Notes under the pieces: generated by a model
The model's database searches: none
Told to the model about the DNA's origin: nothing
Seen by the model: only the letters and a program-made list of their open reading frames with translations
Position numbers and translations under genes: made by a program
Shown: one piece after another, positions 1 to 64,000 of the stretch
Position numbering within the stretch: position 1 is the first letter of the stretch
How the letters are laid out: the number at the start of each line of letters is the position of its first letter
Assembly: GCA_019058315.1 (NCBI GenBank)
Contig: JAHPZH010000002.1
Coordinates: 640,001 to 704,000, forward strand
Length of the DNA: 64,000 bases
Reading direction: 5' to 3'
Source of the DNA: Candidatus Helarchaeota archaeon
Lineage (GTDB): Archaea; Asgardarchaeota; Lokiarchaeia; Helarchaeales; RDOG01

Positions 1-252
1 TCAGAAATTATGTTCCAATTAAAAAATCTTGCATCAAAAAAGGGAAATTTGCCAGAAGGTTTTAAACTCGAGGGTCAAAACGTAGCAACACTCGGGTTGA
101 ATATACCAAATAGTCCTGCAATTGCAAGGCGTAGAACTCAACTTAAACTTAGTGAAAATATAACAACTCCAAATGTGGAAGACTTCAAAAAAATTTGTGA
201 AGCTACGGGATTTTTTGATTTAGTCGGCAAACCCGAGAAAAAGGAGGGCTAA
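1..252 (+). CDS. hdrC: Heterodisulfide reductase subunit C, C-terminal part (gene begins before the window)
   Basis: Frame is open from base 1 (SEIMFQLKNLASKKGNLP...). This resembles the HdrC tail after the last Fe-S motif, and the stop lies 2 nt before hdrB. Confidence 0.7.
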   Translation, partial: SEIMFQLKNLASKKGNLPEGFKLEGQNVATLGLNIPNSPAIARRRTQLKLSENITTPNVEDFKKICEATGFFDLVGKPEKKEG

Positions 253-254
253 AA

Positions 255-1130
255 ATGAGTGAATATGCAATTTATGTGGGATGTGTAATTGCAAATCGTT
301 TCCCCTATATAGAAGCGGCAAGTAGAAAAGTTATGGATAAGTTAGGTATTAAAGTGGCTGATATTCCCGAATTTGGGTGTTGCCCTGATCCTACCGGATT
401 CCAGTGCATCGATCAAAAAACATGGATGGCACTAGCTGCAAGAAATCTATGTGTTGCAGAAGAGACAAATAAGGATATTTTAACTTTTTGCAATGGATGT
501 TTTGAGACATTAAAAACTGTAAATACTGAATTAAAGAACGATGGACACCATTTAAAAGAAGTAAACGAAATTTTATCAAAAATTGGAAAACAATTCAAAG
601 GAACAATTAATGTTTATCATCTACTTGAAATTTTATATAATAAAATTGGAACTGAGGCAATACAGAAAGCAGTTACCAAAAAAATGGATGGACTAAAGGT
701 GGCAACTTTCTATGGGTGCCATTATGGAAGACCAAACTATATTTTACAGTTTGATGATCCTCTTAGACCAGAATCCTTAGATAGAATAGTTGAAGCAACA
801 GGTGCAAATAGTCTTGAATACCTGAAAAAATATCAATGCTGTGGCAGTGGAATTTCAGGTTACAGTGAAGAAGCTCAAACTGCGATGTTAGAAAGTAAAC
901 TTAAACAAATTGACCGCGTAGGTGCTGATGTTTTAGTAGTTGTATGTCCAGCATGTTTTACTCAATTTGAAATGAATCAAGGAAAAGTAAATAAAGCATT
1001 TAATACCGATTATAAAATCCCAACCTTATACTTTACTGAATTTTTAGCATTAGCATTCGGTGAGAAACCAGACGATCTAGGACTAAAGTTTCATCGTGTA
1101 AAATTAAAAAGTTTATTAGAAAGAATTTAA
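255..1130 (+). CDS. hdrB: CoB-CoM heterodisulfide reductase subunit B
   Basis: YVGC, GCCPDP, ARNL, CNGCF, FYGCH, QCCGSG and CPACF motifs of the two CCG domains. Confidence 0.93.
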   Translation: MSEYAIYVGCVIANRFPYIEAASRKVMDKLGIKVADIPEFGCCPDPTGFQCIDQKTWMALAARNLCVAEETNKDILTFCNGCFETLKTVNTELKNDGHHLKEVNEILSKIGKQFKGTINVYHLLEILYNKIGTEAIQKAVTKKMDGLKVATFYGCHYGRPNYILQFDDPLRPESLDRIVEATGANSLEYLKKYQCCGSGISGYSEEAQTAMLESKLKQIDRVGADVLVVVCPACFTQFEMNQGKVNKAFNTDYKIPTLYFTEFLALAFGEKPDDLGLKFHRVKLKSLLERI

Positions 1131-1138
1131 CTTTTAAA

Positions 1139-1594
1139 CTATTTTTTCTTCAATTCTTCATTAATTTTTTTTACTCTCTCTATTTCTCCTTCTTGCCACT
1201 TGATAAACTCAGGAGAACCCCCTTTAAATAATCTAGGTAATTCTTCTTCAAGTTTAGCGGGATTTATCTTTATAATCCATCCTTTCCCATAACAGTCAGA
1301 ATTTAATAATTTTACATTATCTTCCGGTTTTTCGTTGACTTCAACGATAATCCCCGAAAGTGGTGAATATAAAGTAATCCAACCTTTACCTGCTTGAAGG
1401 GAACCGAAAGGTCTGTTGAATTTAACCTCCTCATCTTCCCTTAAAATAACATCTAAAAAGGTTAATTTTTCTAACATTGCTTGGGCAAAATCTGTTATCC
1501 CAATTATAGCGGTTCCGTTTTCTATTTTTGCCCATAAATCCTTATCTGAATAATATAAATCATCCGGGAGATTATATCCTTGAACATTAACCAA
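1139..1594 (-). CDS. Glycine-cleavage H-like lipoyl-carrier protein
   Basis: LPDDLYY, W-x-K, IGITDFAQ, lipoyl-Lys turn QAGKG, YSPLSG and CYGKGWIIKI; TTG start. Confidence 0.88.
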   Translation of the reverse strand: MVNVQGYNLPDDLYYSDKDLWAKIENGTAIIGITDFAQAMLEKLTFLDVILREDEEVKFNRPFGSLQAGKGWITLYSPLSGIIVEVNEKPEDNVKLLNSDCYGKGWIIKINPAKLEEELPRLFKGGSPEFIKWQEGEIERVKKINEELKKK

Positions 1595-1723
1595 GTTTAC
1601 ACTTCCACTTTATCAAGATTACATTTCACAATTCTTTTAAACTTAAACCAAAAATATTTATTATATTTTATCATTCTTGGAAATTATTAAAAATAAGTAA
1701 AATCTCAATCTGGAGGTTTCAAT

Positions 1724-2146
1724 TTGGTTAAAGTCGGAGATTATGATTTACCAGACGACCTATACTACCACGAGAAACATACTTGGGCAACCAAGGATGG
1801 TGATTTGATACGCGTGGGCGTAGATTCAATAGGTGTTGCTTTAGCAGGAAAAATTATTTTTGTAAGAGTTAAAAAAATTGGTAAAAACATCAACGCTGGG
1901 AAAAATTTCGGAACTGCAGAAGCAGGGAAAGGTGTAATTCCGTTAACTGCCCCTGTAACAGGAGAAATCGTTGAAGAAAATCCTAATGTGTCTGGAAGAA
2001 AGGTGAAAGAACTCAATGAAGACCCTTATGGAGAAGGTTGGCTAATAAAATTAAAGCCGACTGGAGATGTAGATGCTGAATTTAGTAAATTAATTACTGG
2101 TAACGCTATAACACCTTGGGCCGAAGAAGAAATTAAACAATTATAA
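1724..2146 (+). CDS. Glycine-cleavage H-like lipoyl-carrier protein (second, divergently transcribed paralog)
   Basis: LPDDLYYHEKHTW, EAGKG, APVTGEI and NEDPYGEGWLIKL; GGAGGT Shine-Dalgarno sequence before the TTG start. Confidence 0.88.
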   Translation: MVKVGDYDLPDDLYYHEKHTWATKDGDLIRVGVDSIGVALAGKIIFVRVKKIGKNINAGKNFGTAEAGKGVIPLTAPVTGEIVEENPNVSGRKVKELNEDPYGEGWLIKLKPTGDVDAEFSKLITGNAITPWAEEEIKQL

Positions 2147-2229
2147 TGAGTAATAATAAATTATCAATTTTCTCTCTATTTTTTAAATCATTTATTTATA
2201 AGAACTATTTTTATCATTATGGAACATTC

Positions 2230-3540
2230 TTATTTTAAATTCCAAGTTGTTCCATTCCAATACTCTTTTTTCAAAGGATGATCTTGCGTATCAATAAATT
2301 CTATTAATTTTTTAGCAGATAAAGCATTTTCTTCTGTGGCTATTTTATCTTTAAGTTCATCTGGTATCCATTTTGCAATTCTCTCTTTTAAATTCTTATT
2401 CATCCAAACTATTCGTTTCCAACCACCGTCCCCTTGCATAAATTTTTTATCCCTAAAAGTGGTTAGTGCGATTCCTCTATATCCTGGAGATTGATTAGTT
2501 CTATTATAGATTTTATTTACAGTTGAAAAATTGATTTCAAGAGGAGTTTCTCCTTTATAATAATAATCTGCAATACCAAGTGCATCAACTTCAGGAATCT
2601 GAAATATTAGTGCTTCAAAATATCTACAACTAGTTTGGGGATCCTTAATTGCAGAATATAAATTAATTCTTTCAACAGTTTTACTGGTGAATTTAGATAT
2701 CTTTTGGTTGATACCTGAGTAGCTTCCGTAAAGATTATTCAGTATATCACCCTTAGGTATTTCAAAAAAATATTGTTTTGGGCTAAGCTTATATGAAATA
2801 TCTGCATCCTTCCAATTAATCACTCCACATGTACCATAATTATTTGGTGTGATAATACAAGCATGATTGGGACAATAATATTTACAACCCGTACAACCAT
2901 AAAACTTATCGACTTCATCATCATTTAATTCTAAAGCTTCTATATTTCTTTGTTCCCAAATATAAAAACAATCATCTTTTAATATCCTGAGAGTTTTATT
3001 TGGATTCTGTGCAGAATCAATCAAAAATTTTATTTCAATTTTTTCTATTTGAGGGAAATTGGCTTTTAATTGACCCATCAATGCACGAGCCAGGTGTTCA
3101 ATCCTTATTCCTTTTTTTGCTATGCTTTTATGGATTCTTATCCAAATTAAATTACGCATATTTAAATGCATTACTCCCTCTATAAAGTCATGAAAATGGG
3201 AAATTATTCCTTCTAATATGGCTGGTGTAATTTTATCTAAATTTAAACCTGATAACATAATTGTTTCGATAAAACTATACGAAGCTCCCTCGTCAATCTC
3301 ATCAATATCCGGACCCCAAAGTTCGATTTTTCCATCTTCTAGATTTTTATCTTCTTCATTAAATTCAATTAACTCAGCAGCTGCTTTTACTCTAGGACCC
3401 CCAAATTCCACGTACATATCTTTATTCCGAATTGTTTTTCCTGACCATTGCTCACCAATATTAAAAGGCAGACCTTCTAACAACTCTTTTGGATTAGTAG
3501 GAAGCTTTAAGGCTTTATTTAACTTCCCAAATTCGACCAT
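2230..3540 (-). CDS. cdhC: Acetyl-CoA synthase beta subunit (CdhC/AcsB)-like protein with an altered A-cluster motif
   Basis: IR-x-KDMYVEFGGP, FYGCTGC, CIITP...CG, IPEVDALG and KFMQGDGGWKRIVW are present. The canonical SCGCFE reads SCRYFE. ATG at 3540 is preferred over the track's 3585. Confidence 0.85.
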   Translation of the reverse strand: MVEFGKLNKALKLPTNPKELLEGLPFNIGEQWSGKTIRNKDMYVEFGGPRVKAAAELIEFNEEDKNLEDGKIELWGPDIDEIDEGASYSFIETIMLSGLNLDKITPAILEGIISHFHDFIEGVMHLNMRNLIWIRIHKSIAKKGIRIEHLARALMGQLKANFPQIEKIEIKFLIDSAQNPNKTLRILKDDCFYIWEQRNIEALELNDDEVDKFYGCTGCKYYCPNHACIITPNNYGTCGVINWKDADISYKLSPKQYFFEIPKGDILNNLYGSYSGINQKISKFTSKTVERINLYSAIKDPQTSCRYFEALIFQIPEVDALGIADYYYKGETPLEINFSTVNKIYNRTNQSPGYRGIALTTFRDKKFMQGDGGWKRIVWMNKNLKERIAKWIPDELKDKIATEENALSAKKLIEFIDTQDHPLKKEYWNGTTWNLK

Positions 3541-3731
3541 TTTATAATCACTATAATATGACTTTCTTTTCTGATTTAGCAACACATCTTAATTTTAAGA
3601 AATTTTGGATTATAACGTAATATAATAAAATTATATCAATAATAGAAAGAATTAAGGTTAGAATCAACAAGATTATAATAAAGAAATTAATGTTGGTCTA
3701 AGGAATGTGAGATTTATTATATATCTTTATT

Positions 3732-4697
3732 TTATTGTTTTAGACACCATTTCTGATCTAATTCAGCATGTCTTGCAAGGAAAATCATTCCTTTTCCATA
3801 ATAAAAGTTTGATTCTTTTAAATAATATTCCGCAGCTTTATTGAAAAATTTTCGTTTATATCTCCCTAAAAATTCATAAAGTGAAGCAACCCAATAAAAT
3901 AGATTTTTTTCTATTAATTCAGAAATTATTTTTAAAAGAGGTTCTAAATTATCTGGTTTAAATTTGTCTATATTTTTATTAATTTCATCTATATAATCAT
4001 TTATTTTTTCCTCAGTACGAAATGGATAACTATTAGCTATGGTACCTACAGCAACTGGGGGAACTTTACTTTCTTTCAAATCATTAGGGGAATTCAAATT
4101 TGTAAAACTCTTAAATTCTGGATCAAAACTTTGAACTCTCCAAGAAACAACTAAAACTAATTCGGTATAACCTCTAAAAATATCGTCAATTCGTCTTTTT
4201 CCCAATTTGCATATTAGTTTAGTGACTTCTAAGCAATGTTTAACTGATAAACATGCTGGTAATGGTTCTATTAGACCAGATGTATGTGCATATAATGTGA
4301 TTCCACTTTTGGATAAATCTTCAAAGAGTAGTTTTAATGTCTGAACTTTAATATAAGGTAAATCACAAGGTAAAACCAAACAATGATTTGTTTTTACTTG
4401 TTTCATCCCTGTTAATATTCCTAATAATGCCCCGTTACAATTATTTTTTTCATCTATATAGATTTTAGCTAATTTAATATCAAATTTTTTTAGTAATTCT
4501 AAATATATTTGTTTTCTTTCTTCATTATTGACGATAATTAATATCTCATCTGTAATTTCTTCTAAAATTTCAATTAATCGAATTAATATTGGCTTTCCTT
4601 CTATTTCTATAATGGCTTTATCAATCCAAGGTTTATCTTTTGTTTGAAATCTTTTTGCAAGTCCACCAGAGAGAATTACACCCGTAATTTTATCCAT
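3732..4697 (-). CDS. mobA: Molybdenum/tungsten cofactor guanylyltransferase MobA with a C-terminal extension
   Basis: GVILSGGLAKRF...DKA, GALLGILTG, LPCDLP, IEPL and FTNLNSPNDL. Confidence 0.85.
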   Translation of the reverse strand: MDKITGVILSGGLAKRFQTKDKPWIDKAIIEIEGKPILIRLIEILEEITDEILIIVNNEERKQIYLELLKKFDIKLAKIYIDEKNNCNGALLGILTGMKQVKTNHCLVLPCDLPYIKVQTLKLLFEDLSKSGITLYAHTSGLIEPLPACLSVKHCLEVTKLICKLGKRRIDDIFRGYTELVLVVSWRVQSFDPEFKSFTNLNSPNDLKESKVPPVAVGTIANSYPFRTEEKINDYIDEINKNIDKFKPDNLEPLLKIISELIEKNLFYWVASLYEFLGRYKRKFFNKAAEYYLKESNFYYGKGMIFLARHAELDQKWCLKQ

Positions 4698-4785
4698 TTA
4701 ATTCAGATCCAGTCAATTAGAAATGTTTAATATAAGTCTATATAAATTAGTTTATTTAAATTAAATTTCAACATTTTGAGTTTTT

Positions 4786-5718
4786 TTGAAAATGAAATGT
4801 AAGATTTGTGGAGAATCAGCCAATATAAAACTGGACTATTGTGGTTTAAAACTGTGTAAGCCTCATTTTATTGAATATATTCAAAAAAGGGTTAAACGAA
4901 CTATAAAGAGATACCAAATGGTCCGAAAGGAAGATACTATTGCCGTTGCATTAAGTGGGGGAAAAGATAGTCAAGCACTTCTTCATATTTTAAAACAAAT
5001 TTATGTTGATTCTAACAAACTTATCGGAATCCATATCGATTTGGGAATTAATGATTATTCTCAAGAATCAGCTAAATTTGTAAGAATACTATGTGATGAG
5101 CTAGAAGTTCCTGTACATGTTATTAACATAAAAGAGGAATATAATTTTACGATTGATAATGCAAAAAAAAGCAAAAAAATTAGACGTCCTATATGTGGTA
5201 TTTGCGGTTTAGTTAAAAGATATGTTTTAAATGTATTTGCAAGAAAATATAAAGCTGATGTTTTAGCAACTGGTCATGTTATGGATGACGAAGTCAGTGT
5301 ATTATTATCAAACTTGGTTAACGGTAATTTTGAACAATTGATAAGAGGGGGTCCTTTTCTTCCTTCAGATGATGTTTCAATGGTTGCCCGTATTAAACCG
5401 TTATATGAGATCTCAGAGCTTGAGACCACACTTTATTCTCATTTTAATAACATTCCTTTTATTGAAATAACTTGTCCTTATGATGTTAAAGCAACAGTAT
5501 CTTCCTATAAACAAGTTACAAATAAATTAGAAGAAATGCAACCTGGGTCTAGATATCTACTATTAAGAAATTATATAAAAATCTATAAAAAGGCATTAAA
5601 GGATTATAATACTGAAATACAACAGGAATTATGCTATTGTAAAGTATGTGGAGGTCCAACTATAAGAGATATTTGTGCATTTTGCAGTTTAAGAAAAAAA
5701 ATGGAGGGTAATGAGTGA
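4786..5718 (+). CDS. ttuA: tRNA 2-thiolation protein, TtuA/Ncs6 family
   Basis: N-terminal and C-terminal Zn fingers, PP-loop SGGKDS, CGICG, ATGHVMDD and CPY. Confidence 0.88.
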   Translation: MKMKCKICGESANIKLDYCGLKLCKPHFIEYIQKRVKRTIKRYQMVRKEDTIAVALSGGKDSQALLHILKQIYVDSNKLIGIHIDLGINDYSQESAKFVRILCDELEVPVHVINIKEEYNFTIDNAKKSKKIRRPICGICGLVKRYVLNVFARKYKADVLATGHVMDDEVSVLLSNLVNGNFEQLIRGGPFLPSDDVSMVARIKPLYEISELETTLYSHFNNIPFIEITCPYDVKATVSSYKQVTNKLEEMQPGSRYLLLRNYIKIYKKALKDYNTEIQQELCYCKVCGGPTIRDICAFCSLRKKMEGNE

Positions 5719-6482
5719 TTAAAGAAGGAGATAATATAATTTTAATTTCTGAACGATTAAACCGTTGGTTAGTAAAAGTCCAAAGTGGAAAGGAATTTCA
5801 AACACATAAAGGGATTATCAAATTTGATGAAATTATTGGAAAAGATTATGGTTTTATATTAGAAAGTTCAATTGGAAAGAAATTCTATGTATTAGAGCCT
5901 CTAATTTATGATTACATCTTTAAATCAAAGAGATCAACACAAATAATTTATCCTAAAGATGCTGCTATTATCACATTATTTTCTGGAATTCACCCAGGAA
6001 GTAGAATTATAGAAACAGGGTTAGGTAGTGGAGCCCTTACTATTGCTCTAGCAAATATTATTAGACCTAATGGAAAAATTTATTCATATGAAATAAAGGA
6101 AGATTATATATCTGTCGCTAAAAAAAATCTAGATCGAGCAGGACTTAGCGAATTTGTCGAAATCAAACATCGTGATGCATTAAATGGATTTGATGAAACT
6201 AATGTCGATAATATCATATTAGACTTAGCAACTCCTTGGTTAATTATACCAATCGCTTATAAAGCCTTAAAAAGTAGTGGAGTGCTATTAAGTTATTCAC
6301 CTACCATCGATCAAGTTCAAAAAACAGTCAATTCCATGATTGAGAACAATTTTGTGGACATTCACACGATGGAATGTTTAATTCGGGAATGGCAGATTGC
6401 CCCTAATAAAGTTAGACCTTTTAATCGAATGGTTGGACATTCTGGTTTTATGACGTTCGGAACGAAGATACATGTCGCTTAA
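5715..6482 (+). CDS. trmI: tRNA (adenine-N1, A57/A58)-methyltransferase
   Basis: THKG, RSTQIIYPKD, ETGLGSGALT, LDLATPW and RMVGHSGF. Confidence 0.93.
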   Translation: MIKEGDNIILISERLNRWLVKVQSGKEFQTHKGIIKFDEIIGKDYGFILESSIGKKFYVLEPLIYDYIFKSKRSTQIIYPKDAAIITLFSGIHPGSRIIETGLGSGALTIALANIIRPNGKIYSYEIKEDYISVAKKNLDRAGLSEFVEIKHRDALNGFDETNVDNIILDLATPWLIIPIAYKALKSSGVLLSYSPTIDQVQKTVNSMIENNFVDIHTMECLIREWQIAPNKVRPFNRMVGHSGFMTFGTKIHVA

Positions 6483-6634
6483 AAATAAATAATTAGGATA
6501 AAAATAATTGTAACTAATTTAACAATTCTTAAATATTTCATTAATCATCGTCTTTTCAGTAGTTTATTTTTAATAAAAGACTAATTTAAATATAAAAAAT
6601 AGAAGAAATAAGAAAAATTCCGAGATGATTTATT

Positions 6635-8482
6635 ATGTTCGGCTATGCCGGAAAAAGAGTAAACGTTAATCTCACGGATGGAAGTATTAGAACAGAAACT
6701 TTAACGGAAGAATTTTGTGAATCATACATTGGAGGTTATGGTTTTGGTGCAAAAGTACTTTGGGATGAACTTAAGGCAGGCATCGATCCTTTATCCCCCG
6801 ATAATATTTTAATTTATGCTACGGGTCCTGCACAAGCTTCTTTACTGCCTACAGCATCTAAATATGGTGTATTTGCTAAATCCCCATTAACTAATGTTTT
6901 TGGTATGGCAATATCATCAGGAAGTGTGGGCCAACAGTTTCGAAGGGCTGGTTATGACATGATGGTAATCTATGGTAAAGCAGAAAAACCTGTGTATATC
7001 TTTGTTGATGATGATATCGTTGATTTAGTGGACGCATCCCATCTATGGGGTCAAAAAGATAGTTGGGAAACGGAAGATATAATTCGTGAAGAACAAGGCG
7101 ATTCGAGACTTGGTGTAGCTTCAATAGGTGTGGCGGGTGAAAAATTAAGTAAAATTGCGTGTATTACTAATGATCGAAACAGACAAGCGGGCAGAACAGG
7201 TATGGGCGCAGTTATGGGATCGAAAAATTTGAAAGCAGTCGCTTTTCGAGGATCTAAAGATGTGTCAGTAAAGGATAAAGAAACAGCCATGGTGAAATAT
7301 GTTGATCTATTGAAACGTGCAGTAGGTCCGGCAACCATTAAATATCGGGATTTAGGAACTCCAATAAATACAATGGTTTTTCAAAATTTGGGTGTGTTAC
7401 CAACTAGAAACTTTCAAAACGGTCAATTTGAAGATGCGGAAGCAATTAGTGGAGAAACAATGGCAGAAAAATGGGTTGTTCAAAAAGCAGCTTGTTCTAA
7501 ATGTCCAATAGCTTGCGATCATCTTTGTTTAGTAAATGATCAAGGTCCATATCAAAATTCTCTCTCTAGTGTGGATTTTGAATCTATTTTCGCGTTAGGT
7601 TCATGTACTGGAGTAGGTTATTTCCCCGCGGTTGTAAAAGCGATTGAACTTTGTGATCGCTTGGGAATGGATACTATGAGTGGCGGAGTTACCGTGGCGC
7701 ATGCGATGGAATGTTTTGAAAAGGGTTATATAACAAAAGAAGACACAGGTGGACTTGATTTACGTTTTGGAAATCATGAAGCATTAACCAAATTTGTAGA
7801 AAATATGTGCAATAGAGAAACTAAAGCTGGTGATATTTGGGCAGACGGAAGTAAAGCAGCAGCACTAAAAATTGGAAAAGATTCTCTGGATTTTGCAATG
7901 CAAAACAAAGGGCTTGAACTACCAGGTTATTCAATCCGTGGCCTAAAAACTGCTGCGTTAGGTTTTTGTGTATCTATTCGTGGCGGCTGCCATTTACGTA
8001 ATGGAGCTTATTCTCCCGACGTTAAAGGAAAGGTTGATAGACTAAAGGAAGAAGTTGGTCGCAGTAAAAAACTTATTATTCCTGTGGAAAACATGTATGC
8101 AATCATCGATTCTTTAATTATCTGTAAATTTACACGAGGCGTATATACCGGAGATGATGAAATCGCAGAATGTTACCAAATGATCACTGGAATTCCAATG
8201 GATGCTGCTAAACTAAACTTAGCAGGAGAGCGTATTGTAAATTTATCTAAATGTTTCAACCTCAGAGAAGGAGCTAGAAGAAAAGATGATTATCCTCCTG
8301 AAAGATGTTTCAAAGAAAAATTACAAACTGGGCCTACTAAAGGTGCAATAATTGATAGGAAAGGTTATGATGCTATGCTTGATGAATATTACGAATCTAG
8401 AGGTTGGACCAAGGAAGGAATACCAAAACCTGAGAAATTAAAAGAATTAGGATTAGATTATGTTAAGTTGGATGTGAGTTAA
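6635..8482 (+). CDS. aor: Tungsten-containing aldehyde:ferredoxin oxidoreductase family protein
   Basis: GYAGK, KSPLT, AGRTGMGAVMGSKNLKAV, CxxCPIAC, D-x2-GMDT, RGGCHL and EYYESRGW. Confidence 0.93.
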   Translation: MFGYAGKRVNVNLTDGSIRTETLTEEFCESYIGGYGFGAKVLWDELKAGIDPLSPDNILIYATGPAQASLLPTASKYGVFAKSPLTNVFGMAISSGSVGQQFRRAGYDMMVIYGKAEKPVYIFVDDDIVDLVDASHLWGQKDSWETEDIIREEQGDSRLGVASIGVAGEKLSKIACITNDRNRQAGRTGMGAVMGSKNLKAVAFRGSKDVSVKDKETAMVKYVDLLKRAVGPATIKYRDLGTPINTMVFQNLGVLPTRNFQNGQFEDAEAISGETMAEKWVVQKAACSKCPIACDHLCLVNDQGPYQNSLSSVDFESIFALGSCTGVGYFPAVVKAIELCDRLGMDTMSGGVTVAHAMECFEKGYITKEDTGGLDLRFGNHEALTKFVENMCNRETKAGDIWADGSKAAALKIGKDSLDFAMQNKGLELPGYSIRGLKTAALGFCVSIRGGCHLRNGAYSPDVKGKVDRLKEEVGRSKKLIIPVENMYAIIDSLIICKFTRGVYTGDDEIAECYQMITGIPMDAAKLNLAGERIVNLSKCFNLREGARRKDDYPPERCFKEKLQTGPTKGAIIDRKGYDAMLDEYYESRGWTKEGIPKPEKLKELGLDYVKLDVS

Positions 8483-8986
8483 TTGTTTAAAAGAGACAGA
8501 AAAACTATTATTTGTGATCCCGAAATATGTACTGGTTGCGAAATCTGTGAATTTATTTGTTCGCTAACTAAAGAAGGGGTGTTTCAACCTTATCACTCGA
8601 ATATCCGAAGAATTAGAATTGAACCTATTGTAAATTTCGCTATTACTTGTCAATTCTGCAAAGATCCACCTTGCGTCGGAGCATGTCCCGAAAAAGCACT
8701 GACTCAAGATGAAAAAACAGGAATAATCAGGATCGATGAAAACAAATGCGATGGCTGTGGATTTTGCGTTAAGGCGTGTCCTTTCGGAGCTATCAAAATC
8801 CATCTAAAGAATGAGAAAGTGATAATCTGCGATCAATGCGTAGATGAAGACGATGGACCTCAATGTGTCAAATATTGCCCTAAAGAAGCATTAGAGCATA
8901 CTACACTGGACGCTTATGCAGACAAAGTCAGTAAGGGTGCAGTAGAAAAACTATTGAAGGCTTATACTGAAGAAAAAACTAGCTAA
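8483..8986 (+). CDS. 4Fe-4S dicluster (DmsB/CooF-like) electron-transfer partner of the AOR
   Basis: Four Fe-S motifs (CTGCEICEFIC, CQFCKDPPCVGACP, CDGCGFCVKACP, CDQC...CVKYCP); abuts the AOR stop codon. Confidence 0.9.
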   Translation: MFKRDRKTIICDPEICTGCEICEFICSLTKEGVFQPYHSNIRRIRIEPIVNFAITCQFCKDPPCVGACPEKALTQDEKTGIIRIDENKCDGCGFCVKACPFGAIKIHLKNEKVIICDQCVDEDDGPQCVKYCPKEALEHTTLDAYADKVSKGAVEKLLKAYTEEKTS

Positions 8987-9131
8987 TTTTTATTATTTAT
9001 TTTTTATTTTTTTAAGAAATTAATTTTTAAAATAATTTAATTTAAAATTCTCATCATATAGTTTACTATTAAATTTGAGAAATTAATTTAAGTATTTAAT
9101 ACAAGAATAAAGCCCTTTCTTTTTTTAGATA

Positions 9132-10901
9132 TTACAATTTTAATTTTCCGTCTAATATTTCCTGAAATATCGAGTTGTTGAATGGAATGTATTTTTTTAT
9201 TCTCGAATCCCAGAAAAATAATGGATCTTGAAGAGTTTCAAGGTTATATCCTTCCTTTTTAAAATTGAATTTTTTTATTTTTAAAGAACCAGTGAGTTCA
9301 AGTTCATCACAAATACGAATGAAAATTGGAATAGAATATCTTGGTAATGATTCATCGACATATCTAGAAAAACGATCTATTTCAAATTTAATTGTCGGAT
9401 CAAGTTTTATTGCAGCCATACCCGCCTTTCCAGACATGTTAGGAATAGCAACACCATATACACAAGACGTTACTATAGGAGGATGTGAATTTAAAATGGA
9501 TTCTACTTCTAACGTCGAAACATTTTCTCCTTTCCATCGAAACGTATCACCAGTTCTATCGTAAAAAGACAACCAACTATCCTCATGAAGTTGTACTGTA
9601 TCACCACTGTTGAAATAAACATCATTTGGTTTAAAAACATCGTGCATTAATTTCTTTCTGGTCTTTTCTTCGTCTCTATAACCCGAAAAAAGGCCACCCT
9701 TGCTTACTTTAACTAATACCATTCCCACATCCCCAGGTTTGCATTGCACGTGAAACCCTTGTTCATTTTTATAAAATTCGCTTGTTTCTGGATCGATTTT
9801 CGCTAGAATGACCCCTGGACTAATATTACGCCCAACCATTCCAGGAACTTCATCTACGTTAATAAAACCTCGATGTCCTTCAGAAGACCCGTAATATTCA
9901 ATAATATGTTCAACTTTAAAACGGGATTTAAACTGTTCCCAAATTTCTTTTTTAAGCCCCATTCCAACCATATATCTTAGTGTGCTGTGCTTTTCATACT
10001 CAGATGGTGGTTGATTAAGAAGATAACCAGGAATTACTCCAACATAATTAGTAAATGTCACCTTGTATTTCTGAATATCTTTCCAAAATTCCGAGGCAGA
10101 AAATCGTTTTTTAAGTACCGTTTTTGCCCCTGAAAGAATCGAGGCAATCCAAGTTTGTGCACCAGCTAGGGTGTGATATAAAGGAGTTACAATGTAAATA
10201 ACATCATTATGGGTCAACTGTGCTATTGTTTTACCAACATATAAAGCTTGAGTAAACATTTTTTGTTGTTTCATTATAATCGCCTTTGGAAGTCCCGTGG
10301 TACCAGAGGTGAAGATGTAATATGCAGTTTGCTGCAAATTCGAATTAAAAGTGGTTTCAGGATTAGCTGTTGATGCGGATTTAAGTTCGATTGGTAAGTC
10401 CATGAAATCGTGAGGAATATCATTATTATTATTTACCACAAAGATTTGATCATTTTTAAAAGGAAGGGATTCTACGATCTCGAGAAAAGATGGTAAACTT
10501 TCTCCATCAACGATGATTAATTTTGGATTTACCACGTTAAATGAATGGATCAAAGCTTGTCTTTTTTGATGAAAATTGATTAGTCCACTGATTCCTTGTA
10601 TTTTATTGATTCCACTGACAAGGAAGAGATATTCAGGTGAATTACTTGCCATTAATGCAATTGTTTCATCTGGGTTTAATCCTGATTTAAGAAAATAATT
10701 AGCAATTCTATTGCTTTCTTCATTAAAAGCTTGCCAAGTCCAGGAGGCATCTTGAAAATGTAAACCAATGTGTTTCGGACTTTTACTAGCTAATTCTTCA
10801 ATACAAGTGCCAATACTTCGATTTGGATTTTGGTTTAACTCATTGACATCCTTCAAAAATCGTCCATAAAATTCCATTTCTTTAGGGGTAAAACTTACCA
10901 T
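9132..10901 (-). CDS. Long-chain acyl-CoA synthetase, FATP/FadD6 type
   Basis: YIFTSGTTGLPKA AMP-binding motif, EYYGSSEG, and the FATP signature YFNSGD...DRTGDTFRWKGENVST. Confidence 0.9.
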   Translation of the reverse strand: MVSFTPKEMEFYGRFLKDVNELNQNPNRSIGTCIEELASKSPKHIGLHFQDASWTWQAFNEESNRIANYFLKSGLNPDETIALMASNSPEYLFLVSGINKIQGISGLINFHQKRQALIHSFNVVNPKLIIVDGESLPSFLEIVESLPFKNDQIFVVNNNNDIPHDFMDLPIELKSASTANPETTFNSNLQQTAYYIFTSGTTGLPKAIIMKQQKMFTQALYVGKTIAQLTHNDVIYIVTPLYHTLAGAQTWIASILSGAKTVLKKRFSASEFWKDIQKYKVTFTNYVGVIPGYLLNQPPSEYEKHSTLRYMVGMGLKKEIWEQFKSRFKVEHIIEYYGSSEGHRGFINVDEVPGMVGRNISPGVILAKIDPETSEFYKNEQGFHVQCKPGDVGMVLVKVSKGGLFSGYRDEEKTRKKLMHDVFKPNDVYFNSGDTVQLHEDSWLSFYDRTGDTFRWKGENVSTLEVESILNSHPPIVTSCVYGVAIPNMSGKAGMAAIKLDPTIKFEIDRFSRYVDESLPRYSIPIFIRICDELELTGSLKIKKFNFKKEGYNLETLQDPLFFWDSRIKKYIPFNNSIFQEILDGKLKL

Positions 10902-11076
10902 TTTATTTCAACCCATTAATAGTTTGAAATTTTTTTTTAATTAATGAGAAAACTGGCTAAATTCATTATCTATTATTAAGGTTAAATTTTTTTAGTAGAT
11001 TTTTATTAGAATATTTTAAAAATTATGGATTTTCATATTAATTACTTATCTTATATCTTTAACTCGAGGTTTAAAA

Positions 11077-11835
11077 ATGAATAGAAATTGTTTATTTGCA
11101 TGTTTAGCGGCATTTCTTTTTTCAATATTAACAATTATAGTAAGTGCTTCTGGTGCTTTTACAATTCCAGCAGATATATATGATTATAGTCAAATTGGTT
11201 ACTTTATTTTTATAGGTATAGGTATAATTTTAATGGGATTCGGATTTCGGGAGATATATAGAGAAGCAGAATTAAAACTCGGGTTAATAATCTTTTATAT
11301 TTCCCTAATTGCAGGTATTTTTCTTATAGTATTCCATACAATCATTATGCCCATTTTCATAAGCATTGAGACTTATGAACGAGGTACTGTTTATTTAATT
11401 ATAGCAGGAATTTGCTATGATATTTTCTCAGCATTCTTTATAACAAATGGAATCTTATTTCTATTAAAGAGAGAGGACTTGGGAAGAGAAAAGTTGAATT
11501 TGATTTCAGGTTTATTATCTTTAATTTTTGGTATTATGTTTGCAGTATTTGTTAATATTTTAATTGTAAATTATATAAACCAATTTGACCTTAAAATTCT
11601 TGATCTAGCATTAGAACAATTTCTAATTTTAATACTAATTTTCGACCCTTCCTTTGAAAAAATTATTTTAGTAGGTCTACTAATACAAAATGCAGAAGAA
11701 ATGTTAAGCTCTGCAAATAATGCTATTGGAGCTTTAGAAATAGTTGTAAAATATGTAAGTTTACTACCTCTAGGTATTTCTGGATTTTTGACCATGATAA
11801 ACTTTTTCTTTTTGGCTAAGAACGATGTATCTTAA
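11077..11835 (+). CDS. Multi-pass membrane protein of unknown function
   Basis: About 6-7 hydrophobic segments; GAGGT Shine-Dalgarno sequence before the ATG. Confidence 0.7.
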   Translation: MNRNCLFACLAAFLFSILTIIVSASGAFTIPADIYDYSQIGYFIFIGIGIILMGFGFREIYREAELKLGLIIFYISLIAGIFLIVFHTIIMPIFISIETYERGTVYLIIAGICYDIFSAFFITNGILFLLKREDLGREKLNLISGLLSLIFGIMFAVFVNILIVNYINQFDLKILDLALEQFLILILIFDPSFEKIILVGLLIQNAEEMLSSANNAIGALEIVVKYVSLLPLGISGFLTMINFFFLAKNDVS

Positions 11836-11909
11836 TTAAATTAAGTAATACAACAAGAAATAGACTCTTATATTTCATAATTTCTTTAAATTTTTAAAAA
11901 ATAGAAGGA

Positions 11910-12362
11910 TTATATTGGTTGAGTCATTTCACTTTTGCATTTAGGACATCTATTAGCTCCTCTAAATCCAATTTCGTTACATGTACTACAAGTCCAATTT
12001 GATTCTTCCCATTTAACCCATTCTTCATCGGATCTCTCTTTTCTAGCTGGTATGGACTTTAACATAAATTCTTTAGCAATTTTGAAAGGGAATTTATTAA
12101 TACGTCTGCAAGGGAATTCTTCACATTCATGGCATCCTGATATGTTTTTCTTCTTAGCACAACGTCTAATACTACACGCATCACAAAATGGACTTCTAAA
12201 ATCCGATAAACATCCCTCACACTTTATATCCTCAGGTTTAAGGGAATAAAATTTTGCTAATTTTTGTTTTAATCTGTCATCATTGTTTTTATATGCATAA
12301 CGAGTTGCACAAACTCCACAATATAAACCACAAGGTGCTAAAAGATTATTATCAATTGACAT
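11910..12362 (-). CDS. DUF3795-type Cys-rich protein with a C-terminal zinc ribbon
   Basis: APCGLYCGVC...CEGC...CSIRRCA...CHECEEFPC, followed by CxxC...CxxC. Confidence 0.8.
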   Translation of the reverse strand: MSIDNNLLAPCGLYCGVCATRYAYKNNDDRLKQKLAKFYSLKPEDIKCEGCLSDFRSPFCDACSIRRCAKKKNISGCHECEEFPCRRINKFPFKIAKEFMLKSIPARKERSDEEWVKWEESNWTCSTCNEIGFRGANRCPKCKSEMTQPI

Positions 12363-12376
12363 AATAAACCTCCAAT

Positions 12377-12802
12377 TTACTTATTTTTTTTATCCTTACC
12401 AATTTTTTTTATATATAATTTAGTAGTTTCTACGAGATTAGTGCGATCGAAATATACCTCATTCCTTGAAATTTTTCCATCTTTATATTCAACAATATCC
12501 ATCCCATATTCAACTATTACTTTGGAACCAATAGGGATTGTAGCTTTCCACTTTACAACACATCCTTTTGGAGTGGGATATGTCTCTACAATTTTCCATA
12601 TCCAATCTGGGTTATATGCTAATAACTTTTTGAAATAAGGGAAAATTTGATTGTGACCCTTTAAACCCATTGGAATGGCAGGATCTTGATAATAAGCATC
12701 TTTTGTATAATATGATATTAATTTTTCAGGTTGATTACCTGTCCAAGCTTCTAAGAATTCTTCATTAAATTTAATTAGATTAAATATCTCTTTCGTCTTC
12801 AC
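12377..12802 (-). CDS. SnoaL/NTF2-like protein
   Basis: FLEAW...YTKDAYYQDP...G...GMDIVEYKDGKISRNEVYFDR. Confidence 0.85.
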   Translation of the reverse strand: MKTKEIFNLIKFNEEFLEAWTGNQPEKLISYYTKDAYYQDPAIPMGLKGHNQIFPYFKKLLAYNPDWIWKIVETYPTPKGCVVKWKATIPIGSKVIVEYGMDIVEYKDGKISRNEVYFDRTNLVETTKLYIKKIGKDKKNK

Positions 12803-12886
12803 CTTGATAACCTCATTTTAGGTCTAAGTCCTGTTTTATTAGACTGATTTTATAACTTCAAATGAAATATATAAATCTATTGGAAT

Positions 12887-12906
12887 TACTATACTTTTAT
12901 ATAGTA
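12887..12906. promoter_or_regulatory. Inverted repeat TACTATA-N6-TATAGTA, candidate operator upstream of the ArsR-like regulator
   Basis: Perfect 7-bp arms in the divergent intergenic region. A second inverted repeat, GTCTAA-N11-TTAGAC, lies at 12822-12844. Confidence 0.35.
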
Positions 12907-12939
12907 GTATAATTTAATATAGTAATGTAATTTAGAAGG

Positions 12940-13716
12940 ATGAAAAACATGAAAGAAAAGTCAAATATAAATTTTGATGAAAAATTGGAAGAAATAAATA
13001 ATAATATCATGTTTTTAAAAGATTTAATATTATATACGAGTACATCACTTGAGATCGTGGCACAAAAAGAGAATATGAGAGAATATTTAACCGATTCTAT
13101 GCCTAAAATCGATAAAAAAGTTAGTAAATTTTTAAAGTACAGAGTTTCAAGTTGTAATATGAAGGAATGGTGTGCAGAACATGTTGAAAAGGCAGTTTCG
13201 AAGGTACTTCATACATATATGAACCAAGGAACTCAACCAGCTTCAAAAAAAATAAAAAAATATCTTAAATCTGCAAACCAATATTTAGAACAAAAAATAT
13301 GCGATACAGAATGTATGGAAAATGTTGTTAATGTATATAAAACAATGGATAATTTGATAGAAAATTCTAGGGAAAGTACTTTAAAATATCATAAAGATTA
13401 TAATTACCATAAAAAATTACCAGAATTTAAAAATTTTAAGGAAGAAGAAATATGTAATTTATTAACCCCATTATCTAATGTAACAAGACTACAAATTTTA
13501 AAAACTCTTGGAATATCTGGAAAAAATTTCGCCGAATTAGAACGCGAACTTGGTATAAAGGGTGGTCATTTACAGTTCCACTTAAATAATTTGATCCAAG
13601 CGGAATATATTACTCAAGAGAAACCTAAAGGGAAATATACAATAAGTATGAAAGGAATAAAGGTTTTAAGATTCTTGTTCGAATTGAAAGAAAATCTTAT
13701 TGAATCTAAATCATAA
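12940..13716 (+). CDS. ArsR-family winged-helix transcriptional regulator with a Cys-containing N-terminal domain
   Basis: C-terminal PLSNVTRLQILKTL...FAELERELGIKGGHLQFHLNNL...GKYTIS helix-turn-helix. Confidence 0.82.
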   Translation: MKNMKEKSNINFDEKLEEINNNIMFLKDLILYTSTSLEIVAQKENMREYLTDSMPKIDKKVSKFLKYRVSSCNMKEWCAEHVEKAVSKVLHTYMNQGTQPASKKIKKYLKSANQYLEQKICDTECMENVVNVYKTMDNLIENSRESTLKYHKDYNYHKKLPEFKNFKEEEICNLLTPLSNVTRLQILKTLGISGKNFAELERELGIKGGHLQFHLNNLIQAEYITQEKPKGKYTISMKGIKVLRFLFELKENLIESKS

Positions 13717-13757
13717 CAATAACATCAAGATAAAAATTTAAAAAATAAAGTGATATT

Positions 13758-14801
13758 ATGAGATTTTCGGTTCAGCATGCTACAAATTTTACTAATATGG
13801 GATTTGGTAGGAAAGAAGTATTAAAATCTGCAGAACTTGTTGATAAATTAGGATGTTACTATATGACTTCTGTTCAATGTCATATAAATTGGTATCCTAA
13901 TGAGGCAGAAGTTTTTTCTTCTTGGATAATGGCTAGTGAACTTGCAAATATAACAAAAACAACAAATATAGGTGTAATGGTTACTGATGTTTTTAGAACT
14001 CATCCTGCACAAATTGCTTTAAATTCCTTACATTTACAAAGGCTCTCGAATGGGCGATTTATATTAGGGTTAGGTGCAGGAGAAGCTGCAAATTTATCAG
14101 ATTTTGGTGTCAAATGGGACAAATCTGTATCTCATTTAGAAGAAGCTATACAATATCTGAAATTGTTGTGGGGCTCATCTCCTAGAAATAAAGTTAGTTT
14201 TGAAGGAAAATTCTTTAAATTAAATAAAGTTTTTCTTCAAATGCCTGTAGACAGTCCTCCTAAAATATGGATGGCTGCAGGTAGTCCAAGGACTTTAAAA
14301 ATTACGGCAAAATATGCCGATGGTTGGATACCAATAGGGTGTACTCCAAAATTATATAAAAAACAATTAGAAGTTGTAAAATCTGAGGGAAGAGAAATAG
14401 AAACGTCTTATAATGCATACACCTATATTTCTAAAAAAGATCCTGAAAGAGCTCGTCAATTTATGGATGTAATTGCTTGTGTACAATGTTTAAGACCAGA
14501 AATATTTAAAGAATATAATTTAGAAATACCCAAAAAATTAGATTTTATAGAACATTTCAAAATACCATTAAGAAAACAAAAATCACATGTTCCTAAAGCC
14601 ATGAGTTTCGCACAACAAATCCCCCAAGACGTAAGACTGCAGACAGTTATGGCAGGATCACCTGAAGATATAATTGAACAAGTTGAACAGTGGCAAAAAG
14701 CAGGTTGTGAAAACCTATGTCTTCAATTTTGGGGAGAAGACTACTGGGATTCAATAAAGTTATTTGCAGAAGAAGTTATTCCTCATTTTGAGGAATCATA
14801 A
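13758..14801 (+). CDS. LLM-class (luciferase-like, probably F420-dependent) oxidoreductase
   Basis: THPAQIA, LSNGRFILGLGAGE, FEGKFF, PKIWMAAGSPRTL...ADGW and FAEEVIP. Confidence 0.88.
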   Translation: MRFSVQHATNFTNMGFGRKEVLKSAELVDKLGCYYMTSVQCHINWYPNEAEVFSSWIMASELANITKTTNIGVMVTDVFRTHPAQIALNSLHLQRLSNGRFILGLGAGEAANLSDFGVKWDKSVSHLEEAIQYLKLLWGSSPRNKVSFEGKFFKLNKVFLQMPVDSPPKIWMAAGSPRTLKITAKYADGWIPIGCTPKLYKKQLEVVKSEGREIETSYNAYTYISKKDPERARQFMDVIACVQCLRPEIFKEYNLEIPKKLDFIEHFKIPLRKQKSHVPKAMSFAQQIPQDVRLQTVMAGSPEDIIEQVEQWQKAGCENLCLQFWGEDYWDSIKLFAEEVIPHFEES

Positions 14802-14817
14802 AAAAAATTAGAAAAAA

Positions 14818-15336
14818 TTATTTTAATTTAACTGGTGCACAAATTTCCCAAGGTTCTACAGATAAGCGACCACATTCTCTACAGAAATATTTTGCTTTCT
14901 CATATTTTGCTTTACACATGTGCTTTCCCGAAGATCCTGGTTTTGTTGTATCTATAGTTTTTCCGCAATATTTATCCTTAAATTTTTTTACCTTAATATC
15001 GCATGGATGTCCAGGCATTACTACAGGTTGACCGCAGGAGTCACATGTGATCGCTAGATCACCTTTATATTCTGCATTTTTCCATGCATTCTTTGTTTCT
15101 GCTGGAATTTCAGTAGGTTCGCAAACATAGTCTTTTTCGACACTGACCCTTCCACAGAACTCACAATAAAATTTTAAAGCTTCAATCTTCCCTTTGCAAA
15201 GATGACCGTATTTTACTTTTTTAGCACCACAGTATTCGCAATCAAAAGTAGCCCCAGTTTCATGAACTCTACACATATGTTCATGGATTGAAACCTTTTG
15301 ACATGTTTCACATTTTCTTTCTTCCATCATAGTCAT
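14818..15336 (-). CDS. Small Cys/His-rich repeat (multi zinc-finger-like) protein
   Basis: Six CxxC-type units, four closed by HxC, arranged as two similar halves; GGAGGT Shine-Dalgarno sequence upstream. Confidence 0.75.
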   Translation of the reverse strand: MTMMEERKCETCQKVSIHEHMCRVHETGATFDCEYCGAKKVKYGHLCKGKIEALKFYCEFCGRVSVEKDYVCEPTEIPAETKNAWKNAEYKGDLAITCDSCGQPVVMPGHPCDIKVKKFKDKYCGKTIDTTKPGSSGKHMCKAKYEKAKYFCRECGRLSVEPWEICAPVKLK

Positions 15337-15427
15337 TAATTTGACCTCCTTTATAATTTAATATCTTATTTAAATTGTTTGTACAAATTAGGAGTTTATC
15401 CCTACATAGAAAGTTTTAATTTAAAGT

Positions 15428-16180
15428 CTATTTAAAATTTTTTACACCAATCCCAAAAATAAGTGGGGACCAGTTTTTAATTTCTTTGACTCCGAATAAT
15501 TCTGATAGGAATTTTAAGGTTATTCTACGTATGAACTTGGTGATTAATCTCGGTTTTTTTGCAATAAACTGTTTTATCCTTACATTTTTAAAACCTGTTA
15601 ATAAAAAAACTTGTCCCAAACTCAAATTTGTAAAACCATATTCATGCGTAAAATCGTCATATAATAACATATTTGATACTAAATTTGCCATGTTAGCTGT
15701 TTTGGCAATAAAAATTCCATTATCTTTAAGATTATCCTTAACTAATTTAAAAAGATCTAGCACTCTTCTTTTTTCAATATGTTCTATAACATCATTTGCA
15801 ACAATTAAATCAAATTTACCTTCATAATTTTCCAAAAATTCAAAAGCGTCAGCTTGTTCGACTTTTTTTGATATTATTTTAAAGACATAGTTTAAGTCTG
15901 GTTTATTTAATTTTTTTATAAAGTTAATCATTTGGCTAGAAATGTCAATACCAATAAAATTATGATATCCATTAATTGTTAATGCATATAGAAAATGCCC
16001 CATACCACAACCGATATCCAATATTCTAATATCTCTGCTCTTTGGAATATAAGGACCATAATTTAAGAAATAACTTTTTGAATTTAACTCATAACTTTTC
16101 TTCGTTATTGGATTCCTTTTTAAAAAGATTGATGTTAGATATTTGTCCTTTATTTCATCCCTTTCTTTCCTTGCTGTCAT
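15428..16180 (-). CDS. Class I SAM-dependent methyltransferase
   Basis: ILDIGCGMG, GIDIS, FDLIVANDVIEH and YDDFTH. Confidence 0.88.
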   Translation of the reverse strand: MTARKERDEIKDKYLTSIFLKRNPITKKSYELNSKSYFLNYGPYIPKSRDIRILDIGCGMGHFLYALTINGYHNFIGIDISSQMINFIKKLNKPDLNYVFKIISKKVEQADAFEFLENYEGKFDLIVANDVIEHIEKRRVLDLFKLVKDNLKDNGIFIAKTANMANLVSNMLLYDDFTHEYGFTNLSLGQVFLLTGFKNVRIKQFIAKKPRLITKFIRRITLKFLSELFGVKEIKNWSPLIFGIGVKNFK

Positions 16181-16287
16181 AATTTAACATTTTATTTATT
16201 CATTACTCGATAAGTTAAGATAATTTCTATTTATCTCTTTTATATTTATTAGTTCTTTAAATATTAATTTTCGAATTTTGATTAAAA

Positions 16288-16692
16288 TTATTTTAATTTT
16301 TCTAATTCCCTTAAACCAATAGCCATTTTACTTGATTCTGCTATCATTGAACTAATTAAAATGGTTTCAAATATTTGATCTTTTGTTGCACCAGCTTGAA
16401 GTGCTGTTTTCATGTGAACTTCTTGACAATATTTACATCCAAGAGCAACTGCTGCTGATAGCGCAATGAGTTCTTTAATTTTTAATTTCAATCTGGATTT
16501 ATTTTCTTTAATAACACTTTGATTTTTCATAAACTGAGTAAGAATCATCTCATCATTATAATTTGCCATTATTTCATAAATCTTAGGAGTTAAGCCATAA
16601 AATTCTTTAAGAAATTTTAAAATTTCAGAAGAATATTCTGAAGAATTATTTAATATCTCATTCATTTTTTTGAAAAAATCGCTTATTGACAA
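16288..16692 (-). CDS. Carboxymuconolactone decarboxylase/AhpD family protein
   Basis: KIKELIALSAAVALGCKYCQEVHMKTALQAGATKDQI. Confidence 0.88.
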   Translation of the reverse strand: MSISDFFKKMNEILNNSSEYSSEILKFLKEFYGLTPKIYEIMANYNDEMILTQFMKNQSVIKENKSRLKLKIKELIALSAAVALGCKYCQEVHMKTALQAGATKDQIFETILISSMIAESSKMAIGLRELEKLK

Positions 16693-16769
16693 TTAAACAC
16701 CTCGTTGCCTTATTTATTATTTTTAACCTTATAATTACCAAGTTAAGATATAGGTTTATTCTTTCATTT

Positions 16770-17365
16770 GAAACTTCGATCTCGGTCTAGAACTCCTGTA
16801 GAGGAACGTTTGAGGGTTAAACATCTATAAAAAATTTAGGTTTGCGATTTGGCATAACGACTAAGGGGATACTTTTTTTACCCTTAATTTGGTTCGAATT
16901 TCTTCCTCGAAAAGCGTTTAGTTTTCTAAACGCTTTTGACCCTATGAGTCTCGGTTGGAAACTCAATAGGTATTTTTTGATCAAAATCTCTGAATCAAGG
17001 TAATCAGTAAGTTTAAGCCTTTCATCGACCCTATTGTCTAAAAATTTAGGCTTTATGACTTCTTTTTGATTCCGAATAACATCATAGTCTTTGATTATTT
17101 CAGCGGGCTTGTTATTTTGTAGTGGAATCATCAAATTATAACAGGTTGCTTTAACTGGTTCCCCTCCAATAGAATACCCGAAAAAAAGCTTTTCAACATA
17201 ATTAAATTTGTGGTGATAATTATTATCGATGAATCCAATAATTATTAAATAAAGTCCAACTGCAAACAAAGACCCATTGTTCTCTTTCAAAAAGAAATCA
17301 CCACAATACTTACCTTTGTTTTTTGTTTGAAAAAACCAAGTAATATGCGGATATTGTGGTGGATA
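16770..17365 (+). ncRNA. Candidate large structured non-coding RNA or leader (unclassified)
   Basis: At least eight helices, including a perfect 12-bp hairpin at 16910-16937. G-U pairs favour the + strand. Ends in a 10-bp stem plus a T-rich tract. Boundaries are approximate. Confidence 0.5.
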
Positions 17366-17462
17366 TTTTCTTTTTATATATAGATTAAAAAATCAAAAAA
17401 ATGAGTTTATTATAAACGTAAATAATTATTTCCAAATCTTGAAAGTATCTTTTGAGGTGAAT

Positions 17463-18272
17463 ATGTTTATGTGTCCTGAATTTAAGACTGTTCTTTATGA
17501 AAAAAAGAATGCTGTAGCTGTCATAACTTTAAACCGTCCTAAAAAATTAAATGCTTTGAATTCTCAGATGAATAAAGATATAAAATATGCTTTTAAAGAA
17601 GCCAAAGAAGATAAAGAAATCAGATCTATTGTTCTTACTGGTGCTGGACGAGGTTTTTGTTCTGGAGCTGATGTTTCGGACTTTTCTGGGGGTGTAACAT
17701 TGAGGGATTTTAAAAAAATGACCGAAGAAGGAGTAACACCTGAAACCATTATTACACCGTATGATCTATTGGATGTTCCTAAACCTATTATTGCAGCAGT
17801 GAATGGAGTAGCGGTAGGTTTTGGAATGAATGTACTCCTAAACTGTGATATTATTTATGCATCTGAAGATGCTACTTTCGGAGAATTTTTTATTAGAATG
17901 GCTGTAATTCCCGATATGAATGGAAGTCTCCTATTACCCATGTTAGTTGGAATTCATAAGGCCAAAGAATTGATTTTTACTGGTGATAGAATTGATGCTA
18001 ATGAGGCATTACGAATTGGGTTGGTGAATAAAGTATTTCCAGCAAATCAGTTGATGTCTGAAACAATGAAATTAGCAAATAAATTAGCTGAGGGTCCTCC
18101 TCTTGCTTTAGCAATGTCAAAGAAGATAATTCATGAAGGGTTTAAAAAGGTATATGATACAATGCTTTTAAAAGAACTTCAATATCAAACGAAATTATAT
18201 ACTACGAGGGATCATAGAGAGGCTGCGATGGCATTTCTAGAAAAAAGAAAACCAAAATTTAAGGGGAAATGA
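17463..18272 (+). CDS. Enoyl-CoA hydratase/isomerase (crotonase) family protein
   Basis: ITLNRPKKLNAL, LTGAGRGFCSGAD, PKPIIAAVNGVAVGFG and AFLEKRKPKFKG. GAGGTGA Shine-Dalgarno sequence supports a start at 17463 or 17469. Confidence 0.92.
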   Translation: MFMCPEFKTVLYEKKNAVAVITLNRPKKLNALNSQMNKDIKYAFKEAKEDKEIRSIVLTGAGRGFCSGADVSDFSGGVTLRDFKKMTEEGVTPETIITPYDLLDVPKPIIAAVNGVAVGFGMNVLLNCDIIYASEDATFGEFFIRMAVIPDMNGSLLLPMLVGIHKAKELIFTGDRIDANEALRIGLVNKVFPANQLMSETMKLANKLAEGPPLALAMSKKIIHEGFKKVYDTMLLKELQYQTKLYTTRDHREAAMAFLEKRKPKFKGK

Positions 18273-18413
18273 TTTTCCTAACTTATGGTAGAATTTATTA
18301 AATTATTATCTTTATTTTATCTTAATTCGACACTTAGAACCAATAATCCCTTCTTATATGATTATATTTCTATCAATTTAGAAAATAATATAATTTAAAT
18401 ATGCCATAATTGT

Positions 18414-19196
18414 ATGTCTATTCGGTATCTTTTTAATACAATTAATATGAAGGATTCAATTATGATACCCTTTAAGAAACGAGAAAAAATTTCAGATGAT
18501 AAAGTCCGTGTCGTTCAAAGAATGCTAGTTCATAAAAATGAATTAATGTATTATCCAAAAAAATGTATTAAGTGCGGCTTATGTATTCCTACTTGTCCAA
18601 AAGAATCAAGATTTTTAGCAGAACCAGACGATCCCAATTTACCAGGACCGGTTGAGACTGATCCAGAAACTTGTTTTTTTTGCGGTATTTGTGATTATAT
18701 CTGTCCAACTGGCGCAAATGAATTACTCATTAATGAGGAACATAAATTAATCTTGTGTGAAAATGGTGCTTTGCCTGAATTAAAGCCCATAAAACTTAAG
18801 AGTAAGACTGGAGAACCGGTTGATAAAATTTTACAAGGTAAAATTGTTATTGATGCATCCAAATGTCCCGAAGACTGCAAATTATGCATTGATGAATGCC
18901 CGATGGAAGTCATTGAATTCACTTCCCTTAAAAAGGATCGAAAAGTCAAGCTCAATAGGGATAATTGCATCTATTGTTTTGCCTGTGAGCGTGTTTGTCC
19001 AGTGGAAGACGCTATAAAACTGGTTAGAACTAGAATACTTTATGATACAGAAAAAGAAGAAGGAGAATTTTCAAACCCATTTTCAGAAATTATTAAAAAA
19101 TTAATTTCTGTAGAAGCAAAAGCAAAAAATCTTGGAAGTCTAGCGGCGAGAAAATCCGATTTAAGGGTTAAAGAATTAATGAGAGAAAAAGGATAA
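18414..19196 (+). CDS. Polyferredoxin (FwdF-like 4Fe-4S protein)
   Basis: Four CxxCxxCxxxCP-type motifs; the true start is probably 18447 or 18462. Confidence 0.82.
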   Translation: MSIRYLFNTINMKDSIMIPFKKREKISDDKVRVVQRMLVHKNELMYYPKKCIKCGLCIPTCPKESRFLAEPDDPNLPGPVETDPETCFFCGICDYICPTGANELLINEEHKLILCENGALPELKPIKLKSKTGEPVDKILQGKIVIDASKCPEDCKLCIDECPMEVIEFTSLKKDRKVKLNRDNCIYCFACERVCPVEDAIKLVRTRILYDTEKEEGEFSNPFSEIIKKLISVEAKAKNLGSLAARKSDLRVKELMREKG

Positions 19197-19314
19197 ATGC
19201 TCTCTTAATATATACTTCATTTTTTAGAATTTTCAATAATTATTATTAAAAATCTTTTTATAATTCAAGCAATATTATACAAAACATGTGTATTTTTAAA
19301 GGAGGTAATGATGT

Positions 19315-20532
19315 TTGAAATACAATATAAAGACAATTGATGACTTTGACGTAAAAGGAAAAAAGGTGTTAGTCAGAGTTGATATTAATAGCTCAATAAA
19401 TAGAAAAGATAATATTCTAATGAATACATTACGGATTGAGGAATTAAAACCTACGTTAGAAGCTTTGAAAGAAGCAGCTGTGGTGATTATAGCTCACCAA
19501 GGAAGAGAAGGTAAGAAGGATTTCACTTCTTTGAAACCCCATTCTGAAGCTATGAAAAAATTATATGGAGATCGCGTTAAATTTGTGGATTGCGTTCATG
19601 GATCCTCTGCAGTGAATGCTATTAAAAGTTTAACACCTGGAGAAGTCTTATTATTAGAAAATGTCCGTTTTATGGCTGAAGAAACTATGAAAGGAACTCC
19701 TGAAGAGCTAGCCAAAACACATTTCGTTCAGACTCTTGCACCACTATTCGATTTATTTGTTTGTGATGCATGGGGTGCAGCACATCGAGGACAGACTTCC
19801 CTTGTTGGATTTACTGAAGTTCTTCCTTCATGTATGGGAAAAGTATTCGAAGGAGAGCTGGATATTATGGCTAAAATTACAGAAAATCCACAAAGACCAG
19901 TTTATTATGCTATAGGTGGCGCAAAAGTTGAAACTAAATTTAAAGTTGTAAAAAATCTTTTAGATAGTAAAAAAGCTGATAAGATATTAGTTTGTGGATT
20001 ACTACAAAACATTTTGCTACAAGGAGCAGGAATTGAAATTGGAGCAATAAATAAAAAACCTATTAAAAATTTTGAAGAATATTTACCAACTGCAAAAGAT
20101 ATTATGAATAAATATAAAGATTACATAGTCTTGCCAACAGATCTCGCTTTAAATATAAAGAAAGAAAGAAAAGATATCCCTGCTAGCGAATTAAAAAATA
20201 ATCCTGATTATCCTTCTAATGATATAGGAAAAAAAACTGCTGAAACTTATGCAAATATTTTAAAAGAAGCTGGAACTATTGTTTCAAATGGTCCTGCAGG
20301 TGTTTTTGAAATACCACCATTTGATTATGGGTCAAAAGCTATTTTGAAAGCGATGGCAGCCAATGAAAAAGCTTTTACTGTCGTTGGTGGCGGTGAAATG
20401 GGTGGACTTTGTCAAGACCTAAAATTACCAGTGGATTTTATTAGTACGGGTGGCGGTGCAATGCTGGCCTATCTCACAGGTAAAAAATTACCGGTTATTG
20501 AAGCTCTTAAAGAAGCAGCAAAAAGAAGTTAA
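19315..20532 (+). CDS. pgk: Phosphoglycerate kinase (archaeal type)
   Basis: VLVRVDINS, AHQGR, LLENVRF, AAHR, GGAKV, NGPAGVFE and ISTGGGA. Confidence 0.96.
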   Translation: MKYNIKTIDDFDVKGKKVLVRVDINSSINRKDNILMNTLRIEELKPTLEALKEAAVVIIAHQGREGKKDFTSLKPHSEAMKKLYGDRVKFVDCVHGSSAVNAIKSLTPGEVLLLENVRFMAEETMKGTPEELAKTHFVQTLAPLFDLFVCDAWGAAHRGQTSLVGFTEVLPSCMGKVFEGELDIMAKITENPQRPVYYAIGGAKVETKFKVVKNLLDSKKADKILVCGLLQNILLQGAGIEIGAINKKPIKNFEEYLPTAKDIMNKYKDYIVLPTDLALNIKKERKDIPASELKNNPDYPSNDIGKKTAETYANILKEAGTIVSNGPAGVFEIPPFDYGSKAILKAMAANEKAFTVVGGGEMGGLCQDLKLPVDFISTGGGAMLAYLTGKKLPVIEALKEAAKRS

Positions 20533-20558
20533 ATATCACTCAATTCAATTTTTTTATT

Positions 20559-21059
20559 TCATAATTTATTACCACAATGCACACAAAATCTCGAATCTAT
20601 TGAAATATATCTCTTACATTTAGAACATTTTTTAAATTTGTTTAGATCAATATATAAATCGTCCTTAATGGATTTATCTAAATGAACGTCTTTAAATATT
20701 TTAGGATTTACCTCACGAGTTAATAGAAATTCTTTAGGTGGAATATAAGAATAAATAGGTACTCCATCAATATACCCTATAGAAGTTTTGATTCGTAATG
20801 GTGGGTTTTTCAAGATCTCTTTTTCGATCTTTTTAATTTTCACATCTTGATCTTTAATTAACCGGTTTCTTCTAAAGGTGTCTAGATAGATATGAATATG
20901 AATTATTAGATAAGCATAAACTATTGAAGAAAAAATTAACGAAACAATTAATAGGTAAAAAACATTAGATCTGAAAGAGTGAATTGCTATAAAAATTAGA
21001 AATAAACCTATACAAACCATAAGGAATATGGATAAAAAGATTCCTAATTTTTCATTCAA
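20559..21059 (-). CDS. Membrane-anchored zinc-ribbon protein
   Basis: Two N-terminal TM segments, VHLDK motif and C-terminal CSKC...FCVHCG. Confidence 0.72.
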   Translation of the reverse strand: MNEKLGIFLSIFLMVCIGLFLIFIAIHSFRSNVFYLLIVSLIFSSIVYAYLIIHIHIYLDTFRRNRLIKDQDVKIKKIEKEILKNPPLRIKTSIGYIDGVPIYSYIPPKEFLLTREVNPKIFKDVHLDKSIKDDLYIDLNKFKKCSKCKRYISIDSRFCVHCGNKL

Positions 21060-21060
21060 T

Positions 21061-21525
21061 TTAAACCATTTTAAAACTTTCTTTCTTAAATTTGCTCTTG
21101 TTTTTTGATTTTGTTTGAGTACAATATATACAAAATTCTGAATTTTTTGAGATATACCTCTTACAATTTGAACATTTTTTAACTTTTTCTAAATCTATGT
21201 AATCATTATCCTTAAAATCCTTATCTAAATGAACCTTTTTATGAGTTTTAGGGTTAATTTTTTGATCAAACATGAATTCAAGGGAAGGACGAGTCTTATA
21301 AATAGGTCTTCTTAAATTTGACTTAATACCCTGCTTTGTTGACATTCGCATGGCTTTAAAATCAGATTTATATTGGATTCCAAAGGGTGGTTTTTCCTTT
21401 AGATCTTTTTCCATTTGATAGACAATTTTATTACGTTCGCAATGTACGCAATATTTAGAAGATTTAGGATAGTACTTCTTACATTTAGGACATTTTTTAA
21501 ATTTATCTCCCAAATTTTCTTTCAT
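21061..21525 (-). CDS. Double zinc-ribbon protein, paralog of the neighbouring gene
   Basis: CPKC...CVHC and CSNC...CIYC; shares PP...NPK..KxVHLDK..KD..YIDL.K.KKCS.CKRYIS with 20559..21059. Confidence 0.72.
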   Translation of the reverse strand: MKENLGDKFKKCPKCKKYYPKSSKYCVHCERNKIVYQMEKDLKEKPPFGIQYKSDFKAMRMSTKQGIKSNLRRPIYKTRPSLEFMFDQKINPKTHKKVHLDKDFKDNDYIDLEKVKKCSNCKRYISKNSEFCIYCTQTKSKNKSKFKKESFKMV

Positions 21526-21557
21526 TTAACATTCCCACTATTAAGAAATGATTAATT

Positions 21558-22139
21558 CTAATCTTTTATTTGCAATCCACAATTGATACAAAATTTAGAG
21601 TCATTAGGCATCATAAAATTGCATCTAGGACATTCATTTGAGGAATTCTCCTCAATTTGATCTTGGTTTTTTAAAATGTTTTGAAATTCCCATAAATCGA
21701 GTTCTTTCTTACAATTCGGACAATTTGCTTTAGTTTTTAACCATTCAAGAAATTCTCCTAAATGATAAGGTGCACTACAGAAAGGACAAAATACAAGATT
21801 TTCCCCACTTACTCGTCTCTTGCAAATAATGCATTTTGGTAACTCATTTCCACAAGATGTACACCTAACTCTATAACTTGAGTTATTCTGACCACAATTA
21901 GGGCATATTATTTCTTCAGAAGCAATCACTAAATCCTTATCCATATGAACTTTAGAATATATTTTTTTTTCGGGGATATCTGAGTTGAAACGCTTCTTAT
22001 ATTGTTCTATAATACCTAACCTTTGTAATTCTGCATCAGCTTCTCTATAACTTCTCCAACCATAGCCCCAACGAAAAATTTTATATAAAGCTTTTCTTTT
22101 TTTCTCTAAAATACGTATTATTTCATCTTTTTTACTCAA
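21558..22139 (-). CDS. Zinc-ribbon plus RING-like finger protein
   Basis: CPNC..CTSC ribbon, RING-like CIIC-x12-CPFC-x4-H-x2-E-x3-W-x6-CPNC, and C-terminal CPRC..CINC ribbon. Confidence 0.75.
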   Translation of the reverse strand: MSKKDEIIRILEKKRKALYKIFRWGYGWRSYREADAELQRLGIIEQYKKRFNSDIPEKKIYSKVHMDKDLVIASEEIICPNCGQNNSSYRVRCTSCGNELPKCIICKRRVSGENLVFCPFCSAPYHLGEFLEWLKTKANCPNCKKELDLWEFQNILKNQDQIEENSSNECPRCNFMMPNDSKFCINCGLQIKD

Positions 22140-22308
22140 GAGATTAACCCCAACATTTCAAACTAATCATTATCATAAAAACCAATTAATTTAAAATTAT
22201 GTGATTGGGAAATTTTAAATTATAAAACATATCGTTAAATTGGTCTTTAAGAAATTTAATTAAATCTGCTTAAAAATAGAAAAAATAATAGAAAAAAAGA
22301 GGGAAAAT

Positions 22309-23337
<1,029 letters not shown>

Positions 23338-23765
23338 CTAACTATATTTTTTACCGAAATTATAAAGAATTTTCATTTTTTATTTAAAATTAAAAAATTC
23401 ATTTACGGTAATTGTAATAGTTCATAGATTTGAATGGTTATTTAATTTTTCCTAGCCAATTTGCTATTCAAATTTTAAATTAGGTAAAAGATTTTCTAAT
23501 TGGGACCTAAAATTAATAATAATGATTAATAATCGATAAAGAAAAATAAATTAAACGTTAATAATGCAAATTTATAGTATCTTTACCAGAAATCTATTAT
23601 AATTTCATTTCTATTCATACGAATTATAGTTTTATCTTCAAATAAAATTTAAATTGATCATCTGATAATGTAAATTCACTAAATAGATTAGGTTTAAATA
23701 AAAAATAACTTTATGTTTCTTGAATAAAAGCTCAATAGGAGTTGAATAACAGGATTTAGATAAAA

Positions 23766-25709
23766 ATGAGTGAAGAACCACGCATTGGAGTTTTTATTTG
23801 TCGTTGAGGCAAGAATATTGCTAGCGTAGTTGACGTAGAAGGTTTGGTCGAATATTCAAGCGATTTACCTTGTGTTAAATGCTCAGATCAAAACATAGCA
23901 CTATGTTCAGAACCTGGCGCAGAATTTATTAAAGAATGTATTGAAGAACATGACTTAAACCGTGTTATAGTAGCTGCTTGCACTCCATTAACTCACCAAC
24001 CAGTGTTCCATGCAGTTTTAGAGGAAGCTAATCTTCCTTCAAGAATGCTTGAATTCTCAAATTTAAGAGAACAAGTATCATTTGTCCATGCGGAAGATAA
24101 AGAAAAATCATTAGATCAAGCAAAAGACATTATACGAGGAGCTGTCGGAAGAGCACAACTACTTGAAGCAGTCCCACGAAAAGTGGTAGACGTTATACCT
24201 AAATGTGCTATTATCGGTGGCGGTATTGCAGGGATGACAGCAGCTTTAGAATTGGCTGATAAAGGCTTTAAAGTTTACTTAATTGAAAAAACGCCCTCAC
24301 TAGGGGGAAATATGGCAAAATTAGATAGAATCTTCCCTACTGATGAATGTTGTATTTGAATCTTGGGACCATTAATGCTTGAAGTTAATCGCAATTCAAA
24401 TATTGAAGTAATGGCATATTCAGAAGTGACTAAAGTTGATGGCTTTGTAGGTAATTTCAAGGTCCATGTGACTAAGAAACCTCGATATGTCTTACCCGAT
24501 GTTTGCAATTCATGCGGTGCTTGTGTAGATGTCTGTCCTATATATATACCAAACGAATTTAACTTTGGATTCTCACCAAAAAAAGCTATCGACATTCTAT
24601 TTCCACAAGCTGTTCCAGCAGTATATACAATTGAAGAAGAAAACTGTGTTCGATGTTATGCATGTGTAAACTCGTGTGAAGTTCATGCAATTGATTTCGC
24701 CCAAGAACCTGAAGAAGTTGAATTGGATGTCGGAACAATCATTGTGTGCCCTGGCTGGGACATGTTTGAATCTGATAGATATGGATACGGAAAATATTGG
24801 AATGTAATTAACCAAATTCAACTGGAAAGAATTCTTTCCGCCAGTGGACCCACAGAAGGACATTTGTTACGAGTTTCTGATAATAAAGTCCCTAAAAAAG
24901 TATTAATGATCAACTGTGTCGGAGCAAGATCTGAAAAAGAAGGTGAACATACCTATTGTCCAGGTGTATGCTGCTTAGTGACCATAAAAAATGCTCAATT
25001 AATACTAAGTGAATACCCAGATACTGAAGTTATAGTCTCTTATCGAGATATTAGAACACCTGGTAAAAATTATGAAGAGTATTACCGTCGTGCTCGAGAA
25101 AAAGGAATAATCTTTATTAAAGGTATGGTTGGAGATATTGAAGAGGATCCAGTTACAAAGAACCTCATTTGTTACTTAGAGGATGAAGGAACGGGCCAAA
25201 ATCTTGAATATGAAGCAGATATGGTCGTTCTTTCTGCGGTACCTTATCCATCCAAAGGGGTGGATCAAATTGCAGATTTAATGAAACTTGAAAGAACCCC
25301 TGACGGATTTTTAAGGGAGTTTCATAATAGACTTGATCCAATTAGGACTAAAGTGCCCGGTGTTTTTATTGCAGGTTTTGCTCAAGCGCCTAAACCAGTA
25401 GATATGACTGTAAATCAAGGAAAAGGAGCTGCTTCAGCAGCGGCAACTTTGCTCGTTCAAGGAAAATACGAAATAGAACTTATTCGAGCACAATGTAACC
25501 ATGAAGTTTGTAGCCTATGTGGGAATTGTGTTGAAATTTGTCCTTATAATGCAGTAACAATCGAAAATGATAAAGTCATCGTTGACGAAATAGCATGCCA
25601 AGGATGTGGTGCATGTTCTACAGTCTGCAAAAATAATGCCATGACTTTGCGATACTTTAGAAATATTCAATATGAAGCAATGATAGAAGGAATATTACAG
25701 ATTATTTAA
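23766..25709 (+). CDS. hdrA: Heterodisulfide reductase subunit A, selenoprotein with two in-frame UGA codons (647 aa)
   Basis: ATG 23766 gives MSEEPRIGVFICR-UGA(23805)-GKNI. FPTDECCI-UGA(24357)-ILGP joins the two track ORFs in one frame. Both UGAs fall at conserved HdrA Cys positions; FAD motif GGGIAG and ferredoxin motifs are intact. Confidence 0.92.
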
Positions 25710-25720
25710 GAGGTATAAAA

Positions 25721-26155
25721 ATGAGCGAAGGATTTTTACCCAAAATTGCAGCATTCTTATGCTGGAAATGAGGCTATGGCGCATGTGATATGGCTGGAAC
25801 AATTCGTCGTCAGTATCCTGCAAGCTTGCGAACAATTTTAGTTCCTTGCACTGCTAGAGTAGACCCAGAATATATAATTCGATCATTCTGTAAAGGCGCT
25901 GATGGAGCTATCGTAGTCGGCTGATTAGAAGGCGATTGCGATTACGAAACCGGAAATCTATTAGCAAGACGCCAAGTGGAATATTTAAAATTATTATGTA
26001 AGACACTTGGACTTAACGAAGACAGAGTCGAAATGAATAATATGAGTTCAGCAGAAGGAGCAAAATTCGCTGATTTTGCTAGTGAAGTTACAGAAAATAT
26101 CCAAAAAATTGGACCAAACCCACTTAAAACTGCTAAAGCAAAAAAAATTGCTTAA
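25721..26155 (+). CDS. mvhD: MvhD/VhuD [2Fe-2S] subunit, selenoprotein with two in-frame UGA codons (144 aa; absent from the ORF track)
   Basis: MSEGFLPKIAAFLCWK-UGA(25769)-GYGACDMAG...VPCTARVD...GADGAIVVG-UGA(25922)-LEGDCDYETGN...SSAEGAKFA...IGPNPL; GAGGT Shine-Dalgarno sequence. Confidence 0.93.
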
Positions 26156-26160
26156 TTATA

Positions 26161-26233
26161 CTGCCTATAAAGATTGATCTTTGCAGTAAAAGTTGAGCTG
26201 CAAAGTGACTACTCTTGCAAAGAGTTTAGGCAG
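26161..26233 (+). promoter_or_regulatory. SECIS-like element (eukaryote-type kink-turn core) in the mvhD 3' UTR
   Basis: UGAU(26175-78), CUUUGCAG/CUGCAAAG 8-bp helix, A-rich loop UAAAAGUUGAG, then UGAC(26206-09). Outer helix CUGCCUA/UAGGCAG and side hairpin ACUCUU/AAGAGU. Confidence 0.8.
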
Positions 26234-26265
26234 AAATTCAATATTTATTTAAAAGAGGAATTTTA

Positions 26266-27414
26266 ATGGAAATTGGAGAAACCTATACGGTAAGACCTGA
26301 TGAGTCAGCTCTGATCAAACTATTTCAGATGCTATTAGAAGAAAAAGTTGTCGATTCTGTTTTAGGATTTGATATTAAGAAAAAAAGATATGATCTATCA
26401 CCTAAAGCTATTGAAAATCCAAAAGAATTAACTCTTCTTCCTCTTTCCCAATATCTTGCTTATAATTATGCTAGAATAAATTCATCATCAAAGTTTGTTC
26501 ATACGAAAATGAATCCTCGTAATAAGAAAATTGCACTTATTGCACGTCCATGTGACACCCGAGCATTTATTGAACTCTCTAAATTTAATCAATTAAAACT
26601 TGATAATCTTTTTATTATCTGTACTAATTGCACTGGTTCAATTTCTGCAGCCGATGTTCAAAAAGGTATTGAAAATTTAAAGTTAGATCCTGAAAATGTT
26701 GAGGCAGAGGAATTAGGAATTAATTCTATAAAAATACTAATAGCTGGGAAAATACAAGAGATTAAATTTTCTGATTCTATTAAACGATGGGATAATTGTA
26801 GCAGATGTCATAAAAGAGAAGGAAGTATTTGCGATATACAAGTAGATTTTTATCTCGATGGTACTAAAAAAGTTATAACCCTAACGATCATTTCTGAAAA
26901 AGGTAAAGAGATATTGGAAAAAGCTGTGTCTTCCAAAAAAATTCAATTAGACAAAACTACTGCTGCTGTTAAAAAAAGGAAGGAATTAATGGAAAAAATA
27001 GTTGCTCAAGCCACTGAATATAGGGAAAAATCTATTGCTGATTTTCAGAATTTATCTGATGAAGAAAAATTTGCTAAAATAGCTAAAGAATTTATAGAAC
27101 CCTGTCGAGTTTGTGGGCAATGTATTAATGCGTGTCCTGTCTGTTATTGTCCTACATGTGATGTGATGCGAAGAAGAAAGGAAAAGGAAGCCGGTTTTGA
27201 TGGAAGACTTTATTTACTAACTAAAATGGCTCATATGGGTGATATATGCATAGGATGCGGAAAATGCACAGTTGCATGTCCAGCAAAAATTCAAAGTGCA
27301 TTCTTCTATGATGTTTTAACTGATTATGTCAAACAAGCTTTTGGTTATGAACCTGGAAGATCAGCTGAAGAAATCTATCCCAGAACAATGAAGGCTATTA
27401 AGAAATCTAGATAA
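26266..27414 (+). CDS. Coenzyme F420 hydrogenase/formate dehydrogenase beta subunit (FrhB/FdhB)-like protein
   Basis: KIALIARPCDTRAFIEL, ICTNCTG, NCSRC, CRVCGQCINACPVCYCPTC and HMGDICIGCGKCTVACP. Confidence 0.85.
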   Translation: MEIGETYTVRPDESALIKLFQMLLEEKVVDSVLGFDIKKKRYDLSPKAIENPKELTLLPLSQYLAYNYARINSSSKFVHTKMNPRNKKIALIARPCDTRAFIELSKFNQLKLDNLFIICTNCTGSISAADVQKGIENLKLDPENVEAEELGINSIKILIAGKIQEIKFSDSIKRWDNCSRCHKREGSICDIQVDFYLDGTKKVITLTIISEKGKEILEKAVSSKKIQLDKTTAAVKKRKELMEKIVAQATEYREKSIADFQNLSDEEKFAKIAKEFIEPCRVCGQCINACPVCYCPTCDVMRRRKEKEAGFDGRLYLLTKMAHMGDICIGCGKCTVACPAKIQSAFFYDVLTDYVKQAFGYEPGRSAEEIYPRTMKAIKKSR

Positions 27415-27467
27415 TTTTTTAATTTTTAATAATTCATTTTTTTAAAGTCTTATTTTAGGAATAAACC

Positions 27468-28961
27468 TTAATTTTCTTCAGAGGGTTTTTTCGAAGATCC
27501 AATCCTTTTTGTAAGTTCTTCTCTATCCAATACACTTTTTCTTTTAATGAAACTCGAAAAACTAATAGGACTTATAAAGGCAGTTAAAATTGCAGTAAAA
27601 ATCAAAATTTCTTGTAATACGGGTGCAATTAAGTAGTATTCTACACCGATACTGGCTGCAGCAATAAGTAAAGTTAACCGCGAAGATTGTAATATTCCAG
27701 AACCTATACCATCTTTTACTGTTTGATAGCGAGAGTGATAAATTACATTTGGAATTATTTTTACTAAGAATGCTACAGAAATTATCATAATTAATAGAAA
27801 AATTGATTCATTTGATGAAAATAATTCATTTACTTCAAATTTTGCACCTACTGTAATAAAAAATATAGGGATGGTAAAACCATAACCTATTGCATGTAAT
27901 TTTGAATGTAATTCTCGTGATTTTTCATGGGGACTAATAAGTGATATTATCATTCCAGCAAGAAATGCTCCCAAAATCATTTCTACACCTAATAACTCAG
28001 ATAATACAACAAATATTAAGAGTAGAAAAATTGCCCCAGTAATTTTCAGTTCATATGTTTCAGTATTCATTACAGCAAGTCTAGAATGCCATTTAGGAGA
28101 TTTTTTTAGAATTTTCATAATTTGAAATGCTGTAAATGCAATAATGAATATCATGGGTAATAAGAGTAACTCGAGTGCAATCCCCGTGGTGTGAATTATA
28201 ATAAATGTAGTAATAAGCATCATTGACGCAAAATCTGCAATAATTGCGGAAATAATAATTCTCAAACCATAATCAGATTCAGCAAGACCTAATTCAGATA
28301 AAGTTGGAAATACAACACCTACTGAAGTAGTTGTAAGAACTAATGCAAGATAAAAAAGATCAAAATAATGAGCATTAATAAGCCCTAATGGTTTTGGTGG
28401 ATCAAAAATTAATATTAGATTAAATAAATTATTTTGCATTTCACTAGCTAATACTTCTAATATAAATGTGAATAGAAAACATAAAGCTATTACAAAACCG
28501 AAAATGATCACACCTAAAAGAAGGGGTTTATGATCTAGATCTAATTCATCATAGGTTATACCTCTCATATGCCACCAATGATGATCTAAATCATCTTTAT
28601 GTCTTTCTTTATGTTTTTTAACTTCATCTTTTATGTCAGGATGAATTAAATGCTCAAAATCTATCTCCAATCCACTAGAGAACATTAAAAATGCAAATCC
28701 AAAAAAAGAAAGAAATTCTAACCATAAACTAGGACTTATTATATTAAATCCACTCTTTCCTAAAAGAATTCCGATAAGAATCTCGCCTACTACAACTGGT
28801 ATTTGAATAGTTTTAATTCGGGATGTTATTATTGGAATAATCAAGGCGCATAACATAATAATTAGAAGAGAGATTAGGGATCCAGCAGAAAATTCTTTTA
28901 ATTTCTCAACTTCTGTAAAATATGCTATTACAAATAAAAATAAATTTGGATCTTCTGGCAA
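27468..28961 (-). CDS. Cation:proton antiporter (CPA2/KefB-NapA family)
   Basis: IPVVVGEILIGILLG, FLMFSSGLEID, TTSVGVV, ADFAS, ILGAFLAG and IPIFFITVG. Confidence 0.88.
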   Translation of the reverse strand: MPEDPNLFLFVIAYFTEVEKLKEFSAGSLISLLIIMLCALIIPIITSRIKTIQIPVVVGEILIGILLGKSGFNIISPSLWLEFLSFFGFAFLMFSSGLEIDFEHLIHPDIKDEVKKHKERHKDDLDHHWWHMRGITYDELDLDHKPLLLGVIIFGFVIALCFLFTFILEVLASEMQNNLFNLILIFDPPKPLGLINAHYFDLFYLALVLTTTSVGVVFPTLSELGLAESDYGLRIIISAIIADFASMMLITTFIIIHTTGIALELLLLPMIFIIAFTAFQIMKILKKSPKWHSRLAVMNTETYELKITGAIFLLLIFVVLSELLGVEMILGAFLAGMIISLISPHEKSRELHSKLHAIGYGFTIPIFFITVGAKFEVNELFSSNESIFLLIMIISVAFLVKIIPNVIYHSRYQTVKDGIGSGILQSSRLTLLIAAASIGVEYYLIAPVLQEILIFTAILTAFISPISFSSFIKRKSVLDREELTKRIGSSKKPSEEN

Positions 28962-29226
28962 TTTTATCAGAACTATATAATTTTATCTAAACATCATTTT
29001 AATAGGAAATTTTAATTTAATCATTATTTAGTAATATGAAATCTAAATTCGCTATTCATATTTATTTTTAGTGTAAAGTATTAAAAAATTAATCTAATCT
29101 TGATTTTAACTTAAAGATTAAAATTATAATTCTATCACAACTATTTTATGGTTATTTAAGACCTAAAACTTCCTCTTTTTTTGATAAAATTATATTTTCT
29201 GAATTTTTAACATATTTTACATAAAC

Positions 29227-29245
29227 AACATAAAAATTTTATGTT
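29227..29245. promoter_or_regulatory. Perfect inverted repeat AACATAAAA-A-TTTTATGTT, candidate operator
   Basis: 9-bp arms ~70 nt upstream of 29315, with extra ACATA half-sites nearby. Confidence 0.35.
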
Positions 29246-29314
29246 AAAATCACATAAAAGCACTTTTTCTTTAATAGGTAATAGTAACTTTTACTACTTT
29301 TAGAAGGGTTCAAT

Positions 29315-29848
29315 GTGAGTGTCATGTCAAGAAGTTTAGATGATTATTTGAATAAACCTACAGATGATGAAGCAGTTCCGTTTTATCATATTACAGCAAA
29401 TGATATTGATTTCAAAGTTCTTCCATTATTAATCTTATCATCTTATTTGAGAGGAGATGAAGAATTTTCAATTAAATTTGATAAAGCTCCAACAAGTTCT
29501 CAATTTGAAAAAATATCCTCTGTGGTTTCTAGACTCCCTGGGTTAGAAATTACATATATCACCATTAAAGAAATTTTTATAAAATATATTGCCTCCTATG
29601 AAGAACTGGATTTATCAAAAGTCGATAAATCATGGATAAATTTACTTTTAGAAGCATCAGAATTCGTGATACAAAAAAATAGTAAGGAATTACCTAAAAA
29701 AACACAGTCCCAATATTTTCAGTATAGAAAACGGGCTGAAAAATTATTCTTAAAAAGAAATTTGGAAGGGCATTCTAAATTCTTTGTAAAATTGATTCTA
29801 GAAAATATTTTAAATATTATTGGCGAAGTCTGGAATTCATTCCATTAA
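29315..29848 (+). CDS. Hypothetical protein resembling the middle domain of archaeal PhoU-type phosphate-uptake regulators
   Basis: LILSSYLRGDEEFSI...VSRLPGLEI pattern. Confidence 0.5.
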   Translation: MSVMSRSLDDYLNKPTDDEAVPFYHITANDIDFKVLPLLILSSYLRGDEEFSIKFDKAPTSSQFEKISSVVSRLPGLEITYITIKEIFIKYIASYEELDLSKVDKSWINLLLEASEFVIQKNSKELPKKTQSQYFQYRKRAEKLFLKRNLEGHSKFFVKLILENILNIIGEVWNSFH

Positions 29849-29979
29849 ATATTTTATACTTGCTTTGAAAATTTAGTAGAAATTCTCCTTTGAACCCTTC
29901 ACCAATTATGATTTATTTATTTGATTCTAAAAAATTTATTAAATTAATTAGATTTTAATATTAGATTTCGTATTTTTTC

Positions 29980-30378
29980 TTGAGGAAAATGACTATTGTT
30001 CATCGTAAATATTTAGTAAGTTACGGGGGACCGCCGTGGGTCCTAGGATATTATAAGAAATTATTGGATAATCCCCCTTGTAAAAAACCGGGAGATAAAA
30101 GAAGTAAAGAATTTTCATATGAATTTGAAACAATTCGAGGACCAAAAAATATTATTTATCTCCATCTTGTAGGTATAGACAAAGATCTGGATGAAACAGA
30201 AAGGCAACTTGCGAAATTTAAAATCGCCAGAATCGAAAACGAAAATGAATTAATCCTTATATTAGATGCAACGTATACATTTTCTAATTCTATTAATCTC
30301 TTTTTAGAATTTTGTAAAGAACAAAATTTCATTATAACAGGGCAACAAATTCATAAAAGAGAAATTAAAAGAATTTAG
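29980..30378 (+). CDS. Hypothetical protein
   Basis: 132-codon ORF with normal composition; no recognisable motif. Confidence 0.55.
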   Translation: MRKMTIVHRKYLVSYGGPPWVLGYYKKLLDNPPCKKPGDKRSKEFSYEFETIRGPKNIIYLHLVGIDKDLDETERQLAKFKIARIENENELILILDATYTFSNSINLFLEFCKEQNFIITGQQIHKREIKRI

Positions 30379-30412
30379 AATCTATTTTTATAATATATAA
30401 AATTAATCATTC

Positions 30413-30745
30413 CTAATAGTTCCCAAGCCAGCCTAAATCGTTTTTATTTTCGTCTAAAATATTTACTTTTGTAGTTACACGTTTTTCTTCATCGTCTTGA
30501 TAATGAATTAAATGCTGGAGACGGATATAAAAAATATTTTGACAATTTAAACATTGAATTTTGTAATCTATAGTGCGTTTTTCTCCTTTTTCATGTGTAA
30601 CTTTATCTTGCTCGATTTTTTCAAGTAATTTCAATCTTGATTGATTAGGATTACCACATTTTGAACACTGTTTTGGATTAATCGGATCAAATCCCCGACG
30701 ACCCAAAGAAACTTTAATTTGATTAGGAATCTCGTCCAAACTCAT
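30413..30745 (-). CDS. Small zinc-finger protein
   Basis: CSKC...CLNC pair. Confidence 0.65.
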   Translation of the reverse strand: MSLDEIPNQIKVSLGRRGFDPINPKQCSKCGNPNQSRLKLLEKIEQDKVTHEKGEKRTIDYKIQCLNCQNIFYIRLQHLIHYQDDEEKRVTTKVNILDENKNDLGWLGNY

Positions 30746-31061
30746 TTAAAACTCATTCCTTGTTTAAAAGTCTCATTAAAATCTAAACTATCAAATTAAT
30801 AAAAACATTTGGATCGCTTCTTTTTTATAGAAAATGTAATAGAATAACCCGCCTATATGAATTAATAAGAATTTAAAGATAATTTTGCTTTAAGATAAGT
30901 ATAACGAAAAATTTGCTTATAGTATTTCTTATAAATCTATGAAAGGACTATGCGTTGATAATCTTATATGTGAATTTTATATTAGGTATTAGATAAAAAA
31001 ATTTTTATTCATCATTATAATCCGTTAGTTAGAAATAGAATCCTATCAAAGGTGTAAAGAA

Positions 31062-32669
31062 ATGAGTAAAGTACCCGATTATAATGAAATTAATGCTGAA
31101 ATAGTTGAAAAATTGAAGGCAATTGTCGGTGAAGAATTTGTAATGTGGGACAATAAACCAATGATGTATAGCTATATGTCTCGCGGTATTATGGGAATCC
31201 GCGCTGGTCCTCCCGATTGTGTGGTAAGACCTGCAAATAAGGAAGAAATTCATGACATCCTAATGTTATGCTCAGAAAACAAAATCCCTGTAACTCCTAT
31301 GGCTGGGGGATTATCTGGTGGTTTTGCTTTGCCTTTATTAGAAAATGGTGGAGTATTACTCGAATGTTCAAGAATGAATAAGATTATTGAAGTAAACACT
31401 GACGCAAGATATGTAATTGTAGAACCCGGTGTTCGAGCTGGAGAAGTATGGGCTTATTTTAAAAAATATTACCCTGATTGGGCTCCTCCAATCGCTGATG
31501 GTGCGCCACCTGCAGCGACGATAATGGGCGATGCTATAGAAAGAGGTTTTTCTTTAGTTACAAGCCGTTTTGGTCCTCAAGCAGATATGGTGATGGGAAT
31601 GGAAATAGTGTTACCAACAGGTGATATCATAAGAACTGGCTCATGGGGTCTTGGTGGAGTTGATGAAGATAAACAAGGTGAAAAGAAAGATGGTCACGCT
31701 ATGCCATACTATAAATATGGCCTTGGTCCTGATCTTCATTCATTATTCTTTGGTTCCCAAGGTGCAATGGGCGTAGTTACAAAAGCTGCTTTAAAAATAG
31801 TACCTCATTGTCATTTTAAAACTGTGAAAGTTTATGGTTTTGATAATTGGTATGATGCACAAGAAGCAACATTAGCGGCTTCTAAATATGAGTGTGGAAT
31901 TTCGGATCATTTAGTAATGGTTCAAGGTGGAAATTGGTGGCTTGTACCTACAAGATACCAAAAAGAAAAAATTCCATATACTTATGACTATTGGAAAACT
32001 CTTGGATTCTTTGAATATCAATTAAATCTTGAAGTTTGGGCTCATTCGCAAGAAGAATTAGATTTTGTCACTAAAAAATTAGATGAAATCGTATTGGAAC
32101 AATATACTAAGAAGGCTAAAGGAAAAATTTCGGAACAAAAATTACATCCCATACAAATCGCTAGTCGTCTTAAAAAACCGAATAAAATAGCAATTCCATA
32201 TGGTCAATGGGAGCAAGGTTTTATATTCGTAACGTGGTATACCCCTTGGGCTGACGCTGCTGAATGTATGGAAAAATACTGTGCAACAATGGAAAAACAC
32301 AAATTCCCACCTGTCATGTGGTTTGCTAGTATAGATCACTGCAGAGAATGTATTATAATGCCTATATTCTGTTTTGATACACGAAAAATAGAAGATTATG
32401 AACGGTTTGAAGCTTGTGAAGATGAATTCACAGATTGGGCATTAAAACGGGGTTTTGTCAATTATAGACCAAATCCAACGATACATGCACCAAAATCATA
32501 TGCAAAAGCTCCAACAGAATTCAAATTATTAAGACAAATTAAAAAAATTATTGATCCAAACATGATAATGCACCCTGGCAGGCTTGCATTTCTAGCTGGC
32601 GTTGAAAAACCTGAAGATATTCCTCAACATATTGTTGGATTTAGAAAATCCAAAAAACAGGAGGCTTAA
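31062..32669 (+). CDS. FAD-binding oxidoreductase, GlcD/D-lactate dehydrogenase (VAO/PCMH) family
   Basis: PDCVVRP, IPVTPMAGG, RMNKIIEVN, GMEIVLPTG, GSQGAMGVVTK and IKKIIDPNMIMHPG. Confidence 0.88.
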   Translation: MSKVPDYNEINAEIVEKLKAIVGEEFVMWDNKPMMYSYMSRGIMGIRAGPPDCVVRPANKEEIHDILMLCSENKIPVTPMAGGLSGGFALPLLENGGVLLECSRMNKIIEVNTDARYVIVEPGVRAGEVWAYFKKYYPDWAPPIADGAPPAATIMGDAIERGFSLVTSRFGPQADMVMGMEIVLPTGDIIRTGSWGLGGVDEDKQGEKKDGHAMPYYKYGLGPDLHSLFFGSQGAMGVVTKAALKIVPHCHFKTVKVYGFDNWYDAQEATLAASKYECGISDHLVMVQGGNWWLVPTRYQKEKIPYTYDYWKTLGFFEYQLNLEVWAHSQEELDFVTKKLDEIVLEQYTKKAKGKISEQKLHPIQIASRLKKPNKIAIPYGQWEQGFIFVTWYTPWADAAECMEKYCATMEKHKFPPVMWFASIDHCRECIIMPIFCFDTRKIEDYERFEACEDEFTDWALKRGFVNYRPNPTIHAPKSYAKAPTEFKLLRQIKKIIDPNMIMHPGRLAFLAGVEKPEDIPQHIVGFRKSKKQEA

Positions 32670-32671
32670 AC

Positions 32672-34177
32672 TTGACTGAGATTAAAGAAAAAGTAGGCGG
32701 AAAGAAAAGATTAGAAGAATTAAAAGCAGAACTTTATCGTTGCATCCATTGCAGAGCTTGCCGCTTTTCGTATAGTGGAGAACCTGACAGAAAAGGAATA
32801 GGTGAACACAAAGGAGTACTATATGAAGGTATGCTTGATGGATGTCCCGCAGGTCATCATTTTGGATGGGAAGGATTTTGGAATGCTGGAAGAATGTGGA
32901 TGGCTAGGGCAGTTTTAGAAGGAGACTTGGACCTTGAAGATGAAAAAACAAAACAACAGATGTATGAGATTCTTTTTAGATGTCCAACTTGTGGTAATTG
33001 TAGTATGCAATGCGAAAATAATCTTCCTACAGTCGATATAAACGAAGCTCTTAGGGCTTGTTTATATGAGGCTGGAGTTGAAATGCTCCCAAAACATTCG
33101 GGTTTAAGAAAATTAATAGATGCAAAAAATAATCCTTATAATGAAGAACATTCTCAACGTACAGATTGGGTTCCTGATAAGGCTGTGATTGATGATCCTG
33201 ATGCAAAAATTGCTTATTATGTAGGATGTACTGCATCATACAGAATGAAAGCCATGGCTAACGCAACTGTCGAACTTCTTAATAAATTAGTTAAAAAGGG
33301 AATAATTCCAAAATATACTATATTAACTGATGAAGTATGTTGTGGCAGTGTAGTATTTAGAACTGGACAATGGGATGTTGCAAAAAAAGTAGCTAATGAA
33401 AATATTAAGAATTTCAATAAATTTGAAAAAGTTTTATTCAGTTGTGCAGGATGCCACCGAACTTTTAAAATTGATTATCCAAAATTTGGAGAACAGCCAC
33501 CCAAGTATCAAGCTCTACATGTGGTTGAATTTTTAGCCGATTACCTGACTATTCACTGTCCTGCTTGTGGTAAATATAATGATCTAGGTTCTGAACACTG
33601 TGGAAACGATTTTTGTCCTAAATACTCAAAAAATGGGGAAAAATTCCCACCAGAATTAACCGAAAATAAAATAATAATTACAAAAAAATGGGATAAAGGT
33701 CCAGTTACTTGGCATGATCCATGCCATACAATAAGACACATGTGTCACTCATTAAAAGATGAAGCAATTGAACAAACAACTGGTGAAGGTAATGATAACA
33801 TGTGGAAAGTTTATGTACCCTCAATATTCGAAAGACAACGTTGGATAGAAATGCCCCGTGCAATTATGCGAGCAATTCCAGGACTTGAACTTAAGGAAAT
33901 GTATAGAATTGGCGAAAATTCTCTATGCTGTGGTGCTGGTGGAGGTGTTAAAGCTGGTTATCCCGACTTTGCTTGGGATTGTGCAAACGAAAGACTTGAA
34001 GAAGCCGATGCGACGGGTGCAGGAATCGTTATGACCATGTGTCCATTCTGCGAATTAAACATGGGTCAAGCTGCACGTGAAGGTAAGGATGGAAGTCCTG
34101 AAGGTGCATCCGTTGGTGGTAAATATAAAGGTAAAGTTTTGGATCTATTAGAAGTCTTAAATGAAATGATAGATTAA
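32672..34177 (+). CDS. HdrD/GlpC-like Fe-S oxidoreductase (two ferredoxin motifs plus two CCG domains)
   Basis: RCIHCRAC, RCPTCGNCSMQC, YYVGC, VCCGS, SCAGC, WHDPCH, CCGAGGG and CPFC. Confidence 0.88.
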   Translation: MTEIKEKVGGKKRLEELKAELYRCIHCRACRFSYSGEPDRKGIGEHKGVLYEGMLDGCPAGHHFGWEGFWNAGRMWMARAVLEGDLDLEDEKTKQQMYEILFRCPTCGNCSMQCENNLPTVDINEALRACLYEAGVEMLPKHSGLRKLIDAKNNPYNEEHSQRTDWVPDKAVIDDPDAKIAYYVGCTASYRMKAMANATVELLNKLVKKGIIPKYTILTDEVCCGSVVFRTGQWDVAKKVANENIKNFNKFEKVLFSCAGCHRTFKIDYPKFGEQPPKYQALHVVEFLADYLTIHCPACGKYNDLGSEHCGNDFCPKYSKNGEKFPPELTENKIIITKKWDKGPVTWHDPCHTIRHMCHSLKDEAIEQTTGEGNDNMWKVYVPSIFERQRWIEMPRAIMRAIPGLELKEMYRIGENSLCCGAGGGVKAGYPDFAWDCANERLEEADATGAGIVMTMCPFCELNMGQAAREGKDGSPEGASVGGKYKGKVLDLLEVLNEMID

Positions 34178-34288
34178 ATCTTTTTCACTTTTTTTCTCTA
34201 TTTTTTTAAAATTCGATTAAAATAACTAAAATTAAACATACTTTAATGTTAAATTGTAATATAGGGATATTACATCATTTAATATCGC

Positions 34289-34507
34289 TTGATCATAACC
34301 AAAACAATCATGAATATAATTAAGACTGGTTCACTCCTAATTTCAGGAAGGGTATCTAAAGAAAAAATAGCAATTCTTACTGAAAATTTTGAGAATTATC
34401 TTAATAAGAATTATAAAATCATTGCAAAACTTCCAAATCCTGAAGGAAATGCTGCAATGAGAAAAAATTTTCAAATTCTCTATTATTTACAACATAAAAA
34501 AAGATAA
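34289..34507 (+). CDS. Short hypothetical protein
   Basis: 72-codon ORF with no motif. Confidence 0.35.
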   Translation: MIITKTIMNIIKTGSLLISGRVSKEKIAILTENFENYLNKNYKIIAKLPNPEGNAAMRKNFQILYYLQHKKR

Positions 34508-34582
34508 AAATTATCTAAACAATTCAGTATTATTAAGATAGCTCCTTAATTTCTATTTAGTAGTGATATTGAATAATATTAT

Positions 34583-35659
34583 TTGGAAACCCTTATGAAT
34601 AAAATTAAAAGTAAAAAAGAAAAACGAGCAATAGAGGAGCTAAAACAAAATTATATCTTCTATGATTCACAATATTCAGTCGATAATAAGGGTTATATAA
34701 GCGTAATAAAATTAGAAAGTGTAGGAGTAAATGAAATTCCCGTGCTTATTGAAGAATTTCCTCATTTAAAAGAATTATGGCTAAATGGCAATAAAGAAAT
34801 CCCTAAAATAGAGGGATTAGAAGAACTTATTCACTTAAAACTGTTAAATCTTAGTGATAATCAGATAAATAAGATAGAAGGATTAGAAAATCTCACCGAA
34901 TTAAAATCTTTATACCTTTTTGGCAATCAAGTAAAAAAAATTGAGGGATTAGAAAATCTTTCACAATTGGAAGATTTATCTCTTGGGATGAATCAAATTA
35001 CAAAAATAGAGCGGTTAGAGCACCTTTTACAATTAAAGGACTTAGATCTTTATTTAAACCAAATTATGAAAATAGAGGGGCTAGAAAAACTTACTAAATT
35101 AGAAAAACTGAATTTGACTGATAATCAAATATCAAAAATTGAAGGATTAGAGAATAATTCTCAATTAGAACGATTAGATATTAGTTATAATTATATTTAT
35201 AAATTAGATGGTTTAAATAACCTCACCAATTTACAAGAATTAAATCTTTATGGAAATAGAATAACGAAGATAGAGGGATTAGAAAAACTATCTAAATTAA
35301 AATCATTAGATCTTAATCATAATCTAATCACAAAAATAGAAGGTTTACATAATCTGACAAACTTGGAGACTTTATTTCTTCATAATAATAAAATAAAAAG
35401 AATTACTGGTCTCGGAAATCTCTCACAACTAAAAATTTTAAGGTTGGATGAAAACCCCTTATTTAAAGAGGAAGAAAAAATAAGTCGCCAAAGACCATTT
35501 GAATTAGTTGAATATTGTAGTAAGAAAGTAAAAATACTAGTTAAAAAACTAGAAATATTACAATCAAAAATTAACAGCCGTGGTTTAAAACTAGCGGATT
35601 ATCAAGAAATCGAGAAACATATAGAGGAGTTAGATAGAAAGATAAATGATTTAACTTAA
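34583..35659 (+). CDS. SDS22-like leucine-rich repeat protein with a C-terminal coiled coil
   Basis: About 11 repeats of LxxLxLxxNQIxKIEGLExLxx (22 aa). Confidence 0.92.
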   Translation: METLMNKIKSKKEKRAIEELKQNYIFYDSQYSVDNKGYISVIKLESVGVNEIPVLIEEFPHLKELWLNGNKEIPKIEGLEELIHLKLLNLSDNQINKIEGLENLTELKSLYLFGNQVKKIEGLENLSQLEDLSLGMNQITKIERLEHLLQLKDLDLYLNQIMKIEGLEKLTKLEKLNLTDNQISKIEGLENNSQLERLDISYNYIYKLDGLNNLTNLQELNLYGNRITKIEGLEKLSKLKSLDLNHNLITKIEGLHNLTNLETLFLHNNKIKRITGLGNLSQLKILRLDENPLFKEEEKISRQRPFELVEYCSKKVKILVKKLEILQSKINSRGLKLADYQEIEKHIEELDRKINDLT

Positions 35660-35693
35660 AGAATAGAAATTCATTAGATTAAGAGCTAAAGGA

Positions 35694-37334
35694 CTACTCA
35701 AAAACTTCTTTTATCAACTCACCCGCTGTTTCAAAGATTTTTACGTTTCCTTTCCAAGAATCTAACTCACTTTTAAATTTTAATTCAAATTTTAAAGTAA
35801 ATAATTTCAAAGTCTTTGAAATACTTTCAGTTGGACTGCCTTTTAATATTAAAGCACCTCTAACTTTATCTCTTTCTTCAATTACAATTTCAAAGTTCTT
35901 ATATGCTAATTTCGTCATCGAAGTTTCTTCATGAGCTAATTCTGAACCAAAACTTTGAATTCCTGTCAACAAACCACTTATCAGATTAGGATTTAGGGCT
36001 TTTTCTTTAAAATTATGTTCAAATAAAGATAAACCAGATTCTTTTTCAATAATCATTAAATATTCTAGAATTTTTTTATTGTATCTTTTTTCACAATTTT
36101 CAATCAATTGATATTTTTCTTCTATAAGTTCATTACATTGTTTTATTTGAGTTTTTTGTTCTGGAAAAGCTTGTTCGTAAGTTATTAAATTATTACAAGC
36201 AATTTGGTTCAATTCAGATAACCAGTTCAATATCTTAAATTCAAGTTCAATGCTTTCTTTTTCTGGAATGATCATTTCCTCTTGATATATTTTTTCTAGA
36301 TCTTTAATTAATTCGTTTGATTTTTCGATTATAGAAGATTCGGCAAAAGCTTTCTCTATTTTAGATTTAATTTCCTTAACTAGAATTAAGATTTCACCAA
36401 TTGTCCATTGTTCTTCGCAATAGTTAAATAATGTATTAATTCTTTGGATAATTTCGTTTGAATCAAGAATTTTTTGACTAATTTTTTCAATTTTTCCTTC
36501 AATTTTTAAGGCAGTTTCAAATGCTATATTTATTAGATTTTTTAAATATGCTAAAAATCCAGTAGCTTGTTTAAGATCTTTCGTCCAAACAGTCAAATAT
36601 GCATTTTTATTGTCAACTTTTGATTCGATAATCATTAAATCATTTGTAACCTTTGCAATTCCTGAATATAATCCCATTAATTCCCCGATAACTACTTCGG
36701 ACAAATCTAAGGCTGAAATTTGACCAATCATTAAATCAAATGCAGAGTTTTCATCAATAGTGAAAGGAATTTTAGCAGTCCCTTTTTTTAGATCCTTTTT
36801 AAGAGATTCAATTTCAGAGATTGTTGAATTTCTAGGTTCTACAAGAGGACATTTAATCCAAATTTCTTTTGGTGGAATAGCTAAAGAATGGGGATTTCCG
36901 AAGGGATCTATAAAAGTGCAGGAACCAAAAAGTTTTGACTTTCCACATGTTGAAGGAATTAGTTCAAAATCAACTCCTCTCGATTCATTAGGTTTTAATA
37001 TAGCAATATCCTTGATTCTTTCTAAAATTTCGTACTGTTCAGCTGGAATTAATGTGACACTTATATCTGTCAAAACAGTATTTGAAATATTTTGAACTGC
37101 TATTTTAAAACGAATAGCTCCTCCAACGTAATCATATGCCCTTGCAATTTTAATTAAGGAAGTGTCTGTTTCTTTTTTAGTAGGTTCTGTTGGTTTAGTT
37201 TCTGGAGTTTTAATTAATGTTTTTGGTGATTTTTCCGCAATTAAATCTATAATTTCTGAAATATCTTTAGAATTATCACGTTTTTGAGATTTTTTTTCCT
37301 CTGGATCTTCGTCCAACTTAGAATCCTTCTTCAA
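35694..37334 (-). CDS. Asgard-type multidomain protein: Ig-like/appendage-like domain, helical region and C-terminal longin-like domain
   Basis: YDYVGGAIRFKIAVQN beta-sandwich pattern; C-terminal LMIIEKESGLSLFEHNF...LISGLLTGIQSFGSEL. Confidence 0.6.
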   Translation of the reverse strand: MKKDSKLDEDPEEKKSQKRDNSKDISEIIDLIAEKSPKTLIKTPETKPTEPTKKETDTSLIKIARAYDYVGGAIRFKIAVQNISNTVLTDISVTLIPAEQYEILERIKDIAILKPNESRGVDFELIPSTCGKSKLFGSCTFIDPFGNPHSLAIPPKEIWIKCPLVEPRNSTISEIESLKKDLKKGTAKIPFTIDENSAFDLMIGQISALDLSEVVIGELMGLYSGIAKVTNDLMIIESKVDNKNAYLTVWTKDLKQATGFLAYLKNLINIAFETALKIEGKIEKISQKILDSNEIIQRINTLFNYCEEQWTIGEILILVKEIKSKIEKAFAESSIIEKSNELIKDLEKIYQEEMIIPEKESIELEFKILNWLSELNQIACNNLITYEQAFPEQKTQIKQCNELIEEKYQLIENCEKRYNKKILEYLMIIEKESGLSLFEHNFKEKALNPNLISGLLTGIQSFGSELAHEETSMTKLAYKNFEIVIEERDKVRGALILKGSPTESISKTLKLFTLKFELKFKSELDSWKGNVKIFETAGELIKEVFE

Positions 37335-38058
37335 TTGTTTCCTTTATCCGTTCCTCTAATTTATTTGGAGGGGCCATAACAAAACGACAATGTTTATGGT
37401 TCATTGCTCTACATTTAATTTCTTGGGAATCTAGCTCCAATCCAAAAGATACACTACACCATCCTGCACTATAACCACAATTCCATAAACAAATCGGTGT
37501 TTTTGATGTTGCCCCATTTTTTCGTATATAAACATCTGCTTCGAAACTTTGAGGATGATCATAACGAAGTAAATAATTCTCATTTGGTTCAGGATTAGAT
37601 GGAAGAAAAGAAACACGCGCATTACCTGTGAAAGCAAAATGGACGGGACCAGCTGAGAGTTTTGCTATCGGATCTGTTAAACCAATAGCATAAATAAATC
37701 GTCTTGCATCGCTTTGTCCAACAAATTTTGCTAATCGATAATAAAGTGTGTTAACCCTTTCAACAGGAATTTTTAAATCTTGGCTTAAAGCAAAGGGAAT
37801 GTTTTGAAATGATTCAGCACTTATTAGTAAGTATCTATGCCCTCCAATATGAATAGTTCCCTTTGTAGGATCCCATTCTATATTATCAAAAAATTTTGCT
37901 ACATTTTCCTCAGCTTTGGAAAATAATGGTTCGAATTCAGGTGGAACATCTACTGTTTGAACCTCATTCTCCCTCGAAGGTGGTGGAATATAGGGTCCAG
38001 ATTTAATAGCATCAGCTATATCTATATCCTTTTCTTTACGACGAAACCATTTAGGCAC
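37318..38058 (-). CDS. Stand-alone XylR-N/V4R domain protein
   Basis: DPTKGTIHIGGHRYLL, SFEA, PICLWNCGYSAGW and EIKCRAMNHKHCRFV. Confidence 0.85.
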   Translation of the reverse strand: MPKWFRRKEKDIDIADAIKSGPYIPPPSRENEVQTVDVPPEFEPLFSKAEENVAKFFDNIEWDPTKGTIHIGGHRYLLISAESFQNIPFALSQDLKIPVERVNTLYYRLAKFVGQSDARRFIYAIGLTDPIAKLSAGPVHFAFTGNARVSFLPSNPEPNENYLLRYDHPQSFEADVYIRKNGATSKTPICLWNCGYSAGWCSVSFGLELDSQEIKCRAMNHKHCRFVMAPPNKLEERIKETIEEGF

Positions 38059-38317
38059 AATATAACCCCAAAATTATTTTATTTTTACCTTAACTAATCT
38101 AAAAGAAGTATTCTTTTACTGGATTAGTTTATTCTATTTATAATAGTGATTTTTTGTGTATTATTTAGGAGGATTCAATATAAATATATGTAATAATATG
38201 TATTGACTCCTAATTTATTTTTACCCAGCCTCTATTACTTTAAATCAATTACAATATGCTACATATATTTAGATAATTTTAAGAAACAAAATTTTTATTG
38301 AATTAAAAAGTGGATAT

Positions 38318-40000
38318 TTAAGAAGATAATACTGCTAAAATTTTCTTCCAATAATACTCATTCTCCCAATTTTCGTTATTTTTTATTTTTTGAGATATTT
38401 CATGTAATACATCCCTGAACTTTAACGAATCAATATAATTTATTTTTGGAGCTATAATTCCTAACATATACGGACGTTCTTTCCCTCTAAAGTTCGGATC
38501 GGGTAAAGCATCAAAGAAAATGTAACCATCCATTTTGATATTTTCTATATTTAGTAAAATTCCCTGAGCCTCAGTAATATAGGCTTGACCATAAATAGAA
38601 CTAATTGCATTGTATAATTGAAATCCTATATCATTAATAGGAAAAGGGAATTTGTGTTCTTTTGGAAAATAATCTTTCAAATATGGACCCATTTTATCAT
38701 GCCAATCCATTAAAAATAATATTAAACTACTCTTTTCTTGATTCGAAATTGAAGGTTTGATTTCTATCTTTAATGATGAAAATAACTCTTTCATTTTTCT
38801 ATTAACCATTTGAATTTGCCTATTTCTTTTTTCTTGAGCCCGTTTCTGAGATGTAATATCAATTATTACCCCTCCTAATCCAATAAGTTCACCGCCTTTA
38901 TAAATTCGTCGAATATGAATCCTAGCCCAAAATTTTGACCCACCCTTTTTTTCCATTAAGTACTCTTTTGAGGTTAAATTTTTTCTTTTAAAACTAGAAT
39001 TAATATATGTCAAAGCTCTAGTTCTATCCTTAATGGATAAGAATTTTGAAAAATTTAATCCATCCTTAAACTCTTCATTCGAATAACCAAATTTTTCGAA
39101 TCCGCTTTTATTTATATAAACAAAATTTAAATTTTGATCAATTTCAAAAACTATACTTGGGAGTAAATCTAAGGTTTCTCTGTATTTTTCTTCAGATCTT
39201 TTTAACTTTTCTTCTGCAATATTTTGTTCGATTCTAAACTTCAATCGTTTTCCAATATCTTTTAATAATTTCTGTTCTTCTTCAAGAAATGGTCTATCCT
39301 CTAAATAAAAAACTTCAAGAATCATTAATTGGTCTGCTATTTCTATTTTAGATGTTATTTTCCATCCTGTTTCTTTGAATATTATTAATTTATATTCTTT
39401 ATCTCTATATATAATTCTCGTAGAAATTAATTTTGGATATTGAAAACCTGATGGGATTACACCAAGAATTTTGTAAATTAGTTCATCTAATGAAATATTG
39501 GGTTTATCAAGGATATTAGAAACTTTAAATATCGCATTTAACTTTTTAATTCGTTCTTGAAGCTTTTTTCCACTTTTAACTAACCTTAATTCTGCTCTTT
39601 TCTTTTTAGTTAACTCTATAAATATGACTAAAAGAGCTTTTTTTCTATTATAAATGACAAAATTAGTGTATATTTCAACCCATTTTATTTTTCCAGATTT
39701 AGTAATAATTTGTTCAATATAATATTTAATAAAATCCCTCCCTGTACGCATTATTTTTTTTGACCTTTCTATAATAACCGGTTTATCTTGAGGAAGAAAT
39801 ATTTTATAAAATTCATTTTTCGACCATTTAAGAATTTCTTTTACCGAATATCCCAGTAATTTTGCTATTGGGTTATTTGCATATTTGACTACATTATCTT
39901 GAATAATAAAAATTCCTACGGGAATTTTGCTGCTAATTATTTTAAACTTCTCTTCTGATTCTCCTAATTTTTCTTTCAAATTTTTTAATTCAATATTCAT
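38318..40000 (-). CDS. PAS-domain sensor (two PAS/PAC plus a GAF-like segment) with a C-terminal uDENN/longin-like domain
   Basis: ESEEKFK..PVGIFIIQD and SEEKYRE..PSIVFEID PAS starts; tail LILFLMDWHDKMGPYLKDYFP; no histidine kinase domain. Confidence 0.75.
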   Translation of the reverse strand: MNIELKNLKEKLGESEEKFKIISSKIPVGIFIIQDNVVKYANNPIAKLLGYSVKEILKWSKNEFYKIFLPQDKPVIIERSKKIMRTGRDFIKYYIEQIITKSGKIKWVEIYTNFVIYNRKKALLVIFIELTKKKRAELRLVKSGKKLQERIKKLNAIFKVSNILDKPNISLDELIYKILGVIPSGFQYPKLISTRIIYRDKEYKLIIFKETGWKITSKIEIADQLMILEVFYLEDRPFLEEEQKLLKDIGKRLKFRIEQNIAEEKLKRSEEKYRETLDLLPSIVFEIDQNLNFVYINKSGFEKFGYSNEEFKDGLNFSKFLSIKDRTRALTYINSSFKRKNLTSKEYLMEKKGGSKFWARIHIRRIYKGGELIGLGGVIIDITSQKRAQEKRNRQIQMVNRKMKELFSSLKIEIKPSISNQEKSSLILFLMDWHDKMGPYLKDYFPKEHKFPFPINDIGFQLYNAISSIYGQAYITEAQGILLNIENIKMDGYIFFDALPDPNFRGKERPYMLGIIAPKINYIDSLKFRDVLHEISQKIKNNENWENEYYWKKILAVLSS

Positions 40001-40884
40001 ATAAGTAATTCCCCGCTAATTTAAGATATTACTAAGCCATCAAATCAGAAACATTATCCTCTAAACAAATCTATGGTTCATTAAAACATTTTAGACCTAA
40101 ATTCCAAATTAATTATAAAAGAATTTTTAATAATTGTATGAAATTTAAAGAAACATTTCTTAAAAAGTTGTTGATTTATATTAAATAGATGTCGCTTACT
40201 CAATAAATTAAAATTATTAATAAATGCATTAAAAGCAATATTTATGAGTTAAAATGCTTTGATTTCTTTTATTATTTTCTTTTATTAAGTTTAAAGTCGC
40301 ATTTTTCTTTATTAAATAAAATAAAATGGTAAAACATATATCACTAGATCACTAGGACTTAATAGATCAAAATTTGAGTTTCTAGATAACCGATTTAATC
40401 AAGTTTAAATTTAAGATTCCAATCTATAATATTAAATCAAAATGATTCTGAATTTTGGGGTTTCTTTCTTTTAGGCCGATTTAATAATATTAAAAAGTCG
40501 GTCTCTTCCCGAAAATTATTTATAGTTAAATTTATCTTTACACGATTTATTGCGAGTTTATCTCTTCTTAAATCCTCCATTTTATTCACCCAAATATTTA
40601 TTGAGATCAATCAGTTTGCTATCTTTCTTTTTCAATTTATTTTCTTTTTCTAATTTGTCAACTAGGTTTGATAATTTTTTTATAGTTTCATCCATCAAAA
40701 AATTCAAAAGAAAGGGAAAATTTAAGGTGTTAAGTAAATAAAATTTGACTAGTCCAATTGAATAAAGTTAGTAAATTGATTTTTACTTTCTAAAATTTGT
40801 CCATTCTCCCTTTCTTTGAGGATCATTTATAAAATTTTGGTAATGTTACAAAATTATATAGATGGAATGAAAAATGAGAAGATT

Positions 40885-40975
40885 CCGGAGTTACTGGAAT
40901 TTTTAGTATAGCTTGATAATTGTAGTACTAAGATAAAACATATAGAAAAAAGGATTATTTTCTTTCTATTTGTAT
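40885..40975 (-). pseudogene. Remnant of the 5' end (signal peptide) of a third FG-GAP propeller copy
   Basis: ggagttactggaattt...agtatagcttgataattgtagtactaag matches ~45040-45130 and ~42390-42480. Confidence 0.65.
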
Positions 40976-41084
40976 TTTATAAATTCTCCGTAGATTTAAT
41001 GGGATTTTTAAGAATTTTATGATGTTTGATTAATTCTTTAAAAAAATAAAAAAATTCATGTAATGAAAGACTTTATATCGAGGT

Positions 41085-42482
41085 TCAGAGAGCCATAAGC
41101 AATAACAAGCTTATTATAATGTATATCCATGAAGGAATTGGTTCACATTCATATCCTTTTAAATAAAACGTGAAATTTCCTCTGCTGTTTCCTTCCATAC
41201 AGACTAAATCATTATACCCATAAATTACCACGTCATCGTAACCATTACTATTAGCATCTCCAAAATTTATAGGCCATTCTGCTGGTGATTCTCTCCATTC
41301 AGGTGGACAGAAGGCGGTATAATAACCATGAAGCGTCCAAATGACAGAACCATTATTTCCTGAAAGACAATACGTCGTGCTATCATTTATAGAGGTTCCA
41401 ACAACAACTTCTGGGATACCATCACCATTAACATCATTAATCCATGTCTGCATATGAAAGGAATGCGGAGTTGTCCTATTCCAGAGTTCAAAACTCGTAT
41501 TTCCATCTAAAATTTTAAGAACAGTTTGGTTAGAAGTATCCCCAAATTCAGGTATACTATCAGAATTTAGATCTGTAAGAACAACTTGACCGTAAATTGT
41601 TGAATGATCAATTAACACTGCACCATTAGATCCGTTACGAACCTTTGTAGCCCATCCCCCAATAAATTCAGGGTATTCATCGCCATTTATTTCTCCAAAA
41701 CGTTGTAGATATCCATTACCATCTGCTGTAATATTCCAAATTACAGTTCCGTTCTTCCCTCTTAATAGTGCTATATTATAATCAGTGCCAACTAAAACAT
41801 CATCAATATTATCACCATCGTGATCTGTATGAACTAGCAAAGATAGAATTCTTTTTGAAAAATCGTTATTCTCCCAAATCACAGATTGGCTTGATCCATC
41901 TATACACTTAACTCCACAACTGCCATTATCATCGAATCCTGCTATTAAAAAGTCACCAGTCCCATTAGTATTAACATCTTCCATTGTAGCCATATCTATA
42001 ATATCGTCATATATGTATCCTTCCCATATTATTAATTTACCGGAAGTCGGTGTCATCATCAAACTCCCATTACCAGTTAAAACTTTGAAATTACCATCGC
42101 CTTTTAGATTATACAAAACATCCGAAATTCCATCCCCATTAACATCATCTAGAAAAAGTATGAATTCACTTTCATGCTCTGGTTCCTCATACCAAATTAC
42201 TTCCCCCGTTGCACCATCAAGACAATAAATATGTTGGAGTGTTTTTACTATCAATTCGCCTATTCCATCACTATTAATATCAGTAAAATTAAAAATACCA
42301 TGAATTCTCATTGCTTTCGTAAGAAGTTTACTCCATATAAGTCCCTCGCTAGATGAAGAAAGATCCATTGATAACTGAGAAGATGTTGGAGTCACTGGAA
42401 TTTCTAGTAAAGTATAGCTTGATAATTGAAATACTAAGAAAACACAAATAGACAATATAATCATTTTCTTTTTATTTTTCAT
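41085..42482 (-). CDS. Secreted FG-GAP/PQQ-like beta-propeller protein with a C-terminal membrane anchor (copy 1)
   Basis: Signal peptide, repeated DxNGDGxxD/E Ca-binding loops, GxxGxVIW blades, many N-x-S/T sequons and a hydrophobic C-terminus. Confidence 0.85.
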   Translation of the reverse strand: MKNKKKMIILSICVFLVFQLSSYTLLEIPVTPTSSQLSMDLSSSSEGLIWSKLLTKAMRIHGIFNFTDINSDGIGELIVKTLQHIYCLDGATGEVIWYEEPEHESEFILFLDDVNGDGISDVLYNLKGDGNFKVLTGNGSLMMTPTSGKLIIWEGYIYDDIIDMATMEDVNTNGTGDFLIAGFDDNGSCGVKCIDGSSQSVIWENNDFSKRILSLLVHTDHDGDNIDDVLVGTDYNIALLRGKNGTVIWNITADGNGYLQRFGEINGDEYPEFIGGWATKVRNGSNGAVLIDHSTIYGQVVLTDLNSDSIPEFGDTSNQTVLKILDGNTSFELWNRTTPHSFHMQTWINDVNGDGIPEVVVGTSINDSTTYCLSGNNGSVIWTLHGYYTAFCPPEWRESPAEWPINFGDANSNGYDDVVIYGYNDLVCMEGNSRGNFTFYLKGYECEPIPSWIYIIISLLLLMAL

Positions 42483-42630
42483 TATTTCAATTCTCCTAAT
42501 TATTTGTCAAATACTTACTATAAATTGTGTAAAAGACAAATTATATTACATTAAAAATATTAATTTATAAAGATTTATAAAAAGGAAATTAATTGATAAT
42601 GATAATCTATTATTAAAAGAGGTTGAATTA

Positions 42631-42927
42631 ATGGATCTAGAAGAATATGAAAATCCATATAAGGTAGAAGTCTTTTCCTTTGTTGATTTAATGGATACTT
42701 TAATTAAATGGACAGTAAGGATTATGCCTAACAAAGATGAAAGCTATAAAATGGACATTCCCGATCTAAAAATATGTATAGATGCTAATAATAAACAAAA
42801 TATTGAAATTTCAATTCAAAAGGCTCGTTTATTTATTAAAGACGACAAAGGAAATGACATAAAACCCAAAGAAGTAGATATTAGAAATGAGGATTTTTTT
42901 CCTAAAGAAGCAATTTTGAAATTTTAA
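42631..42927 (+). CDS. 98-aa hypothetical protein (copy 1), weakly HicB-like
   Basis: Intact and highly similar to 45282..45578; GAGGT Shine-Dalgarno sequence. Confidence 0.7.
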   Translation: MDLEEYENPYKVEVFSFVDLMDTLIKWTVRIMPNKDESYKMDIPDLKICIDANNKQNIEISIQKARLFIKDDKGNDIKPKEVDIRNEDFFPKEAILKF

Positions 42928-43088
42928 CACTCAATCTTTATATTTTATTGGAGATATACTATTGATGCCCGCATCTATTTTTTTGCTAAGATTTCATAAT
43001 AATCCATATCATTCAAAAAAAGGCCTCCCAGGACTTTCCTTCCGATTCTATTAATTTGAATTTAAACTTCCAAATTTTCAATTCAGAA

Positions 43089-43537
43089 AATTAGGTTATA
43101 TTACTTACCAAAAAAAAAATAATCCCCCTATTTTTTAATTTAGGAATTTGCGAATTTATTGTCTCTTCGATGAGTGGATTTCCTTTAAGATAAATTTTTG
43201 TGCCTGTTCCAAGACCAAGATTATCTATAAGTGGTTGTAAATCCTGTATTTTGTTATTTTCAAGGTTTAATACTCTTATTTTGAGTAACCCTTCTAGTGG
43301 AGTTATATCTTGAATAGTTTTTCGATTTCTATATCCACCAAGATATAATTCTTCTAAATTATTTAATTCAGCAAGGGGTTCAATATCTTTAATACCATGA
43401 TCTGTAATTGATAGGTATTTTAGGTTTTCTAATTCTGCAATTGGATCAATATCTTCGATTTCTTCCCAAGCAGGATTTCCGTATTATTCAGCAGTTAATG
43501 TGCCTATGGGGTTATCGGTATATTCTCCAAGGGTTAG
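43089..43537 (-). pseudogene. 5'-truncated copy of the LRR gene at 45685..46545
   Basis: Matches ~45670-46119, lacks the first ~140 codons, has CAA>TAA at 43484-43486 and an altered poly-A tract at the 3' end. Confidence 0.85.
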
Positions 43538-43727
43538 GTAAAGAAAATTTGACTAGTTAAATTGAATTGAGTTAGTAAACTGATTTTTAATTTCTAAAAT
43601 TTGTCTGTTATCTCGCTTTTTAGCATTATTTATAAAATTTTTGATTTATTTTCTGAATTCATTTAAAAAAATAATAATATGAAGATTAAAAAAAAAATAT
43701 TATAATATAAAGACTTTATATCGAGGT

Positions 43728-45134
43728 TCAGAGAGCCATAAGCAATAACAAGGTCATTATAATGTATATCCATGAAGGTATTGGTTCACATTCATATCCT
43801 TTTAAATAATATGTGAAATTCCCTTGACTATTTCCTTCTATACAGACTAAATCATTAAATCCAGCAGTTACTACGTCCTCGTAACCATTACCAGTAACAT
43901 CTCCAAGATTTATAAGCCATTCACACGTTGATTCCCTCCAACTAGGAGGACAGTCATATGTATAATAAACTTTGAGCGTCCAAATGACTGAACCATTATT
44001 ACCTGAAAGACAATACATCCTGTTATCTTGACGACAAGTTCCACAAAGTACTTCTGGGATACCATCCCCATTAAGATCTTGTATATAAGACTGCATATGA
44101 AAGGAAATTGGAGTTGTCCTATTCCAAAGTTCAATACCCGTATTTCCATCTATAATACTGAGAAAATCTGGTTCGGCACCTAGAACCGCAAATTCAGCTA
44201 TCCCATCGGAAGTTAGATCAGTAAGAACAGTGGGGGCGTAAATTGATGAATGATTAATTAACATGGCACCATTAGATCCATTACGGATTATTGTGGAATA
44301 TCCTCCAATAAATTCAGGATATGAATCGCCATTTATTTCTCCAAAAGGTCGTAGATGTCCACCATCTCCTGCTGTAATATTCCAAATTACAGTTCCATTC
44401 TTCCCTCTTAATAGTGCTATATAAGAAGTAGTGCCAACTAAAACATCATCAATATTATCACCATCATGATCTGTATGAACTAGTAAGGATTTGATTCTTC
44501 TTGAAAAATTATTATTCTCCCAAATAACAGTTTGACCAGATCCTTCAATGCATTTAATTCCACAACGGAGATTTTCATCGATACCTGCTAATAAAAAGTC
44601 ACCAGTCCCATTACCATTAACATCTTCAATTGCTGCCATATCTATAACATCCTCATATACATATCCTTCCCATAATACTGGTCCGCCACTTTCATGTTCT
44701 ACATAGCTACTCATAGTTCCATTACCACTTAAAACTTTGAAACCACCATATCCTCTTATTGTATATAAGACATCTGAAATCCCATCTCCATCGACATCAT
44801 CTAGAATAAGTATAAATTCAGGTTCACGTTCTGGCTCCTCATACCAAATTGCCTCTCCCGTTGCACCATCAAGACACCAAATATGTTGGAGTGTATGTAC
44901 TAACAATTCGTTTATTCCATCACCATTTACATCAGTAAATATATAAAGACCATGAGTTCTCACTGTGTGCGGTATAAGATTACTCCATATAATTTCTTCA
45001 CCTGCTGTCGAAAGATCCATTGATAACTGAGAAGATATCGGAGTTACTGGAATTTCTAATAAAGTATAGCTTGATAATTGTAGTACTAAGAAAAAACATA
45101 TAGAAATAACGATTATTTTCTTTTTATTTTTCAT
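43728..45134 (-). CDS. Secreted FG-GAP/PQQ-like beta-propeller protein with a C-terminal membrane anchor (copy 2)
   Basis: Collinear paralog of 41085..42482. Confidence 0.85.
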   Translation of the reverse strand: MKNKKKIIVISICFFLVLQLSSYTLLEIPVTPISSQLSMDLSTAGEEIIWSNLIPHTVRTHGLYIFTDVNGDGINELLVHTLQHIWCLDGATGEAIWYEEPEREPEFILILDDVDGDGISDVLYTIRGYGGFKVLSGNGTMSSYVEHESGGPVLWEGYVYEDVIDMAAIEDVNGNGTGDFLLAGIDENLRCGIKCIEGSGQTVIWENNNFSRRIKSLLVHTDHDGDNIDDVLVGTTSYIALLRGKNGTVIWNITAGDGGHLRPFGEINGDSYPEFIGGYSTIIRNGSNGAMLINHSSIYAPTVLTDLTSDGIAEFAVLGAEPDFLSIIDGNTGIELWNRTTPISFHMQSYIQDLNGDGIPEVLCGTCRQDNRMYCLSGNNGSVIWTLKVYYTYDCPPSWRESTCEWLINLGDVTGNGYEDVVTAGFNDLVCIEGNSQGNFTYYLKGYECEPIPSWIYIIMTLLLLMAL

Positions 45135-45281
45135 TATATCAATCTCCTAATAATTTGTCAATTACTATCTATAAATTAAGTAAAAGACAAATTACGCTAC
45201 ATTAAAAATTCTAATTTATAAAGATTTATAAAAAGGAAATTAATTGATTATGATGATATAATTTTCAAAGAAGCTGATTTA

Positions 45282-45578
45282 ATGGGTCTGGAAAAATATG
45301 AAAATCCATATAAGGTCGAAGTTCTTCCTTTTGTTGATTTAATGGATAATTTAATTAAATGGACCATCAGGGTTATGCCTAATAAAGATGAGAGCTATAA
45401 AATGGACATTCCTGATTTAAAAATATGTGTTGATGCTAATAATAAACAAAATATTGAAATTTCAATCCAAAAAGCTCGATTATTCATAAAAGACTATAAA
45501 GGAAATGATATAAAACCCAAAGAAGTCAATATTAAGTATGAAGATTTCTTCCCTAAAGAAGTAATTTTAAAATTATAA
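45282..45578 (+). CDS. 98-aa hypothetical protein (copy 2)
   Basis: Paralog of 42631..42927. Confidence 0.7.
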   Translation: MGLEKYENPYKVEVLPFVDLMDNLIKWTIRVMPNKDESYKMDIPDLKICVDANNKQNIEISIQKARLFIKDYKGNDIKPKEVNIKYEDFFPKEVILKL

Positions 45579-45684
45579 TTTCTATTTTTCTAATTTAATT
45601 TCACTCTCAATGCTCAATAATCAAAAAATTTTGAATTGAATTAGAGTCAAATATTGATTTTCTAAGGATAATTAGGTTATATTA

Positions 45685-46545
45685 CTATCCAAAAAAAACA
45701 TTAACCCCCCTATTTTTTAATTTAGGAATTTGCGAATTTATTGTCTCTTCGCTGAGTGGATTTCCTTTAAGATAAATTTTTGCACCTGTTCCAAGACTGG
45801 GATTATCTATAAGTGGTTGTAAATCCTGTATTTTGTTATTTTCAAGGTTTAATTCTCTTAATTTGAATAACCCTTCTAGTGGAGTTATATCTTGAATAGT
45901 TTTTCGATTTCTATATCCGCCAAGATGTAATTCTTCCAAATTATTTAATTCAGTAAGGGGTTTGATATCTTTAATACCATGATCTGTAATTGATAGGCAT
46001 TTTAGGTTTTCTAATTCTGCAAGTGGACTAATATCTTCGATTTCTTCCCAAGAAGGATTTCCGTATTGTTCAGCAGTTAATGTGCCTACGGGATTATCGG
46101 TATAATCTCCAAGGGTTAGCTTCTCAAGCTTTTTAAGGTTAGTAAGTGGGATGAGGTTTGTAATAATGTTTTGATGTAAATATAATGTCTTAAGATTAAT
46201 TAGGTTTGAAAGTCCCTCTATGTTGAAAATAGAATTATCATGTAAATCAAGCCACTCAAGGGCAGTTAGGTTTTTTAATGGTGAAATAACCGTAATGTCA
46301 CAGAAATGAAGGTCAAGCTTGATTAATTTTGTTAAATTCGAGATGGGTTGGAGATCATTGATTCGGTTCCTAGCTAAATTTAATTCTTTTAAATTAATTG
46401 CATGCTCTAACCCAGATATATCCTCAATAAATTTATCCAAAGCTTTCAATTCAGTTAATTTAAGCATATCTTTAGTTGTCAATGGTCTAGAATGAATGTT
46501 AAGAACTTCACGAATTACTTCCTCAAATATATAATGAAGTTTCAT
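45685..46545 (-). CDS. Internalin-like leucine-rich repeat protein
   Basis: N-cap EEVIREVL...LTTKDMLKLTEL, LxxLxLxxNxIxDLxPL repeats and C-cap LKGNPLS. Confidence 0.88.
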   Translation of the reverse strand: MKLHYIFEEVIREVLNIHSRPLTTKDMLKLTELKALDKFIEDISGLEHAINLKELNLARNRINDLQPISNLTKLIKLDLHFCDITVISPLKNLTALEWLDLHDNSIFNIEGLSNLINLKTLYLHQNIITNLIPLTNLKKLEKLTLGDYTDNPVGTLTAEQYGNPSWEEIEDISPLAELENLKCLSITDHGIKDIKPLTELNNLEELHLGGYRNRKTIQDITPLEGLFKLRELNLENNKIQDLQPLIDNPSLGTGAKIYLKGNPLSEETINSQIPKLKNRGVNVFFG

Positions 46546-46622
46546 TTTAAATTCCTAATACATTATACTTTTCATAGGTTCATATGAATGCAATATAATG
46601 TATGATATTTTTTTAGATATAT

Positions 46623-46672
46623 ATTAAGCTATGAATTAAATCTATTGATTAAGCTATGAATTAAATTTATTG
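46623..46672. repeat. 25-bp tandem direct repeat (two copies, one mismatch) in a divergent promoter region
   Basis: attaagctatgaattaaat(c/t)tattg occurs twice. Confidence 0.85.
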
Positions 46673-46746
46673 AAAAAAAAATTTTAATAAAAAAATTCTT
46701 TAACTAATTGCTAAATATATAATACTGCCAAAATTGAGGGAGAATC

Positions 46747-48042
46747 ATGAAAAAAAACATAATCATAATGTTAGTGTTCTCTCAAATAATCTTAATTTCT
46801 GCGGTGTTTATAGCAAGTTCTGTGGCATTATCGAGTCAACATCAGTTATTTAACAATTTAACTTTTTATAAACCAGATCTAAATAGTAATCTAATAAGTT
46901 CCTCAACCCCTTCTCTACTAGGTAAATGGAAATTGGACTTTACCCCAAATGGTATAGATATTTCGGCAGATGGGAGATATTTTGTATCAGTAGAGCAGGA
47001 TTTTTGCAATGTTACATTGTTTGACAGGAATAGTCGTCGATGGTTCTACGATATGGGATCTTATGTTTCTTACTACGATGTTGCCATTTCTGCAGATGGA
47101 CAATATATAGTTTCTGGAGATGATCAAAAAAATCTTACTTTGTTTAATCAAGCTGGATTTTTAGATAATTTCACTCTAGGAACTGCTGTTAGGGCAGTTG
47201 CGATATCACAAAACGGTTTATATTTCGTTGCTGGAGAACAAAGTGGGAATATAAATTTATTAAACAGATCCAACCCAAACCCAAATAAAATCAATTTTAT
47301 GTGGAGCTATGATACAGGAGGAGTAGTCAATTCCGTCGATATCTCGGAAAGTGGAGAATTGATAGTTGCTGGAGACAGTGATGGTAATGTAACTTATTTC
47401 TCAAAAAATGGTACGATAATCTGGGAGCATAATCCAGGAACCGGACAAGTTTCATCAGTGGCAATATCTGCTGTTGATTCTTATATCGTCTCTGGACAAC
47501 GGTCTAGTAATAATCTTACTTTATTTAATAGTACTGGTTATGTGTGGAATTATACAGCAGGAGATTGGATAAGCTCAGTTGGAATTTCACAAGACGGTCA
47601 GTATATAGTTGCTGGAGGTAATGATAACAACGTTACATTGTTCTGGCAAAATGGCACGAAGATATGGGAATATGATACTGGAAATGATGTTCGTGATGTG
47701 GCAATCTCAGCAGATGGTCAATTTGTAGTCGCTGGAGACATTAATCACAATATTACTCTGTTCAACAGGAATGGGTTTATGTGGAACTACACAACTGGAT
47801 ATTCCGTTACTAATGTAGCGATTTCGGCGGATGGTCAATATTTCGTTGCAACAACAATATCTGATCATTATGTTTATTTATTTGGACCACGTCAACCAAG
47901 TCAACCAAATCCACTACTTCTGCTTTTAGGGATGCAACAACCTGGAGATCAATTAATAATCATATTTTTAATTATTGGTTTAATTATTGGAATCAGTGCG
48001 GCTGCAGTCATAATATTTTTGGTACTTAAAAAGAGAGAATAA
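46747..48042 (+). CDS. Secreted WD40/PQQ-like beta-propeller with a C-terminal TM anchor
   Basis: About 8 repeats of VAISADGQYIVAG..D.NVTLF...G..WxY; signal peptide; TM segment plus KKRE tail. Confidence 0.88.
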   Translation: MKKNIIIMLVFSQIILISAVFIASSVALSSQHQLFNNLTFYKPDLNSNLISSSTPSLLGKWKLDFTPNGIDISADGRYFVSVEQDFCNVTLFDRNSRRWFYDMGSYVSYYDVAISADGQYIVSGDDQKNLTLFNQAGFLDNFTLGTAVRAVAISQNGLYFVAGEQSGNINLLNRSNPNPNKINFMWSYDTGGVVNSVDISESGELIVAGDSDGNVTYFSKNGTIIWEHNPGTGQVSSVAISAVDSYIVSGQRSSNNLTLFNSTGYVWNYTAGDWISSVGISQDGQYIVAGGNDNNVTLFWQNGTKIWEYDTGNDVRDVAISADGQFVVAGDINHNITLFNRNGFMWNYTTGYSVTNVAISADGQYFVATTISDHYVYLFGPRQPSQPNPLLLLLGMQQPGDQLIIIFLIIGLIIGISAAAVIIFLVLKKRE

Positions 48043-48225
48043 TTTTCAAACCTATTTCTTCTTTTTTTTAATTTTTTAATATTTAATTATAGAACAAAAT
48101 TCAACAAAATATTTCATTAAATCTCAATGTAATATAAGATGAATTATATTACATTGAATAAGATGAATTTTATGATCATTTCAAAATCTAAATTGAATTT
48201 CTAAATTGCTACTTAACTTAATGTA

Positions 48226-49350
48226 TTAATCATATTCAGGAATAAATGAAAATCGTTCTTCTACTAGCTCGGAAGCAGAATTAAAATTATCCATGTTATA
48301 AGGTTTGGAAAAATAAGGTGAATATTTCGTAAAAAATCTTTCAGCAAAAGAATTAAGAGCATGTCTAAGAGTACGGCTAGATTTAGTAGCAACTAACACA
48401 CATGCGACTGAATATTTATCACTTCTTTTAATCATAAGGGTAGCTTTTTCTAGATTTATATCGCGTATCTCGCCTTTCTTTAAGGCTTCATTTAGGATCT
48501 GGGAAATACCTTGTAACATTCCTGAAAAAAGTTGATCATCAATCAAATCATCCATTTTACTCCAAACGTGTGTAAATAATGAAATTCCACTATTAGTTTC
48601 TATAACTGCTAGTCTTAAGGCTTTAAATGGAAGAATAAACGCAAGTTTAGGTTGGGATGCGAATGCAATTGCAACAAGTAAGAAAGCGATTCCAGTGGGG
48701 ATTAAATTCAATGTACTAATTCCAATAATATTAATTAAGAAAAGGGAAATAGGAACTACAACTACAAAAAGAAATCCAGCAATTAAATTAAGATATGAGA
48801 AAAATTTAAAATTTTTAGGAGCATTTCTATGAATTAGCAAGGAGTAATAAAAGTATGAGCCACATGTAAGTTGGAAAAGGCAAAAAAATATAATTAAAAA
48901 ATATATACTTGTACTCCACATGGGGAGCCAATCCAGCTCAGGGAAAGAATTCATATAAAGTGAATCTGGATCTAACGAAATAATAAATAATGAAGTTGAA
49001 AGCGCTGTCCATGTCCCAAATTTCTTAAAATCAACTGAATCTCTGGTTAAAGAGTCTATAAGCAAAATTATTAAAAATGCTAAAGGAATAAAGAGAAGAA
49101 ATACAAGTAGAAACAGAAATTCTGATCTTAAAATAAGACTAAATAATTGACATAAGATCCAAGTCACAACAACAGCATGAGCCAAAGTTAAAAAAAGGGC
49201 ATGTTGATATTTCTCTTTTAAAAATTGCCGTAACGTTACTATAAACGCAATTACAACAGGAATCAGTGCTATAAAACCAATAAGTATGTTTATTGACCAA
49301 TAATGAGGTATTTTTTTTTCCTCCTTAGTAATAGCAAATAAAGTAACCAT
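48226..49350 (-). CDS. About 7-TM membrane protein with a C-terminal longin-like cytoplasmic domain
   Basis: Seven hydrophobic segments, then LAVIETNSGISLFTHVW...DQLFSGMLQGISQILNE. Confidence 0.7.
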   Translation of the reverse strand: MVTLFAITKEEKKIPHYWSINILIGFIALIPVVIAFIVTLRQFLKEKYQHALFLTLAHAVVVTWILCQLFSLILRSEFLFLLVFLLFIPLAFLIILLIDSLTRDSVDFKKFGTWTALSTSLFIISLDPDSLYMNSFPELDWLPMWSTSIYFLIIFFCLFQLTCGSYFYYSLLIHRNAPKNFKFFSYLNLIAGFLFVVVVPISLFLINIIGISTLNLIPTGIAFLLVAIAFASQPKLAFILPFKALRLAVIETNSGISLFTHVWSKMDDLIDDQLFSGMLQGISQILNEALKKGEIRDINLEKATLMIKRSDKYSVACVLVATKSSRTLRHALNSFAERFFTKYSPYFSKPYNMDNFNSASELVEERFSFIPEYD

Positions 49351-49440
49351 ATTACATTAAACTAATATTTATATTGTTCTAAAAAATTTAGAAAGACATA
49401 GTGCAGCTACAGATTATCTCACCACAAAAAAAAAAGAAGA

Positions 49441-51111
49441 TTATTGCTTTTTCCTTGTAAACACAAAAATTAGAATTATTAAGAATTCAACTATTGCAAT
49501 GCCACCCAAAACCATTGGACTTAAGAGTAAATTAAGAATTTTTTCAAATAAACTAGGTTGTGATAATCCTACTGCAATTAAAATGGGGGTGAAATCTATT
49601 TCATTTTCGACAATTACACTTTTTCCGTATATATAAAGGTCCCAATCGGTTGTTGCAAAGGTTCTATTATCAGTCCAACAGAATAGAGCAACTCCAGTTG
49701 TGGTTATGCATACAGTAGCATCTTTTTGATTGCTAGTTTCTGTGCATATAGGGGCTCCATTAGTCTTCCATTTTCCAATTCCTTTAGAATTTACTTGTTG
49801 TGCATACACATCAAAATTCGAATAGTTTCCAGTTCTCATATCGCTCCATACAATAACAGCACCCCCATTTCCATCACCACTGATTGCAGTAACATATTGA
49901 TTATCATTCATCGCGCATACCACTGTTGCATTTACACCCCATTTTAAATTTCCATTTGTATCTACGTGCTGTGCAATAATGTCTCCCAAACCACCAGATC
50001 TATCATCACGCCATGCCATTATAGCCCCACCTGCACCATCACTACACATGTGGACATCCCAACACAAGTAGGGGGACAATTGTATTCCGTTATTTGTCCA
50101 TTGAGTCACACCATTTGAATTTATACGCTGTGTGTACACTCTCGTACCCGTTCTTGAATCCATCCAACTAATAACTGCTCCTCCTGCACCATCACTAGTG
50201 ATTTCCACTCCAGTTTGAGATCCACCTGCACTACATATAACGGTACCATTAACGAGCCATTCAGTCAACCCACTTGAATTTATTTTTTGTGCATAAATGT
50301 TATAATTTGTAGGATAAGTTCTATTGTCCTCCCACGCGATTATTGCTCCACCATTTTCATCACTACAGATTTTGGGATACCTATGATGCCCTCCATAAGT
50401 CGCAGTACAAATGGCAATGCCATCCAAAATCCATTGTGCATCACCCGTTCCATTTATCCATTGCACATAGACATCATTTGCATTTAAGGGCGGATTTCTT
50501 GCATCTTCCCAAGTTATAATCGCACCTCCATTACCATCCGTACAAAGTCTAGGATACATTTGAGAACTAGATGCAGTAGATACAGCGACACTAGAGCCCC
50601 AGAGTTTAATTCCATTTGAATCAACTCGTTGTGCGTATATGTCATAACTACCTGTAACATAAACTTGCCAAACAATAACCGCCCCACCTGAGCCATCACT
50701 AATAATTTGAGGATTACTCTCAATATTGACAGTATCGGCAATATTTATGCCATTTAAACTCCATAACATTCTGCCGTCTTCATCGATTCTTTGTGTGTAG
50801 ATGTCACTAAATGTTGAACCTTTATTTCTTTCATCAGACCATACAATAATTGCACCTCCAGATCCATCGCTACACATTTGTGCTACACCGTATACATCGC
50901 CTTGTTCATTAGGAGCATTACAAAGCAAAGTACCATTATTGGGCCATAAACCTGATGGCTGCAAATCTATATTTTTTTGTGGAGATGGTATTGTATTCAT
51001 TGAGACAACTTTGGATTGCATAATGTTCAAGTTTATTAACGGTAATAATGCCAAAATAAGGAAACTGGTAAAAAAAATTGTTAAAAAGGTTTTTTTTTTC
51101 AAATTTATCAA
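49441..51111 (-). CDS. Secreted repeat beta-propeller surface protein with a C-terminal TM anchor
   Basis: Seven repeats of SDGxGGAIIxWxDxR...DIYAQRIxxxG...W..NG; TM segment plus RKKQ tail. Confidence 0.85.
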   Translation of the reverse strand: MINLKKKTFLTIFFTSFLILALLPLINLNIMQSKVVSMNTIPSPQKNIDLQPSGLWPNNGTLLCNAPNEQGDVYGVAQMCSDGSGGAIIVWSDERNKGSTFSDIYTQRIDEDGRMLWSLNGINIADTVNIESNPQIISDGSGGAVIVWQVYVTGSYDIYAQRVDSNGIKLWGSSVAVSTASSSQMYPRLCTDGNGGAIITWEDARNPPLNANDVYVQWINGTGDAQWILDGIAICTATYGGHHRYPKICSDENGGAIIAWEDNRTYPTNYNIYAQKINSSGLTEWLVNGTVICSAGGSQTGVEITSDGAGGAVISWMDSRTGTRVYTQRINSNGVTQWTNNGIQLSPYLCWDVHMCSDGAGGAIMAWRDDRSGGLGDIIAQHVDTNGNLKWGVNATVVCAMNDNQYVTAISGDGNGGAVIVWSDMRTGNYSNFDVYAQQVNSKGIGKWKTNGAPICTETSNQKDATVCITTTGVALFCWTDNRTFATTDWDLYIYGKSVIVENEIDFTPILIAVGLSQPSLFEKILNLLLSPMVLGGIAIVEFLIILIFVFTRKKQ

Positions 51112-51368
51112 CTCATCTTGACTTTGAAAATAAAAACATTTCTTTTCGGAATTTATGTTATCAAGATAATGGTTTATTAAAAAGGCTTTAAAATATATCT
51201 CGAATCAAAAAGATTAAAAGGATGCAAAAGAATGTTTCGGAATTTGAATCTATCTCACCTTTTAAAATGTAATTAATTCACTCAACGGAGAATATTTAAA
51301 AGACTTTTGAGGTATGGATTTTTAAAAGTAAATGTTAAAATACTGAAATAATTTGTGGAAGTATTTAA

Positions 51369-52820
51369 TTGATAAATCATGATTATAACTCTCTATTCAA
51401 ACCAAAAAATATCGCAATAATGGGAGCTTCTAATAATATTCAAACTTTTGGAACTATGCATCTTCTTAATTTGATATCGGGGGGTTATGAAGGTGATATA
51501 ATTCCAATCCATCCAAAACAAGAAAAAATTGCGGGATTGAAAGTATATAAATCAATAAAAGAAGTTCCCACTCAAGTAGATTTGTGCTTAATGGTTTTGC
51601 CTACAAAAATCGTTGTGGAAAAGATACAAGAATGCGGAGAGGCGGGAGTTGGGTCGATTATTATAGTATCAGCAGGATTTAAAGAAATTGGCAATTATGA
51701 AGAAGAGGAAAAAATTCGTAATATTGCAAAAAAATTTAATATTAATGTTGTTGGAGTTAATTGCATTGGAGAAATCATCCCCGCTTCAAAAATAAACATG
51801 ACACCAATACCAATATATCCAGAACCCGGTCATGTGGCTTTGATTTCACAAAGTGGAACGTATGCCTGTCATACGTTAATAAGCAACCAAGATTTAAAAT
51901 TTTCTAAAATCATTAGTCTTGGAAACGAGACATGTCTTGATATCGTGGACTTTTTAGACTATTGTAGAAGTGATGAAGAAACTAAAGTTATCGGCCTTTA
52001 TATAGAAGGAATTAGAAGAGGAAAGGAATTTTTTGAAGCTGCAAGCAAAACTACTCCTAAAAAACCGGTATTAGCCTTGATTATAGGTTCCACTGAAGCT
52101 GGTTCTCGCTCTGCACTTGCCCATACTGGTGCAATAGCCGGGCAATCAAATATTATAAGTTCAATCTTAAAACAAACAGGTATAATTCAAGTAGAAACAG
52201 GACTTGAACTGCTAAATAGTCTCATGTGTCTTTCAAATCAACCAATTCCCAAAGGTAATAGATTTGGTGTTATCACAGTTGGTGGTGGTCCTGGAACTGT
52301 TTTTGCTGATTTATTAGAAAAAAATAACGTAAAAGTTCCAAAATTATCCGAAGAACTGCAAGAGAAACTCCGAAATACCCTACCTGAAACTGCAGGAGTA
52401 TCCAATCCCATTGACATTACTTTTGATAGAGATTGGGGAAATTTATTCAAAAAAGTTCCCAAACTCCTGTTAAAATCTCCAGAGATTGATGGGATAGTCT
52501 TATATGGTATATTTGGGATGGGTTTTTTTAGCAAAATTATAGAAGGATCTCCTATCGATTTATCTTTCATGAAATATAATGAAGAAATGGCAGATATGTT
52601 TAAATCAGTTGTCTCAAAAGAATTAAAGGGTTTGATTAATCTTGGTAAAAAATATAACAAACCAATAATAGGATCATCAGTTTTTAGAAGAAATGATGAC
52701 TTCATCATTAAATTTTGCCAAGATAATGGGTTACCAGTTTTTGTATTGGAAGATTCGATAAAACCAGTTATAAATATGGTTAAATATGCAGAATGGAAGA
52801 AAAAATTAGCGAAAAATTAG
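51369..52820 (+). CDS. acdA: ADP-forming acetate/acyl-CoA ligase alpha subunit
   Basis: LFKPKNIAIMGAS, SAGFKE, GVNCIG, ISQSG, SLGNE, phospho-His motif AHTGA and SNPIDIT. Confidence 0.88.
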   Translation: MINHDYNSLFKPKNIAIMGASNNIQTFGTMHLLNLISGGYEGDIIPIHPKQEKIAGLKVYKSIKEVPTQVDLCLMVLPTKIVVEKIQECGEAGVGSIIIVSAGFKEIGNYEEEEKIRNIAKKFNINVVGVNCIGEIIPASKINMTPIPIYPEPGHVALISQSGTYACHTLISNQDLKFSKIISLGNETCLDIVDFLDYCRSDEETKVIGLYIEGIRRGKEFFEAASKTTPKKPVLALIIGSTEAGSRSALAHTGAIAGQSNIISSILKQTGIIQVETGLELLNSLMCLSNQPIPKGNRFGVITVGGGPGTVFADLLEKNNVKVPKLSEELQEKLRNTLPETAGVSNPIDITFDRDWGNLFKKVPKLLLKSPEIDGIVLYGIFGMGFFSKIIEGSPIDLSFMKYNEEMADMFKSVVSKELKGLINLGKKYNKPIIGSSVFRRNDDFIIKFCQDNGLPVFVLEDSIKPVINMVKYAEWKKKLAKN

Positions 52821-52858
52821 TGAAATATACACACCAAAAATGAGGTGGGGTAATTTAC

Positions 52859-53368
52859 TTACCATTTATTTATATTGGATTTATCTAATACACCATAATT
52901 GAAAATTATATCTGTTAGGATAAGTTTAATTGTTCCTTTATATTCGTTTTGCTCAAAATTATCAAATTCTGTGATTTTTTTCTCCCATTTTTCACCGCTT
53001 TGTAGAGTTAAATGTTCATTTCGGTATTCTATTTCAATTCCACCATTTTCATAAATATTTAAAACTGTTAATTGAGGAGTATCATAACCTTGACTCGTAA
53101 ATGGTAATTTATAAATACCAAACAATCTTGTTGAAATTCCCGCACCAACATCACCAGAGAAACTTCTACCATCACCATAAATTGCTATCAAGTTCTTATT
53201 AATTTTAAAATCCATTTGTCCCTGAAGAATTCTTGAATCTTTATCTAACTTATAAGTTGGAAAATCAATTAGAGCACATGGATAATTTCCATCTATTATT
53301 TCTCCAGTGGTTAGAATATGGTGATCGATAAAAGTAATAGATTGAGGATTTATTTTCAATTTATTCAC
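52859..53368 (-). CDS. Hypothetical protein
   Basis: 169-codon ORF directly downstream of the FGE-sulfatase gene; beta-rich. Confidence 0.6.
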   Translation of the reverse strand: MNKLKINPQSITFIDHHILTTGEIIDGNYPCALIDFPTYKLDKDSRILQGQMDFKINKNLIAIYGDGRSFSGDVGAGISTRLFGIYKLPFTSQGYDTPQLTVLNIYENGGIEIEYRNEHLTLQSGEKWEKKITEFDNFEQNEYKGTIKLILTDIIFNYGVLDKSNINKW

Positions 53369-53371
53369 ATT

Positions 53372-54358
53372 TTATGATGTATAAATAATATCTTTAAGAT
53401 TTTTAACCAAGCGAATATTACATCCATATTCACATTCTACATCAGTAGCACGATTTGCAGATATCATTAAGAGCCATTCACCACAATCTTGCCAAGGATA
53501 AATATTTGCGGCTCCACCTCTAACGATTCGGTTTTCACTATCACCCGACCAACTTGATCCATCACTAGGAGCGTTTTCGTAATTAGGGTGCCAATTATCA
53601 GTACAAACTTCCGCAAATGCTCCCATGTCTACAAGACCAAATCCATTGCTATATTTGTCATTTTCTTCATCGTCATCATATGTTCCAATCCATTCGCTCC
53701 CATCAGGTATTGTATTCCCCCAGTAGAATATCGATTTTGTTCCTGCTCTATATGAATATTCCCATTGAGCTTCGGATGGCAAATCACATCCAGTTTTTTT
53801 AAGTAACTCATCAATTTCGTCCAAGAATAACGCAGCTTGATCTGTTTCCAGTCTATTGCCTTCTTCATCTATCTTGATTAACTTTCTTACCTCATCAAGC
53901 AATATCGGAAATTTAGAAATCAAAAATGGTTCCAATTTGACTTCGTGGACGGGTCGCATCGACTCCACATTATCCAAGTACTCTTCAATGAATTCTTCCT
54001 CAATATTTGGTTCAATGGTTCCTGATTCAATTTCCTCACCATCTTCATCCGTCAATGTGAAACTAGCGCCGCCTAAACCACTATCTTTAGGTTCGATTTG
54101 GCGTAACGCCTGCTCTTCACTTTCTGAAAAACCCATTTGAAATTTCCCACCCGGAATCAAATTAAATAAAAATCCAGTTGCTTTCTGTTTAAATGTGGCA
54201 ATGCGTATGGCGTTACTCTTCTTCCCAAATGATTTTACATAAGATAATTCAAATTCTTTTTCAAGTTTAGAGAGCAGTTGATTAATAATTTCATCTTGTT
54301 GTTTTTCATTAGCTGCCTTCCATTCATTTAAATCCATTAAAATGTCGAATTTTACCAT
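53372..54358 (-). CDS. FGE-sulfatase (SUMF1, C-type lectin-like fold) domain protein
   Basis: LIPGGKFQMG, PVHEV, LPSEAQWEY, NGFGLVDM, DNWHPNYENAPSDGSSW and RIVRGG. Confidence 0.88.
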   Translation of the reverse strand: MVKFDILMDLNEWKAANEKQQDEIINQLLSKLEKEFELSYVKSFGKKSNAIRIATFKQKATGFLFNLIPGGKFQMGFSESEEQALRQIEPKDSGLGGASFTLTDEDGEEIESGTIEPNIEEEFIEEYLDNVESMRPVHEVKLEPFLISKFPILLDEVRKLIKIDEEGNRLETDQAALFLDEIDELLKKTGCDLPSEAQWEYSYRAGTKSIFYWGNTIPDGSEWIGTYDDDEENDKYSNGFGLVDMGAFAEVCTDNWHPNYENAPSDGSSWSGDSENRIVRGGAANIYPWQDCGEWLLMISANRATDVECEYGCNIRLVKNLKDIIYTS

Positions 54359-54424
54359 TTTAAATCACTTTAATTCTATTTATGATATGGATACATTTTT
54401 CAATTCCCTTTAAATACTTCTTTC

Positions 54425-54505
54425 AAATATTAAAAAAAATTTGATTCCTATCTAAGATTTCAAGAAATTTAAGCGAAGTTACCAAAATGTGTTATTTCTT
54501 ATTGA
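54425..54505 (+). repeat. Copy of the 3' end of the LRR gene 56465..57289 (direct repeat)
   Basis: 54459-54505 matches 57243-57289 at 45 of 47 nt, including the TGA stop. Confidence 0.85.
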
Positions 54506-54538
54506 GTTTTTCTTGATTGAACTATTTCTGGTCTAATT

Positions 54539-56338
54539 CTAGAATTTATATTTTTTGATTTTATTTTGAAGAAAAAGAGTTGTTGCTTTTAATGGATTTA
54601 CATGCAGGAAACGGGGTGGATAAATGCGAATTTCACAAGAATTTCTGGTGGGTAAATTTCCAGGACAATAAACTATTGCGTTTCCTACCTTCAATGTAAA
54701 AAGATCTTTTTTTAGCGTTGTAGGTATACTGACCGTGTCAATATCTGCTTTAGACCCTCGAAATAAAACTAACGAGTTTGATTGTTCGACCACGTTGGGA
54801 TTTAATTTTCTGAGACTTTGAGATGCAGATATCAATGAAACCATGTATTTGCGTCCTTCTGTTGCTAAAATTGTAAATTCTTCATTAATATATTTTCCAA
54901 AAATGTTCAAATACCCGCTTGCCCCATATTTATATGGAATTAATTCATGAGCTTCATCTATGATTACTACACTCTGCTTTTTTAAAAAATCTTCAAGCTT
55001 ATCCTTATTTGCAGCTTGTGTCTTATAATGTATGATTTTTGAGATTAAGGAGAACAATAAAATTGTTCGCAATTGTTCATATCCCCGTATTCGAGGCAAG
55101 TAGAAAAACACAATCTTTTTGTTTAAAATCTCTCTAATATTTGGTTCGCTCACCATGTCGAATATTTGAGCTGCTTGAAAATTTGATAATTCTCTAATTA
55201 GATTTTGTGCCGTGGGCTTGCTTGATTTTATTTCGTATGAACTATTTGAATTGAAAGTCCAAATAACTTGATTCTTATCCTCTTCATTACTTTCCTTGAT
55301 CCACTTGTAAAAATTTTCGAAGTTGAATTCGCTATTTATTTCCATATAGACTTTAAAAAGATTCTTAAGAACGTCTTGAGCTTTATTCGTGAGATTTGGT
55401 AAATAAATGCAGAGCTCTTCGCCTGTTTTGATATTTTTCGAATCTTTACCATAATCTTCCCACGGAAAAATCTTTAAAAAACCTTCAACATTAATAAAAA
55501 AGGGCTTGTAAAAACTCATGTCCCGAATCATGAGAATATCATCTAAACCCTCAAATTTTAAATTTAAATCTTGTAAAAGGAGTTTTGTGCTGGGATCGCT
55601 GTATTCTTCCGGCATCGCTTTCATTATTTGACAGAGATCACCTTGAGTATCGATTACTATTAGATTAGTATCCTCCTTTATGAGTTCTAGAATAATATTT
55701 TTTAATAAAATGCTCTTTCCTTGCCCTGTCATACCCCCAATAGCAAGGTGTTTTGAGATAAAAGATCTATTGAGTATATATTTAACTGGAATATCTTGGA
55801 TTCTCATAATGTCGTCTTTATCACATATTATTCCAAGTGAAATACCCTCAGATGGTGTGGGTAGCCCATTAATTTCAAGAATTTCTTCTGTTAATGCTTG
55901 AAATACTGGTGATCCAGGTGTCGGAAGGATTTTAATACGACGGAAATCTCGGAGCGAAACCCCATGCGAGTTCAGAAGGCGTACTTTGAGTAGTGCAGTC
56001 CCTTCCTTATAATCCGATTTGGTCATGATATAATCCTCTACTATACCAGAAAGAATCTCATTCCCTCCTTCTTCGTATACCAAGATATACTGTTCTAATT
56101 GTGGAAGATAATCTTCATTTTCTCTAGAAATAGCCACGTAAATGTTCTCAAAACCCTTAATTGGTGCTGTAACTGCACCCACTGGAGTCCGACCCTCAAA
56201 ACGCTCCGATTTCGTGGTAAATTTCTTCTTATCCACCCACATCTTTAACTTTTTCAATGCAATGTTCATATAATCTATGATCTCAGCATTATCATGATCT
56301 TCCAAATCAAAAACCTCTTTTTTAAATAGAAAATCCAC
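54539..56338 (-). CDS. HerA/FtsK-superfamily (DUF87) ATPase
   Basis: KHLAIGGMTGQGKS Walker A, VIDTQGD, VIIDEAHE Walker B, EGRKY arginine finger and ASQ; HAS-barrel-like N-terminus. Confidence 0.88.
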   Translation of the reverse strand: MDFLFKKEVFDLEDHDNAEIIDYMNIALKKLKMWVDKKKFTTKSERFEGRTPVGAVTAPIKGFENIYVAISRENEDYLPQLEQYILVYEEGGNEILSGIVEDYIMTKSDYKEGTALLKVRLLNSHGVSLRDFRRIKILPTPGSPVFQALTEEILEINGLPTPSEGISLGIICDKDDIMRIQDIPVKYILNRSFISKHLAIGGMTGQGKSILLKNIILELIKEDTNLIVIDTQGDLCQIMKAMPEEYSDPSTKLLLQDLNLKFEGLDDILMIRDMSFYKPFFINVEGFLKIFPWEDYGKDSKNIKTGEELCIYLPNLTNKAQDVLKNLFKVYMEINSEFNFENFYKWIKESNEEDKNQVIWTFNSNSSYEIKSSKPTAQNLIRELSNFQAAQIFDMVSEPNIREILNKKIVFFYLPRIRGYEQLRTILLFSLISKIIHYKTQAANKDKLEDFLKKQSVVIIDEAHELIPYKYGASGYLNIFGKYINEEFTILATEGRKYMVSLISASQSLRKLNPNVVEQSNSLVLFRGSKADIDTVSIPTTLKKDLFTLKVGNAIVYCPGNLPTRNSCEIRIYPPRFLHVNPLKATTLFLQNKIKKYKF

Positions 56339-56464
56339 ATATTTTGATGTTATTATTCTGGCAAATCTTGAAATTTTCTCAATTAATAAAATTGATTTAG
56401 ATAAAAAAATTAAAAGTATTAATTCTTATTTCGTATTAATTAAAAAACTACTAATGGTTGTTTT

Positions 56465-57289
56465 ATGCCTACAAAAAATATTGATATTTCTTATGAAAAT
56501 AAAGAGGACCAAATAATTTTGGGAAGTCTCCACACAATTTCTACGTTTTTATGTGCAAAGGGAAGTTTTAACCATAAACCTGCTCTTAAAAAAGTAGATC
56601 CCTCCATAGATTTTGATAAATTTGAAGTTTTAATTAAAAAAATCGAAAGAAGTATGATTGGATTTCGTAGAGGAATATTACCTATAGAGTTGAATTATAA
56701 GGATGAGAAGCAAAGAGAAACATTAAAACCTGTAATTAAAGAGATAGCAAAATTTATGGATAAAATTGTAAAATCTGGTCAGAAGGCATTTTTCAAAGAA
56801 GTTGATCGGATTTATGAACATATTATATGCTCTGTTCCCAATGCTATAGAGTATCTAGCGTTGGACCAAGAATTAGATAATCCAGAGGAAGTATATATTG
56901 TAAATATGGGTGATTTAGGTGTTTCTGGTCAATATGATTACCTTTATTCATTGTTAAGTCATTTACCACAATTTCCAAATTTACAAGCTATATTTCTCTA
57001 TGGTTGCTATTTGCGAAATTATGATATCCAAAATATCGAATTCAGCAAATTTCAGGACTTGCGATTATTAGATTTTTCTCAATGTTCTCTTGACTATATT
57101 CCAAAATCAATTTTAAAATGTAAGAAATTAGAAGATCTTAGTTTCTATGAAAACAAATTAAATACCCTTCCCGACGAATTAGGTGAATTAAAAACTTTAA
57201 AAAAATTAAATATTAAGATAAACTCGATTCCTAATCAAAAAATTCAAGAAATTCAAGCGAAGTTACCAAAATGTATTATTTCTTATTGA
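56465..57289 (+). CDS. Protein with C-terminal leucine-rich repeats
   Basis: LRLLDFSQCSLDYIPKSI, LEDLSFYENKLNTLPDELGEL and cap IQAKLPKCIISY. Confidence 0.8.
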   Translation: MPTKNIDISYENKEDQIILGSLHTISTFLCAKGSFNHKPALKKVDPSIDFDKFEVLIKKIERSMIGFRRGILPIELNYKDEKQRETLKPVIKEIAKFMDKIVKSGQKAFFKEVDRIYEHIICSVPNAIEYLALDQELDNPEEVYIVNMGDLGVSGQYDYLYSLLSHLPQFPNLQAIFLYGCYLRNYDIQNIEFSKFQDLRLLDFSQCSLDYIPKSILKCKKLEDLSFYENKLNTLPDELGELKTLKKLNIKINSIPNQKIQEIQAKLPKCIISY

Positions 57290-57386
57290 TTTTTATTAAT
57301 ATAACTAATTTTTGAATAAATCAATTTTTTGAAAAAAAATTAAAATTAAATTATAAGTAAAAAATACTTTTTGATGCCAATAACTT

Positions 57387-58118
57387 TCAAGTTCTAAGCA
57401 TCCTGCCACAATATTCACATTGACATGGTGGTTTTTTTGGTAATGGTGCTTTACAAGCAGGACAGATCGAAATTTTAGGTCTTGATTTATATTTTTTCTT
57501 CCTTTTAAATTGATAACTTCTATAATTAGTATATACTGGTGAATGTGATTTAAAAGTTTGTTTTACTTTAAAAGTAATTATTAAGATGGCAAAGATTAAA
57601 ACGATACCAACAATAATTCCAATTAAAATAAACCTATTTTGTTTACGAGTAATAGAATCATCAAACAATTCTGGAAATAAAATAAACGGTAGTAATAAAT
57701 TGAACAATCTGGGGCTATTTACATGTCCCGAAATCGCTCTCCCTATGGTAGAAGTTGTCCCAAACTCAACAGGTTTGTCATTAACAAGAGCCCACACATC
57801 CAAATAACCAGCAGCTGTCATTGTAAAAGATAAATCACATGTTAATGCATCACCTTTAAAGTTTCGACTCCCAGTTCCGCTTCCAGAAAATCCTTCTATA
57901 GTGCAACTTCCACTCCAAGCAGTATTTGAATTGATAAAAACTATATAATCTGATTTTGCAAGATCTACACAAAATTGCATTGCCAAAAGTTTTAAAATAT
58001 CACTATCTTTTATCTCTGGATAATTTTGAACTGATATACTAATAATACTTACTGTTGAAACACTAATTATTGCTATTATCCCCAACGTTATATATTTCGA
58101 CCTTTTATTCATTAACAA
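57387..58118 (-). CDS. Membrane protein with a small extracellular domain and a C-terminal zinc finger
   Basis: N-terminal and internal TM segments; CPAC...CEYCG at the C-terminus. Confidence 0.68.
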   Translation of the reverse strand: MLMNKRSKYITLGIIAIISVSTVSIISISVQNYPEIKDSDILKLLAMQFCVDLAKSDYIVFINSNTAWSGSCTIEGFSGSGTGSRNFKGDALTCDLSFTMTAAGYLDVWALVNDKPVEFGTTSTIGRAISGHVNSPRLFNLLLPFILFPELFDDSITRKQNRFILIGIIVGIVLIFAILIITFKVKQTFKSHSPVYTNYRSYQFKRKKKYKSRPKISICPACKAPLPKKPPCQCEYCGRMLRT

Positions 58119-58373
58119 CCCTCATTCAAATGTAAAATTTTTATTTAATTTAAAAATTTTGATTTTGGCAAGAATTAAATGAAATTTTTTTGAAATTTCA
58201 GTTAAATTAGATGAAGAGAGATACCATTATTCTTAATTTGAAATATATCAGTGGAAATAAAGATTTATAATAAAAATAAAATAGGTTAGATTAATTCAGC
58301 TCAATCTAACACAAAACCAAATAAATTGAATCAAATTCCAATAAAATTTCAGATTTCTTCGATTTTAAAATAT

Positions 58374-58628
58374 ACAAATTTAGCGTGATGAATTTGATCC
58401 CGTTGGGCTCGCCCATAGTCCTGAAATGGAAAAGCGAACAAGTGAGCCTTAATCATGATCATTAAGCTTTTTATCAATTAATTTTTAATCTTTAAAGCAT
58501 CCCAACAGCCTCAGTGTACCGGACTCGAACCGGTTGACCTAACAAGGGTTCCGGGTGTGCCTTTCAATTCCAAGATCCACGGTTTAATCTTCATTACTCA
58601 TAATAACTTGCTTATAAGCCAAATCTGC
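58374..58628 (-). ncRNA. Candidate 255-nt structured RNA with a tRNA-like T-arm, immediately 3' of the DIP1984-family gene
   Basis: Terminal 11-bp helix GCAGAUUUGGC/GCUAAAUUUGU; nested helices GAUCUUG/CGGGAUC, GUUGGG/CCCAAC and GCUCACUUGU/AUGGGCGAGC; perfect T-arm ACCGG-UUCGAGU-CCGGU at 58518-58534; GC-rich relative to flanks. Confidence 0.7.
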
Positions 58629-59090
58629 TTATTTTTCCAATAATTCAGTTTCCCAATTTCTAGATTGAAGAATTTTATCGAGGTCTGCTTTCTTTTTTTC
58701 CATTTGGGCAATTAATTTAGCAATTTCATCTTGTTTTATTTGTGGGATGTATTCTACAGCTTGACCACCAAGATATACAGGACCTTTAGGTTTTAATGTT
58801 TCATATTGTGATAATTCCGACCGTAAATCTCCGATCATCAATATTAATTCCATTAATGAAATTTCCTTACCATCAACTTGAAGCTTAATGTTTGTATTCG
58901 TTCTATTTATCCTCACTTTAATGTCTCTTATTTCATCAATGAGATCATTAATCTCCTTGTTTACTTTATCAAATACGACATCAATGGTTTTATTCTCTAA
59001 TACATTAAATGTATCATATCTTAATCTATTTAATCGATTGAGTTTGCTTTGCATGATTTTTAACTCTTGTAGTGCTGCACCTAGCAACAT
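58629..59090 (-). CDS. DIP1984 (DUF6847/septicolysin-like) family helical protein
   Basis: MLLGAAL...RINRTN...ISLMELI...LDKILQSRNWETELLE pattern. AAGGAG Shine-Dalgarno sequence supports the ATG at 59090 rather than 59129. Confidence 0.78.
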   Translation of the reverse strand: MLLGAALQELKIMQSKLNRLNRLRYDTFNVLENKTIDVVFDKVNKEINDLIDEIRDIKVRINRTNTNIKLQVDGKEISLMELILMIGDLRSELSQYETLKPKGPVYLGGQAVEYIPQIKQDEIAKLIAQMEKKKADLDKILQSRNWETELLEK

Positions 59091-59455
59091 TTGATCCAAC
59101 TCCTTAAATCTTTCAATTTCGTAATTCATAAATTTAGTATATTGATAATCAAGGGTTATTTATAAATCTGTAGATTTTAATAGAAAGCTAATTTATTTGA
59201 ATCAAATGATATCATTAATTTGGTTCGTTAAATGAAAAATTGAACAATATATCGTCAATATCGGACATTTTAGTCTTCATCAATAATTAAAAATTATATT
59301 TTATCAGTATAAAATGTTTAAAAAGAATTTTCTTTTGAATTAAAAAATTATAAAGAATAAAAGAATTATAATATATAATATATTAATTGATTTTTTTTTA
59401 ATTATTAATTTTAAAATTTTTAATAATATTACAAATAATGTAGGAGGTAAAAACA

Positions 59456-61249
59456 ATTAGTAAAATTTTACGTATAAATATGAGTGATCTTTCACATAAA
59501 TGGGAAGAACTGCCATCAAAATATGAATCTCTTGCAGGTCGTGCTTTTACATCAACTATTGTTGCTGAAGAAGTAGATCCTACATGCCATCCATTAAGAG
59601 AGTTCAATAAATTCGTGGTATCTCCAGGACTTTTAGCGGGTACCTTTGCACCATCATCTGGAAGATTAAGTGTGGGAGGGAAGTCACCCCTTACAGGTGG
59701 GATAAAAGAAGCCAATGCAGGTGGCCTAACGGCAACTAAATTGGCTTTTATCAATATTAGGGGCATTATTATTGAGGGAATTCCCTCTGCTGGCACTAAA
59801 GATTGGTATAGTATTTTATTACGGAAAGATAAGTGTGAAATTATTAAAACAAATGATTATGCTGGTATAGGTCTTTATGATCTTTTAACTAAGATCTGGA
59901 AAGATTATCCTTCAAAACCTGGTATAATTGGTTGTGGTATGGCAGGTCAACGGCTATCTAAAGGAGCGGGCGTTTTTGGTAATAATATTGAGAATACTGA
60001 CCCTGGAAGATATGCAGGAAGAGGTGGACTTGGAGCTGTTCTTGGCTCAAAAAGAATCGTAGCTATTATCTCCGATGATACTGGGGGCACAAGACCAGAA
60101 CCTAAGGATAAAGAAAAATTCGACAATGGAAGAAAAAAACTTCGAGATGCTCTGAATGAACACCCTGTAACTGGACGACTCAAAGATGCCGAAGGAAATC
60201 CATTTGGCGGTTTAAAAAATTTTGGTACTAACATCTTACAAAATATAATAAACGAAGCAGGAGCTTTACCGACAAAGGGATTTAAAGAAGGGCGATTTGA
60301 ACATGCTGCCAAAATTTCAGGTGAAGCTGTTCATGAACTTGTTGATAAAACTCTTGAAAATTTTGGTGAAAAATCAGAAGGTATTTACGGTCATCCGTGT
60401 CATCCCGGCTGTGTAATGGCTTGCTCTAATGTAGTTCCATATGAAAAAACGGGGAAAGCACAAGTTTCACCTTTGGAATATGAATCAGCATGGGCTTTAG
60501 GAAGTAATCTAGGTATTGGTGTACTACATGATGTAGCGGAGCTCAATAGATTGTGTAATGATCTTGGTCTTGATACAATTGAAACTGGCAATACACTCGC
60601 TATGCTTATGCAAGGTGGACTTCTTAAATTTGGAGATGGTAAAGGTGCTATCGAAGCATTAAAGCAAGTTTATGATGAAAATTCAGCTCTTGGTAGACTT
60701 GTTTGTTCCGGTGCACTTACGGCTGGTCAAGCTTTAGGCGTGACAAGAATACCAGTAGTTAAAGGTCAATCCTTCCCGGCTTATGATCCACGAGCTATTA
60801 GTGGAATAGGGGTAACATATGCAACATCACCAATGGGTGGAGATCATACCGCTGGTTATACAATAGCTGCAGAAATACTCGGTATAAAAGGAGAAAGAGA
60901 AGATCCTCGTAAACTCGAAAAATCTGATTTATCTCGTGCTTTTCAAGCTACTACAGCATATATAGATTCAACTGGTTATTGTTTATTTATAGCTTTTTGC
61001 ATCCTTGATATGGATGAAGGTTTTGGGGGCATGACGGATACTGTAAATGGTTTTCTTGGTAAAGAGATCGATGTTACTGAATATGGAATGAATATTTTGA
61101 AAAAAGAGTATGACTTTAATCGCCGAGCAGGATTTACAAAAAAAGATGATAGACTTCCTGAATTCTTCTATAAAGAGCCTATACCACCACACAATGTCAC
61201 CTTTGATGTTCCTAATGAAGAATTAGATAAAGTTTTCAAGGATTTTTAG
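59456..61249 (+). CDS. aor: Aldehyde:ferredoxin oxidoreductase family protein (second paralog), probable ATT start
   Basis: GKSPLTGGIKEANAGG, AGRGGLGAVLGSK, CHPGCVMACS, EYES, DLGLDTIE, PAYDPR and GGDHT. The conserved N-terminal KILRIN lies upstream of the first ATG (59480). Confidence 0.9.
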   Translation: MSKILRINMSDLSHKWEELPSKYESLAGRAFTSTIVAEEVDPTCHPLREFNKFVVSPGLLAGTFAPSSGRLSVGGKSPLTGGIKEANAGGLTATKLAFINIRGIIIEGIPSAGTKDWYSILLRKDKCEIIKTNDYAGIGLYDLLTKIWKDYPSKPGIIGCGMAGQRLSKGAGVFGNNIENTDPGRYAGRGGLGAVLGSKRIVAIISDDTGGTRPEPKDKEKFDNGRKKLRDALNEHPVTGRLKDAEGNPFGGLKNFGTNILQNIINEAGALPTKGFKEGRFEHAAKISGEAVHELVDKTLENFGEKSEGIYGHPCHPGCVMACSNVVPYEKTGKAQVSPLEYESAWALGSNLGIGVLHDVAELNRLCNDLGLDTIETGNTLAMLMQGGLLKFGDGKGAIEALKQVYDENSALGRLVCSGALTAGQALGVTRIPVVKGQSFPAYDPRAISGIGVTYATSPMGGDHTAGYTIAAEILGIKGEREDPRKLEKSDLSRAFQATTAYIDSTGYCLFIAFCILDMDEGFGGMTDTVNGFLGKEIDVTEYGMNILKKEYDFNRRAGFTKKDDRLPEFFYKEPIPPHNVTFDVPNEELDKVFKDF

Positions 61250-61288
61250 TTCTAAACATATGTTTAGAACCTTCAATCTTTTTTTTAC
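61249..61288 (+). terminator. Perfect 22-bp palindrome followed by a T-tract after the AOR
   Basis: GTTCTAAACATATGTTTAGAAC (61249-61270), then cttcaatcttttttttt. Confidence 0.55.
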
Positions 61289-61329
61289 CTAACAAGGTTT
61301 ATATTATTATAATAAATGGTATTATAGAA

Positions 61330-61638
61330 ATGATTGAAACACATCTCTATGGTAAACTTAGGGCTTTAGTTCCGGGGAGTAAATGTAGTGACGATACCAT
61401 ATTAAATTATGAATATAAAGAGGATGAAACATTCAAACAGTTTATAGAACGAATTGGATTAAAAGCAACAGATCTTGGTGATTGTTTTATAAATGGGACT
61501 TTAGCAAAGCAAACTACTGTACTTCACGACGGAGATAGAGTTGCCTTATTTCCTTTTAATATGGTACTTCTTTGTGGTGGTCAACACTTAAAAGGACATG
61601 GTTATACTCAACGTGATATGAAGATTGATTATTATTAG
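61330..61638 (+). CDS. MoaD/ThiS-like beta-grasp protein with a C-terminal extension
   Basis: IETHLYGKLR...FING...LHDGDRVALFP; GG is internal, followed by 18 residues. Confidence 0.78.
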   Translation: MIETHLYGKLRALVPGSKCSDDTILNYEYKEDETFKQFIERIGLKATDLGDCFINGTLAKQTTVLHDGDRVALFPFNMVLLCGGQHLKGHGYTQRDMKIDYY

Positions 61639-61649
61639 TTGATTAGCCT

Positions 61650-61892
61650 ATGCAAGTATCCGTGAAACTTTATGCAACACTTCGTAAATTTGCTCCAGCT
61701 GGAACAGATATAGGGGAAAGTTTCACAGTAAATCTTGAAAAGGGAATAATTTCAGAATTGATTGATCGATTAGGTATTCCAGAGAATCAAGCTCGTATAA
61801 TATTAATAAATGGTACTCATGCTTCAGATAAGGAGGAAAAATTAAAACCAAATGATTTAATAGTTATATTCCCCCCTATGGGCGGTGGATAA
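61650..61892 (+). CDS. MoaD/ThiS/SAMP family ubiquitin-like sulfur carrier
   Basis: VKLYATLR...LING...IFPPMGGG. Confidence 0.9.
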   Translation: MQVSVKLYATLRKFAPAGTDIGESFTVNLEKGIISELIDRLGIPENQARIILINGTHASDKEEKLKPNDLIVIFPPMGGG

Positions 61893-62163
61893 AGTCTAAT
61901 TATTTCTCATCCTTTTCTATTTTTTTAAATTCTTTATTATAATATATTTAATCAAGAGACCTTAAGCTTAGAAAGACAATAATCTTATCTTTTTTTTATT
62001 TTAAAGCTAGGAAATTTCAAATTATGAACTAAAATTAATAAAATTGTTTAGATTAATGAACAAATAATCTTTAAATTCAAATTTTCTATTCTTTTTAAAG
62101 TTAATAACAACTTGTTTACATTTGATTATTAGCTTTTTTTTTGAAAAAAATAACAACTATTTT

Positions 62164-63216
62164 ATGGAGATTATTATGGCTGCACCACTTTGGGTAGAAC
62201 TTATAGTTTTACAATCTATAATCGGATACTGTTTCGCTATAGCAAATGGATCTATTGGAATTTATAATATAAAAGATTTGAACTTAATGAAAGGTGATAT
62301 TGTAACCGTTAAAGCGCATAAATTATTTGGTCGTATTGAAACAACGTTATTTTATGCTATCACAGTTCAGTGTATAATGATGATGATTCCCGGAGGAATA
62401 CTGAATCCAGGGTTCTATAATATTGGAAGTACGGCTGGAATTCACGTGATAATTGGAGGGATTTCAGGTAATATATTATTTGGAATAAAGTTTGTTAATG
62501 CAGCATTCAGAAAAAATACTATTTACAAATATGGGCAAATACTTGGACCAGTTGGCTTCATTGGTTGGAGTTTACCACATTGGACCAGCTTGGTAAATTA
62601 TTATTTTTATGCAGTTCCAGTTCATCAATTACCAATCTTTATTATACCTAAGAACTTTATTATTTCAGCTATTTTGCCAATCCCTGTCGGTCTATGCCTT
62701 TTTCTTACAGTATTAGTATATAAAGGTGGAGCAAAAGCACAAAAACGTTTTGATATTCACCAAATTGCTTTTATTCTACATGGGATTACTTTTGGTTACG
62801 AACGTGCTGCAAGAGATCTACTTGGAGAACCTGCATTATTTAAATATGTGGTTCCTAAAACATATCAATTTCTAGAAACTATGATGCATTTTATGGGATT
62901 TGAAATTAGGGAATTGGAATCAATGAACTTAAACGAAGCTATGGATATATTTATGAAGAGAGCTGCTAAAATAAATATGGCTGAAAAGATTAAGGTCAAA
63001 TGGAAATCCGATAAAATATTTGAAGTCGAATCTGTAAATTGTTCTACTGCAATTGTGAGAAGTTCTATGAAACCAGAAGAATTAGAAAATGCAATTTGCC
63101 CATGGGCTATCATTGCAGCGACTATTGTAAATAAAATTACTAATAAAGATTTAGAAATTGAACCTTCGGAATTTAATGAAATCGGTGCAAAAACAACTTT
63201 AAAAATAAAAGATTGA
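62164..63216 (+). CDS. Membrane protein with a His-containing TM bundle and a C-terminal V4R-like domain
   Basis: About 5 TM segments with HKLFGR and GIHVIIG; cytoplasmic NCSTA...ICPW. Start is ATG 62164 or 62176. Confidence 0.6.
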   Translation: MEIIMAAPLWVELIVLQSIIGYCFAIANGSIGIYNIKDLNLMKGDIVTVKAHKLFGRIETTLFYAITVQCIMMMIPGGILNPGFYNIGSTAGIHVIIGGISGNILFGIKFVNAAFRKNTIYKYGQILGPVGFIGWSLPHWTSLVNYYFYAVPVHQLPIFIIPKNFIISAILPIPVGLCLFLTVLVYKGGAKAQKRFDIHQIAFILHGITFGYERAARDLLGEPALFKYVVPKTYQFLETMMHFMGFEIRELESMNLNEAMDIFMKRAAKINMAEKIKVKWKSDKIFEVESVNCSTAIVRSSMKPEELENAICPWAIIAATIVNKITNKDLEIEPSEFNEIGAKTTLKIKD

Positions 63217-63235
63217 AATATTTTTTTCCTTTTTT

Positions 63236-64000
63236 TTAAACGAAAAAATTTCGAAAGTCATTTACTTTTTTCATTATTGAAGTAAACTGAGTCTGCTCCT
63301 CTTCTGATAGTTCCGAATAATAAATTTTTGATAATATAGATCCTAATCCCCCTGTTTCTAAACTAGCAATCTGCATAAATGTAAAATATCCATTTATTGG
63401 AAAAGCGGTATACAGAAATTTATTGGAGAATAAAAATGTTGCAAATAATTTCTCTTTAAAAATTTGCTCTGTAACATTTTTGGATGTGTTAATTAATGTT
63501 ATGCAATCAGGAGGTATTAAATCATCCTTTAATTGATAAAGAATATCGTTAGAAATTTGAATTATTCCCGATTTATTAAAAAAGATAAAAATCTCGTTAA
63601 TATTTGATGTTAAATTACTTGGTTTCTTAATGAGTTTTTTTATTTTCTGGGGAGATATCATAGATATATTTAATTGATTTAGTAATTCGTGTTTCCTTTC
63701 CTGAAATACAATAATTTTTTCTGTAACTTTAAAGAGAAGACATCGATTTTTTTCAGTAACAATTAATGTCATTAAAGATTCTTCATTCATAATATCCGAA
63801 ATATTTCTATTTACTGATTTTAATAGAACCATTGCTTGAAAGCTTAAGTCGTCTCTATCGATATATCCTCTAGATTTAATATATAGAATATCACCAGTAG
63901 TCTTTTCAAGAAATAGAAAACATTTAAATTCTTCATCGGAATCAAATACGCTATTAAATTTTAGATAATCATAATAACCATATAAACTAAGTATTTCCTC
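63236..64000 (-). CDS. Hypothetical protein, 5' end outside the window
   Basis: Frame stays open for 56 codons from the track's ATG (63832) to the window edge; FLFLEKTTGDILY is reminiscent of roadblock/longin-like folds. Confidence 0.6.
   Translation of the reverse strand, partial: EEILSLYGYYDYLKFNSVFDSDEEFKCFLFLEKTTGDILYIKSRGYIDRDDLSFQAMVLLKSVNRNISDIMNEESLMTLIVTEKNRCLLFKVTEKIIVFQERKHELLNQLNISMISPQKIKKLIKKPSNLTSNINEIFIFFNKSGIIQISNDILYQLKDDLIPPDCITLINTSKNVTEQIFKEKLFATFLFSNKFLYTAFPINGYFTFMQIASLETGGLGSILSKIYYSELSEEEQTQFTSIMKKVNDFRNFFV

Follow-up and report, generated by a model that had tools for sequence, protein, structure and literature searches.

A conserved element on the minus strand of a Helarchaeota contig

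Within the 64,000-nucleotide stretch of Candidatus Helarchaeota DNA analysed here (the window), we identified a conserved element of about 620-630 nt that comprises, on the minus strand, a 5' untranslated region (UTR), an open reading frame (ORF) for a basic orphan protein and a conserved 3' tail (Table 1). Synteny is conserved: the ORF has a divergently oriented ferredoxin-like gene on one side and, on the other, a class I methyltransferase gene that runs in the same direction, and the element is always located upstream of, and co-directional with, a methyltransferase or CMD gene. Nucleotide alignments of nine copies are nearly gapless across the element; conservation extends past the ORF on both sides, from ~17365 to ~16745, and begins and ends at the element's borders. 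Public annotation of the ORF gives a hypothetical protein only, or a product truncated to an internal ATG. The initial annotation, made from the plus strand, had described a densely structured intergenic element with mutually exclusive helices and had proposed either a large non-coding RNA or a switch-like leader for the downstream enoyl-CoA hydratase gene.

Table 1. Features of the conserved element and of two genes beside it. Positions are those of the window, and features of the element are listed in the 5' to 3' direction of the minus-strand RNA.
Feature	Position	Strand	Remarks
Whole conserved element	16741..17369	-	5' UTR, ORF and conserved 3' tail; about 620-630 nt
A/T-rich, TATA-like region	17370..17400	-	Upstream of the element; putative promoter
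Anti-SD 1, CACCACAAUA	17352..17361	-	5' UTR; pairs with 17299-17308, perfect 10 bp in the window
H1, 5' arm, ACUUGGU	17335..17341	-	5' UTR; pairs with 16961-16967, 7 bp
Shine-Dalgarno (SD), GGUGAU	17297..17302	-	Sequence-based; GAGGTG motifs upstream of neighbouring genes
H3, 5' arm	17288..17301	-	SD tail, spacer and TTG start; pairs with 17055-17068, 14 bp
ORF	16817..17290	-	157 codons and TAA, TTG start; orphan basic protein; open in 9/9 copies
H5, 5' arm	17226..17240	-	Codons 17-21, IIGFI; pairs with 17120-17134, 14 bp, one bulge
Anti-SD 2, AUCACCACAA	17208..17217	-	In the ORF, codons 25-28; pairs with 17297-17306, perfect 10 bp in the window
H5, 3' arm	17120..17134	-	Codons 53-57, LMIPL; pairs with 17226-17240
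H3, 3' arm	17055..17068	-	Codons 75-79, QKEVI in the window; pairs with 17288-17301
H1, 3' arm	16961..16967	-	Codons ~108-110, LLS; rare codons TAC, CTA and AGT invariant in the window, L003 and L004
Hairpin inside the ORF	16910..16937	-	Perfect 12 bp in the window (16910-16921/16926-16937); conserved
Conserved 3' tail	16741..16880	-	With A-run (16873-16879) and invariant CUUAG (16861-16865)
CMD-family gene	16288-16692		Flanks the element in the window/L002/L006 subgroup only
Enoyl-CoA hydratase gene	17439-18272		Flanks the element in the window/L002/L006 subgroup only

The nine distinct copies all come from Helarchaeota-type MAGs and metagenome contigs, the only sources in which relatives were found, and belong to one narrow clade; the additional copies were obtained from protein-database searches alone. 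A profile search of seven genomes of the order matched the element's own genome only, BLAST against 400 genomes of the phylum returned short chance matches only, scans of metagenome contigs gave no further copy, and an 18-mer scan of genome contigs produced chance matches in unrelated taxa only. The neighbouring methyltransferase was not found in the five related genomes searched. In every contig long enough to show its neighbours, the syntenic position of the element is identical. In the deeper lineages (L003, L004, L050 and L052), its immediate neighbours are the ferredoxin-like gene and the methyltransferase gene. The CMD and enoyl-CoA hydratase genes look like later insertions beside the element, since they flank it in the window/L002/L006 subgroup alone. 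We additionally noted an 859-nt ENA contig (L007:1-859) that closely matches the window's element from codon 54 on, with 92% protein identity; its first ~440 nt are unrelated and contain another ORF, and the contig represents a chimeric assembly or, alternatively, a rearranged copy.

We also searched for known families to which the element might belong. At the gathering score, Rfam, with its RNase P RNA, SRP RNA and group I/II intron families, matched nothing in the 64-kb window, and a permissive search of positions 16600-17500 gave best E-values of 0.28-8, to unrelated miRNA and snoRNA models. The RNase P RNA of this genome was found at C5:112710-113080 (158.8 bits) and its SRP RNA at C10:11707-12014 (95 bits), and both identities were rejected for the element because the two RNAs sit elsewhere. 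A MITE, repeat or other mobile element was likewise rejected: the element is present once in its 5.8-Mb genome, at a fixed syntenic position. The initial annotation had found no RNase P or SRP consensus motifs either, and had named the copy number as the way to exclude a MITE.

The minus-strand reading frame is maintained

In this DNA, with a G+C content of about 30%, the minus strand has a stop-to-stop frame of 191 codons (16817-17392). Within it, all nine copies begin at the same TTG (17288-17290 in the window), with the SD sequence GGUGAU 6 nt upstream, at canonical spacing, and continue for 133-163 codons. When the variable alignment columns were permuted, a mean of 6.6-7.5 stops was expected in this frame, and the probability of finding none was 1e-4 to 6e-4 per sequence; the remaining five frames contain 9-17 stops per sequence. 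The sole indel in the ORF core is an in-frame 3-nt deletion in L051, and the alignment of the ORF is otherwise gapless although divergence reaches about 40%. Because the frame is kept open from one TTG, its only core indel is in frame and its synteny is fixed, we conclude that the reading frame is, on this comparative evidence, under selection.

In addition, the columns predicted to be unpaired retain a coding pattern, invariance being highest at codon position 2, lower at position 1 and lowest at position 3 (27%, 18% and 8%, respectively). Among unpaired codons, pN is significantly lower than pS in the pairs window-L002, window-L051, window-L052 and L051-L052, and about equal to pS in L003, L004 and L048. 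Over the whole ORF, dN/dS ranges from 0.35 to 1.0 and substitutions are spread nearly uniformly over the codon positions. The initial annotation had called the region intergenic and had seen no protein-like features in its overlapping 157-codon ORF. Neither description holds for a frame that stays open in nine of nine copies from a TTG with its own SD, with so low a probability of lacking stops and with a 2 > 1 > 3 pattern of invariance. The purely non-coding reading likewise fails, on the criterion that the same annotation had set for its own proposal, protein-level conservation of this ORF.

The TTG lies inside the long-range helix H3 (described below) in all nine copies, and RNA pairing may therefore be what fixes this start codon. 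Public gene calls in L049, L050, L051 and L052 begin instead at an internal ATG, at profile position 54 or 67, and in doing so drop the conserved TTG start together with the N-terminal 53-66 residues.

Synonymous sites of the ORF are constrained

We compared substitutions between the window and L003 and L004, the two most distant long contigs. Third codon positions account for a smaller share of substitutions in the ORF than in neighbouring genes (0.35 versus 0.56-0.80), pS is lower (0.38-0.46 versus 0.62-0.80) and pN is higher (0.35-0.39 versus 0.08-0.20). Consistent with this pattern, among residues identical in the three deep lineages (window, L003 and L004), 31 of 37 amino-acid-invariant degenerate codons (84%) are also codon-invariant, compared with 330 of 857 (38.5%) in four neighbouring genes (Fisher p = 4e-8). 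The conserved codons include the rare C-ending TTC, ATC, CAC and TAC, as well as CTA and AGT, in an AT-rich genome.

This constraint is concentrated where the RNA is predicted to pair. Invariant third positions make up 10 of 18 in the three nested long-range helices, compared with 10 of 115 outside them (p = 1.3e-5), pS climbs to 0.51-0.67 in unpaired codons, and amino-acid conservation peaks where the nucleotides are paired. We attribute the extra nucleotide-level constraint on the ORF to the fold of the minus-strand RNA that is modelled below. The locus would then carry two overlapping codes, protein and RNA structure, in a single gene, with pairing fixing rare codons, the TTG start and even the choice of amino acids, as in L052, where an I-to-F exchange restores a base pair. 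For annotation, the lesson is that the synonymous sites of this ORF are not neutral, so that standard dN/dS tests would misjudge it.

Predicted long-range helices enclose the translation-initiation region

Folding energies of the 596-nt stretch originally annotated were better than those of dinucleotide-shuffled controls on both strands, with single-sequence z-scores of -2.23 for the plus strand and -4.32 for the minus strand. RNAalifold consensus energies were compared with alignments in which columns had been shuffled, a null that preserves both the gap pattern and the variability of columns, and gave z = -6.8 for the 5' domain with five sequences, -9.3 with eight and -9.2 with nine. The plus-strand consensus fold also beats this null (z = -8.9). 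The view of the initial annotation that the element is densely structured, with mutually exclusive helices, was thus borne out (consensus z of -6.8 to -9.3), and this structured element is conserved.

A repeat search of positions 16740-17370 recovered the main features that had been listed by eye, namely the 12-bp hairpin at 16910-16937, both 10-bp pairings of 17297-17308 and the recurring short motifs (TCTCGGT... at 16780/16949 and AAAAATTTAGG at 16830/17040). It additionally revealed a long-range inverted repeat of 14 bp (17056-17069/17287-17300), which was absent from the initial list. How well the listed helices are conserved varies: the 12-bp hairpin and the SD/anti-SD pairs are retained, whereas CCUAU-GAGU/ACUC-AUAGG pairs in the closest relatives only and is broken in L003 and L004, and the GAAUCAAGG/UUUUGAUUC pair is absent from both consensus folds.

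The predicted nine-copy consensus fold consists of nested long-range helices and local hairpins, with the long-range helices spanning up to about 370 nt and reaching deep into the coding sequence. In helix H3, 97.6% of cells are paired across the nine copies, and the third positions of codons CAA AAA GAA in its 3' arm are invariant in the window, L003 and L004. H3 also contains one compensatory change, from U-A to A-U in L052 at the cost of an Ile-to-Phe exchange, while several other changes give U-G pairs. Helix H5 is paired in 91.3% of cells, and the codons ATT ATT GGA TTC ATC of its 5' arm are invariant in the same three lineages. Helix H1 is paired in 96.8% of cells, with six pairs that vary on one side only and keep their pairing. 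In the hairpin at 16910-16937, ten pairs are conserved in the nine copies and three of these have changed on both sides.

Over the whole fold, which was predicted from the same nine-sequence alignment that we used to test it, 90.5% of cells are paired, compared with 41-50% when partners are slid by 1-3 columns. Changes on both sides occur in ten pairs, a count reached in 2 of 500 shuffles; as most long-range pairs are invariant, direct covariation rests on few events in nine sequences. The minus strand is favoured by the number of consensus pairs (71 versus 37 on the plus strand) and by the proportion of cells paired (90.5% versus 75.6%, a difference of 15 percentage points). On the minus-strand fold, G-U cells outnumber A-C cells by 107 to 12, an asymmetry that leans towards the strand of prediction.

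A block of 19 nt that includes the SD shows no change among five copies and almost none among nine. Two further pairings engage the SD region and are mutually exclusive: that with anti-SD 1, which is paired in 77.8% of cells over the nine copies and is present in the minus-strand MFE fold, and that with anti-SD 2, which is paired in 97.8% of cells, with one change that results in a U-G pair. The mutually exclusive 3' helices of the initial annotation are therefore real but misplaced, as they lie at the 5' end of the minus-strand RNA, where an SD is flanked by two anti-SDs. Similarly, the U-rich tract reported to follow these helices is the complement of an A/T-rich, promoter-like region, and every copy has A/T-rich motifs 20-45 nt upstream of the first conserved block.

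The protein product resembles no known family

The product is 133-163 amino acids long, depending on the copy, and basic (pI about 9.7), with 57 conserved N-terminal residues followed by a variable basic remainder. Its N-terminus includes a hydrophobic stretch whose best 19-residue Kyte-Doolittle window scores 1.1-1.45, and the usual transmembrane threshold is higher. Searches with the product of Pfam, PADLOC and PDB profiles found nothing significant, and the ESM Atlas yielded no usable match. An AlphaFold2 model based on the nine-sequence alignment was of low confidence (mean pLDDT 38). To judge from the substitution patterns, sequence constraint on the product outside the helices is weak, and the RNA or the act of translation therefore possibly matters more than the product itself.

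A fold that may control its own translation

Conserved helices that bury the ribosome-binding site (RBS) and start codon of their own ORF suggest built-in translational control. We consider it probable that the element is the structured mRNA of an orphan gene, known so far from Helarchaeota alone, and that the fold of this mRNA locks the region from which its own translation starts. Because base pairs cover the SD, spacer and start codon alike in the predicted folded RNA, translation would be expected to be off, or very low, by default, and the weak TTG start, itself located within H3, is consistent with a low default level. Opening of the fold would require heat, a helicase, RNA processing or a trans-acting RNA, and the first translating ribosome would then melt H3, H5 and H1, freeing the start site. 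Maintenance of the ORF, constraint on its synonymous sites and conservation of the pairings are computational observations; we infer that the element is transcribed, that its translation is repressed and that a trigger would act on the fold.

An unlikely alternative is that the locus encodes mainly a structured RNA, confined to Helarchaeota so far and acting as a large non-coding RNA or riboregulator, or in a dual capacity, with the ORF kept open for the transit of ribosomes and the polypeptide largely irrelevant. Passage of the ribosome would, for example, remodel the fold, switch it between two states or couple it to the downstream CMD and methyltransferase genes, and the invariable position of the element upstream of and co-directional with one of these genes would fit such coupling. 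The very strong consensus structure, the peak of amino-acid conservation at paired nucleotides, the near-neutrality of unpaired codons in several lineages, the absence of a fold or family for the product and the persistence of nucleotide conservation beyond the stop and across frame changes can all be read in this way. However, every copy keeps an ORF of at least 133 codons with an SD at canonical spacing, the unpaired columns show a coding pattern of conservation, and pN falls significantly below pS in the four pairs named above. Moreover, nearly all of the nucleotide-level constraint resides in helices that involve the translation-initiation region, a location that favours translational control over a separate RNA activity. 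It is very improbable that the gene is instead an ordinary fast-evolving orphan whose constraint stems from DNA-level regulatory sites of divergent promoters, from codon bias or from recent recombination. The element does have divergent genes on its two sides, its 3' tail is conserved but lacks predicted structure, and nine sequences give covariation statistics little power. Against this, the complementarity among the invariant blocks far exceeds that expected from shuffled columns (z about -9), invariant synonymous sites cluster in helices, rare codons ending in C are retained in a genome rich in A and T, changes are G-U-compatible and in one case compensatory, and sequences about 40% divergent align with hardly any indels.

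The proposal of the initial annotation that the region is a plus-strand riboswitch-like leader or non-coding RNA controlling the enoyl-CoA hydratase gene now appears scarcely credible. Plus-strand RNA does fold above shuffles, both alone (z = -2.2) and as a consensus (z = -8.9), but such folding is expected in any case as the mirror image of a structured strand, and the plus strand falls short of the minus strand in conserved pairs and in cells paired. Furthermore, the SD, TTG and ORF are all on the opposite, minus strand, the element is also kept in L003, L004, L050 and L052 in the absence of the hydratase gene, and the hydratase gene of the window is preceded by an SD of its own and by an A/T-rich region, both within 17392-17438. 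We also weighed a module resembling type I toxin-antitoxin systems, in which a harmful membrane-active or basic protein would be encoded by an mRNA held inactive by its fold together with an undetected antisense RNA. In its layout the element resembles the aapA3 toxin mRNA of H. pylori, in which the SD is sequestered by two hairpins, in the 5' UTR and the ORF, that exclude each other, and a long-distance interaction traps the full-length mRNA in a translationally inert state, as has been worked out experimentally (PMC6733600, Masachis et al. 2019). Computationally, the same hallmarks, SD-sequestering hairpins and a long-distance interaction that lock the mRNA, are found here (77.8%, 97.8% and 97.6% of cells paired), and the product combines an N-terminal hydrophobic stretch with a basic C-terminal part. 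It is not a small hydrophobic membrane toxin, however, as type I toxins are typically under about 60 amino acids and this product has 133-163, with a hydrophobicity of only 1.1-1.45 at the N-terminus, below the usual transmembrane threshold. In addition, the genome contains one copy of the element, at a chromosomal site of fixed synteny among housekeeping genes, and PADLOC gave no match for the product. Membership of the type I toxin class is therefore not supported, and we regard a toxin module as improbable.

Comparison with known RNA-based regulators

Cis-acting mRNA folds that hide the RBS are well known in bacteria and phages; for archaea we are aware of almost no comparable description, and none of the papers found in our literature search reported such a fold for Asgard archaea. 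Translation control by mRNA folding is a known principle, of which the element is a candidate example in an under-studied lineage. In the archaeal lineage closest to eukaryotes, the locus offers a clean case on which control of translation by long-range mRNA structure can be tested.

The candidate self-locking mRNA shares with the aapA3/IsoA3 and hok/Sok systems its mutually exclusive anti-SDs in the 5' UTR and ORF and its long-distance lock, here predicted, as well as structural constraints that are imprinted on the coding sequence. Unlike those systems, the element is archaeal and single-copy at a fixed syntenic locus, its ORF has 133-163 rather than about 30-50 codons, and its long-range partners are internal coding segments, whereas theirs is the 3' end. 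Pairing of a start region with a distant coding segment is also known from the 'Min Jou' interaction of the single-stranded RNA phage MS2, in which passage of the ribosome opens the start. In MS2, however, the start region pairs with another cistron, located upstream, so that two genes are coupled, while the partner in the element lies downstream in the same ORF, an arrangement that would make it self-repressing.

With the large structured bacterial non-coding RNAs OLE, GOLLD, ROOL and raiA, the element has in common a length of hundreds of nucleotides, nested long-range helices, a narrow phyletic range and a fixed genomic context, and like the dual-function small RNAs SgrS and RNAIII it combines an ORF with a structured RNA. 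It differs from both groups in that its ORF fills almost the whole of the structured part and is under selection, that it has no Rfam match and that its helices are centred on its own initiation region. RNA thermometers such as ROSE and fourU similarly occlude the SD and start mostly by A-U and G-U pairs, and the pairs predicted here could possibly be melted by temperature; yet those thermometers are short local hairpins in the 5' UTR, in contrast to three nested helices that span up to about 370 nt.

The ORF end and the 3' tail

The 3' tail is conserved in sequence irrespective of the reading frame, and the position of the stop varies between copies. It shows no conserved secondary structure (z = +0.4), and its conservation has no explanation in the model of a locked mRNA. 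The A-run (a T-run on the plus strand, at 16873-16879) varies in length by 1-2 nt between copies, which shifts both the frame and the position of the stop. Four copies stop at the invariant CUUAG, three, including that of the window, read through for 15-21 more codons, and two stop earlier (L049 with TGA and L052 with TAG). A downstream stretch, 'PLV.MPN.K', falls in different frames in different copies while its nucleotides are conserved. We considered a programmed frameshift at the A-run, which is unsupported because the downstream frame has no coding signature and closes early in L004. Beyond the conserved tail, the deeper lineages have a run of six to nine T residues (L003:4540-4560, L004:4540-4560, L051 and L052) that could, from its sequence, be an archaeal oligo-T terminator. 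The window/L002/L006 subgroup does not have this T-run, and in these copies read-through into the CMD gene seems possible.

Follow-up and report, generated by a model that had tools for sequence, protein, structure and literature searches.

The gene pair and its in-frame UGA codons

Reading TGA as U in the window, the 64,000-nucleotide stretch of Candidatus Helarchaeota archaeon DNA analyzed here, we found continuous frames for hdrA and mvhD (vhuD), followed on the same strand by a SECIS element and an FrhB/FdhB-like Fe-S gene (Table 1). All read-through codons reported in the earlier note, beginning at 23805 and 24357 in hdrA and at 25769 and 25922 in mvhD, are placed correctly, as is the gap of 11 nt between the hdrA stop (TAA, 25707-25709) and the mvhD ATG at 25721. 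Under translation table 11, hdrA appears as two pieces (171 and 448 aa) and no piece of mvhD reaches 60 aa, which is why mvhD is absent from the standard ORF track, as the note had remarked. Standard gene calling here leaves hdrA truncated and loses mvhD. The ARAGORN search of the window found no tRNA, and no run of at least five T lies between the SECIS element and the ATG of the frhB-like gene.

Table 1. Coordinates of the genes, in-frame UGA codons, and SECIS parts in the window
Feature	Position	Strand	Remarks
hdrA (heterodisulfide reductase subunit A)	23766-25709	+	647 codons including 2 in-frame UGA; TAA stop
hdrA UGA codon 14 (U14)	23805-23807	+	C-R-U within the N-terminal CxC motif
hdrA UGA codon 198 (U198)	24357-24359	+	canonical HdrA Sec site (Sec/Cys197)
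hdrA-mvhD spacer	25710-25720	+	11 nt; GAGGT inside, likely ribosome-binding site
mvhD/vhuD (delta subunit, F420-non-reducing hydrogenase, [2Fe-2S] protein)	25721-26155	+	144 codons including 2 in-frame UGA; TAA stop
mvhD UGA codon 17 (U17)	25769-25771	+	aligns with X in 9sfi_K
mvhD UGA codon 68 (U68)	25922-25924	+	aligns with X in 9sfi_K
Complete SECIS, three-way junction	26161-26233	+	MFE fold; helix II and hairpin 2 inside the outer helix
SECIS outer helix	26161-26167 with 26227-26233	+	MFE fold
SECIS core hairpin	26174-26208	+	UUGA, 9-position helix II, 11-nt apical loop, GA
SECIS hairpin 2 (ACUCUU-GCA-AAGAGU)	26211-26225	+	3' strand, between GA and the outer helix
FrhB/FdhB-like Fe-S gene, downstream context	26266-27414	+	PF04432, 56 bits, and 4Fe-4S motifs

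The identity of both proteins is supported by homology. HdrA matches PDB 9sfi_A over residues 4-645 (676 bits) and carries FAD and 4Fe-4S domains by Pfam, and MvhD matches the FlpD domain PF02662 (141 bits) and 9sfi_K (132 bits). When they are aligned with these homologs, a check proposed by the earlier note, HdrA U198 meets a residue entered as non-standard (X) in 9sfi_A, which belongs to the M. maripaludis Hdr-Vhu complex, MvhD U17 and U68 meet the two X residues of 9sfi_K, and HdrA U14 meets a conserved Cys of M. maripaludis HdrA. The TGA codons are also conserved among relatives. In 30 aligned hdrA loci, including that of the window, position 14 is TGA in 28 and position 198 in 29, position 12 is Cys throughout, and TGA is restricted to four Cys columns (positions 14, 47, 72, and 198); four paralogues have TGA in these four columns at once. 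Two in-frame TGAs are likewise present in the best mvhD match of each related genome searched (40/40). Judged from the aligned sequences, TGA occurs at the hdrA and mvhD sites far beyond chance.

The same TGAs thus recur in dozens of independent genomes, which argues against reading the genes as pseudogenes or the TGAs as assembly or sequencing errors, a reading that we regard as scarcely credible even for a metagenome-assembled genome with 6.6% estimated contamination. All four codons are also covered by contigs of three other sediment metagenome samples, derived from two other studies, and the differences listed for them touch neither a TGA nor base 26174 of the SECIS core; the TGT or TGC codons that the earlier note had named among its refuting observations are thus not among these listed differences. 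Moreover, the listed strain differences include 34 within hdrA, of which 28 fall at third and none at second codon positions (counted by hand). Since this third-position bias holds on either side of each TGA, purifying selection extends across the in-frame stops of hdrA.

The SECIS element 3' of mvhD

The SECIS-like hairpin that the earlier note had seen 3' of mvhD, about 2.4 kb from the first UGA, is borne out by both a covariance model and covariation. Its core begins 18 nt past the mvhD TAA and ~2.37 kb from the first hdrA UGA, and reads in order UUGA, UCUUUGCAG, UAAAAGUUGAG, CUGCAAAGU, and GA. Helix II consists of eight Watson-Crick pairs and a U-U at the basal position; the apical loop, UAAAAGUUGAG, is 11 nt long, starts A-rich, and ends in AG, and the GA lies 3' of the helix. 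The single-sequence fold of 26150-26270 has a z-score of only -1.4, and the support for the element is therefore comparative, not thermodynamic.

For this comparison we used 25 orthologous elements. A MAFFT alignment of the 83-nt extended elements was discarded, having misaligned two sequence subfamilies, and we therefore scored covariation on an alignment of the 41-nt core and examined the extended element by per-sequence folds. These folds contain the second hairpin in 25/25 elements and the outer helix in 22/25, with 15 different stems for hairpin 2, 13 different 5' strands for the outer helix, and GC in every hairpin-2 loop (AGC, GCA, and similar; 25/25). In the core, both-side changes are found at all nine helix II pairs. 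The helix II cells are paired in 92% of cases, a percentage that is partly built in because the elements were chosen with a pairing descriptor, compared to 34-45% after a shift of the 3' partners by 1-3 columns, and none of 500 shuffles reached 92%. The covariation score of helix II is 1.04, against 0.26 for the shuffles and 0.16-0.25 for the slid partners.

A covariance model built from the same 25 elements (R1), with the window's element in its training set, gave a single match above noise over 22000-29000 with filters off, at 26171-26211 (39.8 bits, E=5e-7; next best 12.2). Rfam, in contrast to R1, matched no SECIS family, either at the gathering threshold over the whole window or at E<=10 over 23300-27500; its only matches are chance-level SAM-II and U2. 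The Rfam models are blind to the short-stem SECIS of this locus.

The tetranucleotide at 26174-26177 departs from the other elements, being UUGA in the window and AUGA in all 24 other aligned orthologous elements; the UGA part is kept, and the AUGA of the lokiSECIS is not. We counted this core against the best explanation. The local peculiarities of the element, namely the UUGA core and the conserved extra 3' hairpin that produces a three-way junction, are minor.

Probable selenocysteine decoding and the proposed reach of one element

The Sec machinery, whose absence from the genome would have undone the earlier reading, is present. EFSec, SepSecS, and tRNA-Sec form a cluster at C5:124363-127232, with selB/EFSec at C5:124363 (287 bits, cut-off 242), SepSecS at C5:125922 (400 bits), and tRNA-SeC(tca) at C5:127141-127232 by ARAGORN (Rfam RF01852, 63.5 bits, gathering score 47). 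A KTI12/PSTK family gene lies at C5:433187 (116 bits; PSTK and Kti12 are not told apart by this family), and selD lies at C11:696903 (235 bits) with one in-frame TGA, indicating a Sec-containing SelD. Elsewhere in the genome TGA is an ordinary stop, ending 15% of the open frames of at least 300 codons, and a global reassignment of TGA is therefore ruled out.

These results bear on whether the UGAs are instead read in a selenium-free way, through insertion of Cys or Trp or through near-cognate suppression, or simply terminate translation to give shorter products. Gene callers do return pieces of 171 and 448 aa, but all UGAs lie in conserved Cys or known Sec columns, the genome's Sec machinery is complete and the SECIS covaries, TGA is a normal stop elsewhere, and a truncated HdrA would part its N-terminal domain from its FAD domain. 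We consider decoding without selenium or termination very improbable. Under selenocysteine decoding, Sec-tRNA(Sec) and EFSec would decode all four in-frame UGAs.

Whether one SECIS serves all of them depends on the region around hdrA, in or upstream of which a second SECIS would, according to the earlier note, overturn the single-SECIS claim. None was detected there by R1 over 22000-29000 with filters off or, on the + strand from 23300 to the SECIS, by two progressively looser descriptor scans; the first descriptor was too loose (202 matches), and its strict 9/11/GA subset was followed up. RNAalifold on 30 orthologues predicts an open chain with no conserved structure after both hdrA UGAs, which rules out a bacterial-type SECIS at these places, and the hdrA-mvhD spacer is too short to hold an element. 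Genome-wide, R1 scored 150 of ~16,700 candidates, which is no census of SECIS elements. The negative result of R1 near hdrA is meaningful, because the model does find hdrA-proximal elements in other genomes: G004 has a SECIS directly after hdrA (contig C45), and in G002 (contig C167) a spacer of ~125 nt between hdrA and mvhD contains a complete SECIS, with another after mvhD. These two pairs share with the window the gene order, the Sec positions (14 and 198 in HdrA and two in MvhD), and the Y-shaped element but differ from it in the extra SECIS after hdrA, where the window has its short spacer and one element.

The same relatives lend some weight to the alternative that the UGAs are Sec codons but those of hdrA are served by a second, undetected element, in which case the single-SECIS claim alone would be wrong. 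Such an element could be a SECIS of another type in the 424-nt 5' region, lie inside the coding sequence, or act in trans. In the same genome as the window, a paralogous pair on contig C11 has its own hdrA element with an aberrant AAAU...AAAU core, which would go unscored by R1 and by the descriptors, and the selD SECIS is of a different, longer form. One shared SECIS is thus not obligatory, since another family's genomes and the C11 pair have a separate hdrA element, and it is not universal among close relatives. Set against this are the empty searches described above, the spacer without an element, the lack of conserved structure in the orthologues, and the agreement of two surveys on a single SECIS (PMC4989117, PMC11227280), and we judge a second element unlikely.

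Thus, we conclude that the four UGAs very probably encode Sec in intact hdrA and mvhD/vhuD of a Sec-decoding, Loki-type Asgard archaeon and are served by the single SECIS after mvhD. In this mechanism hdrA and mvhD would share one transcript, probably including the frhB-like gene, and one eukaryote-like SECIS of the kink-turn type would direct decoding at distances from ~0.25 to 2.4 kb, so that the mvhD-proximal element would also serve hdrA across the cistron boundary. Consistent with the prediction of the published model, the stop of hdrA is TAA and not TGA. The earlier proposal that one SECIS recodes four UGAs over two cistrons is therefore supported as a probable reading; its implied novelty is not, as a shared SECIS had already been described (PMC4989117).

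Relation to known systems

Both the shared SECIS and the extra HdrA Sec site, which the earlier note had implied to be new, were published in 2016 for Lokiarchaeota, with multi-Sec HdrA, a HdrA-VhuD tandem, and one shared lokiSECIS (Mariotti et al. 2016, PMC4989117), and the lokiSECIS picture was extended to 227 Sec-using Asgard genomes in 2024 (Huang et al. 2024, PMC11227280). The window therefore adds an instance and not a concept; it is a clean, well-assembled case of one 3' SECIS that would serve several UGAs, the farthest of them more than 2 kb away and in the preceding cistron. As in Lokiarchaeota, hdrA has a stop other than UGA and is followed on the same strand, after a very short spacer, by vhuD, the multi-Sec HdrA includes the canonical site near position 200 that always accompanies the extra ones, and VhuD contains two Sec. 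The window's element also resembles the lokiSECIS in being the sole element, just 3' of vhuD, and in its 9-bp stem, 11-nt loop with an A-rich start and AG end, and GA. It differs in the basal U-U of helix II and in its core, since the lokiSECIS tetranucleotide is "always AUGA" according to the 2016 paper (PMC4989117), the string UUGA is absent from the main text of the 2024 paper (PMC11227280), and the core variants in the surveys are [A/G]UGA (PMC4989117, PMC11227280); a strict AUGA/GUGA descriptor would therefore miss it. A further difference is that the lokiSECIS is terminal, whereas the frhB-like gene starts 32 nt after the window's outer helix, so that this SECIS is probably intercistronic if the two are co-transcribed.

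The HdrA and VhuD of M. maripaludis in the Hdr-Vhu-Fwd complex (PDB 9sfi) are orthologous, with X residues at U198, U17, and U68, the first of which is named Sec197 in the structure paper (PMC13518236). In M. maripaludis HdrA a Cys stands where the window's protein has U14, and no hydrogenase or hdrBC genes directly adjoin the pair in the window. The SECIS elements of Methanococcales are of the archaeal GAA_A-bulge type and not of the kink-turn type (PMC11227280).

The role of the Sec residues in Fe-S clusters was claimed by the earlier note for all four UGAs. It is documented for U198, as Cys197 of HdrA is a ligand of the N-terminal [4Fe-4S] of the partner subunit, which is bound by N-terminal domain Cys together with this residue (PMC9012536); U14, U17, and U68 are supported as conserved Cys positions only. 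The 2026 cryo-EM work places Sec197 in a Cys-Sec link instead (PMC13518236), and the 2016 description, which predates the structure, calls the HdrA Sec positions non-ligands of clusters (PMC4989117). We tentatively raise the possibility, which we hold to be rather doubtful, that positions 14, 47, 72, and 198 of Asgard HdrA are the four ligands of one N-terminal [4Fe-4S] cluster. If so, the N-terminal clusters of the window's HdrA dimer would have two selenolate (U14 and U198') and two thiolate ligands, and some relatives would have a cluster ligated wholly by selenocysteine. Nature would then use a Se-ligated Fe-S cluster to tune the low-potential branch in flavin-based electron bifurcation.

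Compared to eukaryotic type I SECIS elements, the element of the window has the same UGA...GA kink-turn core at the base of helix II and unpaired A's opening the apical loop but a shorter helix II, and Rfam SECIS models do not match it at E<=10. No homologue of SBP2 turned up in Lokiarchaeota in the published surveys (PMC4989117). As in the eukaryotic multi-UGA mRNAs of SelP and SelL, the element would act from the 3' side at a distance and serve several UGAs. For action across two cistrons we know of no eukaryotic counterpart. The kink-turn core akin to that of eukaryotic SECIS elements bears on the origin of the eukaryotic Sec system.

The hdrA-mvhD gene pair and evidence for Sec decoding

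Under translation table 11, the region 23766-26155 gives just fragments, the plus-strand ORFs 23844-24359, 24363-25709, 25790-25924, and 25976-26155, which merge into two frames, hdrA and mvhD (vhuD), once TGA is read as U. An 11-nt spacer containing GAGGT lies between the hdrA TAA and the mvhD ATG. On this re-reading, the coordinates given in an earlier note are all correct. HdrA aligns over its full length with solved HdrA chains (9sfi_A, 676 bits; 5odc_A, 645 bits) and has the expected FAD and 4Fe-4S domains, and MvhD matches PF02662 (141 bits) and the VhuD chain 9sfi_K (132 bits). PDB entry 9sfi is the match for the Methanococcus maripaludis Hdr-Vhu-Fwd assembly of PMC13518236, in which Sec197 of HdrA is named. 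In the alignment, the X residues of the deposited 9sfi chains coincide exactly with U198 of HdrA and U17 and U68 of MvhD, and the U14 column of HdrA is the second Cys of the N-terminal CxC motif.

Features of the hdrA-mvhD locus and small TGA-containing ORFs of the same genome
Feature	Position	Strand	Details
hdrA	23766-25709	+	647 codons with TGA as U; U14 at 23805, U198 at 24357; stop TAA
mvhD/VhuD	25721-26155	+	144 codons with TGA as U; U17 at 25769, U68 at 25922
SECIS outer helix	26161-26167 paired with 26227-26233		From fold
SECIS core hairpin	26174-26208		UUGA, UCUUUGCAG, UAAAAGUUGAG, CUGCAAAGU, GA; 18 nt past mvhD stop
SECIS second hairpin (hairpin 2)	26211-26225		On 3' strand
FrhB/FdhB-like Fe-S protein gene	26266-27414		Next gene after mvhD
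Small TGA-containing ORF	L057:1117-1488 (contig C3)		
Small TGA-containing ORF	L058:1069-1491 (contig C5)		
Small TGA-containing ORF	C2:186036	-	
Small TGA-containing ORF	C10:42156	-	

The earlier note took the four UGAs as Sec codons, and the genome containing the window (5.79 Mb, 12 contigs, ~30% GC) does encode Sec machinery, with an EFSec-SepSecS-tRNA-Sec cluster at C5:124363-127232, a PSTK/KTI12-family gene, and a SelD gene with one in-frame TGA. Global recoding of TGA is rejected, since TGA terminates 15% of the open frames of at least 300 codons in this genome. Two in-frame TGAs are present in the best mvhD match of all 40 related genomes searched. Among 30 aligned hdrA loci, the window's included, position 198 is TGA in 29 and position 14 in 28, and a few also have TGA at Cys columns 47 and 72. 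All four codons are also spanned, at 90-99% identity, by contigs of three further sediment metagenomes from two other studies, and among the differences listed, none hits a TGA. Of the 34 differences listed for hdrA (counted by hand), 28 are third-position changes and none is a second-position change, indicating purifying selection on the frame with TGA read through, upstream and downstream of each UGA. The pseudogene, assembly-error, and termination readings are effectively excluded.

A single SECIS past mvhD

The note further inferred that one SECIS, 3' of mvhD, serves both genes. A covariance model built from 25 orthologous SECIS elements (R1), run over 22000-29000 on both strands with filters off, returned one match, at 26171-26211, whose 39.8 bits are partly by construction because the window's element is in the training set; the telling point is that this interval holds no other scoring site (runner-up, 12.2 bits). 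A loose descriptor run over the whole genome gave no other plus-strand match from the 5' intergenic region to the SECIS, and a still looser one over 23300-27500 gave none before it, with two weak matches downstream (27039 and 27366). For the 81 nt past UGA14 and past UGA198 in 30 orthologues, RNAalifold predicted an open chain, the same as in the rest of the gene, so there is no bacterial-type element, and the spacer between the genes is too short for a hairpin. These negatives and the short spacer, together with the ability of R1 to detect an hdrA-proximal SECIS where one is present (G002:C167 and G004:C45, from related genomes), give the single-SECIS reading all the support that sequence analysis can offer. 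At this locus, hdrA and mvhD are a genuine selenoprotein gene pair that was read correctly, with one SECIS that they probably share.

The element fits the published lokiSECIS definition (PMC4989117) in five respects, namely, a 9-bp stem, an 11-nt loop, an A-rich loop start, AG at the loop end, and GA past the stem, and departs from it in the first base of AUGA, which is U. An equivalent element was recovered 3' of mvhD in 25 of the 30 related loci. With the cores aligned, UUGA is found in the window's element alone (1/25), and all nine helix pairs vary on both sides. Paired cells make up 92% of the alignment, a fraction partly built in since the elements were chosen with a pairing descriptor, versus 34-45% with the 3' partners slid by 1-3 columns, and the observed covariation was reached in none of 500 shuffles. 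The descriptor does not build in the variety of compensating sequences seen at this orthologous site.

The whole element is predicted to form a three-way junction of the outer helix, helix II, and hairpin 2. When the 25 orthologous elements are folded independently, this Y shape recurs in about 21 of the MFE folds; by direct search, hairpin 2 is present in 25/25 and the outer helix in 22/25. The hairpin-2 stem comes in 15 different versions and the 5' strand of the outer helix in 13, and all hairpin-2 loops include GC (AGC, GCA, and similar). The junction (window 26161-26233, loci L025-L054) is a conserved property of the vhuD-type SECIS and no local oddity, and no mention of an extra 3' hairpin was found in the main texts of PMC4989117 and PMC11227280. 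The same 3' hairpin, with a GCA loop, is also found in the selD SECIS of this genome, and in its geometry the vhuD-type SECIS is like a kink-turn extended to a junction. The frhB-like gene starts 32 nt past the outer helix, and the sequence in between has no stretch of at least five T; the SECIS is probably intercistronic at this locus.

Other Sec loci in the genome and its relatives

A paralogous pair at C11:387880-390480 (-) of the same genome consists of hdrA (TGA at 14, 72, and 198) and mvhD (two TGAs), 146 nt apart, with two near-duplicate Y-shaped elements, one intergenic and one past mvhD. Both have AAAU...AAAU at the helix II base, not AUGA...GA, and so lack a GA/GA quartet; the two copies have different helix II sequences, with compensating changes, and the same hairpin 2. 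Either the SECIS core of this pair is non-canonical or its genes are decaying. At C3:41518-43946 (-), the order is reversed, with a Cys-type mvhD upstream of a Sec-containing hdrA (two TGAs) and a lokiSECIS (38.7 bits) directly 3' of hdrA, its AUGA beginning just after the stop. At C5:1207637 (+), a VhuU-like short ORF (NFDCULSCAAH) follows a vhuA-like gene and has as its stop codon the UGA of a GUGA SECIS core, an arrangement that has been described for Loki VhuU.1. Two genomes of another family of the same order, G002 and G004, have a complete lokiSECIS right after hdrA (L064:2155-2196 and L063:272-314) besides the one past mvhD; thus, the "always one shared SECIS" rule has exceptions.

The genome also has small ORFs (~90-140 aa) with an in-frame TGA, whose ends lie 13-19 nt upstream of a strict lokiSECIS match. 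One gives a weak, sub-threshold match to PF01521 (HesB/IscA-like Fe-S biogenesis; E=0.005), and all fall outside the seven selenoprotein families that Huang et al. 2024 (PMC11227280) list for Asgard archaea. These ORFs may encode Asgard selenoproteins not reported so far.

Fe-S ligands and comparison with published work

The proposal that all four Sec residues replace Fe-S ligands is documented only in part, for the U198 column, as Cys197 of HdrA ligates the partner's N-terminal [4Fe-4S] cluster (PMC9012536). A 2026 cryo-EM study places Sec197 instead in a Cys-Sec link between the N-terminal cluster and FAD (PMC13518236). Among the 30 aligned loci, hdrA TGA is limited to positions 14, 47, 72, and 198; four HdrA paralogues (L091-L094, in G034, G031, G019, and G022) have TGA at all four together, and Cys12 is never replaced, these paralogues included. 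This pattern is consistent with the four ligands of the N-terminal [4Fe-4S] cluster. Another paralogue, L089, has an additional TGA at 247, the first Cys of an inserted ferredoxin motif. The most novel of the possible readings of the locus, that of the ligand pattern, concerns chemistry, not recoding.

The N-terminal Sec site of HdrA is, in kind, among the extra positions already published. A selenoprotein gene pair with one SECIS is a phenomenon already known. Mariotti et al. 2016 (PMC4989117) described Lokiarchaeota HdrA and VhuD as invariably in tandem with a very short spacer and "Only a single lokiSECIS ... downstream of the second gene", found that UGA is never the HdrA stop, and concluded that one lokiSECIS supports up to six UGAs over ~2 kb of a polycistronic mRNA; Huang et al. 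2024 (PMC11227280) extended this to 227 Sec-using Asgard genomes. The shared-SECIS inference is therefore correct yet a re-derivation of published work. The core is "always AUGA" in the former study and of the types AUGA_GA, AUGA_AA, and GUGA_GA in the latter, the string UUGA being absent from its main text. The window has the same tandem order, short spacer, and single SECIS 3' of the second gene as the Lokiarchaeota pairs, with a SECIS core of UUGA in place of AUGA.

What the first reader, a model, noticed from the sequence alone, without database searches (positions are those of the whole stretch)
58374..59090. DIP1984-family gene followed directly by a 255-nt structured RNA with a tRNA T-arm: candidate protein-ncRNA system
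Seen: on the minus strand the first 11 nt after the TAA stop (GCAGAUUUGGC, 58628-58618) pair with GCUAAAUUUGU (58384-58374), closing a 255-nt domain. Inside are adjacent nested helices (GAUCUUG/CGGGAUC, GUUGGG/CCCAAC), a long hairpin GCUCACUUGU/AUGGGCGAGC and a CUUAAU/AUUAAG hairpin. There is also an A/U-rich loop closed by GCUUU/AAAGC and a textbook T-arm ACCGG-UUCGAGU-CCGGU (58534-58518). No acceptor stem or anticodon arm completes a tRNA. The G-U pairs work only on the coding strand, and the segment is clearly GC-richer than the flanking intergenic DNA. Established: DIP1984-family proteins are poorly characterised helical proteins, and partial tRNA mimicry is used by bacterial Y RNAs (YrlA) and tmRNA. 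Inference: gene and RNA form a two-component module, such as a ribonucleoprotein, a toxin with an RNA antitoxin, or a tRNA-mimic stress/defence element. I do not know of a described RNA family for it.
Basis: partly seen in the sequence, partly recalled or inferred. Interest (0 to 1): 0.9.

Follow-up and report, generated by a model that had tools for sequence, protein, structure and literature searches.

The report
Splice-motif-flanked folded RNA behind DUF6847 gene
Right behind a small gene of unknown function, this Asgard archaeon encodes a conserved, uncatalogued folded RNA of about 190 bases whose base has the exact shape cut by the archaeal tRNA-splicing enzyme, so it is probably cut out of the messenger (perhaps as a circle) to partner the protein.

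Summary
The structured RNA is real. A covariance model built here finds a full-length copy (81-198 bits) directly 3' of every close DUF6847/DIP1984 ortholog with enough flank (24 loci, 25 copies). Among 151 Lokiarchaeia genomes it hits only the six that carry the gene with flank. Covariation is strong: 86-88% of cells pair, against 33-55% in slid controls.

The comparative fold has four features:
- a base that is a canonical archaeal bulge-helix-bulge motif (3-nt bulge, 4-bp helix, 3-nt bulge), strict in 21 of 25 copies;
- a long covarying stem;
- a T-loop hairpin in 19 of 25 copies;
- about eight tandem 7-nt units (YAnnGnU; lag-7 z = 21).

EndA and RtcB are encoded in the genome. My best reading (about 0.55) is that the RNA is co-transcribed with the mRNA, excised at 58584|58583 and 58394|58393, probably circularised into a roughly 190-nt RNA, and bound by the protein through the heptads. 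No RNA data were available, so processing is inferred.

There is no Rfam match and no paper. This scan has noted DIP1984-gene/RNA pairs before on other DNA (115 notes, 84 genomes). The splice motif is the new element here.

The parts
58629..59090 (-). DUF6847/DIP1984-family gene (153 aa; stop TAA at 58631-58629). The open frame runs up to 59129, but the likely start is the ATG at 59090.
   Evidence: Pfam PF20935 scores 40.2 bits against a cut-off of 27. NCBIfam NF038048 scores 51.2, below its cut-off of 70. All orthologs start at MLLGAALQELK. The AF2 model has pLDDT 93 and matches 3KDQ at TM 0.81.
58385..58597 (-). The conserved structured RNA (type 1), from the outer stem P1a 5' strand to the P1a 3' strand.
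   Evidence: Model R1 scores 143.6 bits, E 4e-32, over 58381-58601. Covariation is shown.
58590..58597 (-). P1a 5' strand (GUAAUGAA), the outer helix of the bulge-helix-bulge motif. It pairs with 58385-58392.
   Evidence: All 9 pairs of this helix show changes on both sides across homologs.
58586..58589 (-). Central 4-bp helix of the motif, 5' strand (GAUU). It pairs with GAUC at 58396-58399.
   Evidence: 99% of cells pair across 25 copies, and the helix is exactly 4 bp in all of them.
58583..58585 (-). 5' three-nucleotide bulge (AAA). The predicted 5' cut lies between 58584 and 58583.
   Evidence: The bulge is 3 nt in all 25 copies, with no gaps. The geometry matches this genome's own tRNA-Met intron. 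The cut position follows the canonical rule and is inferred.
58393..58395 (-). 3' three-nucleotide bulge (AAA). The predicted 3' cut lies between 58394 and 58393.
   Evidence: The cut position is inferred.
58396..58399 (-). Central 4-bp helix of the motif, 3' strand (GAUC).
58385..58392 (-). P1a 3' strand (UUCAUCAC).
58394..58583 (-). Predicted excised (possibly circular) RNA of 190 nt.
   Evidence: Inferred from the motif. The predicted size is 176-208 nt across the 25 copies.
58579..58582 (-). P1c 5' strand (CCGU), the inner helix of the motif. It pairs with ACGG at 58400-58403.
   Evidence: 91% of cells pair.
58559..58577 (-). P2 long stem, 5' strand. It pairs with 58417-58435. The core CUUGGAAUUGAAAGGC (58574-58559) pairs with GCUUUUCCAUUUCAGG (58435-58420).
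   Evidence: All 19 pairs of this helix show changes on both sides. Compensatory changes against the closest relative L074 are read.
58417..58435 (-). P2 long stem, 3' strand.
58518..58534 (-). P4 T-loop hairpin (ACCGG-UUCGAGU-CCGGU).
   Evidence: The stem covaries. The T-loop consensus G[GA]YUCRANNC[CU] sits at this place in 19 of 25 copies.
58441..58501 (-). Array of about eight tandem 7-nt units (consensus YAnnGnU; GAUUAAA-like).
   Evidence: The self-match at lag 7 is 0.52 against 0.28 expected (z 21); lag 14 gives z 16 and lag 21 gives z 12. The register is shown. Helices drawn inside the array show no double-sided changes.
58404..58415 (-). P6 short hairpin (UGGG-CGAG-CCCA) just before P1c'.
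   Evidence: 92% of cells pair, and 2 of 3 pairs show double changes.
58618..58628 (-). It is specific to this genome and may extend the processing stem.
   Evidence: It is present in the MFE fold. It is not seen in the closest relative L074.

Best explanation
The segment is a member of an uncatalogued family of structured RNAs that is always encoded immediately 3' of a DUF6847/DIP1984 gene.

In this Lokiarchaeia/Helarchaeales subgroup the RNA is most likely co-transcribed with the mRNA, because in several loci it starts 0-2 nt after the stop codon.

Its base forms a canonical archaeal helix-bulge-helix-bulge-helix motif. The tRNA-splicing endonuclease EndA should therefore cut in both 3-nt bulges, at 58584|58583 and 58394|58393. 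RtcB should then join the ends. That would release a roughly 190-nt RNA, probably circular, and leave the mRNA with a short 3' hairpin.

The released RNA would carry a long stem, a T-loop hairpin and about eight 7-nt repeats. I take the repeats to be the docking sites of the DUF6847 protein, which is modelled as a dimer. The product would be a ribonucleoprotein of unknown cellular role.

Shown here: the RNA family, its linkage to the gene, its fold, the motif geometry and the heptads. Inferred: co-transcription, cleavage, circularisation and protein binding.
For: Linkage:
- Model R1 gives full-length hits directly downstream of the gene in all 24 loci with flank (25 copies, 81-198 bits).
- Among 151 genomes of the class it hits only the six that carry the close ortholog with flank.
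- Neighbouring genes differ between loci.

Fold:
- On the model-fitted alignment 88.0% of cells pair, against 33-53% in slid controls, and 37 of 51 pairs show double changes.
- On the MAFFT-only alignment 85.6% pair, against 34-55% in slid controls.

Motif:
- The central helix is exactly 4 bp and 99% paired, and both bulges are exactly 3 nt in 25 of 25 copies.
- 21 of 25 copies meet the strict hBHBh' definition.
- The strand geometry is identical to this genome's own tRNA-Met(CAT) intron.
- EndA (two genes) and RtcB are present in the genome.
- Established knowledge is that EndA recognises the shape and not the sequence, and that BHB cleavage followed by ligation yields circular RNAs in archaea (PMC12558985).

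Co-transcription: the gap from stop codon to RNA is 0-2 nt in L054, L061, L085 and L086.

Heptads:
- In type 1 the lag-7 self-match gives z 21.
- Heptad arrays are also seen behind distant DUF6847 genes.

Protein:
- It has the DIP1984 fold.
- Homodimer model: score 0.82, best of 3 controls 0.00. That mark was reached by 20 of 30 proteins solved as pairs of one chain and by 1 of 23 solved as single chains. The runs agree in 100% of their contacts and the partner's pLDDT is 93. A solved relative with four chains (3KDQ) exists, so this pass may come from memory.
Against: - There are no transcript data: neither a cut, nor a junction, nor even transcription past the stop codon has been observed.
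- Other Asgard DUF6847 RNAs lack the 3-4-3 base (type 2, L095), and so do distant loci (L099, L100). The motif is therefore not needed by the family as a whole.
- The central helix is A/U-rich and thermodynamically marginal. RNAfold opens it in several mini-constructs.
- L058 has a second RNA copy preceded by a T-run and a TATA-like box, so independent transcription is possible.
- Binding of the protein to the heptads has not been tested at all.
Confidence: 0.55

Rival explanations
1. The structure is a cis-acting 3'UTR element. It stays on the mRNA and controls its stability, 3'-end formation or translation, and is not excised.
For: The RNA abuts the stop codon, with gaps of 0-13 nt in most loci. 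A T-run follows it in most loci. No separate promoter is evident.
Against: About 200 nt of covarying multi-helix structure, a T-loop and eight heptads are far more than a stabiliser needs. The 3-4-3 geometry is invariant, and EndA is known to cut that shape in any context. L058 carries a second copy 88 nt after the first, beyond a T8 run.
Confidence: 0.15
2. The 3-4-3 base is a protein-binding platform (for DUF6847, L7Ae or another protein) and not an EndA substrate. The RNA is a linear trans-acting partner whose ends are made in some other way.
For: Other DUF6847-associated RNAs lack the motif yet keep the heptads. The bulges are A-rich and sequence-biased.
Against: The central helix covaries as Watson-Crick pairs (position 16-250 is UG, CG or UA), not as the sheared G-A pairs of a kink-turn. 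The geometry equals the genome's own tRNA intron. A stable BHB in an archaeal cell would be expected to be cleaved unless it is masked.
Confidence: 0.15
3. The pair is a type III-like toxin-antitoxin or defence module. The repeat-bearing RNA would neutralise or sense through a harmful DUF6847 protein.
For: The pair has a patchy distribution: 12 of 161 class genomes and 6 of 400 phylum genomes by Pfam. Its genomic context varies. In this window a HerA-like ATPase with defence-model hits lies nearby. A repeat-bearing RNA next to a small protein recalls ToxI/ToxN.
Against: The protein matches no nuclease or toxin family and gives only weak coiled-coil hits in PADLOC. The repeats are 7 nt and embedded in a larger fold, not about 36-nt units upstream of the gene. 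No toxicity data exist.
Confidence: 0.1
4. The segment is a decayed tRNA gene, a split tRNA half or an integration scar that kept a T-arm.
For: The T-arm sequence is perfect. tRNA genes with introns are common in this genome.
Against: ARAGORN and RF00005 find no tRNA here. The genome holds a single copy. The whole roughly 200-nt fold is conserved and covaries in 25 copies, while the T-loop itself is dispensable in 6 of them.
Confidence: 0.01

Closest known systems
Archaeal bulge-helix-bulge introns and BHB-derived circular RNAs (tRNA introns, including the tRNA-Trp intron that is a C/D box sRNA; 16S/23S processing stems; the Cbf5 pre-mRNA intron of Crenarchaeota)
   Same: The motif is a 3-nt bulge, 4-bp helix and 3-nt bulge flanked by helices, with the same strand geometry as this genome's tRNA-Met intron. 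EndA and RtcB are present. The excised part would itself be a functional folded RNA, as with the tRNA-Trp intron sRNA.
   Different: The host is the 3'UTR of a protein-coding mRNA, not a tRNA, rRNA or coding sequence. The excised RNA belongs to no known class. Excision has not been observed.
Ro60/Rsr with bacterial Y RNAs (YrlA type)
   Same: A small structured RNA is encoded next to its presumed protein partner. It has a long stem made by its 5' and 3' parts and a T-arm-like hairpin.
   Different: No Rfam Y-RNA match was found. The partner is a DIP1984-fold helical protein, not a TROVE ring. A heptad array and a BHB base are absent from Y RNAs.
TnpB/IscB with omega RNA
   Same: A structured RNA is encoded directly at the 3' end of the gene of the protein it is thought to bind. 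Circular isoforms are reported in archaea (PMC12558985).
   Different: There is no nuclease domain, transposon end or guide segment. Those circular omega RNAs lack a BHB motif.
Repeat-motif RNAs that bind oligomeric proteins (TRAP with 11 GAG/UAG repeats; CsrA with CsrB/RsmZ)
   Same: It carries a row of evenly spaced short units, here eight units of 7 nt. That suggests one protomer or dimer per unit.
   Different: The period and the motif differ. The array is embedded in a closed fold. The partner fold is unrelated. Binding is untested.
DIP1984/DUF6847 family (PDB 3KDQ, Corynebacterium diphtheriae)
   Same: The protein has the same fold (TM 0.81) and matches Pfam above its cut-off.
   Different: No function and no RNA partner is described for the family in the papers searched.

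Membership tests
tRNA (Rfam RF00005) | Cloverleaf with acceptor, D, anticodon and T arms | tested here: not met
   ARAGORN finds none in the window. cmscan at E<=10 matches only the T-arm, as a tmRNA fragment of 8.1 bits. RF00005 run on the whole genome gives 44 hits, none of them here.
Archaeal BHB (hBHBh') splice substrate | Two 3-nt bulges on opposite strands, each 3' of its strand of a 4-bp central helix | tested here: met
   All 25 copies have 3-nt bulges and a 4-bp helix that is 99% paired. The geometry is the same as in the genome's tRNA-Met intron.
Archaeal BHB (hBHBh') splice substrate | Flanking helices of at least 2 bp on both sides | tested here: met
   21 of 25 copies meet the strict definition. 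Four have one mismatch next to a bulge or in the central helix.
Archaeal BHB (hBHBh') splice substrate | Splicing endonuclease and RNA ligase encoded by the organism | tested here: met
   PF01974 matches at C12:5422-5676 and C1:331438-331698. RtcB matches at C5:272272-273576.
Archaeal BHB (hBHBh') splice substrate | Observed cleavage in the bulges and ligated (circular or exon-exon) junctions | not testable with these tools
   No RNA holder was listed for this stretch.
DIP1984 / DUF6847 protein family | Profile match above the curated cut-off | tested here: met
   Pfam PF20935 scores 40.2 bits against a cut-off of 27. NCBIfam NF038048 scores 51.2, below its cut-off of 70, so this is a divergent member.
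DIP1984 / DUF6847 protein family | Fold of the solved member 3KDQ | tested here: met
   The AF2 model has pLDDT 93.2. Foldseek against 3kdq_A gives E 1.6e-6 and TM 0.81.
Bacterial Y RNA (YrlA) / Ro60 system | Match to the Y-RNA covariance models; neighbouring Ro60 (TROVE) gene | tested here: not met
   No Rfam match in the window or in 16 related loci. The neighbouring gene is DUF6847, not TROVE. The genome was not searched for a TROVE gene.
Type III toxin-antitoxin (ToxIN-like) | Tandem repeats of about 36 nt upstream of an endoribonuclease toxin gene | tested here: not met
   The repeats are 7 nt and lie downstream of the gene inside a larger fold. The protein has no nuclease family hit.
Any Rfam 15 family | Score at or above the gathering threshold | tested here: not met
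   There were 0 matches in the window. In 16 related loci the only matches were two unrelated tRNAs.

The most novel reading that the evidence does not exclude
An Asgard mRNA hosts, in its 3'UTR, an intron-like element that the tRNA-splicing machinery releases as a stable circular RNA. That circle carries eight heptad repeats and a tRNA-elbow-like T-loop, and it nucleates an oligomer of the protein encoded by the same mRNA. It would be the archaeal form of a cross-domain, undescribed DIP1984-RNA particle, and a prokaryotic parallel to eukaryotic intron-hosted non-coding RNAs.
Probability: 0.35. Interest if true: 0.9.

Novelty: categorically new. Interest (0 to 1): 0.8.

Why it matters
If this holds, it adds a new structured RNA family and a new protein-RNA pair to archaea. 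The pair has relatives behind DUF6847 genes elsewhere.

It would also show that the BHB splicing machinery is used to make a dedicated non-coding RNA from the 3'UTR of a protein-coding transcript. BHB processing is known for tRNA, rRNA and a very few mRNAs. An mRNA-hosted, excised functional RNA in the closest prokaryotic relatives of eukaryotes bears on how intron-hosted RNAs and circular RNAs arose.

The heptad array gives a concrete, testable handle on the function of a domain of unknown function. That domain has had a crystal structure since 2009 and no assigned role.

Processing, circularity and protein binding are all inferred, so the weight of this rests on the experiments listed under decisive next steps.

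Tried and rejected
- BLASTN of the RNA against 60 relatives gave only chance hits to the A/U-rich part. The family was found only through the neighbouring protein.
- Sequencing runs: no RNA holder was listed for this stretch, so expression and junctions could not be examined and read laying was not used.
- The genome-contig scan returned only loci already in hand.
- The viral-contig scan with the protein alignment found no relative.
- The conserved 16-mer GAGGCTTTATAGATTA hit two viral contigs. Model R1 finds no RNA in either, and the one inspected (L102) lies inside a coding region.
- tblastn of a distant family member (P0152) against plasmids and phages gave no match. The bacterial and phage spread reported in earlier scan notes was therefore not verified with named records.
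- I looked for a BHB in the type-2 Asgard RNAs, in L095 (another Asgard class) and in L099/L100, and found none.
- A kink-turn or C/D-box reading of the base was considered and rejected, because the central helix covaries as Watson-Crick pairs.
- TATA-like boxes between the stop codon and the RNA in this window and in L074 are placed so that transcription would start inside P1a. I did not accept them as RNA promoters.
- The sigma-70 promoter and terminator scan is uninformative for an archaeon.
- Helices inside the heptad array (GAGGCUUUA/UAAAGCUCA and an inner 4-bp helix) show no double-sided changes. They may be by-products of the palindromic AGCU in the repeats.

Full report
**What is at the locus**

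The window is G000:C5:640001-704000 of a 5.8-Mb archaeal assembly with about 30% G+C. Records of related loci name Helarchaeota and Promethearchaeota/Lokiarchaeota MAGs.

On the minus strand, ORF 58629..59129 matches Pfam DUF6847 (40.2 bits, cut-off 27). It also matches NCBIfam DIP1984_fam, but below that cut-off (51.2 against 70).

An AlphaFold model (pLDDT 93.2) matches only the functionally unknown C. diphtheriae protein 3KDQ (TM 0.81).

The 250 nt after the stop codon are richer in G+C than the flanking intergenic DNA (0.36-0.50 against 0.18-0.24). They fold better on the minus strand (z -2.07) than on the plus strand (z +0.84).

ARAGORN, Rfam at gathering thresholds, Rfam at E<=10 and RF00005 run on the whole genome find no tRNA and no known RNA family here.

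**Is the RNA real?**

BLASTN found no relatives, so I went through the protein.

- Close orthologs (60-85% identity) occur in a minority of Lokiarchaeia genomes: 12 of 161 genomes hold any relative. They also occur in many metagenome contigs.
- Every one with downstream sequence shows a conserved segment right after the stop codon.
- A covariance model built from 18 MAFFT-aligned copies (A4, R1) finds a full-length match of 81-198 bits downstream of the gene. It does so on the same strand in all 24 loci with flank, giving 25 copies.
- In 151 genomes of the class it hits only the six that carry the close ortholog with flank, once each. A seventh ortholog (G160) ends at a contig edge.
- Flanking genes differ from locus to locus. 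Gene plus RNA is therefore a self-contained module.

**The fold**

On the model-fitted alignment A6, 88.0% of cells form standard pairs, against 33-53% when partners are slid by 1-3 columns. 37 of 51 pairs show changes on both sides, and no shuffle in 500 reaches the observed values.

The MAFFT-only alignment A4, which was not fitted to any structure, gives 85.6% against 34-55%, with 36 of 59 pairs showing double changes.

Only its T-arm holds (82%); its other five helices pair in 42-67%.

In the closest relative (L074), the 16-bp core of my stem P2 (58574-58559 with 58435-58420) keeps pairing through seven changes. These include G-C to A-U, and repair of the single U-C mismatch of this window (read).

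**The base is a bulge-helix-bulge motif**

Read from outside to inside, the base consists of:

- helix P1a (58597-58590 / 58392-58385);
- a 3-nt bulge on the 3' strand (58395-58393);
- a 4-bp helix (GAUU 58589-58586 / GAUC 58399-58396);
- a 3-nt bulge on the 5' strand (58585-58583);
- helix P1c (58582-58579 / 58403-58400).

In all 25 copies both bulges are exactly 3 nt and the central helix is exactly 4 bp (99% paired). The central helix also covaries: GAAU/GUUC, GAAU/AUUC, GAAC/GUUC, GAGC/GUUC, AAAC/GUUU and GAUU/GAUC. 21 of 25 copies meet a strict hBHBh' definition.

I checked the handedness against this genome's own tRNA-Met(CAT) intron. There the order is anticodon stem, CUCA, bulge UA|A on the 5' strand, and UGAG, bulge AU|A, stem on the 3' strand. 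That is the same arrangement.

The genome encodes two EndA-family genes and RtcB. Established knowledge is that EndA recognises this shape whatever the sequence context. Cleavage plus ligation gives circular tRNA introns and circular pre-rRNAs in archaea (PMC12558985).

By the canonical rule the cuts fall after the second bulge nucleotide, at 58584|58583 and 58394|58393. That would release 190 nt here and 176-208 nt in the family.

The RNA starts 0-2 nt after the stop codon in four loci, and most loci end in a T-run. Co-transcription with the mRNA is therefore the simplest reading.

None of this processing has been observed. No RNA run was listed for the stretch.

**Inside the RNA**

- *T-loop.* Hairpin P4 carries a T-loop consensus in 19 of 25 copies, including this window (58534-58518). 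It is absent from the closest relative L074 and from the Hel_GB_A group. Similarity to tRNA therefore stops at one motif.
The self-match is 0.52 at lag 7 against 0.28 in shuffles (z 21), with z 16 at lag 14 and z 12 at lag 21.
- *No support for helices in the array.* Helices that RNAalifold draws inside the array show no double-sided changes. They may simply reflect the palindromic AGCU within the units.
- *Heptads elsewhere.* Such arrays also lie behind distant DUF6847 genes: Asgard type 2, L095 from another Asgard class, and L100. L099 is borderline.

**Variants**

- *Type 2.* A second RNA type sits behind 26-35% identical paralogs (L050, L051, L068-L072, L042). It has a 5' hairpin, a continuous base helix with one U-U mismatch, a T-loop-like hairpin and heptads, but no 3-4-3 motif.
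- *Other loci.* L095, L099 and L100 also lack the motif. The splice motif is therefore a feature of the type-1 lineage and not of the whole family.
- *Tandem copies.* L058 carries two tandem type-1 copies.

**Protein**

A homodimer model scored 0.82, with the best of 3 controls at 0.00. That mark was reached by 20 of 30 proteins solved as pairs of one chain and by 1 of 23 solved as single chains. The runs agree in 100% of contacts and the partner's pLDDT is 93.

A solved relative with four chains exists (3KDQ), so the pass may reflect memory. It says nothing about RNA binding.

**Reading and odds**

| Claim | Odds |
|---|---|
| Real RNA family, obligately linked to the gene | about 0.97 |
| Base is an EndA substrate and the RNA is excised | about 0.65 |
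| Product is a stable circle | about 0.5 |
| Heptads bind the DUF6847 protein | about 0.5 |
| Composite best explanation | about 0.55 |

The rivals are a non-excised 3'UTR element, a protein-binding base with linear RNA, and a toxin-antitoxin or defence role. A tRNA remnant is excluded in practice.

**Known or new?**

Rfam 15 has no match. Full-text searches for DUF6847, DIP1984, 3KDQ, PF20935 and septicolysin found no paper linking the family to an RNA. A search on BHB or circular RNA in Asgard archaea found nothing on this element.

This scan itself has noted DIP1984-gene/RNA pairs before on other DNA: 115 notes in 84 genomes. One note reports evenly spaced 7-base units. It led me to test periodicity here, and the test was positive. 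Another reports head-to-tail joined RNA in a phage version, which I could not test.

The bulge-helix-bulge base is what this report adds, with its implication that the tRNA-splicing machinery makes the RNA from the mRNA.

Noticed in passing
L058:1671-1883 and L058:1972-2184: One metagenome contig carries two tandem, diverged copies of the type-1 RNA behind a single DUF6847 gene. Copy 1 is followed by T8. Copy 2 is preceded by a TATA-like TTTAAATTTTAT, so the RNA may also be transcribed on its own.
   Followed up: partly
L070:1067-1139 and L051:1378-1450: In two type-2 loci a tRNA gene (61.6 and 54.8 bits) lies directly upstream of the DUF6847 paralog.
   Followed up: no
window 54539-58118: The neighbours of the module are three genes. 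They are a HerA-like ATPase (54539..56338, minus strand) with PADLOC mad8/HerA hits, a leucine-rich-repeat protein (56465..57289, plus strand), and a membrane protein with a Cys-rich C-terminus (57387..58118, minus strand). Together they may form a defence or variable island.
   Followed up: no
G000:C3:627500-631800 (outside the window): About 20 tRNA genes lie in one row, many with introns. ARAGORN and RF00005 together detect only 42-44 tRNAs genome-wide. Several RF00005 matches cover only model positions 8-63, which suggests tRNAs with unusual introns.
   Followed up: no
window 59091-59129: The open frame extends 13 codons upstream of the conserved start. AAGGAG lies 8 nt before the ATG at 59090 and a TTTATAAATAA box lies near 59160. 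The shorter gene model is therefore more likely.
   Followed up: partly
L095:1942-2110: An Asgard genome of another class has a DUF6847 gene followed by a divergent RNA. The RNA gives a partial R1 match (23.5 bits, model positions 75-160) and carries CUCAAGG/AUGAAAG heptads, but it has no 3-4-3 base.
   Followed up: partly
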